From Malacoraja senta (lineage: Eukaryota), in NCBI GenBank assembly GCA_038087875.1, contig CM075990.1, positions 10,850,001 through 10,914,000 on the forward strand: a stretch of 64,000 nucleotides of DNA, written 5' to 3'. Below, in pieces: positions 1-64,000 of the stretch (its first letter is position 1; each line of letters opens with the position of its first letter). The notes beneath the pieces were generated by a model. That model did not search any database. It was not told the origin of the DNA and saw nothing but the letters and a program-made list of their open reading frames with translations. A program made the translations under genes and the position numbers.

Positions 1-559
1 AAAACGTTGAGTAAATGTTCAAAGACCATCTCATAATACAGTTCTCGCACCCAGATTCAACCGAAAACAGATGAATTAACTCATGCCACTGTCATCGGCT
101 CGTTTTCACAAAGAAAAATCATTGCAAGAAGCACTTAGATATTGACATATATTGGCATAAGGTATTCAAAGTGCATGGATCTTTTTCAACTTCCATGTCA
201 CTGATCGGCTAAACTCTGCCCAAGTATAAAGCAAATACAGGAAACAAAAAATACATTAATCAATAGAAATAACATTTATATTACAATAATTTACATATAT
301 ACAACACCCATAATATTAAAACATCAACACATTTTGCAGAAACGATCCAAAACAAACCAACTTCACAATTAAATTAAGTTGAACCGATGACCAAAAGGAT
401 TGAGGCCCAGAAAGGCAATTCAAAAGCCTCAAACTTGGGTGACTGAAGGCACAGCTGGCAGTAATACGGTCATAAAATTCTGGTTGAACAAGAGGCCAGA
501 AAAGGATGAGTGACTTGGTCATGGAGGCTACAAAAAAAAAGTTGGGGGGGGGGGGGGAA

Positions 560-720
560 GGACATAGAGGTGAGGACATGGTGGTGTCTAGAAACAAGAA
601 TGAGAATATTAAATTCTAAATATTGTAGGACCGGAAACCAATGAAGGCCTGGAATTCACTTGATGGGTGATTAAAGTGCAGGGATCTGAATTTTGTATGA
701 ACTCAATTCACGGAAGATGA
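560..720 (-). mobile_element. Old L2-clade LINE 3' remnant
   Basis: Minus-strand translation LHWFPVLQYLEFNILILVSR resembles the L2 C-terminal motif LHWLPVxxRIxFKILLL. Confidence 0.6.
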
Positions 721-3527
721 AAGATTCTCTTGCTGTCCATTGAAAAGGAACAATGAAAATTATTTGCTAAGCATTACTGTAGATTGCAAAGAGCGTGTCA
801 TATTATCAAGACAAAAAAAAGTTGTGAAGCAATGTCAGTTAACCAGTGAACAAAGATAATATTGCAAAAAGCAGCAAAACTTTCAGGGATATTATAACTT
901 GGGCATGTAGAGACATTTGTTTTCTTAAACTAATTCCTTTTTTATTTGTGTCTGGCATGATACAAAAGCCAACAATGAATGAACTGAAAGATGTGCAATC
1001 ACTAAAACTTGGCATTGCGAATACTCTTTCAGAGACAAACTAGTTCCACTTGCTCTAGCAATGACTGCTTTCCTTGCACATACCATAAACTATAATTAAC
1101 AACTCACAAATTGACACGTATACTCTGTGAAATAACACTTCTTAAAAGATATGTTTCGAATGGAGAAATCAATGCCACCATGAACAGGGACCCAATTTGC
1201 ATCTAGAATACCAATGGCATCCTAAAAGAAATTCAGCACCTAAAGTTAACAATTGGTATACAATTTCCCAATGTTGAAAGGAAAAGGACAAGCTGAAAGG
1301 AATAAATAGTGTTATGTTGCATTTTTACGACTTTCAAAAATACTTCATATGAAAGCCAAAACATAACGTTAATAATAACTACATAATCAATAATTGAAGT
1401 TTTTAGTCAAAAATCATTTTTATTTCTTAATTTTTTAATTAATTCATCTTTTCTCAAAGGATGAACATCTCAAGTAATAGACTTAAACTTTTCAAATCTT
1501 ACTTTATTTGAAGATTGGTTCCTGCTGAGTTCAGCAAACATTTTGTTACGGGACGTTCATATATTTTCCTGCAGCCTTTAGATTTAAATTGCGAAATATA
1601 CTTTTTAACCAAATCTCAAGATTTTAAAAAAAAGTTACATCTCAACCAAATTGCTTCAAACAAACGGGAGGAAAAAAATCACATTTTGCTCACTCAGCAA
1701 ATGCTTATTTTTCTTTCATTTAATTTTTTTTAATTAAAAAAATATATATAAATATGCACACTTGCATTCAGATACTGATTAATTCCAAGATCACCTCAGA
1801 TTTTTTTTCAAAATGATGAAATACTGGAAATTAATGTCCATTTTTTACTTCCATTTAATGACAATCAAACAAGAACTGTGGTCTCATTACCATTTCATTT
1901 GCTTCCTCGTGCTATTTAGCTATATTTCAAGCCCATAATATGCATTTTGATATTCATTTTCTTTTAGCTACTTATAAAGCACTTTTGTATTTTATACAAC
2001 ACTTTAACATTTAGTAAACTCTATAAACCACTATTATACAAGTAATTTCTATGCATTCTGACCTATCCTTGTTCCCCATATAATTAACTAGTTCAAACAT
2101 ATCTATTTTTTTTAACAAGCTAGATGCACCTGAAAAGAGCACTTAGAAAATTATTTATTCCATATTAGTGTCCCCAATAAGCCAGTATTTTTTTCTGCTG
2201 AAAGTCATAGATATTGCATCCGAAACAGAAATGTTCACTGATATAGTCTAGGAATAGGCTACATTCTTTGACAAGTTTGTCTGAACAAGGAAATCAGAGC
2301 TGAATGGCAATGTAACTTCACATTCTTGCCCTTTCCTTTAATGCAGACTTTAATGACTTTGCAACAAGGGCCAATGGCAAAAGACAAAAACTACAATTTT
2401 TTTAATTGCCCTCTTCATGTAAAAATGTTTCCTAAGTTCAAACTTGAATAGCCTGCATCTATTAATTTTTTACCACATTGCCCAAATGCAGGGCTCCCTC
2501 CTATAGAAATAGCTTCTCCCCAATACCTTACCAATGTCATATCTTAGCAGTTCTAACATCCATTAGATGCAGCTCTAGTTTCTATAATACTTAATTTAAC
2601 CCTCAAATCCGGATATTATTTCTCCAAACCCGAGTGGAGAGATTACTTCTGGGCAAACACATTTCAATGTGTACTCATTGTAATGCAGGGATTTAAATAG
2701 CTAGAGCATGATTTTTACCCCACTTGTGTAGAGATTCTCTACAATAATGACCAGCAATCTTTTTGACTATTTCTACCCCTGTTCATAATCTTTGTGCATG
2801 GTTCCTCAAGTTTATTTCGATTCCTAATGCCTGATCCTACAGAACACCGTTCTATGCTTTTGAAGTTCAAAATATATAACATCACATTTGCCCATGCCAA
2901 AATCCTTTTTTTTTTTAAATCAATATCTCTTCGCAATTTAATAGTTAAAGCCATGTTGCTTGCAATGCAGACATCCTTTGAGTTTTCAACAAATTATTTG
3001 TGTTGTTCTTTTCTTCCCCTGCTTTCTAAATCATTTCTAAATACGGTTCCAATGTACACCCTTGCAGTATTAGTCATGCCCTACCAACCTGGGTATCTGC
3101 AATTTACTCCTACTGTCCTTTCATCCTTTTGCCAATTTTATCTTCAGGTCAGTAATTTACCTTCACTTTATAACTTTCTACTTTAGCTGAAAGTCCTAAG
3201 AATAATGCTACTGAAACTATATGATCATAATAGATATAACATTTGTGAGAAATCAGACAATTTCATTTATTTACATAAATATTTTCTAAAATGTAAAATA
3301 TTAATAACTACACAACACTTTACAAATTTATCTTTAAATTGTTCTAATTTCATACGAGGATCCAAATAAAGATTACAATTAAATCGTGTTTAAATATTAA
3401 TCGTTGCAAAATTGTTAATATGTCCAAATAAAAACACTTATGTAATCATTTAATCCAGGATGGAACTTCATTTCACTTTATATTAAAATCAAATCAATGA
3501 TGCATCTTCAGTAAAAATTCCAGTTAA

Positions 3528-3543
3528 CCTCTAGGTGGCACTA
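3528..3543 (+). promoter_or_regulatory. Candidate CTCF site
   Basis: CCTCTAGGTGGCACTA matches the CTCF core CC(A/T)C(C/T)AG(G/A)(G/T)GGC(A/G)CTA and sits in AT-rich, apparently non-repetitive sequence. Confidence 0.5.
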
Positions 3544-5309
3544 TATACAAGCATGGACAATATGCTTCACAAAATGACTTGTAAATTTTTCAAAGTATCA
3601 CAAAATTAAATCATCAATAAAAGTTATCATGCATTAATCGCACATCCAAAAAACCTCCAATTCTAAAAATAGCTACCTCACTATATCTCTGAACAAGATC
3701 TAATCATGCTGAATCTTTGTATTAAATTGTGGTATTTAATATATATTTTGTGAGAAACCTGCACCTTTAGATTTGACAAAATGTAAAACTGAGCATTTTA
3801 TTCTATCCTTGATCTTGATTTTTCTCTAAGTAAGAATTCATTTAAGAACAAATTACTAATTTATCAGAGGCTGATTTTCCTTTCTGTAAAAGTGGCGAAT
3901 CATTGATAAATTATTTGTGTTTTTGTATGAAACTTCTGTTCCATAAGAAAAGCAACAATTCATAAGAAATGCATAAAAATTCCAGAATTATAACCTACTC
4001 ATCAAACAGTTAAGCTTACTAACCATGCAGAATTATAACCTATTTAAACTCACGGACTATCAAACCTCATGAGAAGCACGTGTAGCTTCAGTACAAATAC
4101 CGTGCACGCCACAAAAACACTGTCCTGTGTAAAATGATCATTGTGTTGAATAAATAGGTTAGGTAGCCAATGGGTTTAAGCAATGTGTTCACAGACATTT
4201 TTAATTTTCCAAGTCAAGTCTGTTTGTTTAGTCACATCTCCATAGAGACTTTAATTGAAATTTATGAGGTCAGACATTTTGATTTGAAGCTAGGCATGCG
4301 AGTGTGGAAACAAGCAAAGTCAAGTTGTTGGTTCACTGTGTAAAAAAAAAAATAGCCTGCTTTATTCAGAGGTCCTTTTTTTTTTAATGTACAGTATAAA
4401 GATATGGGTTTATAGCATTATATCTGGGCTGAAGAGTGGAAAGTCAAAGAATAGCACCGGCAATTATTATAGATTTCAGACTTAGTGGGTGTTGCACAAA
4501 GCATAAAGTGTTAAGAATGCGTTTGCAGGAAAAGAAATGGAAGGTGGTGGAAATGACAACAGAAATAAGGCTTTAAACAAAACTCGACGTCTAAGAAATA
4601 TATCCCTCATGGAAATATTCTGTTACAAAATATTTGGTTGTTACTTAACCGTAAGTATAATCTTTCACATGCTTTGACCACATGTTAGCTCTGTGCATAT
4701 TTGGATAAATTGCACTCATCGGGAGATAAATTATCTTGGAATTTTTCTAAGTCTACTTCTTTTACAGTTAACATGTTTTAAACTCTTCCATAATGCAACT
4801 CAGAGTGGACATCGCCTTCTGCAGAGATCCCCAAGAGCAGACAACGAGACAGCTCAAAGTAACAAAGCAATTTGTTGATTCTATATGAAAGAATCATCAT
4901 GTCAGGTTTAAAAAGATAAGCAAGATAGGAGCTTTCTGGGTCAAGCTTAAACTTCAATCAAATAACAATAATTGATTCAAGTGATTTGTGGAAAGCTCTA
5001 TGTACATATGACTATAACAGAACATGTCAGGTTTCCAGGGTCCTAATCCTTCAGGCCAGTTTGGAATATTACAGCCACAAAGGATGCTTAATCTGCTATG
5101 TCAGCAATTCTCAGTAGAATCAGTGCTCTCGTCCATGTTGCTCTGAAGCTTTCAAGCAATGACCAAAACAACAACTATGCATGGAACAACTATGCAATAG
5201 ACACGAGAAAATTATGCTATTTCTCACTTTCCTTGGGATCAGCAATGACTTCCCTGCGTTCCAGTTCTGTGTATTCATGGATGGTTTGTGGTGCTAATTG
5301 AATCAGTCT

Positions 5310-5490
5310 CATAGACAAAGAACCAGGCCCTTCACCCCAGCATGTCCAAGCTGACCATTTAGACCATCTACACCTCTCCGATTTGATCACATTAGGTCAA
5401 CATTCTTCTCTACCTTGCATATCAAAATATGTGAATAAATGTCTCCTAAAATAAGTGATTGTATCCGATTCCACCAAACCTTATGGAAAC
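5310..5490 (-). mobile_element. Old CR1 3' tail
   Basis: The pattern aggcccttc..cccagcatgtcc...aaatgtctcctaaaa...tccacca is shared with other CR1 tails in the window. Confidence 0.55.
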
Positions 5491-5519
5491 CTGATAAGAT
5501 TAGCAGGTGGGTAGTTTGG

Positions 5520-6200
5520 GAAGGGATGCTCATCCTCAATTAGGTTTCTGCAGGCATCAAATGTATTGGCTCAAGGATTTAAATGCCAGCCCAAGTGCTC
5601 CTCCATTTCAAGTGGACCTAACCAGCATATGGGAGTGTTTCACTTCAAAGATTTATTGAATCCTTTTCTCTTTCCATGATTTAATTTCATTGGCAGGTTC
5701 TTCCTGAGTTATGCAAAGGAGTCCATGTTTTCCTGAGTTGGTCTTTATAATTGAAGTGCAGCATTGCACAGCGGGACAGGTTGACTATTTTCTTTTGTGA
5801 AAGTTTTCATCAAAGCTGATTCTCTCACATGAGTCAACTTTGAGATGGTGACAACTTGGGGTCAGTTCATGTTGTCTGTGTACTGCAACTCCATGACTAA
5901 TGTTGAGGTAACATCACTTCTGGAGTAGAGATGATTGAAGTTGAATAGTCTTCATTAGCCCTATTCCAGTAGATTAGCTCTACTCCAGTAGGAAGGAATG
6001 TAGCAACATTGGAACTGTTGGTTAAGATTACATCTCACATCAATGTTTGTTTGCAGCCAACATTTGAGAAACTTGTTCAACAGTCCCCTTCATTGGCAGA
6101 ATGAAAGGCTTTTATCTCGTGGTTCTTGCAGCTCCCTCAATTTCTCATGGAGTTGCCACACAATGAAAATCATGTCCCAGGCCACCAAAATGAGGTAATT
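5520..6200 (-). mobile_element. Decayed RTE-clade (BovB-like) LINE RT fragment
   Basis: Minus-strand peptides DMIFIVWQLHEKLRELQEP (cf. DMIFxxRQLQEKCREQ), LFNFNHLYSR (cf. LFNLRRL) and VMELQYTDN (cf. ELQYADD) occur in the expected order. Confidence 0.7.
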
Positions 6201-6562
6201 ATTCACAGGCCTCAACTGATTAAAATAAAGCCACCTGTCAAGATTAAAGATGGCTGGGTCAGGGCGAATAATCCTACTGTGGAAATTGAGGAATTTCAAT
6301 TCAGTTTAACTATTTGTGCAAAATGTCTTCTATTTTGGGATATGTAACCTGAGGTCTGCCCTGCATAATTTATCAATAAATCATCCTGCTCACTTTTCTG
6401 TATTTGTCTACACAAGGATTTGTGGTTCTGAGGTCTTTCAACATACCACAAAGTGAGGGAGGAAATCATAAAAAATGTCTGACTACTTGTATTAGAATTC
6501 CATCATGTTCATGCCCCACCACTGTAACAGGCAAAAACAGTGTGAAATCACCGAAACAAGAT

Positions 6563-6667
6563 CAAAATGTCACCTATTCCTTTTCTCTAGAGATGCTGCC
6601 TGACCCGCTGAGTCACTCCAGCTTTTGTCATCGTTTTAAACCAGCATCTGCGGTTCCTCCCAACACA
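6563..6667 (+). mobile_element. PLE-terminus-derived short repeat (hammerhead core lost)
   Basis: aaaatgtcacctattcc...agagatgctgcctgacccgctgag...ccagcatctgcggttcc matches the 3' terminus of the PLE at 43302-44349. Confidence 0.85.
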
Positions 6668-8479
6668 TTAGTAAAAGTCTCCATTTGTATTCTGAAAAAT
6701 CTTCTGTAAAAATATCAACAAGCAAACTCAAAAGTGTGAGTCGAGGCAACAATCAAGCCCCTGGTGCCACACCATTTTCATGCTGTAGGGTATATTTTGA
6801 AGGGAAGTGGTTATATTTAAAGATCTATGGGTCTATCTATCTTCAATAAGTGCAAACTATTGCTGCTCAGTTACTTCTCAGTACAATTGCTTTGAGTATT
6901 TCTTTTTGAAAGCCACCAACAAACAATATCATCATGATCTGCTTTGAGTAACTATAAAGCACAAGTCTCCATTCTTTGAAACCTCACTGTCCAGAGGGAA
7001 TGAATCTCACCTCTCCTCACAGATTAGTCACTAACGAATCAACCTACAGTAAGATATTCACGAAAACAGCTATCACATGACTGCAAAGAAAATGATCAAC
7101 GTCATTTCCTGTTCATGTGGCAATTGAAAGAACTACAAAGAACTAAATCCAAAGTTCAAATAAGAACAGCTGTCAACCCACAGAAATAATCACACTGAAC
7201 TGTTTCTTTATCAAATTCACGTTCAGGGCAGTCAGTTGACATACCCTACTCTAAAGCATAAAAGATCATCTCTATTCTCAAAGAAACCCATTCTAATTCC
7301 AAACAACAAAAAGAACAATCAATAGTAAATAAAACTGGACTTTTCCAAGACATTAGGATCAAACATTTTGCTTTTAAAGCAATGGTTAATTCCATTTGAA
7401 GGAAGTACAAAAACATACCAAGAACATCCATATGAAATTAGAATTAAATTGGTATGAAATGTCACAGTGGAACTCCAAAGATTTAACTCTTTCTGACAAA
7501 CAGGGTTGTCCTCCTTATGTCAAAAACCAGGATATAAGAAAGTTATAAAGAGATGTAGATGAATTAAATGAATGGTAAAAATCTGGTAAATGATCAACCA
7601 AATGCTTCAACCCATTCTAGAGTTTCCTTTGGTGCCAATTATTAAGTTGTTTAATTGAACGTGCCCTCTTTTTAACCAAAAAATTATGTTCCTTGCAGTC
7701 CTTCATCTGCAAAATTAATTGCTTCCGTTTAATAAAGTCTGAGTCCCGCCCCATAATAAATCTTCCAGTTGGTATCCAACCAACGCTTTCAAACTAACAA
7801 GGTCTGCAATGGCAACCTCTAATAGCAGAATGGGAAATAAAATACATCTCAAGTACATTTTGTTCAAATAGGAATAAAAGTCAATTAACCAATTTCTTTC
7901 AGTAATGATGCCTGAAATGAATCCAAGATCTTTCATAATTTATATAAACTAAACGGATTTGAGTAAACTGCCAACTTTTAATTTTCTTGCTCAAAAGGCA
8001 CATAAAGACAGCAAATGTTCTTTCTCTCTCGCTCTGTCTCTCTAATACACACACAATTTTACTTAAAAATGGAATTGGACTTCACCAGTCCACATCCCTC
8101 AAAAAGGATTACTGATGGGCTGGCAACAATGTTCTATCTATTATCCTTCAACAAACGAGCCCCTAGTGACTCAATCTGAAGGAGATATCCCCAGCCATAT
8201 TATGTTGAAATACCATCACCAAAGCTGTAGAATAACCACTGCAAGTAAAATTAAAAATCAATGTTTTTGCTGCAGACACACATCTCAGCAACAATTATAT
8301 TCTCAGAGCCAATGTAGCACCAAGAGTTAACACTGAATTGTTAAGGACCAATGTTTTTGGAGGGCATATTGATGAAAATGCAAAGCAGTTTGTTGCATAT
8401 GCTTGTTGGAAAATTACATTAATTCCAAGCTAAAAATCTGCCCCCTCAAAAACAATTAGAATCAGATTGATCCTATGAT

Positions 8480-8950
8480 TTTGTAGAATCAAATAAATTA
8501 ACAGCAGAGTAATGCAGGATCTGGACCAAGATTGTCACAAGAGCTGATTAGGAGCGACCCGATTTAATCCCACTTCCCATCTCTTGCTCTGTAGCCTTGT
8601 CGGTCTCATGAAGAAACTCTCTTTGGCAACAAATTAAAGTCACCCACTACCACTGAAGAGATTTTATTCAATCTCTCACTCTTCCTTCTCTAATTATCTT
8701 AATTGTTTACTGACCTCTCTACCAGGGGAAACCAATCCTTCCTATTTCATCCAAATAAATCTCTCAATTGTATACAACTTAACTAATATCCCCAACTCAC
8801 CTCAAACCATCTCCGTTCAAAACAAAATGGCATCTTTCTTCAAAATTAACAACTTTAAACTTGGTAACATCCTTGTGTAGTTCCATTCCTTCTTTTACAC
8901 TGTAACATGCATCATGACCTGCGGTGACCTAACAACGACTACATACAGAT
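8480..8950 (-). mobile_element. Very old CR1 3' remnant
   Basis: Degenerate similarity to the other minus-strand CR1 3' ends (cccactaccactga..., ggtaacatccttgtg...). Confidence 0.4.
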
Positions 8951-10720
8951 CATGGGTTATTTCCCTTCTCTTCCTTTGTGTGCCTCAGCCAATAGACTTG
9001 AAAGAAATTTCACCCTGAAGACAAATACAAGAAGGCTATGTATTAAAAATGTTACTTTAATGAGAAAACTCTTTTTAACTTGATTTGATGTCACAGAAGA
9101 TATGCAAATGGTTTTAGAGCAAGTGAGTGTGAATACAAACCTACGCATCTGAAACGTTCCTATGCACGCCTACACATGCACAGGCGTAAAAAGCTCAGAC
9201 ATTTTGAATATTTCAGAATGGATCCTTTGACTCACTTCTAGATTTGCACAAACTTAAAGATTTTCATACTAGTTCAAGCTCAACTTGTTGGTATTCAAAG
9301 ACAAAATTAAAACAGCACCAGTCAAAGCTGATATGAGAACGCAATGCTGCAGATATCCACTATGCAAACAACAATGCAAAGTCACAGAAGATCATTACTG
9401 CTATGCTGTTGACGGAGTCAGAGTTAGACTCAAGAACTGCGACTGCTGAACAACATGAAGAGGACACTGTGCCCACTTACCATGGGAGAGGTGCTTTTGC
9501 AGATATATCAGTCTACCTCCCAAGTCTGATATATTAACCTTTAGACAGCATCTTCATTTTAATGCAGAGATTCAGCATGTGCTTCAGACTAATTTAAGCT
9601 ATAAAAAGAGGATTCAAGAAAAAAAATGTAAAACTCCTCATACCCCCTTGCATTTTCACTATTTTCCTCCATAGAGACTCATTTATAAAAGGATTCACTT
9701 GATTTCCCTGTGCCTCTTTAAAAAAAAATCCCAGATCTGTCGAGGGTTGTGGCCCTTAAAAAAAATACAATACATGGCCATGAAACTAAATTTACAAAAC
9801 TGCGATTGCAAGGAATTACATTCTTAAAGCCACATCAATTCTAATACTAAAGTACAAGAATATTTTTTTTACATTTCAAAAATTGTAAAATTTAATCTTT
9901 ACATATACTCTCGGCCATTAGTACTTGTTTTCTTATTCAATGAAAAATAGGCTCGGATGTGAAGTTTTATAACTCCAAATTAGGCAGACTGTAACTCATT
10001 TTGAATGAACAACACATTTAATCTAATTCAGGTCACCATTAACTTTCTGACCCCCTTCACAGATATCATTGCAAGTTTAATTTTAAACATTCAGTTTCCC
10101 TTTTAAATTATGAAAGAATTATATTCAGTCTAAGTGGCTGAGCTATCTATTTAAAATAGGTGAGGGAGGACAGGGTAAAACAACTACAGAACTAGGTTAG
10201 ATGAGATCAGGACCTATTTGTTTTCAAACAATGGAACAAGCAAGCAGCTTAGACAGGTTTCAGCTCATTGTAAACACTGATAAGTATGTCAAATGAGTTT
10301 CTCTCACATGCATTTCTCCCTCTATAGAATCAAATGTGTTCTGTTACATGGGGGTGCAGGACATTCAATGAATGGGTAGGTTGCACCTTGAGAGCTTGGA
10401 ACAGATTGGATTGACTTTTCCTTCTTTTCATCTGAGTATTTGAATATCATATGATTCTCTCCTAATTCATTACACCGACCATAGAAAGTCAAAATATTAA
10501 AGTGCACGACAGAAATTCTTCAGGAAATATTATGTGCAATCACCCAGGCACTCCTGCAGAATGTTTATTCATCACTTCGTTGGTATTGCAGTCAAATAAA
10601 TTAGGGTTTGCCCTTCTCATCAAAATTCTCTTCCAGGATTCCATGAATCGTGCTTTGTTTGCCAAAAATATCGGCTTTCTGACACGGAGCCTTAAACACA
10701 GCACTTGTATATTATATAAA

Positions 10721-10763
10721 ATACACACACACACACGCACGCGCGCGCACACACACACACACA
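10721..10763. repeat. (CA)n-(CG)n-(CA)n microsatellite
   Basis: atacacacacacacacgcacgcgcgcgcacacacacacacaca, seen directly. Confidence 0.95.
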
Positions 10764-11019
10764 GAGATAACATATAGACTGGCAATTAAGAAAATCCAAA
10801 TTTCTTTCACTGACAAGGTACACCAGTTAATTCCCCATCTGGGGGCTGTGCAACTGATGAAAAGAAAAATACACAAAGATAAGTAAATGTCATTGCAAAT
10901 TGAAATAGCCCTGTGCAAATTTATTTAAAAAAAATGTTTTATGACAATTAAAACCCACACTAAGACATTCAAGAAAAGAAAAATGTATAATTCAAATGTA
11001 ATACTTCTCTCTAGTTTAT

Positions 11020-11122
11020 TATATTGTTTACAGTGTACTATGTTTACATATTCTGTTGTGCTGCAGCAAGTAAGAATTTCATTTTTCAATCTCGGACATA
11101 TGACAATAAAACACTCTTGACT
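11020..11122 (+). mobile_element. LINE 3' tail fragment (Rex1-associated family)
   Basis: ctgttgtgctgcagcaagtaagaatttcat...catatgacaataaaacactcttgact. The same tail occurs at 15960-16075 (+), 22908-23005 (-) and about 62192-62260 (-). Confidence 0.7.
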
Positions 11123-11947
11123 TCTCACTATTCTCATAATTCTCCCCTACAAAAACTGGTACATACAGTCATTCATTTGCAGAGCAAGTTGTTCGTCTTC
11201 CACTTCAATAATGGTCTAAGCTACCAGCTAAATCAGATTTACTAAAATGCTGCAGAAAACTCCATATTAAACCACAAACACTTGTTATCCACTGTCAAAT
11301 TGTTTAATTGACAACGTCTACTGGCAGAGATAACCCCAAAACCTATTTTAGAGATACTAGGAAACTTATCTTCAGCAATAATATGCATTATTTTTTGTTC
11401 CCTTTTCCCTTATTTTTTCTGTTCCCACCTCAAGCAGATATGGAAGAGCAGCCATTGCCAAGTGGAGAAGCACCAAATGCATACCACTCACTAAAATATT
11501 AGTAATATCAAAATAAACACAAAATAAAAGAAACCACCAAGATTTCAATCAAAATCCCAACACCAGCAATCTGCTCATCGGGAGTTGAAGAAGAGCCAGA
11601 AATGTCTGCACAAGTCGAACGAGACCACATGGGCTAGTTTCGCAACGGCCATGTTAAAAAAATATCATAACTTCAAATGCTCACCAATAAATGCTGGGAG
11701 TCATTTTTACAAATAATGACTGCAGGAGCCATTCTTGCTTAGGCTAGTTACTGTTAGCATATTTTATTATTTTGTCTAAATATTTTGCCATTACAATGAT
11801 AAAATCTAAACCTTGGGCCTTATTTTCAAAATACACACTGATAATTACATTTTGAAAAATTGTAATCAGCCATAACTTCATGATGGCAGGGTACCCTGCT
11901 TGCTCAAAGAGAGTTAAGTTTATAATTTAGTGCCAAAGTACACTTAC

Positions 11948-12079
11948 CTATCAATCCATAAGAGAGGAACTTGTTAACAGATGTTAGTGCCAACCCAGTG
12001 ATAGGTCCAGTTGTATCTTCTGATCTGATCACCTCCAGAAAAGGTCGAAGAAATATATTTGGTTCAATCACTGAAAGCT
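11948..12079 (-). CDS. GBF1: Internal coding exon of Golgi brefeldin A-resistant Arf-GEF 1 (N-terminal DCB region)
   Basis: Minus strand reads ttttcattttctcttgtag|AG CTT TCA GTG ATT GAA CCA...GGA TTG ATA G|gtaagtg. The exon is 132 nt, phase 1/1, and encodes (E)LSVIEPNIFLRPFLEVIRSEDTTGPITGLALTSVNKFLSYGLI. This nearly matches the vertebrate GBF1 segment as I recall it (ELSEIEPNVFLRPFLEVIRSEDTTGPITGLALTSVNKFLSYALI). Acceptor and donor are canonical. Confidence 0.94.
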
Positions 12080-12329
12080 CTACAAGAGAAAATGAAAACC
12101 AATAAGTTCCAAATAATCAAACTCAAGCAAGATTTATTAAAGGATGATTATTAAAAATCATACTTTTGTTGTAATGTTTTTCCAATATCTGCTTTCAAAT
12201 GCATATTACACATAATGTATTTTGCATGGCACTTACTAATTCTTTCTAAAATACATTGCTTTGTGCACCCATACACCTACAGCATCTTAACGTATCTTTA
12301 ACAAAACAATGGGTTTTCACAGAAAACCA

Positions 12330-12530
12330 ACTATTATTGTGTGGGAAAATACAGCGATCATTCTTCACGCAGCATGATCCACAATCAACAATGCAATGAA
12401 TGACCACTTAATTTACTTTCAATGTTGTTAAAGGAGAAAATGGATCAAAGTATGTCTTGCTCTTCAATTAATACCTCAATTGCTGAAAGAGGCAAAATGG
12501 GCCTCAAATTATTGTCCCATTTGGAGAATT
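12330..12530 (-). mobile_element. Decayed Deu-domain SINE (SacSINE1/AmnSINE1-like)
   Basis: cacgcagcatgatccacaatcaacaatg...aatgacca...atgttgttaaagga resembles the reverse strand of the Deu domain as I recall it. Confidence 0.5.
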
Positions 12531-12624
12531 CCCACTTTGGTCTCATACCCGAGCTAGAACTCGGATAAAACATTTCCTTGAGCATCGTCTGCTTTGATCT
12601 GTCCTTTTCACACCTCACATGCAC

Positions 12625-12765
12625 TTTGTCCCCTTCTATATCTCTAGTTTCCCTCTCCCTTGACTCAGTCTGAAGAAGGGACTTGACCTCAAACATCACC
12701 CATTCCTTCTCTCCAGAGATGCTATGCTGCCTGTCCTGCTGAGTTAGTCCAGTATTTTGTGTCTT
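12625..12765 (+). mobile_element. PLE-terminus repeat with degenerate hammerhead
   Basis: cagtCTGAAGAagggacttgacctcaaacatcaccc...; the GAAAC/GTC part is mutated. Confidence 0.85.
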
Positions 12766-13466
12766 TTAGTTTAAATGTTACTTGTTTCTGCCATTTGTAA
12801 TGAAAGAAAAAAATAAAAGAGATACATTAAATAGTTAATATTCACAAGCTGGAAGTGACTTGCAAAATGTGTGTTAATAAATGCAACAATTATTTTTGCA
12901 CAAGTTCAGCATGCAGGAAATGAAAAAAAAAAATTTACATCAGAAAAATTGGAAAGGGCACATTTTTCTTGCAATCGTCTGTTTAAAGCACAAAATGAAA
13001 TAAGATAGTCAATTTCATTGAATTCAAGCAATATTGCAATGTAAACTATGCTTTATTTTCCCCTGATGGATTACTGGCATTTACATTTGGAGATGTCTGC
13101 CAGTCATGGGGTTTGGACATAACTGTAGTGAACCTCATTGCCGTGCAGCACTGGAGTGAAAAACAGATGTGTCTGGCCCATTAATGTGTGTGGCATTTAA
13201 AGTGGCCACATACCATCCATCGCAATTTGCTGTACCCAAACAAACCGCAACCATGTAACGCGCACTATCACACTTGATCAAAATTAGATGGAATCCCAGT
13301 TACATTACAGGTCCATAGCTGTTGTCAGATGTCACTTAAACCGTCTTGTCACCTCTTATTCAAGTTTCTACAGGAGTCTTGATATATTACAGGGGCAAGT
13401 ACTGACCCTTAAAATAGCTGATTAAGCACTGCAGATTGGCATAATCTGAAGCTTCAATTAAATGCT

Positions 13467-13560
13467 CAGTCTGAAGGGTCTCGACCCAAAACGTCTCCCA
13501 TTCATTCTCCCCAGAGATGCTGCCTGTCCCGCTGAGTTACTCCAGCATTTTATATCTATC
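13467..13560 (+). mobile_element. PLE-terminus repeat with degenerate hammerhead
   Basis: cagtctgaagggtctcgacccaaaacgtc...gctgagttactccagcatttt; carries a 3-nt deletion and a GAAA>AAAA change. Confidence 0.85.
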
Positions 13561-13686
13561 ATTCATATGAATAACTAGACAGTCATGGTTTAAGTCTCCC
13601 AAGTGATTGCATGTACTTGTACAATAGACATACTACATTTACTTCAAAATAGAGGAAAGATCTTAATTCAAACAATGCGTATCTCA

Positions 13687-14043
13687 GAACACGCTAGATG
13701 CAGGAAACATGTTCCCGATGTTGGGCGAGTCCAGTACCAGGGGCCACAGTTTAAGAATAATGGGTAGGCCATTTAAAACTGAGATGAGGAAAAACATTTT
13801 CACACAGAGAATTGTGAATTTGTGGAATTCTCTGCCACAGAAGGCAGTGGAGGCCGATTCACTGGTTGCATTCAAAAGAGAGTTAGATAGGGCTCTTAGG
13901 GCTAGCGGAATCAATGGATATGGGGAGAAGGCAGGAATGGGGTACTGATGTGGATGATCAGCCATGATCACATTGAATGGAGGTGCCGGCTCGAAGGGCT
14001 GAATGGCCTACCCCTGCACCTATTGTCTATGTATCTATGTATC
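13687..14043 (+). mobile_element. CR1 LINE 3' end
   Basis: MFPMLGESSTRGHSLRI..FTQRIVNLWNSLP..FKRELD is homologous to the C-terminus of the 847-aa ORF. Ends in a tctatgta microsatellite tail. Confidence 0.92.
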
Positions 14044-15519
14044 ACACTTATAATTAAATTTCAAAATGCCATCAAACAACATCTGATGGCTAATCACGGC
14101 GACGCTGAGGGAAACACAACCAAAGTGTTGATCGAGCTGCTGCAAAGAACCACGTGATGATAACCAAACATCCCAATTTTAGCAGAGGTAAAAGACAAAG
14201 AGTTAAATGGTGCAGATGACAGACAGAGCCAACTGCTTTATTCCAGAAATGATAGAGAGAGAGGCAAGCAATCCGAAGAGAAAAAACATCCATTCAAAGA
14301 AAATGGTGAGATCAGCGCAATGAAAAACCCACAGTGATAAAACATCTGAAATACAAATGTTCAGAGGAGTAAAAGGTTAAAAGTCAGTAAAGAACAAAAT
14401 ATCCCATGGCATCATCATAATTCAACTGTGAAATAAAAGAGTATGGCCAATTAATGCAAATGTGCTAATACATAAAGGGTTAAGATCCCGGCTGAAAACG
14501 TAGAGATTTCATACTCGGATACACATTCAGCAACACTAGATCTTCCTTTCACATGGTTCAACTGAATGAAATGCATTATAAATAATTGACTTTCAACCAA
14601 TAAATACATTTACAGTAAACAAGTAGACAGGGTATTTCCCCCCTCCAGTCTAACTTTCCAGGTATGCTTATTAATGGACGCTCTGGCAGATTGTCCCACT
14701 GTGAATAGCTGAAACCTGTAAATTTCAACAAATGCAATCCCCTTAGGAATAAAACACTTCACATACAGTAACAATTTCTGACTGAAACAGAATTCAAGGC
14801 CTATATTTTTCTGCTGAAGGCTCCTCCCCGCCCCCAAGAGCTTCATAATTATTGTGCTGTATGGGAATATACTCTGTCAAAGCACTGAAAAGTTCAATTT
14901 TTACAGTAATCATTTCCCTCCATCAATTTTATTGACTGTCTTTTACTACAACCTCTGTTCTGTTACTAAATACAAGGCCAGCCACCAGTCATTTTAGCAA
15001 ATTAACATGTGAAACAATTGAGCCACAGCATCAAGCAGCAAATGAAGGCCTAATTATTTAGACAATGTTTGTAGTCAAATCAAATTTGATCCACATACTA
15101 ACTGACCCTTTATGCACCTTCATAACACCTCTCAAAATATGTTACACAAACAAGTTGGATCTCCGAGAAGGAAGTCTTGTGGCTGTAAAGGGCTTGGTTA
15201 GTTGACACTTACCTTTGATTACTGCATCCAAGTAAATGCTTACTTGCCTTGTAAGCCTGGCAAAGTGGATTTGCTAGACAGATTCATTTGATTAAGTGAT
15301 GTTCAATGAACAAAGTTTGAGTACTGAGGCAAATAGAAGAGGTTAGAAGAATGAGAGGTGATCTCAGAAGAATGTAAGAGTCTCTGAAAGGAGGATGTTA
15401 AAGGGCTATTTCTCCAATTGTAAAGTCTAGTACTTGGGTGCATAATCTCACCATAATACATCAGCCTTTTACACAAGCTGAGAAATTTTTAACATACAGA
15501 AAACACCAAATTCTGATAT

Positions 15520-15645
15520 TTGTTTAAGAAAGAACTGCAGATGCTGGAAAAATCAACGGTAGACAAAAATACTGGAGATACTCAGCGGGTGAGGCAGCAT
15601 CTATGGAGCGAAGGTGACGTTTCGTGTCGAGGCCCATCTTCACAC
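15520..15645 (-). mobile_element. PLE-terminus repeat inserted in an old CR1 fragment
   Basis: Reverse complement matches 44220-44350. The core reads GTGAAGA..GAAACGTC (C3 mutated). Flanks 15330-15500 and 15670-15730 resemble a CR1 3' end. Confidence 0.8.
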
Positions 15646-16179
15646 GTGTGGTATTTGTCACATTATTCAGGTCATGGACAGTCAATTGTTATATTGAAAG
15701 TTATGATCAATACATATTTAGAGAGAATAGAAGGAAGTTTGAAATACTGGGATTGCTTTCCTTTGCACAGGAAGGTTAGAGCAACATTTGATAGACGTCT
15801 TCAAAGCTATTAGGATATGATGATGAAGAAACAGCTTCTGTTGAGGGATTGATGAGCACAAATTTACAATCTGCCAGTGTTATATCAGGACATATTCTTT
15901 ATATCTTTGTTCTTGTCTTTGTACTATATATTTTTTGTTTTAATATATTGAACTATTAGTTGTTTATTATGATGTCTACCAAGTATAATGTTTACATATC
16001 TGTTGTGCTGCTGCAAGTGAGAATTTTGTTGTTCCGTTTCAGCACATATGACAATAAAACACTCCAGACTCTTGGCATTGTGAAGAGTCATGCACTACCC
16101 GAGGCTCTGGTGAAAGATTATCTATATTGCACTACATATGTACACTTCACACTGCCTTGGGAAAGCAGGGACCTTTTTC

Positions 16180-16374
16180 AACCTGGTCATTCTCTCTGCA
16201 CCCCTCCCCCGTCAGAAGGTACAAAAGCTTGAAAGCACATACTACCAGATTCAAGAACAACATTTTCCTCGCTGTTATAAGATTATTGAACGCTCCTCTG
16301 ATAAGCTAATCTACCATATTGCAGCCCTTGCATGTTTTTTAATCTGCGCATTCTCTATTGCTGTAACTGTATAA
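16180..16374 (+). mobile_element. Rex1/Babar LINE 3' end (continues at about 16934-17012)
   Basis: GHSL..P.RRYKSLKAHTTRFKNNIFLAVIRLLN fits the Rex1 C-terminal motif. The 3' UTR resumes after the MITE and ends in caataataaacc. Confidence 0.8.
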
Positions 16375-16933
16375 AGGGCCTGTCCTACTTGGCCATCATT
16401 CGCGCGCCATTTACGCGACCTGCTAGCGTGTGGGTAGCGCGGGACGGGCGCATGGAGTGGTGTGGAGGAGTGTGGAGTGGCGTGGAGGAGTGTGGATTTC
16501 GTCCTGCACTAAATCTTCGCGCGCCACCGGCCTGTCGCGAAACTGATGGCCAAAGTGGGACTGGCCCAAGACCCTGGCGCGGCGCAACGTCTCACCTCCA
16601 ACAGCAGCAGAAGCAGGCAAACGATCTGCGAGCTCGGCCTGGGGCTCACGGCCGTTGCGGATCCGGATCCGCCCCCACTCCTACTCCCAGAGCGGAGCCA
16701 AGACGATTGGAGATAGACACAAAATGCTGGAGTAACTCAGCGGGACCGCCAGCATCTCTGGAGAGAAGAATGGGTGACGTTTCGGGTCGAGACCCTTCAT
16801 CAGACTGAAGAAGAGTCTCGACCCGAAACGTCATTCATTCCTTCACTCCAGAGATGCTGCCTGTCCCGCTGAGTTACTTCAGCATTTTGTGTCTACCTTC
16901 GATTTAAGCCAGCATCTGCAGTTCTTTCCGACA
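16375..16933 (+). mobile_element. Harbinger-like MITE copy lacking its right end and carrying a PLE-derived palindrome
   Basis: Left end is TAA|AGGGCCTGTCCTACTT. Region 16511-16895 aligns closely with 62712-63100, including the palindrome centred on CAGACTG (16801-16807). Confidence 0.75.
16776..16803 (-). ncRNA. Minimal hammerhead ribozyme core (canonical CUGAUGA)
   Basis: Minus strand reads CTGATGA-A-GGGT-CTCG-ACCC-GAAA-C-GTC. All core nucleotides and helix II are intact, but only about 2 bp of helix I are visible. Confidence 0.65.
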
Positions 16934-17249
16934 CTGCATGGTTTGATTGTACTCATGGATAGTATGATTTGACTGGATCTCAGTGCACTTTACAATAATA
17001 AACCAATAACAATACTTTAAATATCAGAAAATTACAGGGAATTAACAAATACGGGACTAAATGGATGCATTTTTCAAGAAGACTGCACAATCATGTCCTG
17101 AATGGACTTGTTCTATGCTACAAAATTCCAGTCAGTCAATATCTAACAATGACTTCACACTACAGTGACAGCAATCGGGATGCAATTTTGCTGAGCATCC
17201 TGCAAGCTAAATTGAGTTAAGCAGGTCATCTCACTTTACGCCCATCCTA

Positions 17250-17606
17250 TCCAGGAAGCGAGCGGGTAAGATCATCTCTAACCCCTCTCACCCTGGCCAC
17301 AAACTCTTTGAATCACTTCCCTCTGGAAGGCGACTCCGGACTGTCAAAACTGCCACAGCCAGACATAAAAACAGCTTTTTTCCACGAGTAGTAGCTCTAC
17401 TCAATAACCAAAAATCTGTAGCCTCCTTTCACTCTGGTATTTTATTTAATTCACATGTTTAATCAATAATGTTTAATTATTAATGTTTAATGTTTAATGT
17501 GTCATTCTTAACTGTCACTGTATGTCATGTTGTCACTTGCGGGCAGAGCACCAAGGCAAATTCCTTGTATGTGAATACTTGGCCAATAAACGTATTCATT
17601 CAATTC
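17250..17606 (+). mobile_element. Rex1/Babar LINE 3' end
   Basis: KRAGKIISNPSHPGHKLFESLPSGRRLRTVKTATARHKNSFFPRVVALLNN, followed by a UTR ending aataaacgtattcattcaattc. Confidence 0.85.
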
Positions 17607-17607
17607 T

Positions 17608-19110
17608 CTTCTACAAGTCAAGCCCGAATGTGCAGGGAACAATCTGGTGAATTCCTTCTGTACTTTGTCCAACTTAATGACATCCTTCCTACAGTTGGGC
17701 AACCCAAACTGCAAGCAGTACTCCAAGTGTGGTCTCACCAACAATGTTGCACAGCTATCGAGTTACTGCAGGCTTTCATCCCAGACTACAACTATGCAAG
17801 CTTAATATTTAATCAAGGTTGAACCTACTTCAAACAATTGCCAAATTCCCTGTGTTAAATATGACTGAAACTCTTCGGGGAGGAAGCGGCCGTTCCAGAC
17901 ACTCCAAGCCGCTGAGAGTGTTCTCCCGACGCCGGAGCTCCATCATCCGGCGAGAGGGCCTGTAATGACTGGGGAGGCCTCAATAGGCCTGACCATGGGT
18001 GAACAGGAGGAAGAGGACTGGACTTTGTTGCCTTCCCTCACAGTGGGAACCATTGTGGGGGGATGTTTTTATGTTCAATGTTAAATTCTTTAATGTTGTG
18101 TTTTTATTTTATTGGTGTGCTGCAAATGGCAACTCAAATTTCACTACACCAATTGGTGTATGTGACAATAAATGTCCTTTGTCTTCGTCCTTTGTCCTTT
18201 GGCAACTTGTTCCAGTTTCAGACTTTCCTCGGAGTGAAAAAATTGCCCAAAGGTACCTCTTAAATCTTTCCTCTCACACGCTTTTTCAATAAACTCTCTC
18301 CAGTTTTAATATCCTCTATTCTGGATGAAAGGCTGAGTGTACACTTTATCCATGCTCCTCATAATTCTGTACGCTCAAGAAGGCCACTCCTTAGCTTCCT
18401 ACACTCCAAAGAAAAAAGTTCAATCCTGTCAATCCTTTCCTACAAGTCAAGCTCACAAATCCAGGGAACAACGTGGTGAATCACATTGGCACTCTTTCCA
18501 ATTTCATTATATCCTTCCTGTAGCTGGGTGACTCGAACTGCATGCAATACTCCAAGTGTGGTCTCACCAACGACTTTTACAGCTGCATCATTACGTCCTA
18601 ACTTTTGTTCTCAATATCCTTCCCAATGAAGGCAAGCATGCCAAATGCCTTCTTCACTAACCTGTCCATCTGGCTTTCAGGGGGCCATGCACCTATACTC
18701 CCAGATCTCTCCATTCCACAGCACTCTCCAGTGCTCTAACATTTACTGTGCAACTCCTGCCCTGGCTTGGCATATCAAAGTGCAAAACCTCATACTTGTC
18801 AGAGTTAAATTACTTTTTCCTCTTCCATGGTCCACCTGCCCAAATGATCTAGATCATGTTGTACACTTAGATAAGCTTCCTCGCTGTCATCTGCAAATTT
18901 CCGAGCAATGTCAGGTAATGTCAATCAAATTATTAATGCAGATAACAGTGGACCCAGCACCACTGGTTACAGCAGAACAGCCATCCTTCCTCCAAACCAA
19001 TTTTGAATCCAACAGGCTAGTACATCTTGGATTCCATGCGATCTAACCTCCCAAACTAGGCAACCTCACAGGACCTTGTTAAATGCCTTGCTATAGTCTA
19101 TATAGACAAT
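17608..19110 (-). mobile_element. Fragmented CR1 RT/3' region
   Basis: VRPHLEYCLQFG.P..RKDVIKLDKVQKEFTR (17620-17745), a second VRPHLEYC at about 18540-18570, and IVYIDYSKAFNKV at about 19070-19110. Interrupted by 17876-18200. Confidence 0.85.
17876..18200 (+). mobile_element. Non-autonomous retroposon with a GC-rich body and LINE-type tail
   Basis: GC-rich 5' part, then aaatttcactacaccaattggtgtatgtgacaataaa and a (gtccttt)n tail. Nested in CR1. Confidence 0.55.
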
Positions 19111-19229
19111 GGTCAAATTCCTCTTTCTTTTTCCAGTAATAAATCTCCTGTCATGTTGATTCATTGTGGCCTGAAATTTATGTTCATGTATAACGACCTG
19201 AAAAAAGTTACTGTAGTCAATTACTGAGA

Positions 19230-19360
19230 TAGAGTCATAGTCAAAGTGCGATAGATTGTGGAAAAAGGCTCTGGCCCAATTTGCCCACACTGGCCAACAT
19301 TTCCCAGCTACACTAGTCTCACCTGCCTGCATTTGGCCCATATCCTTCCAAATCTGTCCT
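19230..19360 (-). mobile_element. CR1 3' tail
   Basis: Reverse complement matches the tail of the CR1 at 53640-53764 (tgtagctggga..tgttggc..gtgtggg). Confidence 0.75.
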
Positions 19361-21469
19361 TAACTACAGTGATGTCCTGATCATTTCAGATCTAGTGCTA
19401 CGAATTTTAAGTGCTGTAACCAGACTATCCATGAAACTTCTGAATTTAACTGTAAATTAGTTGTCAGGATCTTAAACTGAAATTAAAAGAGGGATAAAAA
19501 TGAAAAATGAAAATTTCATCTTAACAATATTGTTGTAAAATTTCATGCAAAATAATAGAAGCTTTTGTTATATTAGAAGTACAATATTTTGATTTGCATG
19601 GTTTTGCTTTAGATGCTTGACAACAGGCTCTGCATTGAGGTTGCAACAAACATCACCTGCCGACGTCTTGTACTCGTGCAACATCTAAGATATTATTGAA
19701 AAAAAATACTGAAAACAGTCAGAAGGTTAAGGAGCATCTCTGGAAAGAGTTATTGTTTCAAGTCTAAGTACGTTTATCAGAACGTTCTTCGTTTGGATGA
19801 AGGGTCTTTCACCCAAACTATCTTCATTTCTCTTTCCATAGACGTTGCCTGCCAAGTGTTCCAGGCATTAATATTTTTGACATACAGTTGGCTTTGAAGG
19901 ACTCGAGAGAAATGATATTATAGATGTTTAAAAGTAAGCACACATTGCAACATGAAGAACTTTACACAACAGAAGCAGAATAGAGCCTCCGATCAATGAA
20001 GGTGCCCGACCATGACCCCTGCTCAAACGTAACAAATACAAAGGAAGATCCAAGTTGCTCATTTATTAACAAAGTACTGGAAACCGCTGTCAACAAAAAA
20101 GTGATTTGGAAGAGTGGCAGAAATCATTAAAGATGTGATTTTTTTCCCTTTCTTACCAAAGGCCATCACTAATGTTCTAAATCGATGTCAACATTAAGAA
20201 AATAAATGGATATTCACTTTTTTTTTCTCCAACCAGTCAGACAAATAGCCCTCTAAAGTTTGTAGTAACTTTGCTTATAACCACTCCTTTTTTTGTCGCT
20301 GCTTTTCAGTTTATAGCAAAGATTTATGTTGATTTTTATGTCAAAATAATTGTCACTCGTTTGTGTGAATGATTTGATAAATCCTTTCATTTTACTTTTA
20401 GTAAGCTACATTAAGCAGGCTTTATTTAATTTGATGAAAAATATCTTGGGGCTATCGGCTACTAATAACAGCCATTTAATGAAAACAGCTAAAGTGCACA
20501 GAAAAATATAAAACAGGTATGAACAACATTCAAGAATTTTGAAAGTCACGAATCACTGAATGACCTGATCCAGCTTCACACAGAAAGACTGCAAACAGAA
20601 AGAAATGAACCCATTAAAAGCCATAAATAGCTTAATTATGCCATGATGCAATAAGAGACTTCAAAGGCAAACCTGACCCTCCTGTGCCAAAGAATTTAAA
20701 AACTGAACACAAAGCACATTTTCATCAACAGCATGGATACTCAATTTGTCTACTGCAAACTGGTGGGCCTTTACCACCTTATTATGACATTATTATTTTG
20801 GCCTCTCACTCAACAGACATAGAATCTAGTGAACAATATAACTGTAATATAGCTTCATGTGAACAAAGAATTTCATTGCACTCTGGTGTATGTGACCATA
20901 ACTAATCTGAAATCTGGCGAAAGTATAAAATAAAATATCCTATAGAAGTAAAACATTTTCTGTAGAGCATTTTGTAAAGCATTGGATGACATATAAATGC
21001 AAACTATTTTAAGCAAAATATGATGCTTCTGAAATGGAAATTGAAATTTATTATTGCATTACGTTTTCAGGATTGCACAAATTTAGGAATGTGGGGCAGA
21101 CAATTCATCGATAACTGCATATCATGAAAAACATATAAAAACCCATCAAACAATGATATAAAAATCCAATCTCTCTGGGACCTCTCTGCTTTATTTGGTG
21201 GCTGATTTATTAATTAGGCTTATTGCATTTTTGTGCATTTAGTCAAGTAGAAGATGCAGACATCAATGGACCCATTATCAGTCATTCTGTAAATCTGACG
21301 TAAAAACAAAATCAACATTTATCCAAGTTGTGTTTTGCCTAATTTAAAAAAGTTGTGTTAATTTCCAACATCCTTAGCCAAAGTTTGTGGGTGTCTACAT
21401 AACTGCCTAATTACAAAATAAATTCAAACTGGGAGTATATTGGCAAGAACCCCCAAGTACCTTGTCACT

Positions 21470-22893
21470 GAACATAGAACAGTTCAGCACAGGAACAGGC
21501 CCATTGACCCACAATGTCCATGTGGACCATGTTAAACTACATTAACCTGCTTGTGATTCATAACCCTCCATTTGCTGCATATCCATGTGCCTATCCAAAA
21601 TCTTCTAAATGCCACTGTTGCATCTGCCTGCACTACCACTCCAGGCAGTGTGCACCAGGCACCCATCATTATGTCGAAACACTTGCTCTGCATATCTCAT
21701 TTAAACATTCCCCCTCTCATGCTAAAGCTATGCCCTCTAGTCTGTGACATTCCTACCCTGGGAAAACTATTCAACCTAACTATGCATCTCATAACTTTAC
21801 AAACTTCTATCAGATCACCGCTCAACCTCCAAAGCTCAAAAGAACACTATCCAAGTTTGCCCAACTTCACTTATAGATAATTCCCCCTCCAAAGTCTCCA
21901 CATCCTACCTGCAATGGACCAACACAATACTCTATTTCTCCCAAGTAAATTTTTATAAAGCTGCAACATGTCTTCCTAACTCTTATACTCAAGCATTGTC
22001 CAACGAAGGCAAGCATATCGTACGCCTCCTTTACCACTCTTTCTCCTGGTGTTGCCACTTTCAGCGAGCTATGATCTTGGACCCCACATCCCTTTAAATA
22101 GCAATACTGTTCTGGGTTTTGCCATTAACCGTATATCTTCCCCTTATATTCAACCTCCCAAAGTGCAACATCTCACACTTGCTCAGATTAAACTCCATCT
22201 GCAATTTCTCCACCCATTTCTATAGTGGAAATATATCCGGCTGCATACTTTATCAGCCTTCCTCCCTGTCCGCCACTCCACTAATTTTGGTGCCGTCTGC
22301 TAACTTACTAATCAACCCGTCTAATTTAACATCCAAGTCATTTATATCTCTCCCTAACAATAAAGATCCCAGCACAATTCCCTGCAGAACTCCATTGGTC
22401 ACAACCCTCCAGCCAGAATAACGCTTTCCATTGTAATCCTCCATCTTCTGTAAGTAAGCCAGTTCTGAATCCTAAACAACTGAGTCACCATGGATCCTTT
22501 ATATTTTAATCTTCTGGAGGAATCTACTAAGAGGGACTTTATCAAATGCCTCACTAAAATCTATGCAAACAACATCCACGGCCCTACCTTCATCGATCAT
22601 CTTCGTCACCGCCTTATGTTCACAAGACTTGCCCCACCATGGGCAAAATCATACTGACTCTTGCAAATTAGCTCATTCCCTTCCTCATGCGAATCAATCC
22701 TATCCCAAAGAATTATTTCCAATACCTTCCTCGCCACTGACATGAGGCTCACTGCTATAATTTCCTGGATTATCTCAACATCCCTTCTTAAACAAAGGAA
22801 TAACATTGATTACCCTCCAGTTCTTCAGGACTTTGCCTGTGGCTTGAGAAGATACAAAGATCTTCATCAATCCGCCTGCAATGCCCTCCCTTG
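21470..22893 (-). mobile_element. Decayed CR1 LINE (RT plus 3' end)
   Basis: YSGWRVVTNGVLQGIVLGSLLL..INDLD..ISKLADGTKI and VSLMSVARKVLEII, with many stops and frameshifts. Confidence 0.9.
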
Positions 22894-23169
22894 TCTCAAC
22901 AGTCGACAGAGAGTCAAGAGTGTTTTAATGTCATATGTCCCGAAACAGAACAATTAAATTCTTATTTGCAGCAGCATAACAGATATGTAAATGTAGTACT
23001 TTGTGAACAACCTGGGATATATCTTACGGACAATTTCAGATTTGCATTTAGCTGTGCATATATGGTTGGCGCACATTGTTAAATTTTCTCCATTTTAAAA
23101 TCCAGGCCGAGCTATCCAAGGACAATTCTGAGCATTAAGTTTCAAAGTGAGACACTACAGAGCTCGTGG

Positions 23170-23423
23170 TCTCTATCTGTCTCTGTCTGCGTGCGTTCTC
23201 TGTCTGTCTCTGTGTGTGTGCGTCTCTGTGTGTCTGTCTCTGTGTGCGTGCGTGTCTCTGTGTGCGTGCGTCTGTCAGTCTCTGTGCATGTCTGTCGGCT
23301 TGTGTGCATGCGTGTCTGTCTGTCTTTGTGTCCATGCATGTGTTTCTCCGCAGATATGCACTATTCTGCATATGCGTCTCTCTGCATGTGTGAGTCTCTG
23401 CGTGTGCACGTGCGTGCGTGTGT
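23170..23423. repeat. TG/TC-rich degenerate microsatellite
   Basis: Mixed (TG)n/(TC)n/(TGCG)n. It explains the overlapping Cys/Val- and Thr/His-rich ORFs. Confidence 0.95.
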
Positions 23424-24364
23424 AGTGGTGGGGAAGAAACTGGTGACAAATGGAGGTGGTGATGTCGGAGGTTGAGAATGGGTGGAGAAAAAACTGTTAA
23501 CGATAGATAATGAAGAGCTCATCAAAGATCAACACCGATTAAGTATCAAAATTCAGGAGAAGAAAAAAAATTGGCCACACTATGTGTCTATGAGATATGA
23601 AACGATTTCTACTATATTGATCCACTACCCAGGGTCACTTTCAGTAGGCTGCCTCTAACAACCTCCCAATCTTCTTCAATATTGGCAGAATAAGACACTA
23701 TACTTAAAATCAATTTTCAATACCACAGAAAAGAACGAGATTCAGCAAGACAAACAAGCTAACAATGAGAAAGAGCTTTCAAATTCTTAAGGTCAAACAC
23801 AATGACCTGTGTACAACATTCCGAATGATTTAACGGTCTACTATGAAGCAATTGCTTCACTGCACTTCTGGAGTAGATTGTCCTCCAAACTTGCCACCCT
23901 GTCATTTCAGAGACTTTTTTTATGGCTCTGTTGAAGGAACTCTGCAAATACATATGATCAAACTTTGATTTATCAAACAACGGTGAAATCATTATCTAGG
24001 TTAACTTTGAATGTTATGTATCATAATTTAATTTATTTTTAAATCACAGACACTGAGTGGTACAGCAATTTGTTCTTCGTGAATTACAAGTACTCATCAA
24101 TTGTAAGAAGGAACTGCAGATGCTGGTTTAAACCAAAGAGATACATCAATTTCCTTTCCCTTTATAGTCAGCTCATTGGACTTGTGCCAAGTCTTAGGAG
24201 GTCAGGGTGGAAGTGCGATCAATAACCACACCCAACACATGAACACAAATGCCAAGGTGAATGCCCCCAATGACTATTGAGGGAGTGCTGCAGTCAGATG
24301 CATCATCTTTCACATCTTAAATGGAGGTCCTGCCTGCACAAGTTTTTGAAAAAGGCAACCCCGA

Positions 24365-24535
24365 GCTTTCAGTCACCGGTCACATTTAAGTTTCTGCCAA
24401 ACTCTGCACTCATTGCCTTAGGCCTCCATTCCTCCCTCCATCAGTATGCACTGTGAGCTCAAGGAACAACACCTCATCTTCTCTCTAGGAATGTTCCATC
24501 CCTTGGAGTTCAATACTGAATTTAACAATTCGGGG
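24365..24535 (+). mobile_element. Old Penelope GIY-YIG C-terminal remnant
   Basis: ELKEQHLIFSLGMFHPLEFNTEFNN, compared with KLEEQHLVFRLGSLHPSGMNIDFSN at about 44040-44110. Confidence 0.75.
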
Positions 24536-24844
24536 AAGATAATTTTTCCTTGTTCTCCTCTCTCCACAGACTAACTTTATTTCAATTTATTTATTTTCTT
24601 CTCTTCTGTCTCTAACTACCCTTTTTGCAATTAATTGTCATGACAACTTTGGGCTTTCCCATGCTGTACTGTGTAAGCTATGGTTTTGTTTGTTGCAACA
24701 GAGTATAAACATAGAAAGCCTAAAATGACAGTTGACCCAGCACCATATCAGAATCACATAGTGTGGTGAATGGAGATACATTTTCACACTTTCATCATGT
24801 CACAGCTACTTTGACAATGTATCTGAAATATCACTATATAATGG

Positions 24845-24979
24845 TATGAAGTAGGGTCTCGACCCAAAACGTCACCCATTCCTTCTATCCAGAGATGCTG
24901 CCTGTCCCGCCGCTGAGTTACTCCAGCATTTTGTGTCCATATTCGGTATAAACCAGCATCTGCAGTTCCTTCCTACACA
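24845..24979 (+). mobile_element. PLE-terminus repeat with degenerate hammerhead
   Basis: tgaagtagggtctcgacccaaaacgtcacccattcc...ccagcatctgcagttccttcctacaca. Confidence 0.88.
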
Positions 24980-25156
24980 TTACAATAACACATTACTATT
25001 GGATTATATAGCTGCACCCTTGCATTAATTTTTTTTTGGCAAACAAATATTTTTCAAACATCCAAATTACAATTAAATGGAAGTTTCTAGTAAAAATTCT
25101 TCCCTGGAATTGCCATTCAATTTTTGCATTGATGAAAGAACCCCAAATATGTTGGA

Positions 25157-25183
25157 TATATATATATATATATATATATATAT
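25157..25183. repeat. (TA)n microsatellite
   Basis: Seen directly. Confidence 0.95.
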
Positions 25184-25723
25184 CGTATTTTACAAATGCC
25201 TATTTGAAATGAACTGAGAAGGAAGTTACAATGGAAAAGACAAATTTTATTATGGGAACCGTGGAATGCAAGCACAGAAAATAAAAACAAACTTCACAAC
25301 CTAACCAATGAAATGCCTACAATGAAGGCAGCTATTCAACAAAGCACATTAATGGCACTAGAAAGAGAATGCAACTTGACAGATGGCACCAAACTGGTCC
25401 TGCTATTGTATTTGCTTAATCCACTTACATTTGACCAAAAAGCTAGCTTTTGAAGCACCTACTATGTCACATCAGTTCATTTCCCACCACCAAATACCGA
25501 AACCAACTTTCATATATTGTGATTTTCTTTCTTTACAATAACTTTAACAATACAAGTAGCATGTTACCAGGCCAAAATCTCTTAAAACAGTGCTCAGAAA
25601 AATGACTAGAGAGACAACTGTTATGTGGGCAACGTTTGGATACTTTAGTCATAAGGAACTGCAGATGTATGTTTTCATATTTTGCTCATGTCAATGTTTA
25701 AGAAAGGCAAGTACTTCTTCAAA

Positions 25724-25888
25724 ACACAAAGTTCTGCAGGAATTCAGCTGGTCATGCAGCATATGTGGAGTAAATGGACAGACGATGTTTTGAGTCGGGA
25801 CCCTCCACAGATGCTGCTTGATTCACATAATTCCGACAGCACTGTGTGTTTTGCTCAAGATTCCAGCGTCTGCAGTTCTTGTATCTCC
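25724..25888. mobile_element. Older fold-back PLE-terminus repeat
   Basis: Inverted arms (acacaaagttctgcaggaattcagc..gcagcatatgtgga / tccacagatgctgc..cagcactgtgtgt) followed by ccagcgtctgcagttc. A similar old pair lies at about 19700-19870. Confidence 0.6.
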
Positions 25889-26296
25889 TAGGTACGACTT
25901 CAACCATTCAGTCCTTTCAGAAATATGCACCCTGTTGCTGATTGGTATCTACTCAAGTCCATTGGTCGAAGTTCTGAAGCTCATGCTAATCACAGATGTT
26001 GCATTACAGGCAAGTATTTTTTCAATTATTAAACAGTGAAATTAACAAACAAGCATCGATATCACAGGAAACTTGGTAAAACACCACAAGAAAACAAGTT
26101 ATCATTCGTGGGTAGAAAGTTACACTAATTATGTTAATCATCACAGATGTTATAATTTGCTAATAAATTATTTGGAGGAAAGAGTCAGAAAATGAAATGA
26201 ATACATGGAAACAGTATACATAGAACGTAGAAAAGTACAGCACAGGAACAGGCCCTTCGGTCTGCAATGTCCATGGTGAACTTGATGCCAAGTTAA

Positions 26297-26464
26297 GCCA
26301 CAGAAGTGCTGGAGTAACTCAGCAGGATAGTCAGCATGCCTGGAGAACATAGATAGGTGATCATTCAGGTCAGACCCTTCTTATGATGCTGCCTGACCCG
26401 CCGAGTTATTCCAGTACCATATATATTTTTTATAAACCAGCATTTGCAGTTCTTTGTTTCTTCA
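26297..26464. mobile_element. Fold-back PLE-terminus unit with a 14-bp TSD, inside a minus-strand CR1 tail
   Basis: tgatgccaagttaa at 26283-26296 and 26465-26478, with inverted arms in between. Confidence 0.8.
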
Positions 26465-26723
26465 TGATGCCAAGTTAATTTCCTCTGCCCTCACATGAAC
26501 CATATCCATCCATTCCATTCATATCCATGTCCCAATCTAAAAGCCTCTTGAATGCCACTATCATATCTGCTTCCACCTTCTCTCGGAGGGTTATGAACCT
26601 TTATAGTACAGGCACGCACGCAGGGACAGACAACTATGGAGATGGAGTTGCTGAATATACTTAAGGTGGAGATTAACAAGTATTTGAATTACAGACGAGT
26701 GAAGAGAACAAGTGGGAAAGTGT

Positions 26724-26907
26724 AGGAAGGAACTGTAGATGCTGGTTTAAACCGATGATATACACAGAGGGACAGGTAGCATCTCTGCATAGAAGGAAAG
26801 GGTGACATTTTGGGTTGAATCTGATGGGTCTTGACCCGAATCGTCACCTATTCCTTCTATCCAGAGATGCTGCCTGTCCCGCTGAGTTACTCCAGCATTT
26901 TGTGTCT
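26724..26907. mobile_element. Fold-back PLE-terminus unit with an approximately 14-bp TSD
   Basis: aagtgggaaagtgt (26710-26723) and aaatgggagagtgt (26908-26921) flank inverted arms. Confidence 0.75.
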
Positions 26908-27049
26908 AAATGGGAGAGTGTGTCAAGACAAAGATCTATTTAGCCACAATACTATTTATTGGTGGAGATGACTCAAGGACCAATTGTCCTCATGTTACTT
27001 TTCTTCTTTGTGTTCTCACAAGGACTAATCACAGCTTAATGCAATAGAC

Positions 27050-27952
27050 AAAAGTTGCAGTTTGCCAAGAAGTACTTAAAAGAGCAACCAGTTCTGGAAA
27101 AAGGTCTTGTGGACAGATGACATGAAGATTAACATATCAGAGTGAAGGCAAGAGGAAAGTATAGAGGAGAGAAGGATCTGCCCAAGATCCAAAGCATACC
27201 ACTTCATCTGTGAAACACGGTGGTGGGGGTGTTATGGCCTGGGCATATATGGCTGCTGAAGGTACTGGCTCACTTATCTTCATTGATGATACAACTGCTG
27301 ATGGGAGTAGCATAATGAATTCTGAAGTGTATAGACACATCCTATCTGTTTAAGTTCAAACAAATGCCTCAAAACTCATTGGCCGGCTGTTCATTCTACA
27401 GCAAGACAATTGATCCCAAAAATACTGCTAAAGCAACAAAGGAGTTTTTCAAAGCTAAAAAAAAATGTAAATTCTTGAGTGGCCAGGTCAATCACCCGAT
27501 CTGAAACCAATCGAGCATGCCTTTTATATGTTGAAGAGAAAACTGAAGGGTACTAGCCCCCAAAACAAGCATAAGCTAAAGATGGCTGTAATACAGGCCT
27601 GGCAGAGCATCACCAGAGAAGTCACCCAGCAACTGGTGATATCCATGAATCACAGACTTCAAGCAGTCATTGCATGCAAAGGACATGCAATAAAATACTA
27701 AACATGACTTTCATTTACATAACATTGCTGTGTCCCAAACATTATAGTGCCCTGAAATTGGGGGACTATGTATAAACACTGCTGTAATTTCTACATGGTG
27801 AAACCAAAATGTATAAAAATTGTCTTTTTTTCAATCTGACAATGTGCACTTTAAACACATGTGATTTTTTCTATTACAAATCTCAAATTGTGGAATACAG
27901 AGGCAAATAAATAAATGATGGATCTTTGTCCCAAACATTATGGAGGGCACTG
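27050..27952 (+). mobile_element. Tc1-family DNA transposon, 3' half with right IR/DR end
   Basis: Frameshifted transposase motifs FWKKVLWTD, SVKHGGGGVMAW, FILQQDN-DPK and EWPGQSPDLKPIEH. The element ends ...ggagggcactg|TA, and tgtcccaaacattat is repeated at 27731 and 27927. Confidence 0.92.
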
Positions 27953-29199
27953 TATAGTTTAATGTGGAAAAATACAGTGACGAAAATGCAGTAACAATTG
28001 TGCAATTGTATCCATTTAAGGGATTAGATTACTATAAAATTGGTATGGTCAATTGGTGAACAGCACAAGCACTAGAGACTGAGCAAAAAAACAAAAGCAA
28101 GATCTAAAAAGATGAAACTAGAGTTTTAGGAAGTAAGAAGAGGGTACACAAAGGATGGGTGCAACCCACCTGTAAACCCAAACACATCTCATGACTTTCT
28201 TTCATCATGTCAATATGTCAGAATGTACATTGGCTACAACAGCCAATGGTCACCGGATTGTACAACATTTCAGAAATCTTAAGATTAAGGTTAAAAGGAT
28301 CTTAACAGTAATGACTTAACTAACTTACACAAAGTGTAATCAATATGTGTACCAGACTATGAGCAGCCAAGGCAACTGACAGTTCTTGTAAATTCAAGAG
28401 AAACTTGCAGTTAAAAGTAGATGAGATTGAGGCGAGCAGCAAACAACTTGCATGAACAATTTTATATTGATTTGCTTTGGCATTCATCCATGTGTAGTAT
28501 TCCACAACTATATTGTAACTCAGTACTCCAGTGTTCAATACACCAGCATTTTTCTCTACAATATGGAGTTTTACTTTCTACAATCAGATCCACATCCTAC
28601 TATGTTCATAAGAACTGATTTCTGATTCATACCAGAATATCCAATAAGTTTACGATTAAATGGCAAACTGATACATAAAATGGGTAGGGCAAGGGAAATT
28701 CAACTAACTGAACATATTCAGGCTTATATTGAAGCATACTGATGCTGTGAGATAACAATGAATTACAGCTACTGGCGTGCAAGCAACAATAATTCTCTAT
28801 TGCCAATTCATTTCCATAATGATGGAGTACAGTGAGAACTCAGGGCTTTTGAGTTAAGTGCATATGCAAGAGCAGTAACCTTGCTTCAAAATCTAATCCA
28901 AATACTTATCATTTAACAAATGGTAGCATCCTTTCACGTTCTTAAATATAGAAAATGCACAAAGAGATAGTATTTTAAAAACAAGATGCCGACACCTACA
29001 AACAAGATGGTCTTTGCACACCCGCTAAATTTGCTAAATTGGGGGAAGGTATATTTACAAAATTATTAAATAGGCAATGCAGAAATTAGTTTGGGGGCAA
29101 ATTCACATCTGATATGTGGGAGTCTATTAAAGGCCAGTTGATTAGAGTTGGACCAGCATGTCTCAGAGGATGAAAGATAACGATGGCAAGGTTTAGGAA

Positions 29200-29912
29200 C
29201 CTTGGGTGACAAGCGATATTGTACGGTTAGACAAAAAAGATGAAGGGAACATTAGTAAGATTTAGGATGCTAAAATCAGACAAGGCCCTTGAGGAATATA
29301 AAAGAAGCAACAAAGAAGTTAACCAAGGAATCAGGAGGGCTAAAAAAAAGAGCTGTGAAATGATTCTTGGCAAGTAGATTCAAGGAGAATCCCCCAAAAT
29401 ATATATGCATATTAGAAGCAAGCGTGTGGTTAGTGAAAGAATAGGTCCTTTAAGGACAAAGTAAACTTATGTGTGGAACCAACAGGAAGAAGTCAAGGAT
29501 CTTTGAGTACCTCGGATCTGTATTCACCAAGGTGAAGGACATGCGTGAAAAGAAAATTGGGGAAGAGCGTGTAAATATTTCAAGGCATGACAATAACACA
29601 GAGGTTACGGTGTCTTAAAAAACATTAAGGTGGATACGTCCCCAGCGCATGAGGGGATCCATCCCAGGGTACTTAAGGAAACACGGGTGGAGGCTACTGA
29701 GGCCATGACAAATATCTTTGCATAATATTTCCCTAGGGAAGAGATATCAGGAGATTGCAGAATAACCAATGTTGCTCCTTTATTTAAGAAAGACAAAAAG
29801 GGATAAACCAGGAAATCATAGGCCAGTGAGCCAAATATTAGTGGTAGGGAAATTAATGGAAAATATGCTTAGAGGCCGGATTTACTCTCATCAGCAGAAT
29901 CATGGCTTCATT
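29200..29912 (+). mobile_element. Decayed CR1 ORF2 internal fragment
   Basis: KVDTSPAHEGIHPRVLKE, NVAPLFKK and DKPGNHRPVS..VVGKLMEN. Confidence 0.85.
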
Positions 29913-30347
29913 GCGGTAGTCGGTGTGGCTTTGTGTGGGGCAGGTGATGAAGTTGAGGAGTTGAAAATTGAATTTTTCACTAACAATTGTCTTAGCTTAC
30001 AAACATCCTCAATTCTAACCCATTTCATCAACAAATGAAACAGTCCATGTATGCAGCAAAATTGGCCATTGACATTTGATCAATAAATGGAGCAGGCAAT
30101 GCCTATCTTCAACGAGCAATATTCCATCCGCTAACCCCTGATACTGAATGGCACCACTATTGTCAAGCTCCTCACCATCAGCATCCTATGAAACACTGGG
30201 AAGCGGGCTAGGCCAAGGAGATTACCCTGAAGAATTGCTAAGCGATAACCTAAGGCAGGATTGATTGGGCTCTTACAATCACAATCATCCTTTTTCCTTT
30301 GGGGTGTGATTCCAACCATTGGCATGTATTACCAGAGAGGTTTGATG

Positions 30348-30496
30348 CAAGGTAGACAAAAATGCTGGAGAAACTCAGCGGGTGAGGCAGCATCTATGGA
30401 GCTTCTTTCGTTCCATAGATGCTGCCTCACCCGCTGAGTTTCTCCAGCATTTTTGTCTACCTTCGATTTTACAGCATCTGCAGTTCCTTCTTAAAC
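30348..30496. mobile_element. Fold-back PLE-terminus unit with a perfect 52-bp inverted repeat
   Basis: Arms 30349-30400 and 30412-30463 are exact reverse complements. TSD is agaggtttgatg (30336-30347) / agatgtttgatg (30497-30508). Confidence 0.9.
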
Positions 30497-30800
30497 AGAT
30501 GTTTGATGAAACACTGCTTTGACATCACTGATATTGCTTTTGTATTTTAAATAAATTGGATCCATCCAATAATAGAACTCAATTATGTTAAAATATCAAA
30601 AGAATGTACTTAGCTGAAGAATTTTACCACTGTCACTGTTTATAACAACATGGGCATTCAATCAATTGTATTACATGCATTAGGGCACAAAATACAAACA
30701 GCAATCTGTACTAAAAATGCTAAATGGACATTGGATTTCACACTTGCACAGGGAAAAAACGAGGCACCTTCCAGGCATGAAACCTCATCACATTAATACA

Positions 30801-30939
30801 GGGGTGGAAGATTGCAACCTTCACGTGGTCCGCCGTTTCGACAGATGCAATCAACCCGGCGTGCACAATCAAATAAGATCAAATAGAACAAGTTGTCCTG
30901 CAACTTTAGGCTGTGTACGCCATACACAGGAACAAGAAG
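30801..30939 (+). mobile_element. Short retroposon insertion with an 11-bp TSD (possibly an RTE-type tail)
   Basis: acattaataca at 30790-30800 and 30940-30950. The insert ends ...gccatacacaggaacaagaag. Confidence 0.7.
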
Positions 30940-31099
30940 ACATTAATACAAGCTGAAGTGTGTAGTTTATGTCAAAGATTTGAGCTGCAAAAACAAAACA
31001 TTTGGAAAGTAATATTTCTGATCCAGATTTTTTTTTAATTTACCCATGCCAAACTCAATTGTTTCAGATTAACTCTTTAAAAAAAAATGTAACAACAAA

Positions 31100-31680
31100 A
31101 CATTTATTTCACGTGTAATGAGATGCAACAAAAAACTTTGTTTTGTGTACTTTCCAGGTAAGTCATCCATACATGATTACAACCAAACAAATATACAAGT
31201 ACAACAGGAAATACAAAGAGAAAGGATACAGAGTTGAGAATATAGTGTCACAGCTACATAGAAAGTGCAGATTTAAAAAGTGCAAGGACTGCAACAACTG
31301 GGAGAACGGAAATACATCTTTAGCTTCTGAGAGCTCAATTCAAGAGTCCGAAAACCTTGGAAGAAGGTTTTCTTGAATCCGGTGCCATGTGCTATGAAGC
31401 TTTTGCATCTTCTGCCCAAATGAAGAGGAGCGGTGAGAAATACCTAGGTGTGAGAATCATGATTATCTTGTCTCCTTTCCTGCGACAGTGTAGATAGAGT
31501 CAATGGATTGGGGGTGGTGTGGGGGGAGGGGGGAGGGGGGAGGGGGGAGGGGGGAGGGGGGAGGGGGGAGGGGGGAGGGGGGAGGGACAACGAGGGGAGA
31601 GGCTGGTTTGTGTGATGCAGTCATCTGTGTCCACAATTCTGCAATTTCTTGTAGTCTTCGGCAGAGAAGTTGCCAAACGA
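31100..31680 (-). mobile_element. Rex1/Babar LINE 3' remnant containing a G-rich expansion
   Basis: Reverse complement matches the Rex1 ends at 16180 and 60800 (agatgcaaaagcttc..gcac..ccggattcaagaa; cacacaaaccagcctc..tccattgactc). Confidence 0.75.
31521..31586 (+). repeat. (GGGGGGA)9 tandem repeat
   Basis: Nine perfect 7-mers followed by GGG. Confidence 0.95.
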
Positions 31681-34640
31681 ATCCACGCTCTCAGAGGCTT
31701 CGAAGCGGAATTTAGTATTTACACATTCGAGCATCACTGGGCAACACTAAATTTGTTGTTTCTTGAATATACAACATTTACAATACAAAGTTAACATACA
31801 TAATTCTGCAGATCTTGGTGTGGTACTTTGCATGAGCAAATAAGCAATTATCAACAAGTCATTCTTTAATTGAAGGCAGTCACTCTCAACTAACAACAGT
31901 AAACAGTACAACAATGTTATACCATATGGTGCATGCTGTTCTAAAATGCACTCTTTACACTTTAATTCATTACAGTAAGCAAGTAGCAATTGCATTGCAA
32001 ATCACACCAATCTTCTTTTGGGGAAAGGTACATCTTGGAATGTGCTAATTTCACATGTGCGGATGGATCTTGTCAAACAAAATCATTCTTTCAGCCTTAT
32101 CATCAAAAAGTAACGGTATTCAGGTTGATAATATGGATTAGTCATATGCAGGCACAAGATTAGATAAACTTTATGGGGAAAATAGGATCCTAAACATATT
32201 TTATGTGATACTGAGCAAGATAGTAGGATACAGAAATAGGACAGTTTGATATTTTTGCGTGTGCAGTGACAATTAAGCAACAGTTGTTTGAACCTATATC
32301 AAGGAACTACCAAAACCCAAGAGATTAGGAACTACATTTAAAATGTTTCTAAAGCTTTAATTGACGTGCAATTAGCAAGGGGTCCTATTTTGAGGGCCCC
32401 AGCTCAGAACAGAGGGCACTAAAACTGAACAGTTGCATGAGAAGGCTTAAGGTCACCAAGAGAAGGATTAAATAACTTTACAGCAGCCAGTTCATGCCTC
32501 AGATACTTCCCAAGTGAACATACTTGGGAAGTATTTAAGCACAACATTAAACACGATGTGTAATTATGATGTGGTATGGCAATTTCAAAACAGTACTTGA
32601 TAAACTGATTTTAGTTTTACCTGATTGCACGGTTGTGTTGTAGCTGTAATATATGTAAATATAACATGGCAGGTTGAAAAGATCTTAGATACCGCAGATT
32701 GAACTGATACCGAGACTCTAGGCTTCGTTGCCTTTGCCCTTCGTGGGACCAATCACGAGAATCCCAGTTACTTCAGACTCAATACGAAATTACTAAATAA
32801 AACTAAATCAAAGTAAAGCAGTCACCCCATGACAAATTCATTGGTCCAAAACCAAACACTGATAGATATTGATCTCCAACTCCATTGTGAATTTAAGTCA
32901 GGTTCTGAAACCCACTTCTAATGCATAGAAGGACTGGTTAACAAGGTTGGCTAGACGAAATAAAATCCAGAGAGAATTTCAATTCACCAGCAAAAGTCTG
33001 GAGGACATTCAGATCCATCTGTCTTATATCCGAGAACTTTGATGCATGTCAACTTTAAGCACTCTGTCTAAAGGAAATTGGCACTTGTCAAACAAAGCAA
33101 TTAGATTGCCGGCTTGTTCACATGTTATAGTGCTCTGCAATATATGGTTATGCTGCACATCTGACTATGCTATTTTATCTACGCTTCCAAGAGTCCTCAC
33201 CAGACTAAGTAGCAACATTGAACAAAACTTGCAATTTAAAAACCCTAGGGAAATTAAACCTTTTTGCCAGTGCCTTCAATAGCCTTGTTACAGTAGTTAG
33301 TGTATTATCCCAAAGTTTTGACCAAATGCAATTTAAAGTAATTCACATTTGTGCACAGCTAATGTGCAGCATGCAGCATTGAATAATATTCAGCATTTTG
33401 AAGTCTCAATGATTTTTGTGCCAGAAAAGCCAGTAATTCGCTTCTAACATCACAGTAAGCGCCTAAATGTCAATTTAAAGGCAGCTTCTTTGTGAAATAA
33501 CTGAACATTATTTGTGTACTTAAACTGTAAAATACAATACAGAAATTTTTAAAAATTGCCAGTGAATGATTACAACGATATATATTTTTTTAAATCAGGA
33601 GGAGCTGAGCAGACAGGTACACTGTCCTGCATAATACTTAGCCATAAAAACCAAGATGGTCGCAATTCCTACGGTGCAGAAATTAGTTATTGGAAGGCAG
33701 GCCAGTGATAGGAACATTATAATTGGTCTCAAGATCCCAGAGTATAAAAATATATATATATAGAAGCATAGTCGGCACATAGTATTACTGCCATCATTTA
33801 TATGGAGGACATAGACTAACATGAACCAATTGCCTGTTAGCCCCTGTTTCCACATCACAGTTTTAATGCATTCCTTATAACAATCAGATTACTCCTGCTG
33901 GAAGTCGGATACCCACAGACATTAGGTGAAAATATAGCTTTGATATATATATGATATATATGAAAATATAGTATGATGCCTTGATCAAAGGTCTACAGAA
34001 ACAAGTATTATAATTTGGACTTAACAAATTCCCACCTGTACATAACGAGTGTGACACCAGCCACCACCTTCGGAAGAGTTGGGGACAACACTGGTCTGGA
34101 TGGGATCTGACATTCCTTAGATTCCCTCTGCTTGCAATGATGTGACCTTGCATTATGTTTCTCACATCAAAAGATTTTATTATACAAATTACATTCTTCA
34201 GGTTGAAACAACTCTCAGATCAGTGGAAATGAGAAAAATAAAGCTTAATTTTGTTAACATTCTTGCAATATTTTAAAATTGTAACATCTGTAACTGACTA
34301 ATTTACCAACAACCGTACCTCTTGTTTCCAAACTTACATCAAAATAACAACATATTTTGCACAATCAAAAGAGTGGGCAGGAAGCTTATTGTTAATTCTT
34401 TCTGATTCGGAAACTAGCACAAAAATTCACAAAGATAATGTGAGACACACACACCGCTGGCTTTTCCTTATTCTGGCACGTATCACATCACGATTTGTAC
34501 ATAAACAACAACTAGAATTTTATTAGCACAATGAAACATCTAAAGATACTGCAAATTTAAATACAAACATATAGGGAGAAATTAGATCAGCAAAGGGTAA
34601 GTTTTAATGAATGCCTTACAGCTGGAAAGATTAGTAGTTG

Positions 34641-34913
34641 AACAACAGTACCTCATATTTCACTTGGGTATCTTACACCCCAGCAGTATGAACATTGATT
34701 TCCCTAACTTTAAATAGCCCTTGCTTTCCCTCTCTATCCCCTCCCCCTTCCCAGTTCTCCCACCAGTCTTACTCTCCAACTACATTCTATCTCTGTCCCA
34801 CACACTCCCCTGACATCAGTCTGAAGAAGGGTCTCGGCCCGAAACGTCACCCATTCCTTCTCTCCAGAGATGCTGCCTGTCCCGCTGAGTTACTCCAGCA
34901 TGTTGTGTTTACC
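34641..34913 (+). mobile_element. 5'-truncated Penelope 3' end with hammerhead core
   Basis: QQYLIFHLGILHPSSMNIDFPNFK* is followed by a UTR with CTGAAGA-A-GGGT-CTCG-GCCC-GAAA-C-GTC (34821-34848). TSD is tagtagttg / tagcagttg. Confidence 0.88.
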
Positions 34914-35332
34914 TAGCAGTTGGATTCCAGACAAGGCAATGCAAGATTCCTACCCTGAAATGAATGGCACAATAAAACACTATTTTATAGTTTCAAATAA
35001 TGCATCATGCTTTTGGTGTTAATTTTGTAGAAAATTAATAGCAACTTTTCAGTTGGTGTAGATATTATTCTTTGTACATTAATCCAGGTACTTGGGGTTC
35101 CACAACAAAAACAAATGTAAGCACATCAGGAAGCATGCATTTTTGGAGGAAGCAAAGGATGTTTTTAGCAATAATAATATGGGAAATATTATTTTTCCCG
35201 TTTTGCAATAATATGAGAAAGCTTAAATAATGCATTTGCACCCTCCTTTGGAAAAATGCTGGAAGCCTTAAAGAGACCACCTCCAATAACATGAAAAGAT
35301 TGGCCTATATGCTTCCTGAGCACAGAGGCCAT

Positions 35333-38180
35333 ATAGAATCATAGAAAGTAGGTGCGAGAGTAGACCACCAGGTCCATCGAGCCCGCACCGCCATTCGCTC
35401 ATGGCTGAACACCAAACAGACACCCCACGCCCAAACAGTAGACACAAGACACAGAACACAAGACACTACCCTCCCCTTTATACCGCTATCACCCCTCTCC
35501 ACCCCAAGAACCGCGTGATCTCCTGGGGGAGGCAAAAAAACGGATAAAAACCCAGGTCCAATTCGGGAAAAAAATCCGGGAAATTCCTCTCCGACCCCAA
35601 TCCAGGCGATCGACACTTGTCCAGGAGATCACTCAGGTCTTACTATACTAACCCTACCTAGGTCCATATCCCTGCCCTCTCCCCGTAGCCCCTTATCCCC
35701 TTGGCAGCTAAAAAACCATCTATTTTAGACTTAAATATATTTAATGTTTCTGCTTCCACTGCTCCCTGGGGCAGTGAATTCCATAAATTAACCACCCTCT
35801 GGGTGAAGAAGTTCTTCCTCATCTCAGTTTTAAAAGAGCCCCCCCTTATTCTGCAACTATGTCCCCTAGTTCTAGTTTCCCCGATCATTGGGAACATCCT
35901 CGGTGCATCCACCCGATCAAGGCCCCTCACGATCTTATATGTTTCAATGAGATCGCCTCTCATTCTTCTAAACTCCAAAGAGTAGAGTTCCAGCCTACTT
36001 AACCTTTCCTCATATGTCAATCCCCTCATTGCAGGAATTAATCTTGTAAACCTTCGCTGCACTGCCTCCAGGGCCAGTACATCCTTTCTTAAGTATGGAC
36101 CCCAGCACTGTACACAGTATTCCAAATGTGGTCTCACTAATACTGTGTACAGCTGCAGCAAGACCTCCGTGTTTTTATACTCAATCCCCCTAGCAATAAA
36201 GGCCAAAACTCCATTGGCCTTCCTGATAGCTTGCTGCACCTGCATACTAACTTTTAGTGATTCATGTACTACTACCCCTAGATCCCTTTGCGTTGCATTA
36301 CAACGCAGCTCCTCCTCATTTAGAAAATAACTTGCCCTATCATTTTTTTTCCCAAAGTGAATGACTTCACATTTATTAGTATTAAATTTCATCTGCCAAG
36401 TTGTTGCCCACTCACCTAGCTTATCTATATCCTTTTGCAGACTCTTCCTATCCTCCTCATCCCCTACTTTTCTTCCCATTTTTGTATCGTCTGCAAATTT
36501 TGATATATTACACTTGGTTCCCTCCTCCAAATCATTTATATAAATTGTGAACAACTGGGGTCCCAGCACCGACCCTTGCGGAACCCCGCTAGTTACCGGT
36601 TGCCATCCCGAATATGAACCATTTATCCCCACTCTCTGCTTCCTATTTGTTAGCCAATCCTCTACCCATGCTAATATATTACCCCCAATCCCATAATTTT
36701 TTATTTTTAGCAATAGTCTCTTATGTGGCACCTTGTCAAAAGCCTTTTGGAAGTCCAAGTATACCACATCCACCGGTTCCCCTTTATCCACCCGGGTTGT
36801 TACTTCCTCAAAGAATTCGAGCAGATTCGTTAAACAGGACTTCCCCTTCACAAAACCATGCTGGTTCTGTCCGATGAAGTCATGTCCATCCAAGTGCCCC
36901 GTTAGTGTTTCTTTAATAATTGTCTCTAACATTTTACCCACCACCGATGTTAGACTAACCGGTCTATAGTTACCCGCCTTCTGTTTACTTCCTTTTTTAA
37001 ATATAGGTGTTACATTGGCCATTTTCCAATCCACTGGGACCGTTCCTGCCTCCAGGGAGTTTTGGAAAATTATCACCAATGCATCCACAATCCCCACCGC
37101 TATCTCCGTCAAGACCCTTGGATGTAATCCATCAGGCCCAGGGGATTTATCCTCCTTCAGTCTCATTAATTTCCCTAATACCACCTCCTTGATGATCTTA
37201 ATAGTATTTAGCTCCTCCATTCCTACCGCCCCCTGTTTATCCAGCGTTGGAATATTTTTTGTGTCTTCTATGGTGAAGACTGATACAAAATACTCGTTTA
37301 ATGCCTTTGCCATTTCCATGTTCCCCACCAACAACTCTCCAGTCTCACCCTCCAATGGACCAACGTTCACCTTAGCCACCCTTTTTCTTTTTATATAGCT
37401 ATAAAAACTCTTACTATTAGTTTTTATGTTGTTCGCTAAATTCCTTTCATAGTCTATTTTCCCCGTCTTAATTAATCTCTTAGTTATTTTTTGCTGACCT
37501 TTAAATGCTTCCCAATCCTCTACCCTCCCACTATCTCTGGCTACCTTATATGCCCTTGCCTTCAGCCGAATACTATCCTTTATAGTTTTACTGAGCCATG
37601 GCTGACTGTTCTTACCCTTACCCCTTTTTTTCTTCATAGGAATAAATTTTTCTTGAAGGTTATACAGTAGATCCTTAAACGTACACCACTGCTCATGTAC
37701 CGTCTTATTCTTGAGTCTGCTATCCCAGTCAACTTTGATCAGCTCAGTCCTCATACCTTCATAATCCCCCTTATTTAGACTAAATACCCTAGCCTGAGTT
37801 TCAACCTGCTCCCCTTCTATTTGAATATGGAATTCGACCATATTGTGGTCACTTGTTCCCAACGAGTCCCTAACTATGACATTTTTAATTAATCCTACTT
37901 CATTACACAGGACCAGATCCAAGATTGCCTCCCCCCTTGTCGGTTCTGTGACATACTGTTCTAGGAACCCGTCTCTAATACATTCTATAAACTCTTCCTC
38001 TAGTCTACCCTGCCCAGTTTGGTTTGCCCAATTAATATGAAAATTGAAGTCCCCCATGATTACAGCAGTTCCCTTTTTACATGCGTCAACTATTTGCAGA
38101 TTTATGTTCTGACTAACAGCGTCACAGCTATTTGGAGGTCTATAAATTACACCCACTAGTGTTTTTTTCCCCTTGTTATT
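35333..38180 (-). mobile_element. Young 5'-truncated CR1 LINE
   Basis: Contains the uninterrupted ORF2 listed below, a 3' UTR of about 320 nt and a tctatgattctat tail. The 5' junction has a short tandem duplication of cccttgttat. Confidence 0.96.
35658..38180 (-). CDS. CR1 ORF2 (partial AP endonuclease plus complete reverse transcriptase); the annotated Met lies in flanking DNA
   Basis: Endonuclease motifs GVIYRPP, MGDFN, LDLVL and SDH. RT motifs GNYRPVSLTSVVGK, YLDFQKAFDKV, GVPQGSVLGP and FADD. CR1 C-terminus VRPHLEYC..WNSLP. Confidence 0.95.
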   Translation of the reverse strand, partial: NNKGKKTLVGVIYRPPNSCDAVSQNINLQIVDACKKGTAVIMGDFNFHINWANQTGQGRLEEEFIECIRDGFLEQYVTEPTRGEAILDLVLCNEVGLIKNVIVRDSLGTSDHNMVEFHIQIEGEQVETQARVFSLNKGDYEGMRTELIKVDWDSRLKNKTVHEQWCTFKDLLYNLQEKFIPMKKKRGKGKNSQPWLSKTIKDSIRLKARAYKVARDSGRVEDWEAFKGQQKITKRLIKTGKIDYERNLANNIKTNSKSFYSYIKRKRVAKVNVGPLEGETGELLVGNMEMAKALNEYFVSVFTIEDTKNIPTLDKQGAVGMEELNTIKIIKEVVLGKLMRLKEDKSPGPDGLHPRVLTEIAVGIVDALVIIFQNSLEAGTVPVDWKMANVTPIFKKGSKQKAGNYRPVSLTSVVGKMLETIIKETLTGHLDGHDFIGQNQHGFVKGKSCLTNLLEFFEEVTTRVDKGEPVDVVYLDFQKAFDKVPHKRLLLKIKNYGIGGNILAWVEDWLTNRKQRVGINGSYSGWQPVTSGVPQGSVLGPQLFTIYINDLEEGTKCNISKFADDTKMGRKVGDEEDRKSLQKDIDKLGEWATTWQMKFNTNKCEVIHFGKKNDRASYFLNEEELRCNATQRDLGVVVHESLKVSMQVQQAIRKANGVLAFIARGIEYKNTEVLLQLYTVLVRPHLEYCVQCWGPYLRKDVLALEAVQRRFTRLIPAMRGLTYEERLSRLELYSLEFRRMRGDLIETYKIVRGLDRVDAPRMFPMIGETRTRGHSCRIRGGSFKTEMRKNFFTQRVVNLWNSLPQGAVEAETLNIFKSKIDGFLAAKGIRGYGERAGIWT

Positions 38181-38307
38181 ACCCTTGTTATATCTGTACA
38201 TGAATGTTATTTTAAGATGACTCTTTTAAATCTGATGCTTAAATTTTTCAATGGTTCAATGGTGCTTTATTGTCTTCTTGCAACAAGGCCAGCGTACGTA
38301 TCCAGGT

Positions 38308-38436
38308 GTGTAGGAAGGAACTGCAGATGCTGGTTTAAACCAAAGATAGACACAAAAAGCTGGAGTAACAGCAGGTCAGACAGCATCGCTGGAGAAAAGG
38401 AATAGGTAATGTTTTGGATTGGGACCCTTCTTCAGA
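38308..38436 (-). mobile_element. PLE-terminus repeat with a 6-bp TSD
   Basis: Flanked by ccaggt (38302-38307 and 38437-38442). The minus strand starts tCTGAAGAagggtcccaatccaaaacatt, so GAAA is lost. Confidence 0.82.
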
Positions 38437-39059
38437 CCAGGTATTCTCAGAGTCCAACAGGATAGCACAATATTCCAGAACTTCTAAGCTCTCAGAAAGA
38501 GAAGTCTATTTGGTGAACCTATTCTAGGCTAAAGCTGGCACAGTTAGTTGCCGAGTTTAAGACAATAAGACTCTTCAACCTAAAATGTTAATCCCGCTTT
38601 TTCCACAAATACTGCCTGACCTGATGAATGTTTCCACCATTATTGGTTAGTTTACCTGCTTTTAGTTGATTTTTACTGCATGGTGATTTTATAGAAAAAG
38701 AGAGAATATTATTTCTAAGATTTTAACAATAGATTTTATTTTCTTCAAATGGCTGAAAACATAATCTTTGACATTAATAAACAATCAGTGCCACTGATTC
38801 TTCTGACAAATTGGCAATCCTACGGTCAAGGCCTCACCAGTTCTGCGATTGTAGAAGGCTCACTGTACCAAGAGGGGCATGTACAGCAGTGGGTCATGCA
38901 GGGCTCAAAGATATTTGGACTTTAGGGAAATGAATGTCATGGAAAAGAGTTAGGAAATTAGAGCTCAGCAATGAGATAATGGAAATGAAGAAACTGGAGC
39001 CCACGTCTGCTCCTATTTTGCTCAACATTCAGCAGCCATAATGTTGACACAATCAAACA

Positions 39060-39380
39060 TCACTGTTGAGCAATGAGAAATGATTTAATTTGTGCACATA
39101 GAGTTCTCATAAACAAGAAAATAATAATGGCCAGGTAATTTGTTTTAATGATCCTGATTGAAGAAGAATCTTGACACTAATGCAACTTCTCCACACCTCG
39201 TTTGAAATGTTGTCATTGAATCTTTATGATGATTGAAGACATCCAATGTCATAGAAACATTTATACATCTCTCTTTTAGTGTCTCAGTTAAAAGCTGTAC
39301 ATCTAACACTGAAGCTCTCATTTGGTATTGCACCCAAGTGACAGGTCTAATGTACTGGTAAGTTTCTGCAATAGGACTTA
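39060..39380 (-). mobile_element. Decayed Deu-domain SINE
   Basis: aatttgtgcacatagagttctcataaacaag..ataatggccaggtaatttgttttaatgat..gattgaag follows the recalled reverse strand of the Deu domain. Confidence 0.55.
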
Positions 39381-42300
39381 AAATTAACACATGTTGAAAT
39401 GCATTACTTTCATTAGCGGAAATGCTATGAAAGGAAAATTGTCATTATAAATGTCTTAATTAGTGATAAATTTAAAACAAGAAAAAGTAATAATTCAGTG
39501 ATCCCAATATTTTTAATCAGAATTAAAAGAAACAAGGCCATAGAGCAATTTAACAACAAAAATAGTTTCTTTCTAAGATTTTAGTGACAACAAAATAATT
39601 GATATGGAAAATATAATTTGCAGCAGAAGTATTGGAAATCCATGAACTCTTAGTGACGATCAATTCTTGTTGGAACTATTTAATTGAGCCAGATCTCGTC
39701 CAGCCTTCCGACCACCCCCTAATCTCAACAGGCTACAGCCTGAAGTCAGTAAGGATGAAAAATAATGAAATTCCTGCAGAGCGTATTATTTGGGCTAACA
39801 AACTGTGCTGGAAATGACATTAGAGTCCAAATAATTTTATCAGAACTAGGAAAAGTTAAAAGATACCAAGTTTTATGAGAGCGAGAAAGGGAGAGGGGAG
39901 TAAAGAAATAAATCAAAGTTTATGACATCAAGGAAAGCAAACCAGGTTGCAGAGAGGACCCTCAATTTATGTGGGGTTGCATTTCTAGAAAACAGAGCTT
40001 ATTACATAAACTGCACATGCGTCAGGAAATGAGAGTTGAATAATAAATTGTATTTACTTTTTGTTCCCTCATAAATTCCATGAGAGTGAATTTCATTACA
40101 CATCTCAAATTTTTGGATAGCAATTTGTGAATTCTGGAAGGCCCGTTTCCTTAACCCAAACAGCCAAATCATAGGCATCACCTGTAATTAAGTAAGGTAA
40201 AAATGCAAAGTGGCCGCAGTCCAGAATAGGTGAACATGCAGGGAAGCTTATAACATTACTGAAGGAAGGAACTTTGGAATAAAAGTGATGGAAGACTCAT
40301 TATTTAAAACTGTGAACTGAATTGTGAAGTTTGAAAGATTGTGTGTGGTGCTTCCAGTCAGAAGACGAGCTGCTACTGAGTTTCACTGGAATGTTGCAGG
40401 ATGCTAAAGACCACGTGACTGGCATGTCAGTAAAATGGACATAAATTGGACCCTCGATCCAATTGACCGCTTGCAAATCTGTTTTAAACACATTAAACCA
40501 CGTTTCTCAGAACATCAATGCCCAAGCTCATATATCAAAGGTCTTAATGTCCAAGGTAATTATTTTACTAATCTCCAGCCTTCCAGTATATTCAGTATTT
40601 CATGTTTTCTTGCATCATGAAAAAAAAATTAAAAAAAATTAGAGAAAACAAATGCACTTGAGACAACCAATTCTCAGCACAACATTTTACCTTACAAACA
40701 ATGGCAAATAACCACACAAATAGTTTGCGCATCACGTATAATTGTGGTAAACCCAAGAAGATCAAGATATCAAGACTGCCACATATGCTCTATGAAGCAG
40801 GTAACTAGTGATTATCAGTCACCTTGGCTGTATTGCAAAATAAGTAAACCTTTAGATCAAGTTTTGAACAGCCAGGTTATGTGCGATTATCAACCAATCA
40901 ATCTTTCAGGAAATGACAAGGTCATTGCACTAGAATCCAAACTTTAGCAAGTAGCTTGAAGTGGGTTCTATCAGTATGTGTGATCTGTCTGACATTTGGA
41001 GTGGTCATTAATGCTTAAAAGATGATATTTTTTTCTTATTATCCTCACAGTCATTAAACCAACTGCTCAACACCCTCCGTGAGATTGCCTTGGTTACTCT
41101 TCTTGGTGACCTTGTTCACGCTCTTAATAATGCTGTTATTTGTTGGACAAACCACAATCAAATCTGACCTAAAAGTGACAACACAGCATAAGCTCCAACT
41201 AGATAAACAGCAGCTGTTTAATCAGTTTGGTCTCTCTCCGTCTATGCAATCGACATGCACAATACCTCAATCAGTTCTCTCAGGTCATTATATTATATAA
41301 CCTATAATTATGTGTGCAATACCTCTACAAAATGAAGCACATTTATGCCATAGAACACACATCTTAGTTGCACAATATTTCAGACCTGAATGATAAAGGA
41401 TATCAGAATTTGAAAACCAACAAATCAAACCAATGTGTACAGTTGCAACATGCTGATGATTCAGTGACATCAACTGGTCCTTTATTGTATTGAAAATGGG
41501 TATGTCTGGAATATAGACCAGGTGTTGTTGAAACTTTGGTGGTTTACTTATTACTTTTCCATGGCAAAATGACATGACGGATGCCAATAAAAAAAGCACA
41601 ATTAAAATGCACGCTAAGACTTAAATTTGCCTGTTGATACTCTGTAGCAAGCACGAATTAGGTTTTTTTGTGTTTTTTTTATTATATAAAAAGCATTCAA
41701 AATACAAAACTTCAAAAGAAAAGTTAGTATTAATATTTAAAAATTTCGTAAAATGCCATAAGAAAGAAAAATCAAGTGAGTATGCAATTGTTTTTATTAA
41801 ATCAGTGCCATACCAGAGTAGATATAAAATATATTTCAATAATTACGTGATCCTGGTCAAATAACAAGTAATTATAACATTTTATTCCTAAATGTTATGA
41901 TGGCAATCAGTTCACAGCTAAATGGGCAGCAAAATTGCAACTTTAATCCACAGTTAATAGTCAAATGCAGGAGTTCACACAACCTCAAGTTTAAATTCCT
42001 CTTGAATAAGGCCACTTGGACTCTCACACACTATTCCAGCGTGTCCCTGCTATAATCATCCCACCATCCTCCACAATCCACTGGAACTAATCCTTTGGAC
42101 TCTGCTCGATTAAGAACCACTATATATATTTTTTCCTTTGGTATCCCACTGCAAGATAACTGTAATTTCATGAAAACCATATTGCCACGCAAAAAGGCAG
42201 AAACATTAAAATAGAGACAGAAGCAACAATTGGACATAAACATTTCTAGTCCCGTGCAAGAGCTTGAATTTCTAAAATCAATATACAAAGGAAGCACAAT

Positions 42301-42399
42301 GAACTTGCACAATGATGGCAATTTATGCCTTACTTCACTGGAAAACAATATCTAAATTTCAAGGGATAAGAAGTAGCCCACATTTTCTTCAGTCTTTGG

Positions 42400-43090
42400 T
42401 TATGATGTTACACAGAGGGAGCTGCTAAGTCGAGGACTCTTGCAGACATTGAATGCGAGGTTCATCCTCACACAGATTTCAGTTGAAGATAGTTGTGCAA
42501 TGTCAACTCAGATCCCACGGAACCAGAGTGGAATTAGCTATCTGCTTACATCCATGATGATGATGATGATGGCAACAAGTGAAATAATAATCAAGGAGGT
42601 GATAAAATGTATTGATGAAGGTTTCAGCAATAGATAACCTGAGGCAAAAGAAAGAAGTGGCCAGTGGTGCAACGCTGTCTTTACAAACAGAGAGGACACG
42701 GAAATGTCATCTCAGTGACCAACAAAGGTCAAGTATAGGTGGCTAATCAAAATAACAAAATTGGTAATAATGAAATAAAGCCTCCGAAGGTTTTTTACAA
42801 CAAAAATATTCCTCTTATTCAAGAGAAAGAACCTGCAGCTTGCCCGAAACCAGAATGGATTGGATAGATTGACCAATATCAGAGGGGTTGCAATAGATAG
42901 AGCTGGAAGTCATGAGCGGCAGGTACAACCTGAAATCAGGTGAGAAATTAGAAGACTTAGTACAAATCTTCAAGATGATGGCACTGATAGGGGAGGGAGT
43001 GGTGGTTAGTGGTAGAAACAAAAAAAAAGTGAAGCTAATTGCAGTCTTCATGGGCCGAATGGCCTAATTCTGCTCCTACAACATGAAATG
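42400..43090 (+). mobile_element. Heavily decayed CR1 fragments
   Basis: LTSMM (cf. SLTSVV), KEVIKCIDEG (cf. EEVTxxVDxG) and the tail gggccgaatggcctaattctgctcct. Confidence 0.6.
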
Positions 43091-43134
43091 GTGGATATTT
43101 ACCAATGATCTTGCTTTCCAAGATTGGCAACCTG

Positions 43135-43148
43135 GCACCATCTACAGG
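43135..43148 (-). promoter_or_regulatory. Candidate CTCF site
   Basis: Minus strand reads CCTGTAGATGGTGC. Confidence 0.35.
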
Positions 43149-43301
43149 GAACATGTGGAACATAGGAATAGCAAAGTCACGGAACTAATTTGGTTAAAGA
43201 TCTCTCATGGAGAGAAAACAAGTTGATAGTGTGATTATTTTTTTTTACATTTTACAGTAAGTAAACTAAAACTTGGGATATAATAAAGATAATAACATTT
43301 A

Positions 43302-44349
43302 TCAGTGGGTTCTACTACAAACCCACCGACTCCCATGGCTATCTGGACTACACTTCTTCCCACCCTGCTTCCTGTAAGGACTCTATCCCCTACTCACAAT
43401 TCCTCCGTCTACGCTGCATCTGCACCCAGGATGAGGTGTTCCAAACCAGGGAATCGGAGATGTCCTCATTCTTTAGGGAACGGGGGTTCCCCTCTTCTAC
43501 TATAGATGAAGCTCTCACCAGGGTCTCTATATCCCGCAGCTCCGCTCTCACTCCCCATCCCCCTACTTGCAACAAGGATCCAACAGGATCCCACCACTGG
43601 CCACATCTTCCCATCTCCTCCCCTTTCTGCTTTCCGCAGAGACCGCTCCCTCCGTAACTCCCTGATCAATTTGTCCCTTCCCACCCAAACCACACTCTCC
43701 CCTGGTACTTTCCCTTGCAACTGCAGGAAATGCTACATTTGTCGCTTTACCTTCCCCCTCGACTCCATCCAAGGACCCAAGCAATCTTTCCAGGTGAGGC
43801 AGAGGTTCATCTGCACCTCCTCCAACCCCATCTACAGCAGCCGCTGTTCCAGGTGTAAACTGCTCTACATCAGTGAGACCAGGCGCAGGCTTGGCGATCG
43901 CTTCGCCCAACACCTCTGCTCAGTTCACAATAACCAACCTGATCTACCAGTGGCTCACTACTTCAACTCCCCCTCACATTCCATATCCGACCTTTCTGTC
44001 CTGGGCCGCCTCCATGGCCAGAGTGAGGCCCACCGCAAATTGGAGGAACAGCATCTCGTATTTCGTTTGGGTAGTTTACACCCCAGCGGTATGAACATTG
44101 ATTTCTCCAATTTCAGGTAGTCCTTGCTTTCTCCCTCATTCCCCTCCCCAGTTCTCCCACAGCCTACTGTCTCCGCCTCTTCCTTTCTTTTTCCTGCCCC
44201 CCCCCGTCACGGAACATCAGTCTGGGGAAGGGTCTCGACCTGAAACGTCGCCTATTCCTTCGCTCCATAGATGCTGGCTCATCCGCTGAGTTTCTCCAGC
44301 TTTTTTGTCTACCTTCGATTTTTCCAGCATCTGCAGTTTTTTCTTAAAC
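43302..44349 (+). mobile_element. 5'-truncated Penelope-like element (Neptune-like): RT thumb, Cys-rich linker, GIY-YIG endonuclease and 3' terminus
   Basis: YYKPTDSHGYLDYTSSHP..SIPYSQFLRLR; PCNCRKCYIC; IY..RC..C.LLYISETRRRLGDRFAQH; LEEQHLVFRLGSLHPSGMN. TSD ataacattta at 43292-43301 and 44350-44359. Mutated hammerhead at 44222-44248. Confidence 0.93.
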
Positions 44350-47300
44350 ATAACATTTACTGGAGTAATTTATGGAATGAACCCACACAAAATAATTTGA
44401 CCAAAACCTGAAAGGTTGTTTAATCACAATTAGAGACTTAGTGCAATCTATTAAATTTAACATGTTCAGCACTGATATCACAGTGATAGAAGCACCTAAT
44501 CTGAAATTCAAAACCAGCGATTGCACCTGCCAAGACTATGTAGACATTTAGGTGCACATGCAAATCCTACATGGTGCCAATTTTATAAAGAATTTTGGCA
44601 GTATTGCCATTGTCACAATCACTGGTTTTATGAAGTTCCAAGCTTTCCACCCATTGCTCATGAAGTAAAATCAAATATAAAGGTTTCGATTCCAATACCC
44701 TCTAAACCTGAGATGCATCATGCAAGATGGTAAAAACTGAGAACCCAGTTTGTCACCCCATGGATGCGTGGAGGGAAGGAGAAAATGTGTGAGGTGCAAG
44801 GATCTCCTGGTGCCTAGTTAGGGTGATTTGTGATCATGTGAATACAAGATATGCATGCACCTGTCATAATTTGACAGTCACTCAATGCTATTTCACCTTC
44901 AATGATGTCATGGCCAACATGTCCCAAATCCATTCTACCAGTCTTGGCCATGTAACCCTCAACACACTTGCTGAGCCAAAAAACTTTTCAATCTCATTAC
45001 TGAAGGTTGTTTTGGATGTTTGTTTTTTGTTTGTAAGTAGAGTTTTCATACTTTGTGCATTCCCGACATCACCTCTTGATACCAGCCGAGAGGTCAAGTA
45101 AATAACGGGAGAAAATCTGCAGGTACTAATTCTGCAAGAAACAGAGCGCCAGGAGAGGGCAAGGGACGTAAAATTTCATGGATTGACCAAAGATCTGTGA
45201 TTTGTTCTACACAGCACACAATATTTCACACTTGTACACACACAGTACCATTGGCTGGGGAAATATACCATTTTGCCATCTGGGCTATCGATTAATTATT
45301 TCCCTCATACCTTTTACAAATAGCAATTTGATTTTGAAGGGGTTGTTCAACATCGCAGAAATTTGCTATGCAAAGTCAAATGTGCAAATAAAAATAGCCA
45401 CTTTGACAGATGTAATTCATAAAACAACTGTCCAACCATGCTCACTGTGTATTTCATTACATGAATATGGTCTTGACTATTCTGCATAATAGTGAACATT
45501 TCATTGACAAAATATGGAAAAGCTTTATAGAATATATTTTGGCAGCTCCTTTGCCAAGTCTTTTCAACAATTTATGTTCAGAGACGAGGCAGAATGTGTG
45601 GGGACAAGGAAATATTTTTAATGATCTGGATATTTACTGTCAGAGTATAAAGACTTCTATATTGCAAGCTACATTAAAGAAAACTGACAAGGGTGAAATT
45701 ATATGGGAACTGAAACTAACTGCAGTTTGCAGGCTTGAAAAAGAATGTTGTCATTAGGACAAGAAACATCATGTGCCTTTGACAAGTACAAAGAAAGCCT
45801 ATTAAATAATAACTAATATTTATATATTGCCTTAAATGTAGGAAACATTCCAATGTATTTTTTTATTAATCTAAACGCATAAAATAGATAAAGACATGCA
45901 AATATTTCAGCGCTTGCCATTAGAATTAAGAGTTAATGGGACCCCCTTAATTTGCAGAATGATTCATACATTCAGAATATTCCAAATTTGGTCTTTAAAC
46001 AAACAGCAAAACCTCCAGCAGTAAGGCATGGTTTCTTTATGCCCCAAGATTAATAGTTTAAAGCTCGAGACCATATATTTCACCGTTAACCAACAAAATC
46101 ACAGCATTTCTGCAGAAATCAAACTGGTTCGTTTGTACACTTAAGCAAGCAATACTCTAGAATTTTTTTTTAATAATCTGTTCGATACAATTGGGTGGAA
46201 TCAAATATTTTTTATTCCATTGCCGAAAGGTACACCTACAGACATTTCAGGAATGTGGAACTATAAAACATGCTGTGCGTGAAAATTGGCGATTCCCCGC
46301 ACTACTACCACATTAACCCACACTTCGTATACTATCAAGGCTATATTCAAATCTCAGAAAATCACACCAAGAGACACCAATGCACGTCACAATAATCAAT
46401 CACAAAGTATTCCAATTCCTCATGTACGGACTGCTGAACTATTTGGGTAGGACACCTAAGAACCAGCAAAAGATTGCGAAGCACACTGCAGAAACAGCAC
46501 AAAGGATGTGAAACGCAAACTCAGGGAAGAAAAAGAGGGAAAAGAATATTATGCTGCAAACCACCACCTGTTTTTTTTTGCACAGTGGATTCATTTTTAT
46601 GCTGCATACTTGAAACAGAAGCTATATTATTCTAATGGATTAAAATGTCAGGCAAACCATACAGTTAATGCCTTTTGCAGGCCTCCATTATATCACGACG
46701 TGATAGATGGTCATTTTTTTATAATGCAGTATTTTATGCTTCAGCAACTTACAAATAACTGATGCCTTATCACACAAAGTGGAGAAACAAGCAGCAGCAA
46801 CCAGAGCAATTCCCAGTGCTATTCATGTTCTCACTTAACCACAGCTGGTGTGTAGTTTGCATAGAAAATCCCCACATGCTCCAGCTCTGACAACATTTCA
46901 CACCAGTCCTGATAAGTTCCAGTATCCACAACTGTGCAATAACCTCCTCCTTATTTGTTTCACCTGCTCAGTCCCTTCAGGCCCACTAATGGCATGCCTG
47001 TGGGATTGTGAGAATCCTCAACCACGCACAGCAGACTTATTTGTAGACAGCATTTCTGCATTAGAAACGAGCAGTAAAAAGCAGTGCACAAATGAGCTGA
47101 GCACGGCTGAAACTGTACAGTAAGCTTCATGGTAAGCTCATCTGTATGCTTTCCCTCCAAGAATCTTGATGCTGGTGCCAGATAGTACAAATTGGCATTG
47201 CAATTTAGAGCCTCCTTCAGGTTCATGCAGCAAACTCCAATTTGACAATTTTACAATGAAATGACCAATTACTCGAAATGTGAAATTTCTTACTTTTATA

Positions 47301-48019
47301 CGGGCAAGTTCATTATTTTCCTTCTGCAGTCAAGCCTGTGCAGGATACCGACAAACCAAGTCATCTTCACAGAATACACTTTGTTAGTTATAATACACTT
47401 GAGCTTCTAGATAAATCCACAGATGTAAAATGCATATTATTCAAGACACCAGTAAAAATAGAGAGATGATGGGCACATTTATTTGATGCCCATTCATACA
47501 AAGCTGTATTATGGGTAATCTGCTATGTGTATTTAATAAATCATCCTGGTTAGGTGGGCAGGATTAGTTACAAGTCACCTAATGACTATATTATGAGCAG
47601 CAGTATTAAAAGGATTAATATTAATCTGAGTTGTTTCAGCTAACTGGTGCAGATTGTCCACAGCGCTGACAGCAACAGCAGCACCACAAGTAATCCAAAA
47701 CTGAAGCAAAAGATTAATGAGAGCTTTAGCATTCCGCCTGCGAGTTTTAATTTACCAAATGAAACAGTAAAGCCCAGTGTATATTGCAATTCAGTCCATG
47801 AATAAACACACAGCAAGTCTCAGATAGCTGATCCTTGTATTAGCCATTCATTCACAATATTCCTCCTGTTACCAATATCACTGAAGCCACCATGGAATTC
47901 CAGCAAGAAGCCAGTTCAACCTTATCTTCCTCACTTAATCATACCAAATGATGCCAGTTTAAGTCAATCGCTCTGCATTGAAAAGGTAGAGCAGTCTGAC
48001 CGAAGAATAGGACCAGTTC

Positions 48020-48225
48020 CTCTACTGGTCCCAAAACATTGTGGCAAGTTCACCCATGTCGCAACTAATTCCTCAGCCAACTTCACTAATACAGTATTCG
48101 ATCATTCGTCTCATTGCTGTTAATCAGTGTGCGCAAATTGACTCCCATATGTCCCTTATTACAATGATCAACCATCAAAAAAAAATCTCAAACAAGTGAG
48201 AACTCATACGAGGTGGTGAAAAGTA
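48020..48225 (+). mobile_element. Decayed Deu-domain SINE fragment
   Basis: cctcagccaacttcactaa..gatcatt..ctcattgctgtt..gtgtgcgcaaattgact..attacaatga. Confidence 0.5.
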
Positions 48226-48351
48226 TAATAGCTCTTTACCTTTACTTGAAAGATAAATGAAGAAAATTAAGATAAACTGAATAGTGTTGCAGGAAACCAT
48301 AAAACAATTCTTCCCCCTTCTATAGCTGTAAACTGAATAAATTTCAACTAT

Positions 48352-48636
48352 GCACGGTGGCGCAGCGGTAGAGTTGTTGCCCTTACAGCGCCAGAGACTC
48401 GTGTTCAATCCTGACTACAGGTGCTTTCAGTACGGAGGTGGTACATTCTCCCTGTGACTGGTGGATTTTCTTATAAAGCTCTGGTTTCCTCCCACTCCAA
48501 AGACGTATAGGTTTGTAGGTTAATTTGCTCGATAAAATTGTCCCTACTGTGTGCAGGATAGTGCGGGGATCGCTGGTCGGTGTGGATTTGGTGGGATGAA
48601 GACCCTGTTTCCATGTTGTGTCTCTATACTAAACTA
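48352..48636 (+). mobile_element. tRNA-derived V-SINE (HE1-like)
   Basis: A box gtggcgcagcggtagag, B box gtgttcaatcc, V-domain ttctccctgtgac..ggtttcctcccactccaaagacgt, and a CR1-type tail. Flanked by aactat. Confidence 0.88.
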
Positions 48637-48746
48637 TTGACTGCTCAACACTTACTGTTGCACTGACCACACAGCTTAAGCTTTTTTTGTTGATTAAGCA
48701 AAGTACATATTATGACTTATTATGTCATTTACTTTCCCCCCCCAGT

Positions 48747-49964
48747 GGAATGCTTTTTGAGGATGTAACTAGGAAAATGGACAAGGGAGAGCCAGTGGAT
48801 GTAGTGTACCTGGACTTTTAGAAAGCCTTCGATAAGGTCCCACATAGGAGATTATTGGGCAAAATTAGAGCACATAGTATTGGGGGTAGGGTACTGACAT
48901 GGATAGAAAATTGGTTGTCAGAAAGTAAACAAAGAGTAGGGATTAACGGGTCCCTTTCAGAATGGCAGGCAGTGACTAGTGGGGTACCGCAAGCCTCGGT
49001 GCTGTGACCGCTGCTATTTACAATATACATTAATGATTTTGATGAAGGGATTAAAAGTAACATTAGCAAATTTGCAGATGACACAAAGCTGGGTGGCAGT
49101 GTGAACTGTGAGGAGGATGCTTTGAGGATGCAGGGTGACTTGGACAGGTTGGTGAGTGGGCAGATGCAGTTTAATGTGGATAAATGTGAGGTTATCCATT
49201 TTGGTGGCAAGAACAGGAAGGCAGATTATTATCTGAATGGTGTCAAGTTAGGAAAAGACAACGAGATTTGGATGTCCTTGTTCATCAGTCACTTAAAGTA
49301 AGCATGCAGGTACAGCAGCCAGTGAAGAAATGGCACGTTGGCCTTCATAACAGGAGGAGTTGAGTATAGGAGCAAAGAGGTCTTTCTGCAGTTGTACAGG
49401 CCCCTAGTGAGACCACACCGGCAGTATTGTGTGCAGTTTTGGTCTCCAAATTTGAGGAAGGACATTCTTGCTATTGAGGGAGTGCAACATAGGTTCACTA
49501 AGTTAATTCCCGGGATGGCGGGACTGTCATATATTGAAAGAATGGATCATCTGGGCTTGTATACACTGGAATTTAGAAGGATGAGAGGATATCTTATTGA
49601 AACATAAGATTATCAAGGGATTAGATAGGCTAGAGGCAGGAAATATGTTCCCGATGTTGGAGGAGTCCAGAACCAGGGGCCACGGTTTAAGAATAAAGGA
49701 TTGGCCATTTAGAACGGAGACGAGGTAAAACTTTTTCACCCAGAGTTGTGAATCTGTGGAATTCTCTGCCTCAGAATGCAGTGGAGGCCAATTTTCTGGA
49801 TGCTTTCAAGAGAGAGTTAGATAGAGCTCTTAAAGATAGCGGAGTCATGGGATATGGGGAGAAGGCAGGAACGGGGTACTGATTGTGGATGATCAGCCAT
49901 GATCACAGTGAATGGCGGTGCTGGCTCGAAGGGACGAATGGCAACTCCTGCATTTATTGTCTAT
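48747..49964 (+). mobile_element. CR1 LINE 3' 1.2 kb (RT, disrupted)
   Basis: DKGEPVDVVYLDF*KAFDKV, GVPQ.SVL, KFADDTK, VRPHRQYCVQFWSP and WNSLP, followed by the tail. Confidence 0.95.
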
Positions 49965-50014
49965 AATTAAATCAAATAAGTTTGTACTCAAACAGAGGAC
50001 CATATATCTGTCTT

Positions 50015-50380
50015 CATTGACAGGATGGACATGGAGTGTGTCAACAGCTTTGAGTTCCTGGGTTTACATATCTCTGATTATCGATCCTGGGCCCAGCACA
50101 TTGATTCAATCCGAAGAGAGCTCAGCAACATCTCTACTTGCTCAAATGTTTAAGGAGATTCAGCATGTTGCTGAATATTCTAAACCAACTTCTACAGCTA
50201 TGCAGTGGAGAGAATAATGACTGAGTGTATTACAGCCTGGTTTGGCCATTCTAATGCCCAAGTACGAAGGAGCAGCAGAAAGTACTGGACATTGCCTGGT
50301 CCATCATGGGCACTAAACTCCCATGATGGGAGTTTCATTGTTCCAGATCACATTTGGTGTGCATGACAAATCTTGATCTC
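50015..50380 (+). mobile_element. Rex1/Babar LINE remnant with an internal deletion
   Basis: MECVNSFEFLGLHIS...SWAQHI, AQQHLYLLKCLRRF, NFYS.AVE.I.T.CITAWFG. Confidence 0.85.
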
Positions 50381-50569
50381 TTTCGAGAGGAGAGCACTCA
50401 GTGGGACGTTTTGCAAATGTGTACAGCCAATTCTCAACATCAGATTCTCAGAAGGACATACTTTGCCTCGAGAGGTCAGCCGCATTCCTAACCCAACTAA
50501 AATGTGGAGACAGTACTGGTATCAAATAACCCAATGGTGATGATGAGATCCTTAAATCATATCTATTCT

Positions 50570-50845
50570 CTAGGGTCGACGGAAGGGTGGCATGGAATTA
50601 TTTTGTGAATATAAGCAAGGGATTTACTCTCTTGTTCCTCGGCAATATTTATTCGGCGATCAATATGTTGCATAAGACGACTATCTCGTCATCATAATGT
50701 AATAATTAGTGGGATATTATTGTGCAAAAATTGCCAACCATCTCCTCCATTAAACAGTGACCACCTTTCAATAGTTTAACTGGTCATAAAATATCTTGGG
50801 ACATCCTGCAATGTAACTGGCACTGTAGAATAACAAGTCTTCATC
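50570..50845 (+). mobile_element. Decayed Deu-domain SINE
   Basis: ggcaatatttatt..gtgggatattattgtgcaaaaattgcc..aacagtgaccac..ttgggacatcctg..ggcactgtagaa. Confidence 0.55.
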
Positions 50846-53242
50846 TCTATGACACCCACTTCAGTGTCAGATTTCTGCCCATGTTAACTGCAACTTCACA
50901 ACAAATGCATTTTCCTTCAAGCCTGGATGAATGATTAGATCCCAAGGTAAACAGTAAATTCCATAAAATCGATCTTGCATATTTTCTAACTTCTGTAAAT
51001 TACTTTAGTTTCGAGATACATATTCTTTAGACACATTAGAAACATCAAATGTCACCTTTCTTATTTCACAATCCAAAAATCATCCTTTGACAGTCGATGG
51101 ACTGGGATGAAAAAAAACAGCTGCATATGATTATGACTAAATTGTGTTACAGACAACAAAGTAAATAAAATAAGGATATGGTATTAACTATCATAGCCAG
51201 CAACTTGGTTTCAATCAAGATTTTTAAAAAGTCTACAGAGCTCCAATGTTAATTAAAATCTGCATCCCCTCACTTGTCAGTAGATTTCCATTAAAACAGT
51301 TTCTATTGCTTTGCATTTAACACATCTTTTTCCCCCACTACTAAATTGGTTTTGTCTAATTTTTTTAGTTCACTATTTTCACTTGCACAAATCGAAAATA
51401 TTTATGTTGATATTCAATGTATAAATTTCATAAAAGTTAACAGTAAAATAGTAAGATGCAACCAGTAGTCAAAAAATATATATTTTTACATCTAAAGCAA
51501 TATGGTGAATTGCATTCCAGAAACAAGCAATTAAAAAGTGTAGAATTACATACAAGGCCAGGGACCAGAGCAAGCAATTCAGATATTTTCATGGAAAATT
51601 GTGATTTTACTTAGAAACGATGAAAATGAATATAACAAATGGGAAGCAATCCAATAGATGCATTACTGAAAAAAATGTTATGGTATAATCAACCACAGAT
51701 TTAATTTAAACTTGAGTGCTGTAAACAGTTTCAGCCAGTTTCACATGAGAATGTACGTTGCACATCCAGAATACATCTGCCAAATGGTTACCCTTATTTT
51801 ATATGTTTTAACAAAGCACATTAGACATCACAATCAGACTGAAAAGCAAAACTGGCTTGAATTGCACTTAGTATTCAAGAGTATTGTAGACATTTCCACA
51901 TCTTAGTTAAACACAATTTTACTGTAGATATTTTTAACCAGTTTCAAAGACTTTCACTGATTATCTTGACTTTTTTTTTTTTAAATCACAACTTACAAAA
52001 TTGACATGAACAGGGTCAATACCCCTGGCCTTGTTCATCTGTGAAATTTATAATGTTTATTCCTTCTTCATTTACTAACTTTGAATGCTCAACCCCATAG
52101 TTTCTGCATAAATATTTTAGATCAAACTTCCTCTTTATATCAACAATATTTTCATCTTTTAAATTCATTTTGTACATTGATTCATTTCAATTCTAGTTAA
52201 CTAATAACTTCAAGCCACCCATGGTATTCCTATCAATATGGTCAACACATTGGCCACTTTAGGCATGGACCTAGACATTAGATTGAAACTGCCGCCGCTG
52301 ACTCTCACCGCCTCCCCGGACCCAACACTGGGCCAATTTAAGATCCTGATTGGAGATGTATTATCTTGCACTTTATTACTTCGACAATGGAACCCGCAGA
52401 AGTACATTCAAAAGCTTTGTCGGAATTTTGCTGGGATGTACAAAACTCATACTCCAAACAGGGTGGAACTTGAAGATGTCTCCCTACCTCCTGAATAACT
52501 ATAATAGCTCCACAATAATCCCAATTTATTCTTGTTTCTTTGCTATGTGATGGGGTTTTATATTTGCTGATACAGCATTCACTGTGTTTATATGCTAATA
52601 ATATTTAAAACCGTTTGACAAAGCATTAAAAAAAAAGAGTTCTAATTTGGCTTATTCAAAGCGTTAGCAATTCCATAAATGCCAGGCAAAAATCAAAAAT
52701 TGAAAGCTGCTAAATCCAATTGTACCCTTTATATGGTTACTCTTCCCCAACTATTGATGGATCATCAATCCCACAAAGCAATTTTAAATTGCATTGGAAA
52801 GACCAAGATTGCTTGAAAATTAACAATACGTGGCCAAGGATTTACTGACCATTCCATACATGATTAAAATTTCAGAAAACCGATAATTATAAAACACAGT
52901 GAATATAATTCTGCACACAAACTTGCTGACATTTACACTCCATCTGTATAAGGAGTTTGCCACCAGTGTAGATCGCTATTGGCAGTAAACTCAGAATGCT
53001 AATAAAGCAGTAGTACCATCAGAAGTGATGCCCTACATTCAAGGTAGCATTGACGCAACCATCAAGATAAATACAATACTGCATACTAACAGAGGCAAAA
53101 GCAGTCAAGATCCATGTCTACTTGCATTCTACTTGCATTCTAACATTTCCGTTAACAGACTGCAAAGTTGTCCTGAATGAAATTTTAAAGCGTGTGTGTA
53201 ATCCAGATGTCACAATACCCACACTAAAGCTTTCAACACAAG

Positions 53243-53764
53243 TGTGTTCAGTTCTGGCACCATGTTATAGGAAAGATATTGTCAAGCTTGGAAGGGTTCA
53301 GAAAAGATTTACGAGGATGTTGCCAGGACTGGAGTGTGTGAGCTATCGGAAGAGGTTGAGTCGGGTGGGTCCCTATTCCATGGAGCGCAGGAGGATGAGG
53401 GGAGATCTTATAGAGGAATAGATCGGGTAGATGCACAGTGTCTTTTGCCCAGAGTAGGGGAATCGAGGACCAGAGGACATAGGTTCAAGGTGAAGGGGAA
53501 GGGATTTAATAGGAATCAGAGGGGTAACTTTTTCACACAAAAAAAGGGTGGTGGGTATATGGAACAAGCTGCCAGAGGAGGTAGTTGAGGCTGGGACTAT
53601 CCCATTGTTTTAGAAACAGTTAGACAGGTACATGGATAGAATAGGTTTGGAGGGATATGGACCAAGCTCAGGCAAGTGGGACTGGTGTAGCTGGGACATT
53701 GTTGGCTGGTGTGGGTGAGTTGGGCCGAAGGGCCTGTTTCCACACAGTATCACTCTATGACTCT
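53243..53764 (+). mobile_element. CR1 LINE 3' end
   Basis: PCYRKDIVKLGRVQKRFTRMLPGLE..RRRMRGDLIE and RTRGHRFKV, with a ctctatgactct tail. Confidence 0.92.
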
Positions 53765-54066
53765 TAGTTTAATTTAGAGATACAGCACGGAAACAGGCCC
53801 TTCGGCCCACCCGGTCCGCGATCCCCGCACATCAACACGATCCTACACCCACTAGGGACAATTTTTACATTTACCAAGCCAATTAACCTACAAACCTGTA
53901 CGTCTTTGGAGTGTGGGAGGAAACCATAGATCTCTGAGAAAACCCATGCAGGTCACGGGGAGAACGTATAAATTCCGTACAGACAGCACCCGTAGTCGGG
54001 ATCGAACCCGGGTCTCCGGCGCTGTGTTCGCTGTAAGGCAGCAACTCGACCACTGCGCCACCGTGA
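53765..54066 (-). mobile_element. tRNA-derived V-SINE (HE1-like) inserted in the CR1 tail
   Basis: Minus strand shows gtcacggtggcgcagtggtcgag (A box), ggttcgatccc (B box), the V-domain and a CR1-type tail. Homologous to 48352-48636. Confidence 0.9.
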
Positions 54067-55393
54067 CTCTATAAGCTAACCATTTAGGATATGTTTCCAG
54101 TACAAAGGCTCTTAAAAAGAACATTAATAAATTGAATAACAGCTGCATTTTCAATGTCTGAACATCATGTTTTTTTCTACAAGTTAAACGCAAAACATAT
54201 TCGGCTAGAGATATATAGTTCAGAGCAAGATATCTCTTGAGCATGATGAAAAATTAAAGCACAAGTCCTGTAATTTCCCACCCAGCTAGTTAAAAATAAT
54301 ACAAGAGATGCTGCCTGGCATGTAGTGCTTCCCCACAATAAATGATGACCAATATTACTAACTTAGCCCTTTGGATCCAATCACATGCAAAATCATTGCA
54401 AAGATGAGATGGTCTTCATTTTTTTTTCTATTGCAGAGTAAACACTATACAAGAATCTACCAATGATCCCATTACAGAAATGTCCAGTGCTTTATTTATA
54501 CTCTTGGAAGGGACTATGGAAAGAAATAGCTGCTCACCAAGGTTAAAAGACAGAGGAGTGAGGTTTCAAAACAGTGTCAGCGGCAAATCAATTACAAGTG
54601 ATCTGGATTGGTTTTGAGGATAGACATGGGATATAAAATTGTATCATGAGTTTGGATACAGAAACAGCAGAGTTGAAAATAAATCAAAGATTGATAGCTC
54701 ACTAAAATCAAGAGCCATTTGACAATCGCGTACTGAACAGATTGCATTAATTCAACACAAATTTCAAAAATTGATTTTCTGCATAGTTTACACCTGTAAT
54801 ACCCGAGGGGACAGATTTTTTTATATTGTCAAATTCGGTTGAATCAAATGACATTAGCATATTCCCAGAAGGCAGTGGCACAGAGTTTAAGCTTAATTGG
54901 AGGAAATTGAATGCATTTCCAACTATCCAGGAACGTCACCAAGGCAAACTGAACTATTCAGGGAAATGGGTTTAATTAGTTGATTTCACAAGTTCAAGAT
55001 ACCCTGTGACAATTACCGACAATAGAATGTAATCAATGCTGTAAGGTACAAAAACTCAGAAACCATATCTGTGCATGAAATGGTTCCCATAAACCAGGCC
55101 ATTAATAATTAGATAATCTAGCATATCATGATTGAAGGATAAACACTACGCAAGGTACCTACAGAACTCCCCTTATGCAATCAAACCAGAGGACATTTTA
55201 CCATAACTCAAGGAAGCAGGTTTGACATTTCTTTCATCTGAACGACAGCACTATTAATTAAGTGCAACACTTTCAGCGGGACACCATGTCACCTTAACTG
55301 TATCCTTAAACTACAATGGACTTGAGCCATTACTTAACAACTCTAATAAAATTCAAAAATTATTCAATATTCAAGTGAGAGTTAGATATAGCT

Positions 55394-56004
55394 CTGCCTT
55401 TCAAAGAGACCTTTCCTTCCACAACTTCCTGGTCAACTCATCCCTTCCCACCCAACCACATCCTCCCCACGTACATTCCCCTGCAACCGCAGAAGATGCA
55501 ACCCCTGTCCCTATACCTCCTCCCTCGACTCTGTCCAGGGACCCAGACTGTCCTTTCAGGTTAGGCAGAGGTTCACTTGCACCTCCTCCAACCTCATCTA
55601 CTGTATCCGTTGTTCAAAATATGGACTCTTATACCAAGCGTAGACTGGGCAATCGTTTCGCTGAACACCTTCGCTCATCCCGCCTGAACCTACCTGATCT
55701 CCCGGTTGCTAAATACTTTAATTCTCCTTCCCATTCCTACACAAACCTTTCTGTCCTAGGTCTCCTCCATTGTCAGTGAGGCTAAATGCAAATTGGCAGA
55801 ACAGCATCTCATATTTCACTTGGGCAATGAATAAAATATCTTTTATTCATTGTTTTTTATCTGTCTACTTCATCGTCTGTATCTCGTTTACCTAATCCCT
55901 AACCAGTCTGAAGAAGGGTTTCGACCCGAAACGTCACCCATTCCTTCTCTCCAGAGATGCTATGCTGCCTGTCCCGCTGAGTTACTCCAGCTTTTTGTGT
56001 CTAT
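55394..56004 (+). mobile_element. Truncated Penelope GIY-YIG remnant plus terminus, nested in a CR1 tail
   Basis: TKRRLGNRFAEHLRS..PDLPVAKYFNSPSHS..LSVLGL. TSD gttagatatagct (55381-55393) / gttagacagagct (56005-56017). The CR1 tail continues to about 56166. Confidence 0.9.
55908..55935 (+). ncRNA. Minimal hammerhead ribozyme core
   Basis: CTGAAGA-A-GGGT-TTCG-ACCC-GAAA-C-GTC: intact core, with helix II closed by a UUCG loop. Confidence 0.65.
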
Positions 56005-56849
56005 GTTAGACAGAGCTTTTAGGGCTAACGGAATCAAGGGATATGGGGAAAAAAGCAGGAATAGGGTACTGATTCTGGATGTTCAACCATGATCATCTTG
56101 AATGGCAGTGCTGGCTCGAAGGGCCAAATGGCCCACTCCTGCACCTACTTTCTATGTTTCTATGTAAAAAGCTGGAAATTTAAAAATCAAAACAGAAAAT
56201 GTTGGAAACACTCAAGTCAGGCAACATCTTGGGAAAGAGAACCAGTAGATCACTTCAGTTTATTGTCACGTGTACTGAGGTAGTGATGCCGATATGCAGC
56301 CAGAAAAGATTATCCCTCTGAAGCGCAATTTGATTTGATAGAGATTGATGAAATTGAATATTTGCAGGATGTTACATTTCAGCATTAATCAGATGAATGG
56401 AAAGTATCTGCTAGAGCAACAAGATGGTTCAAATAAATGGAACAAAACCAGAATAAAATCATGGCGCATTATTCATTTTCACAGTCACCATTGTAATGGT
56501 TGGTAGTAATCTGCAAAGGGGACATTAATTCAAATAAGTAATTATATTCATATTGATTAACTACTGCACCATTTCATTGGATTGAGCATCAATTACATAA
56601 TACCATTGTGATTTCCTTTTTACGTTTCTATTCGGGAAAATTGCAGAGAATTAGAAACCAATAGGAAGTGATTTAAAAATAAATTTTGAATTAAAGGCCA
56701 TTTTCTAAAGTTTGAAGCTGGTTGCAATTAAGAATTACTACAATTAAATCAGAATGGGCTCAGAAGTTTTGATAAAAATGAAGTTCCATGTGGGGAAAGG
56801 ATTTAATAACCCACGCACAATAAAACGGTACCAACAATGCTATAAATAC

Positions 56850-57500
56850 AAAAAAATGCATGTTGGGCCATATTTGGAGTATCATCTGCAGTTCTGGTCC
56901 CACATTACAGGAAGGATGAGGAAGCTATGGAGAAGGTGCCTGAATCCAAGGGTTAGGAGAATTTGGACAAACTTGGATTGTTTTCTCTGGAGCATAGGAA
57001 ACTGAGGAGCAACCTGGTAGAGGTATATAAAAATATTTGAGGCATAGATTGGGTGGATTGTATCCTTTTTCCCCAGGATGAAAATGTCAAATACTGGAAG
57101 GCATTAGTTCAAGGTGAGATGGGGGAAAAGTTTAAAGGATATTTTAACCACAGAGTAGGAGGTGCTTGGATGCTCTGCTAAGGGAGGTGGTGCTAGCGGA
57201 TAGGATAGCAACATTTAAGACTTGTTTAGACAGGCACATGAACAGGCAGGGAATGGAGGGATGTTTACAAATACACAGGACTAGATGTTAAAAGTCCAAA
57301 GTGCCAAATATCAATTTACTCCCGATGGTGATGAGAGCCTTCTGCACTCACCTATGCTCCTCCAATGTTGAGAAAGACTAGGCAGACACATCATTTTGGA
57401 CCATGTGCAGACAGATGAGAATAGTTTCAATTCGCATCATGATTGGCACAGACATCATGGGCCAAAGGCCCTGTTCCTGTGGTGTACCAGTCCATGTTTA
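56850..57500 (+). mobile_element. Decayed CR1 3' end
   Basis: VGPYLEYHLQFWSH, LRSNLVEVYK and FKTCLDRHMN, with tail gggccaaaggccctgttcctgt. Another CR1 tail lies at about 57790-58000. Confidence 0.8.
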
Positions 57501-59674
57501 ACTGCATTTTTTGGAAGGGAATTTTAAAGTAGTCATTGTATCCTTTTCAACTAAAGAAGGGCCAAACCTTCTCATATCAGTGTTTCACCTTGATGAAATT
57601 ATCCTTGGATCTGAGACTGGCCTGAAAGCACAAGGTTTGAGAAGTACATCGTTTCCAGAAAAGTGCTAATGTTCAACGAGTGGTTCGTGAAATATGCAAG
57701 ACACTTCAGGTGCTTGTTAGAGTAAATGTTGTATGTTTTCCCAATATAAGGAGACGTCAATTTACGAACAAAATGAGAAATGTCAAAAGTTTGCAAATAT
57801 TTAGAACTCCTTGCCCCAGAAGAGGTTGAATGCATAAATATATTTAAGGCTGAGATGGATAGATTTTCAATGTGTATGAGAATCAAGGGTGATAGGCAAA
57901 GGGCAAAAAGTGGACTTGAAATGTGGATTACCCATGAACTTACTGAATGGGAACTCTCAAGGGGCCAAATGGCCTATTCCTGTTCATACTCCATGTGCTT
58001 TTATTGGATGGTTGGGGGCATTAATTTTAAAGGAAACAATATTGCCCACTCTCCAGTGATGCAAATTGCTTAATTTGCTTCCTTCCCCTCGCCTTTTCCC
58101 TTCCCACCACCCCTTCCTTCTACCGACCACCTCCCACCCCCACCCCAATCATTAAAGTAAGCAATTCCCTTTTGCACTTATTCAGTTAACACTGTGAACT
58201 ACATGTGCAGATAACTCAGTGCTGGCCTCTTTGTTTATATGTCCCAGATGTATCAATGAGGGTTACTCTTCGGTCAAGTAAAATTAAGAGCTTCATTCAT
58301 TACAGGATACACACTTTCATATTGGAAAGCTCTCATGTATGTTTATATAACAGCGCTCTGTTATTCACATGACATTATCGGTGTCACAGTAACTGAAGTG
58401 CCTGCAAGAAATTAATATACGCTTTTACATTTGAACTATGTAATACTACACCAAATTCAGCAAACAATAACTATTCATTCCATCTTCAATAAAAGGAACA
58501 CGTTCAGCCATGACATCATTAACCCTGGACAGCAAGCTGAGTTTCACGGCATACACAAGAATGACCCACATTAGGATCAGATACACAACGGATGCAGGTG
58601 CATAAAACATTATTTGAGCACAATCAACAGCTTGTGAGAGAAGTCCTGGATAAATATTTTTGTCTTTAAACTCTTCGTTTCTGTGTTGTTCGTTAAACGC
58701 TGCAAATGGAGGTTGAGAAATATGTATTGAAAATGAGGATTTAAAAATACATCAAAGTTATTTCATGTGGATGAGGAAGCTGGCAAGCTGTGTGGTTTAA
58801 TTCAAAGCTGGCAAGTAGCTTACTCCTGGCTTAACTGATGAGCAATTCTCCAGCACCAATGTGTATTTAATATTATATACAAATCATATTAGTATATATC
58901 TTCCATTCTCAACAGACATAATTTACTTTAAAAAGTAAACTAAGCTAATTAAATCTAACACAAGGAAAACATATCCATCATGAATCATTGCTATTCACAC
59001 AGTAAATGACAGAAACCATCTTTGGAATACAATTTAACCAAAGCGAGTCAAAAATGTGTTTTTGAGGGTTGCCAGCAGAACAGATCAGTTGAAAATGGTC
59101 CAGTGAAAAACATTTTATGAACAGAACACTTTTCAGAAATTGTCATACTCTGCTGTAAACATTGCAAGGAATAAACCCCATGCAGACTGGTCTACGGTTC
59201 ATTTTGCATATACAAGGTCAACCCATCCAACCTGACTGCATCAGAGACATGGAATGCTGAAGTGCACATATTTTCTATTCAACTGGGGAAAAAAGCTTTT
59301 CAAGTTCAATCAGCTATAAATGTTGCTTTGTTTTTATTTTCCAATGAACTTCCTGGAACCCATTATAAAGCTGTCAAGTATGTATATTTAGCAATGGCAA
59401 CACAGTCCTGCCATTGCACCAACAATCATGCCACGTACAACAAACACAAAATTAATCCTGGAGCAGATCTCAGAAAAACATTGTTTTCTTCCCACAACCA
59501 GCCCCCGCTCTCAATATGTATAAGTCACGATTTTAGCAACAAAACATTTTAACATCATCCAGAGCACATCAATCATCCATTCATACCTATCATTATTATC
59601 TTCCATCAAAGTTATATTGCTCAGTCCTTCTGCTCCTAGTTACAATAGCAATGTATTCTGACAACATTGCAACA

Positions 59675-59767
59675 AGTCTGAAGAAGGGTCTCGACCCAAA
59701 ACGTCACTCATTGCTTCTCTCCAGAGATGCTGCCTGTCCCGCTGAGTTACTCCAGCATTTTGTGTCT
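59675..59767 (+). mobile_element. Minimal 93-bp PLE-terminus insert with a 12-bp TSD
   Basis: aacattgcaaca (59663-59674) / aacattgcatca (59768-59779). The insert starts agtCTGAAGAagggtctcgacccAAAAcgtc. Confidence 0.9.
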
Positions 59768-60799
59768 AACATTGCATCATGGACTTTTTAAAGTGACAAT
59801 TTACAATGAGTATTTTGACAATAAAGTCACTGCAAGTAATATAAAACAGGCAAGAACATTACATGTGGCTTTTCTTTAGGCTAAAGTAGGAAGTTATAAT
59901 GAGGAATGAAAACATTTCAGGATGTGCTATAAAAGCCGTTGCATGCATGATTTGACCACGAGATGACTGCTGTGTCCAAGTTCTCTTTCAACTACTCCTC
60001 TCACAAATGCATGGAGACATGCAAAGCCAAGTTCCAAAAGGAACTAAGCACCTTCTAGGGCTCCAACAAAATTCAATTAAACCAGAAGAATTATTTGTGC
60101 TTATTATGATTATGCTTATGTCTGACAAAAGAAATGTATGCTGTGGACAAGCTCAACACAGCTTTGAATCAAATTGAGGACTTTCCCCGTTAGTATGACT
60201 CAAAAACTTATTTATTTGATATTTGGACGCTAGATTGTAGTTTTTATGCTATCTTTCCAACTTTGTTGAGAAAAAGTGATGCAAAGTTGAATGGTGACAA
60301 GGCACTCTGGACAATTTGGGAAAGCATCCTGTGCAAGGACTATAGGTTTCTCCAGACCGAGAGTAAATCAGAGCATTTCTCAGTGCATGTTTTACCTTAC
60401 CTTTAAATTTATATTTGTGTATGGGCAATTTTTACATCTGTACATCCAAACCAAATAAGTACATTTCTGTCCTCCAGTTCAGAGATTTATGGCATTTCAT
60501 TAAAAACCTTTTTAGATTGAGCCAACAAGCATGTTGACTATAATATACGCCACCAAGCCAAAGGCACAGGCTTTGCGAGAAATCAAATTCCTCATATGTT
60601 GCAAAACATATTTGGCTAATAAAGTATGATTATGATTAGTGTGTTTCTAATTTGGACTAAATTAAGTGGAAGTTTTGGTATTTCTCTGTAGGGTATATTG
60701 AGTAAAACAAGAAACTCATGCCTTCACACTCCAGGTTCTCTTAAACATCTTCTCGGACAAGCCATAATACCTGGAAGGAGGATGTCTCTCATTCCTTGA

Positions 60800-61222
60800 A
60801 GTTGCATAAGCATCGTGGACACACAATTGTAGACGCAGCCCAGACCTTCACACAAACCAACCTCCCTTCCATTGACTCCATTTACACTTCATGCTGCCTC
60901 AGCAAGGCCGTCAGCATACGCAAGGAAGAGTCTCATCCCGGTCACTCCCTCTTCTTCCCTCTCCATTCTGAAACTCATAACTCCAGATTCAGGGAGTTTC
61001 TCTGCAGCTGTTATCAGGCAACACAACCTTCCTATCAACAACTGGAGAGCAGTCTTGAGCTACTATGTACCTCATTGGAGACCCTCAGACTATCTTTAAT
61101 TGGACTTTATCTTGTATTAAACGTTATTCCCTTTATCAGGCATAGTCTTTCCACTGACTGGGTGCCATACAACAAAAGCTTTTCACTGTACCTTGATACA
61201 CACATATCAATAAACTAAACTA
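60800..61222 (+). mobile_element. Rex1/Babar LINE 3' remnant
   Basis: IVDAAQTFTQTNLPSIDSIYTSCCLSKAVSIRKEESHPGHSLFFPL, with tail caataaactaaacta. Confidence 0.85.
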
Positions 61223-61266
61223 GTGCATGTAAAATAGACAATAAACTAAACTAGTGCATGTAAAAT
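61208..61266. repeat. 28-bp tandem duplication
   Basis: caataaactaaactagtgcatgtaaaat at 61208-61235 and 61239-61266. Confidence 0.9.
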
Positions 61267-62538
61267 TATTACTGCCTTAATCACAACAATTATCAACTTG
61301 TTCCGAACTGCACTCTTTCCGCTGGCAAATGTTCTGACATACCTGTCAGCATGAGTGAAGGGTTTCTTTTTGTTTGTAAGCATCATGATCAAAGCACACT
61401 TCCATAATTACATGGCATTGGCTTCAAATTCTCTATGCATGATGTAGACCTTGTATATTTACACGATACCCTAGTTATCGGAATACCTGTGACAATGCCA
61501 AATATTCCACTCATACAGAAAGGTTTCACAAAGATTGTGCATCAACTTATCGCAACAAAACCAACAGCTTCAGATTCAGTAATTTCTAGATATTCAAGTC
61601 CAGTCATTATAGATGTTGTATATTTGCATGACAATTAGTACCACATTAGCCCTGCTGCTTTAAAAAAAATATCCCAAATCATTTATATTGAAGGCTCAAT
61701 AATATTAAAATCGTTTTAACAAATCTGGAACTATGGAGAATACTTTTTCAAAAAAATCTCTGTAGATGCCCAGTATTGTTTAAATTTTGAAATGTTCACG
61801 TACAAAGAATAGCTTCAAGGGGTCATGATATGGTGCATAATCAAGTAACACAAATAATTTATTGGACATAATAGGTCAAATGTATTTATTGTTTTGAATG
61901 ACACAGCGATTAAATATAGCAACATATTCCAGAAATAGTCTGCAGGGAATGCAGCCTCAATAAAAGTTCTGGCCAACAATGCAAGTGATAGTGTGAGTGG
62001 TGAAAGATAACCTGTCAGGTGCTGTTCTAAGAAAACATTCTCTGAACAACACCAATATTGGGAAAAACATGGTCAAGATCTGAGAACTTTTGTGTCAATG
62101 GCATGTGTTATCATATGTGTAGAAGCTACACTAAAGAAAACAAATTAAGTTGTAGTAAAAAATATTCCGCTACAATAAAGAATCAACAATTAAGAGTCGA
62201 GTCTTTGCAAAGGGACCAGAACAACAAAATTCTTACATGCTGCAGCTTTATAGGAACATTAAATGCAACACAACAAATAAAGAGACAATAAATTATCAGT
62301 TTTACTAAGTAAACCATACCATAATAGTGCAAGTGGACGTTTGTGTTAAAATGTATTCTGTGTGTTCCGTTGCTTTTTATTTGTATGACTGACTTGGCAA
62401 ATGAAATTCCTCATATGTTGCAAAACATACTTGGCTAATAAAGTATTGTATTGCATTGTAATGTATTGTACATAGTTCAACAAGTCCATTGGAGTTCGGT
62501 GCTATGGTAGGGTTGTGGAGGGTAGTTCAAGAGCCTTA

Positions 62539-63238
62539 AGGCCTTGTCCCACTTACATGATCTTGGCACGCAAATTACGCGACCTCGTCGTCGCGTTGAG
62601 GCACACGGGCATCGTGTGGCTGCACGGGCTGGGCCGGTCCCACTGAGAAGCACGGAGGGGTATGGAGTTGTGCGCGGTATCGCGTGGGGCTCCAGGATTT
62701 TGTACTGAACAAAATCTTCGCGCGCCACCGGCCTGTCGCGTAACTGACGGCCAAAGTGGGACAGGCCCAAGATCCTGGCGCGACGCAACGTCTCACCTCC
62801 AACAGCAGCAGAATCAGGCAAACGATCGCCGAACTCGGCCTGGGGCTCACAGCCATTGCGGATCCGGATCCGCCCCCACTCCTACTCCCAGAGCGGGGGC
62901 CAAGAAAATTGAAGATAGACACAAAAATGCAGAAGTAACTCAGTGGGACCAGCAGCATCTCTGGAGAGAAGGAATGGATGACGTTTCGGGTCAAGACCCT
63001 TCTTTCAGACTGAAGAAGAGTCTCGACCCCAAACATCACCCATTGCTTCTCTCCAGAGATGCTGCCGGTCCCGCTGAGTTACTCCTGCATTTTGTGTCCA
63101 TCTTCAAATGACGTCACGCGCTCCAGACGGCTGTGCGGACGCATGATGACGCGCGAGACTCTCGCGGGATCGTCGAGCCTTAACGCGTCGACGAGGTCAC
63201 GTAATTAGCGTGCCAAAGACACGTAAGTGGGACGGGCT
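62539..63238. mobile_element. Complete 700-bp non-autonomous PIF/Harbinger-like MITE with an internal PLE-derived palindrome
   Basis: Imperfect TIRs of about 65 bp (aggccttgtcccacttacatgatcttggcacgcaaattacgcgacctcgtcg.. / ..cgacgaggtcacgtaattagcgtgccaaagacacgtaagtgggacgggct). TTA TSD at 62536-62538 and 63239-63241. Hairpin of about 200 bp at 62909-63107. Confidence 0.85.
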
Positions 63239-63446
63239 TTATGGTTATTTACAATACCATACATTAATTAAAAATTGGAAACCTGCAAACTGAAAGTATT
63301 AGTTTTCTTTTCGTGACAATCGATCTGTTCTTTCACTCATAATTTGTAGAAGCAAGAAAAGTTTAATATGGGGCACGGAATGTACAAATTGATTGATAAA
63401 GCCACAAAGCAAAAATTAAAAAAGCCACACAGTACACAGCACAAAG

Positions 63447-63542
63447 CAGTCTGAAGAAGGGTTTCAGCCCGAAACGTTGCCCATTTCCTTCGGTCCATAG
63501 ATGCTGCTGCACCCGCTGAGTTTCTCCAGCATGTTTGTGTAC
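63447..63542 (+). mobile_element. PLE-terminus repeat with a near-intact hammerhead core
   Basis: cagtCTGAAGAagggtttcagcccGAAACGTT, flanked by cacagca. Confidence 0.85.
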
Positions 63543-63559
63543 CACAGCATTAAAAATCC

Positions 63560-64000
63560 TTGACGCACATCATGCGGACCTTGATGGCCATCTACATGAA
63601 TCCCATATCCATCTTTACTGTTCCTATTTAAGTGCCTGCCTAAACGCCTCTTAAACATGGTACTTTTATCTAATTCCACCACCTCCTATGGCAGCGCATT
63701 TCAGACATCAGGCATTGTATATAAAACCTTATTCCTCAGATCTTCTTTAAAATCCACCACTAGCGTTAAACCTATGCCCTCTTATTTTGACACCCCTATT
63801 ACAGGAAAAAAATCTTGACTATCTACCCTGTCGATGCCTCTCAATCTTCTAAACCTTTATCAGGTCACGCCTGGCCTTCTTTCCTGCACAGCAAGCAAGC
63901 CATGCCCATGCAACTTTTATCATATCTAAAGTTCTTCATTCGTGGCAACATCCTGATGAATTATCTGCACTCGCTACCACAATCGCATCCTTCCTATAGA
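63560..64000 (-). mobile_element. Decayed CR1 3' end
   Basis: FKRRLGRHLN..GYG and ggcaacatcctgatgaa..ctgcac, as in other CR1 copies. Confidence 0.75.

Follow-up and report, generated by a model that had tools for sequence, protein, structure and literature searches.

A PIF/Harbinger MITE Family Carrying a Damaged Head-to-Head Pair of Penelope Termini as Probable Passive Cargo

The 700-bp element described here, located in a window of 64 kb (the whole stretch of DNA analyzed), is a non-autonomous, MITE-like PIF/Harbinger element. Non-autonomous PIF/Harbinger derivatives of this kind are known as Tourist-like MITEs. The palindrome in its interior is, as judged from its match to termini of Penelope elements (PLEs), an ordinary head-to-head PLE insertion. 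It is quite probable that this damaged PLE pair was captured once and that the MITE has since been copied in trans with the pair as passive cargo.

Structure and Copy Number of the Element

The features of the element are listed in Table 1. The first-pass annotation of this DNA had described a 700-bp element with a TTA TSD, inverted ends, internal TIR-end motifs and a palindrome of about 200 bp centered on CAGACTG, all of which were recovered in this study. In a folding computation, the hairpin of the palindrome had a free energy of -143.2 kcal/mol with a z of -19.9, and 0 of 200 shuffles were equal or better. The element is non-coding, as its ends are non-coding subterminal parts of autonomous elements and it has no coding capacity. 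Among the loci compared, the spacer had no match beyond the copies of subfamilies A and B, and an Rfam scan of the 64-kb window gave no match at gathering score.

Table 1. Coordinates of the features of the flagged element and of a second copy in the window.
Feature	Position	Strand	Remarks
Flagged element, 700 bp	62539-63238		flanked by TTA at 62536-38 and 63239-41
Left TSD TTA	62536..62538	unstranded	
Left TIR and subterminal region from autonomous-type Harbinger, Myb/MADF-ORF-side end	62539..62733	+	matches L158, L157
Inverted repeats of the ends	62546-62602 / 63177-63233		57 nt, 86%
Subterminal motif (internal, TIR-like)	62631-62644	+	within left Harbinger-derived region 62539..62733
Internal copy of B-type right terminus, ~40 bp	62728..62768	+	joins left region at short shared sequence
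Internal TIR-like motif	62755-62768		
GC-rich spacer, 62% GC	62769..62905	+	fixed in subfamilies A and B
Left PLE-terminus arm	62906..63009	-	minimal hammerhead remnant 63008-62980, 1-nt insertion in CUGANGA box
Outer arms of palindrome	62909-62926 / 63090-63107		18 nt each
Main arms of palindrome	62924-63004 / 63013-63093		81 nt, 89% identity
Center of palindrome, CAGACTG	63006-63012		
Right PLE-terminus arm	63009..63107	+	minimal hammerhead remnant 63010-63037; changes 63019, 63030, 63035; tail removed
TTCAA 5-mer, joint of palindrome and right segment	63103..63107	+	flanks both ends of ~200 bp in family C, absent here
Right subterminal segment from autonomous-type Harbinger, transposase-side end	63108..63176	+	L104, L142, L143, L148
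A-type right TIR (left ~65 bp in inverted orientation)	63177..63238	+	flagged copy lacks 2 bases near tip
Right TSD TTA	63239..63241	unstranded	
Second copy, subfamily B, right end missing: left part, spacer and palindrome, continuing as free-type PLE arm with tail	16375..16933	+	

All 40 scored candidates from the own genome, the window copy included, were near full-length copies with identities of 88–100%, a sample biased by its being the best 40 of 7,168 candidates. A 23-nt spacer marker matched 1,438 exact sites in the genome, and its control matched 0. The first 30 of these sites by position (28 distinct) all entered the palindrome, 27 of them contiguously and 3 with interruption by later insertions; 28 belonged to the dominant subfamily A and 2 to subfamily B. 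A query was also taken from the copy at 16375 so as to reach no more than ~10 nt into the palindrome. It recovered 30 loci, of which 28 possessed palindrome and right segment, the exceptions being the window copy and the truncated L035. Amplification of the composite as a unit, which the first-pass annotation had also proposed, is thus borne out by both sets of loci. Because the spacer marker was retained exactly in 36 of the 60 best-matching copies, the family is estimated at roughly 2,400 copies or more, assembly duplicates included. The identity of copies to the family majority was ~95–96%.

Both TIRs were found in 25 of the 28 distinct position-ordered loci, and 17 of these 25 had identical TWA on both sides. 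The corresponding numbers were 18 of 30 for the subfamily A query, 13 of 25 for the subfamily B query, 10 of 13 in family C and 6 of 11 in family D; the automatic TSD call mis-set a few ends, that of the window copy among them. Several copies, including L011, L018, L025, L029, L033, L036 and L048, lacked an identical duplication and were flanked by TTA at one end and by TAA at the opposite end. Moreover, three of 30 subfamily A copies (L019, L022, and L024) were inserted at a TTA belonging to a PLE terminus, which is expected because PLE termini are very abundant, TWA-bearing targets.

The joint between palindrome and right segment was bridged by contigs of runs that carry six different organism labels (A, C, D, E, F, and H; 8 runs examined), one of which is possibly the source species, and the joint therefore occurs beyond this genome. 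The left joint was bridged by contigs of one such run. Contigs from presumed RNA runs also covered the element; strand, level and cleavage are not readable from such contigs.

Kinship with Autonomous Harbinger Elements

The PIF/Harbinger superfamily is defined by a TWA TSD and a two-gene layout (PMC13668399). The Harbinger class and TWA TSD initially assigned to the element agree with its ends, which match elements that bear PF13359 and MADF ORFs and have the same TIR core. Among 534 DDE_Tnp_4 candidates in the genome 150 were scored, many of them with this TIR core, and autonomous-type Harbingers related to the MITE in their TIRs were found (L143, L101, and the left ends of L157 and L158). 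The first ~197–198 nt of the MITE correspond to the left ends of L158 (85.8% identity over 197 nt) and L157 (83.7% over 203 nt). The right segment matched the transposase-side end of L104, L142, L143, and L148, of which L143 has 4.36 kb between its TIRs, a 436-aa PF13359 ORF and a right end matching the MITE. The related L101 contains a PF13359 ORF and a MADF ORF, and L101 was the only element in which a MADF match was seen (22.5 bits, cut-off 22). In the autonomous Harbingers, the TIR core is the same as in the MITE and the subterminal motif is present in repeats. Because ends and TSD type are common to the MITE and the transposase-bearing Harbingers, the MITE is likely mobilized in trans by a cognate Harbinger transposase.

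L091–L094, L100, and L101 represent multi-copy Harbinger families with open transposase ORFs of 427–432 aa. The copies of the L082 group were 98–99% identical, so such families with open ORFs are probably recent. L091–L094, with a 478-aa frame, make up the PF13359 family with the largest number of copies; it was rejected as the closest parent of the MITE, as its TIRs have diverged. The Harbinger terminus is common to many MITE families: L095, L103, L105, L145, and L159 are short elements (200–400 bp) with the same TIR core and other interiors. The palindrome-free sister MITEs (L219–L247) comprise deletion derivatives of ~430–500 bp as well as forms of 600–700 bp that keep the transposase start. 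A free 230-bp mini-element was rejected as a common precursor, as only one of 10 sites (L195) ends at the internal terminus.

Free Penelope Termini and Head-to-Head Pairs

The PLE origin proposed earlier for the palindrome was upheld, given that the same type of terminus adjoins a GIY-YIG ORF and that free head-to-head pairs are routine. In L216, a related terminus lies ~140 nt downstream of an ORF with a GIY-YIG match (E 3e-4, 21.4 bits, just below the curated cut-off of 22.6), and L217 likewise has one beside a PLE RT/GIY-YIG ORF. The PLE copy of L216 belongs to a related PLE subfamily with 84% identity. The motif of the free termini agrees with the available description of minimal hammerhead ribozymes (min-HHRs), for which pairs on opposite strands, 100–700 bp apart, have already been noted (PMC4209133). 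The exact free-type palindrome center was found at 482 genome sites, and 14 of the first 15 were outside the MITE and represented several PLE subfamilies. Free head-to-head pairs usually had one short arm and one arm with a tail, and insertions of EN+ PLEs are described as possessing an adjacent inverted, 5'-truncated copy and a tail (PMC8557442). The fixed turning point, which lies in a 4+4-nt micro-palindrome of the terminus, could prime fold-back.

The arms of the MITE palindrome were ~90% identical to free PLE termini. Together with the strength of the hairpin and its presence in >1,000 dispersed copies, this similarity is compatible with a role of the hairpin as a source of dsRNA for small RNAs against the abundant PLE family, either incidentally or as a selected silencer. 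Free head-to-head pairs, however, would supply the same hairpin without the MITE, and selection for host silencing is unnecessary to explain the spread of the MITE. We therefore regard such a role as highly improbable.

The window contained about a dozen free PLE termini, two of them head-to-head. The head-to-head pairs are at 26719–26908 and 30349–30490, and their centers are degraded or deleted. Free single termini of several subfamilies are at 63447–63540, 59675, 55904, 44217, 38343, and 34816, and further ones are at 24847, 15562, 13473, 12657, and 6570. Three termini in the window (34821, 55908, and 63451) had an intact min-HHR box set. Elsewhere, the free head-to-head insertion L211 had an apparent target duplication of ~15 bp, consistent with retrotransposition.

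State of the Hammerhead Cores

The first-pass annotation assigned to each arm a core with CUGA..GA, helix II and GAAAC-type parts. Both cores of the flagged copy were found to be broken. Its + arm has G12 changed to C (63030), G16.2 changed to A (63035), a mismatch in helix II (63019) and an unpaired N2.1, and its - arm has one extra base within the CUGANGA box. Tolerated core variants of the hammerhead motif are reportedly listed by Lünse et al. 2017.

For subfamilies A and B, 87 distinct loci were considered, of which 11 were dropped (truncated, interrupted, or with no findable center) and 76 were scored. A core was counted as intact if it had the CUGANGA and GAAA boxes, helix II, a palindromic 15.2–16.2 and the N1.1–N2.1 pair. 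Both cores were intact in none of the 76 copies. In subfamily A, the left CUGANGA was kept in 0 of 50 copies and the right core was fully intact in 0 of 50 (0 of 100 arms). In subfamily B, the left (-) core was intact in 10 of 26 copies and the right (+) core in 0 of 26. The position-ordered subset had no intact arm in 21 copies. The right (+) core was intact in 0 of 27 copies of families C and D, and the left (-) core in 5 of 15 copies of family C and 4 of 12 of family D; the majority sequences of B, C and D thus retain the - core. By the same test, 19 of 115 free termini passed. The known features of min-HHRs, i.e., CUGANGA, an extra base before helix II, G10.1–C11.1, GAAA and a palindromic 15.2–16.2 (PMC4209133), are shared by the MITE arms as a plan, but subfamily A has them disrupted on both sides of the palindrome, and B and C have them disrupted in the + arm.

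Dispersal of a functional ribozyme cassette, active from either strand and cleaving read-through RNA, does not fit these counts. Both arms do descend from min-HHR motifs, and the left core of subfamily B was intact in 10 of its copies, a fraction that is about what neutral decay would leave (0.95^20 = 0.36). No copy, however, had both cores, the dominant subfamily A had none, and the + core was damaged in family C and deleted in family D. Furthermore, min-HHRs show no activity as single motifs and require a second same-sense copy (PMC4209133), and even as tandems their activity is low (PMC4209133, PMC6765202). A second same-sense core for dimer folding is absent from the palindrome; its head-to-head layout provides one core per strand, located after its own antisense, which supports the earlier suggestion that each core is folded with its own antisense. 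According to the folding computation, opening of the core region would cost 24–46 kcal/mol in the palindrome versus 8–13 in free termini. The pairing probability of helix II was near 0 in the MITE and in the free control terminus alike and did not discriminate between them. A functional cassette is extremely improbable. Any contribution of working ribozymes by the MITE is also doubted because damage to the + core goes back to the stage of the longer relative, and the MITE adds little to the intact cores because one intact 30-nt variant of the free core alone occurs at 13,027 genome sites (a minority of which will be B-type arms). The cores of the MITE are likely inert, with the effect of the 1-nt insertion being a predicted one, and the palindrome likely represents passive cargo that was captured once.

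Origin and Amplification of the Composite

The composite-type right marker had 857 exact sites versus 114 for the autonomous-type marker of the sisters, a 7.5-fold excess in counts that are not age-matched. The first 30 of the 114 sister sites consisted of 23 simple deletion derivatives without the palindrome, 6 that retain the transposase start and 1 composite. Twenty of the 857 sites were checked, one chosen for its odd position and 19 from the top of the list after exclusion of those already in the spacer-marker set. The palindrome was immediately upstream in 19 of the 20, and L260 had ~180 bp in between. L260 is a 1.09-kb element with TIRs and an AT-richer middle filler (41% and 36% GC versus 59–60% at the ends), and this filler holds the palindrome, whose left arm is short and whose right arm has a tail. 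A search with the L260 filler gave 30 loci (L269–L298), of which 15 are family C (~1.09 kb), 12 are family D (~620 bp) and 3 are truncated. C and D are thus additional non-autonomous Harbinger families that contain this tailed PLE insertion. The coordinates for family C are L260:1-930 and L268:2444-3530 (G000:C1:43723443-43724530).

Family C has an inverted short PLE copy and, on one side, a tail that is absent in subfamilies A and B. The A/B joint matches a deletion between two TTCAA 5-mers of family C, and the A/B left arm is longer than that of C and mirrors the right arm up to the TTCAA joint. In family D, the + core is deleted outright, and the internal ~40-bp copy of the B-type right terminus is present as in the flagged element. 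A T-to-G change that family C has in its left arm alone is present twice in A/B, once per arm, and in family D it is on the right; because of this distribution, the arms were evidently copied onto each other in master copies. Homogenization of the arms inside individual copies after insertion was not supported, as 54 shared minority states were counted versus 57.8 ± 4.4 in 2,000 shuffles; exchange between arms is confined to comparisons of lineages and to individual rearranged copies. Two rearranged copies are L044, in which the palindrome center is inverted, and L248 (G000:C1:124772800-124774200), in which the palindrome is flanked left and right by the right segment as the result of a fold-back duplication.

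It is thus likely that a 1.09-kb relative gave rise to the 700-bp form through arm copying and deletion at microhomologies, with the proposed order C to A/B/D read from the anatomy of the families. In this path, a Harbinger deletion derivative would have incorporated host DNA in which an ordinary inverted PLE insertion was already present, giving rise to family C. Template switches at short homologies would then have eliminated the tail together with 170 bp (from TTCAA to TTCAA), the left arm would have been rebuilt from the right arm in the A/B lineage, and the left filler would have been replaced by the internal TIR copy and the spacer, which would yield A/B at ~690 bp. Deletion of the + core would be the alternative outcome and would yield family D at ~620 bp. 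The hammerhead cores would have decayed along this path, and in any read-through RNA they would be locked in a hairpin of ~95 bp. A search for an exact joint without the palindrome, in which at most 30 nt separate the end of the spacer from the right segment, gave 0 hits, because the palindrome would have entered the lineage before the spacer.

Three observations do not sit easily with passive cargo. The - core survives in the B, C and D majority sequences, the palindrome has been kept, and has become more symmetrical, in the most successful lineages, and the marker excess is not explained by passive cargo alone; age or master-copy luck could account for the last of these. It is worth weighing whether the PLE arms were kept as near copies of the Harbinger terminal and subterminal motif, where they would add candidate binding sites for the Myb-like/transposase complex and raise mobility. 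The arm motif equals the subterminal motif, which is itself repeated in the autonomous elements, in 14 of 15 nt. Its G form was exact in 91 of 128 MITE arms (most of the others being CpG-decay forms) versus 0 of 27 free termini, and the G is the change described above, left in C, on both sides in A/B and right in D. The G form, however, goes back to a single substitution transferred from arm to arm, and further variants that look neutral are likewise shared by both arms. Moreover, the match was noticed post hoc, family D lacks the left motif and was still amplified, and the marker counts on which the excess depends are not age-matched. We consider a gain of mobility by this route unlikely. Co-option of the PLE terminus as a Harbinger cis-element, with the motif improved, the sisters out-amplified ~7.5-fold and the ribozyme cores discarded, is on the strength of the marker excess and the G-form match likewise given only a small probability.

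Comparison with Known Systems

The first-pass annotation knew of no description of such a chimera. The general kind, i.e., a non-autonomous class II element that amplifies a captured Penelope fragment, is already known from Anolis carolinensis, in which group A of hobo-N (hAT) has a filler with a 520-bp Penelope insertion and has been amplified (PMC3014272). Similar to the elements in this study, hobo-N diversified by partial deletion of its Penelope piece and by recombination between elements. Different from hobo-N, the carrier here is a PIF/Harbinger element of 0.6–1.1 kb instead of 1.3–3.4 kb, and the cargo is a head-to-head pair of termini with hammerhead remnants, while the available text of the Anolis account mentions no ribozymes (PMC3014272). 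A Harbinger carrying a PLE hammerhead pair was absent from the searched literature, subscription journals and Dfam/Repbase aside, and no class II carrier appears in the available portions of PMC11167929 or of the retrozyme preprint (bioRxiv 10.64898/2026.07.22.740005).

Similar to other PIF/Harbinger MITEs, the family has TIRs, a 3-bp TWA TSD, no coding sequence and a high copy number, and its ends are common to two-gene (DDE and MADF) elements of the same genome (PMC13668399). Different from plain Harbinger MITEs, its middle was captured rather than left as a plain deletion joint, and contains an internal TIR copy as well as the palindrome of 200 bp; sisters that are plain deletions coexist with it. 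The back-to-back termini resemble those of EN+ PLE insertions, especially in family C with its one short and one tailed arm. In contrast to EN+ PLE insertions, A/B have lost the tail, both arms stop at the same point, and the unit is now a cut-and-paste element, whose TSD is TWA and not that of a retrotransposition event (PMC8557442). Non-LTR retrozymes are tandem units with at least two complete hammerheads on the same strand (bioRxiv 10.64898/2026.07.22.740005). Identity with them was rejected, as the copies here are dispersed, bounded by TIRs and have damaged cores on opposite strands.

The family provides a traceable example of a non-autonomous DNA transposon that takes up a retroelement stump and is then remodeled by microhomology deletions and inter-arm copying, and the stages C, D, A, and B, the plain sisters and the autonomous parents coexist in one genome. 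Repeat annotation and hammerhead censuses are affected, since thousands of MITE arms would count as PLE ribozymes. The family would be of greater importance only if the PLE arms boost transposition.

Second Copy in the Window

The first-pass annotation had described a second copy at 16375 with the same internal layout. Left part, spacer and palindrome are indeed shared, and over these 411 nt the copy is 89.8% identical to the flagged one, but it belongs to subfamily B and lacks a right end. At 2 mismatches, no right TIR was found in 16901–21000, from which the right segment is also absent. Instead, the copy runs into a free-type PLE tail, to about 16933, and it probably arose by recombination with a free PLE terminus. 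Its - strand core is intact at 16803.
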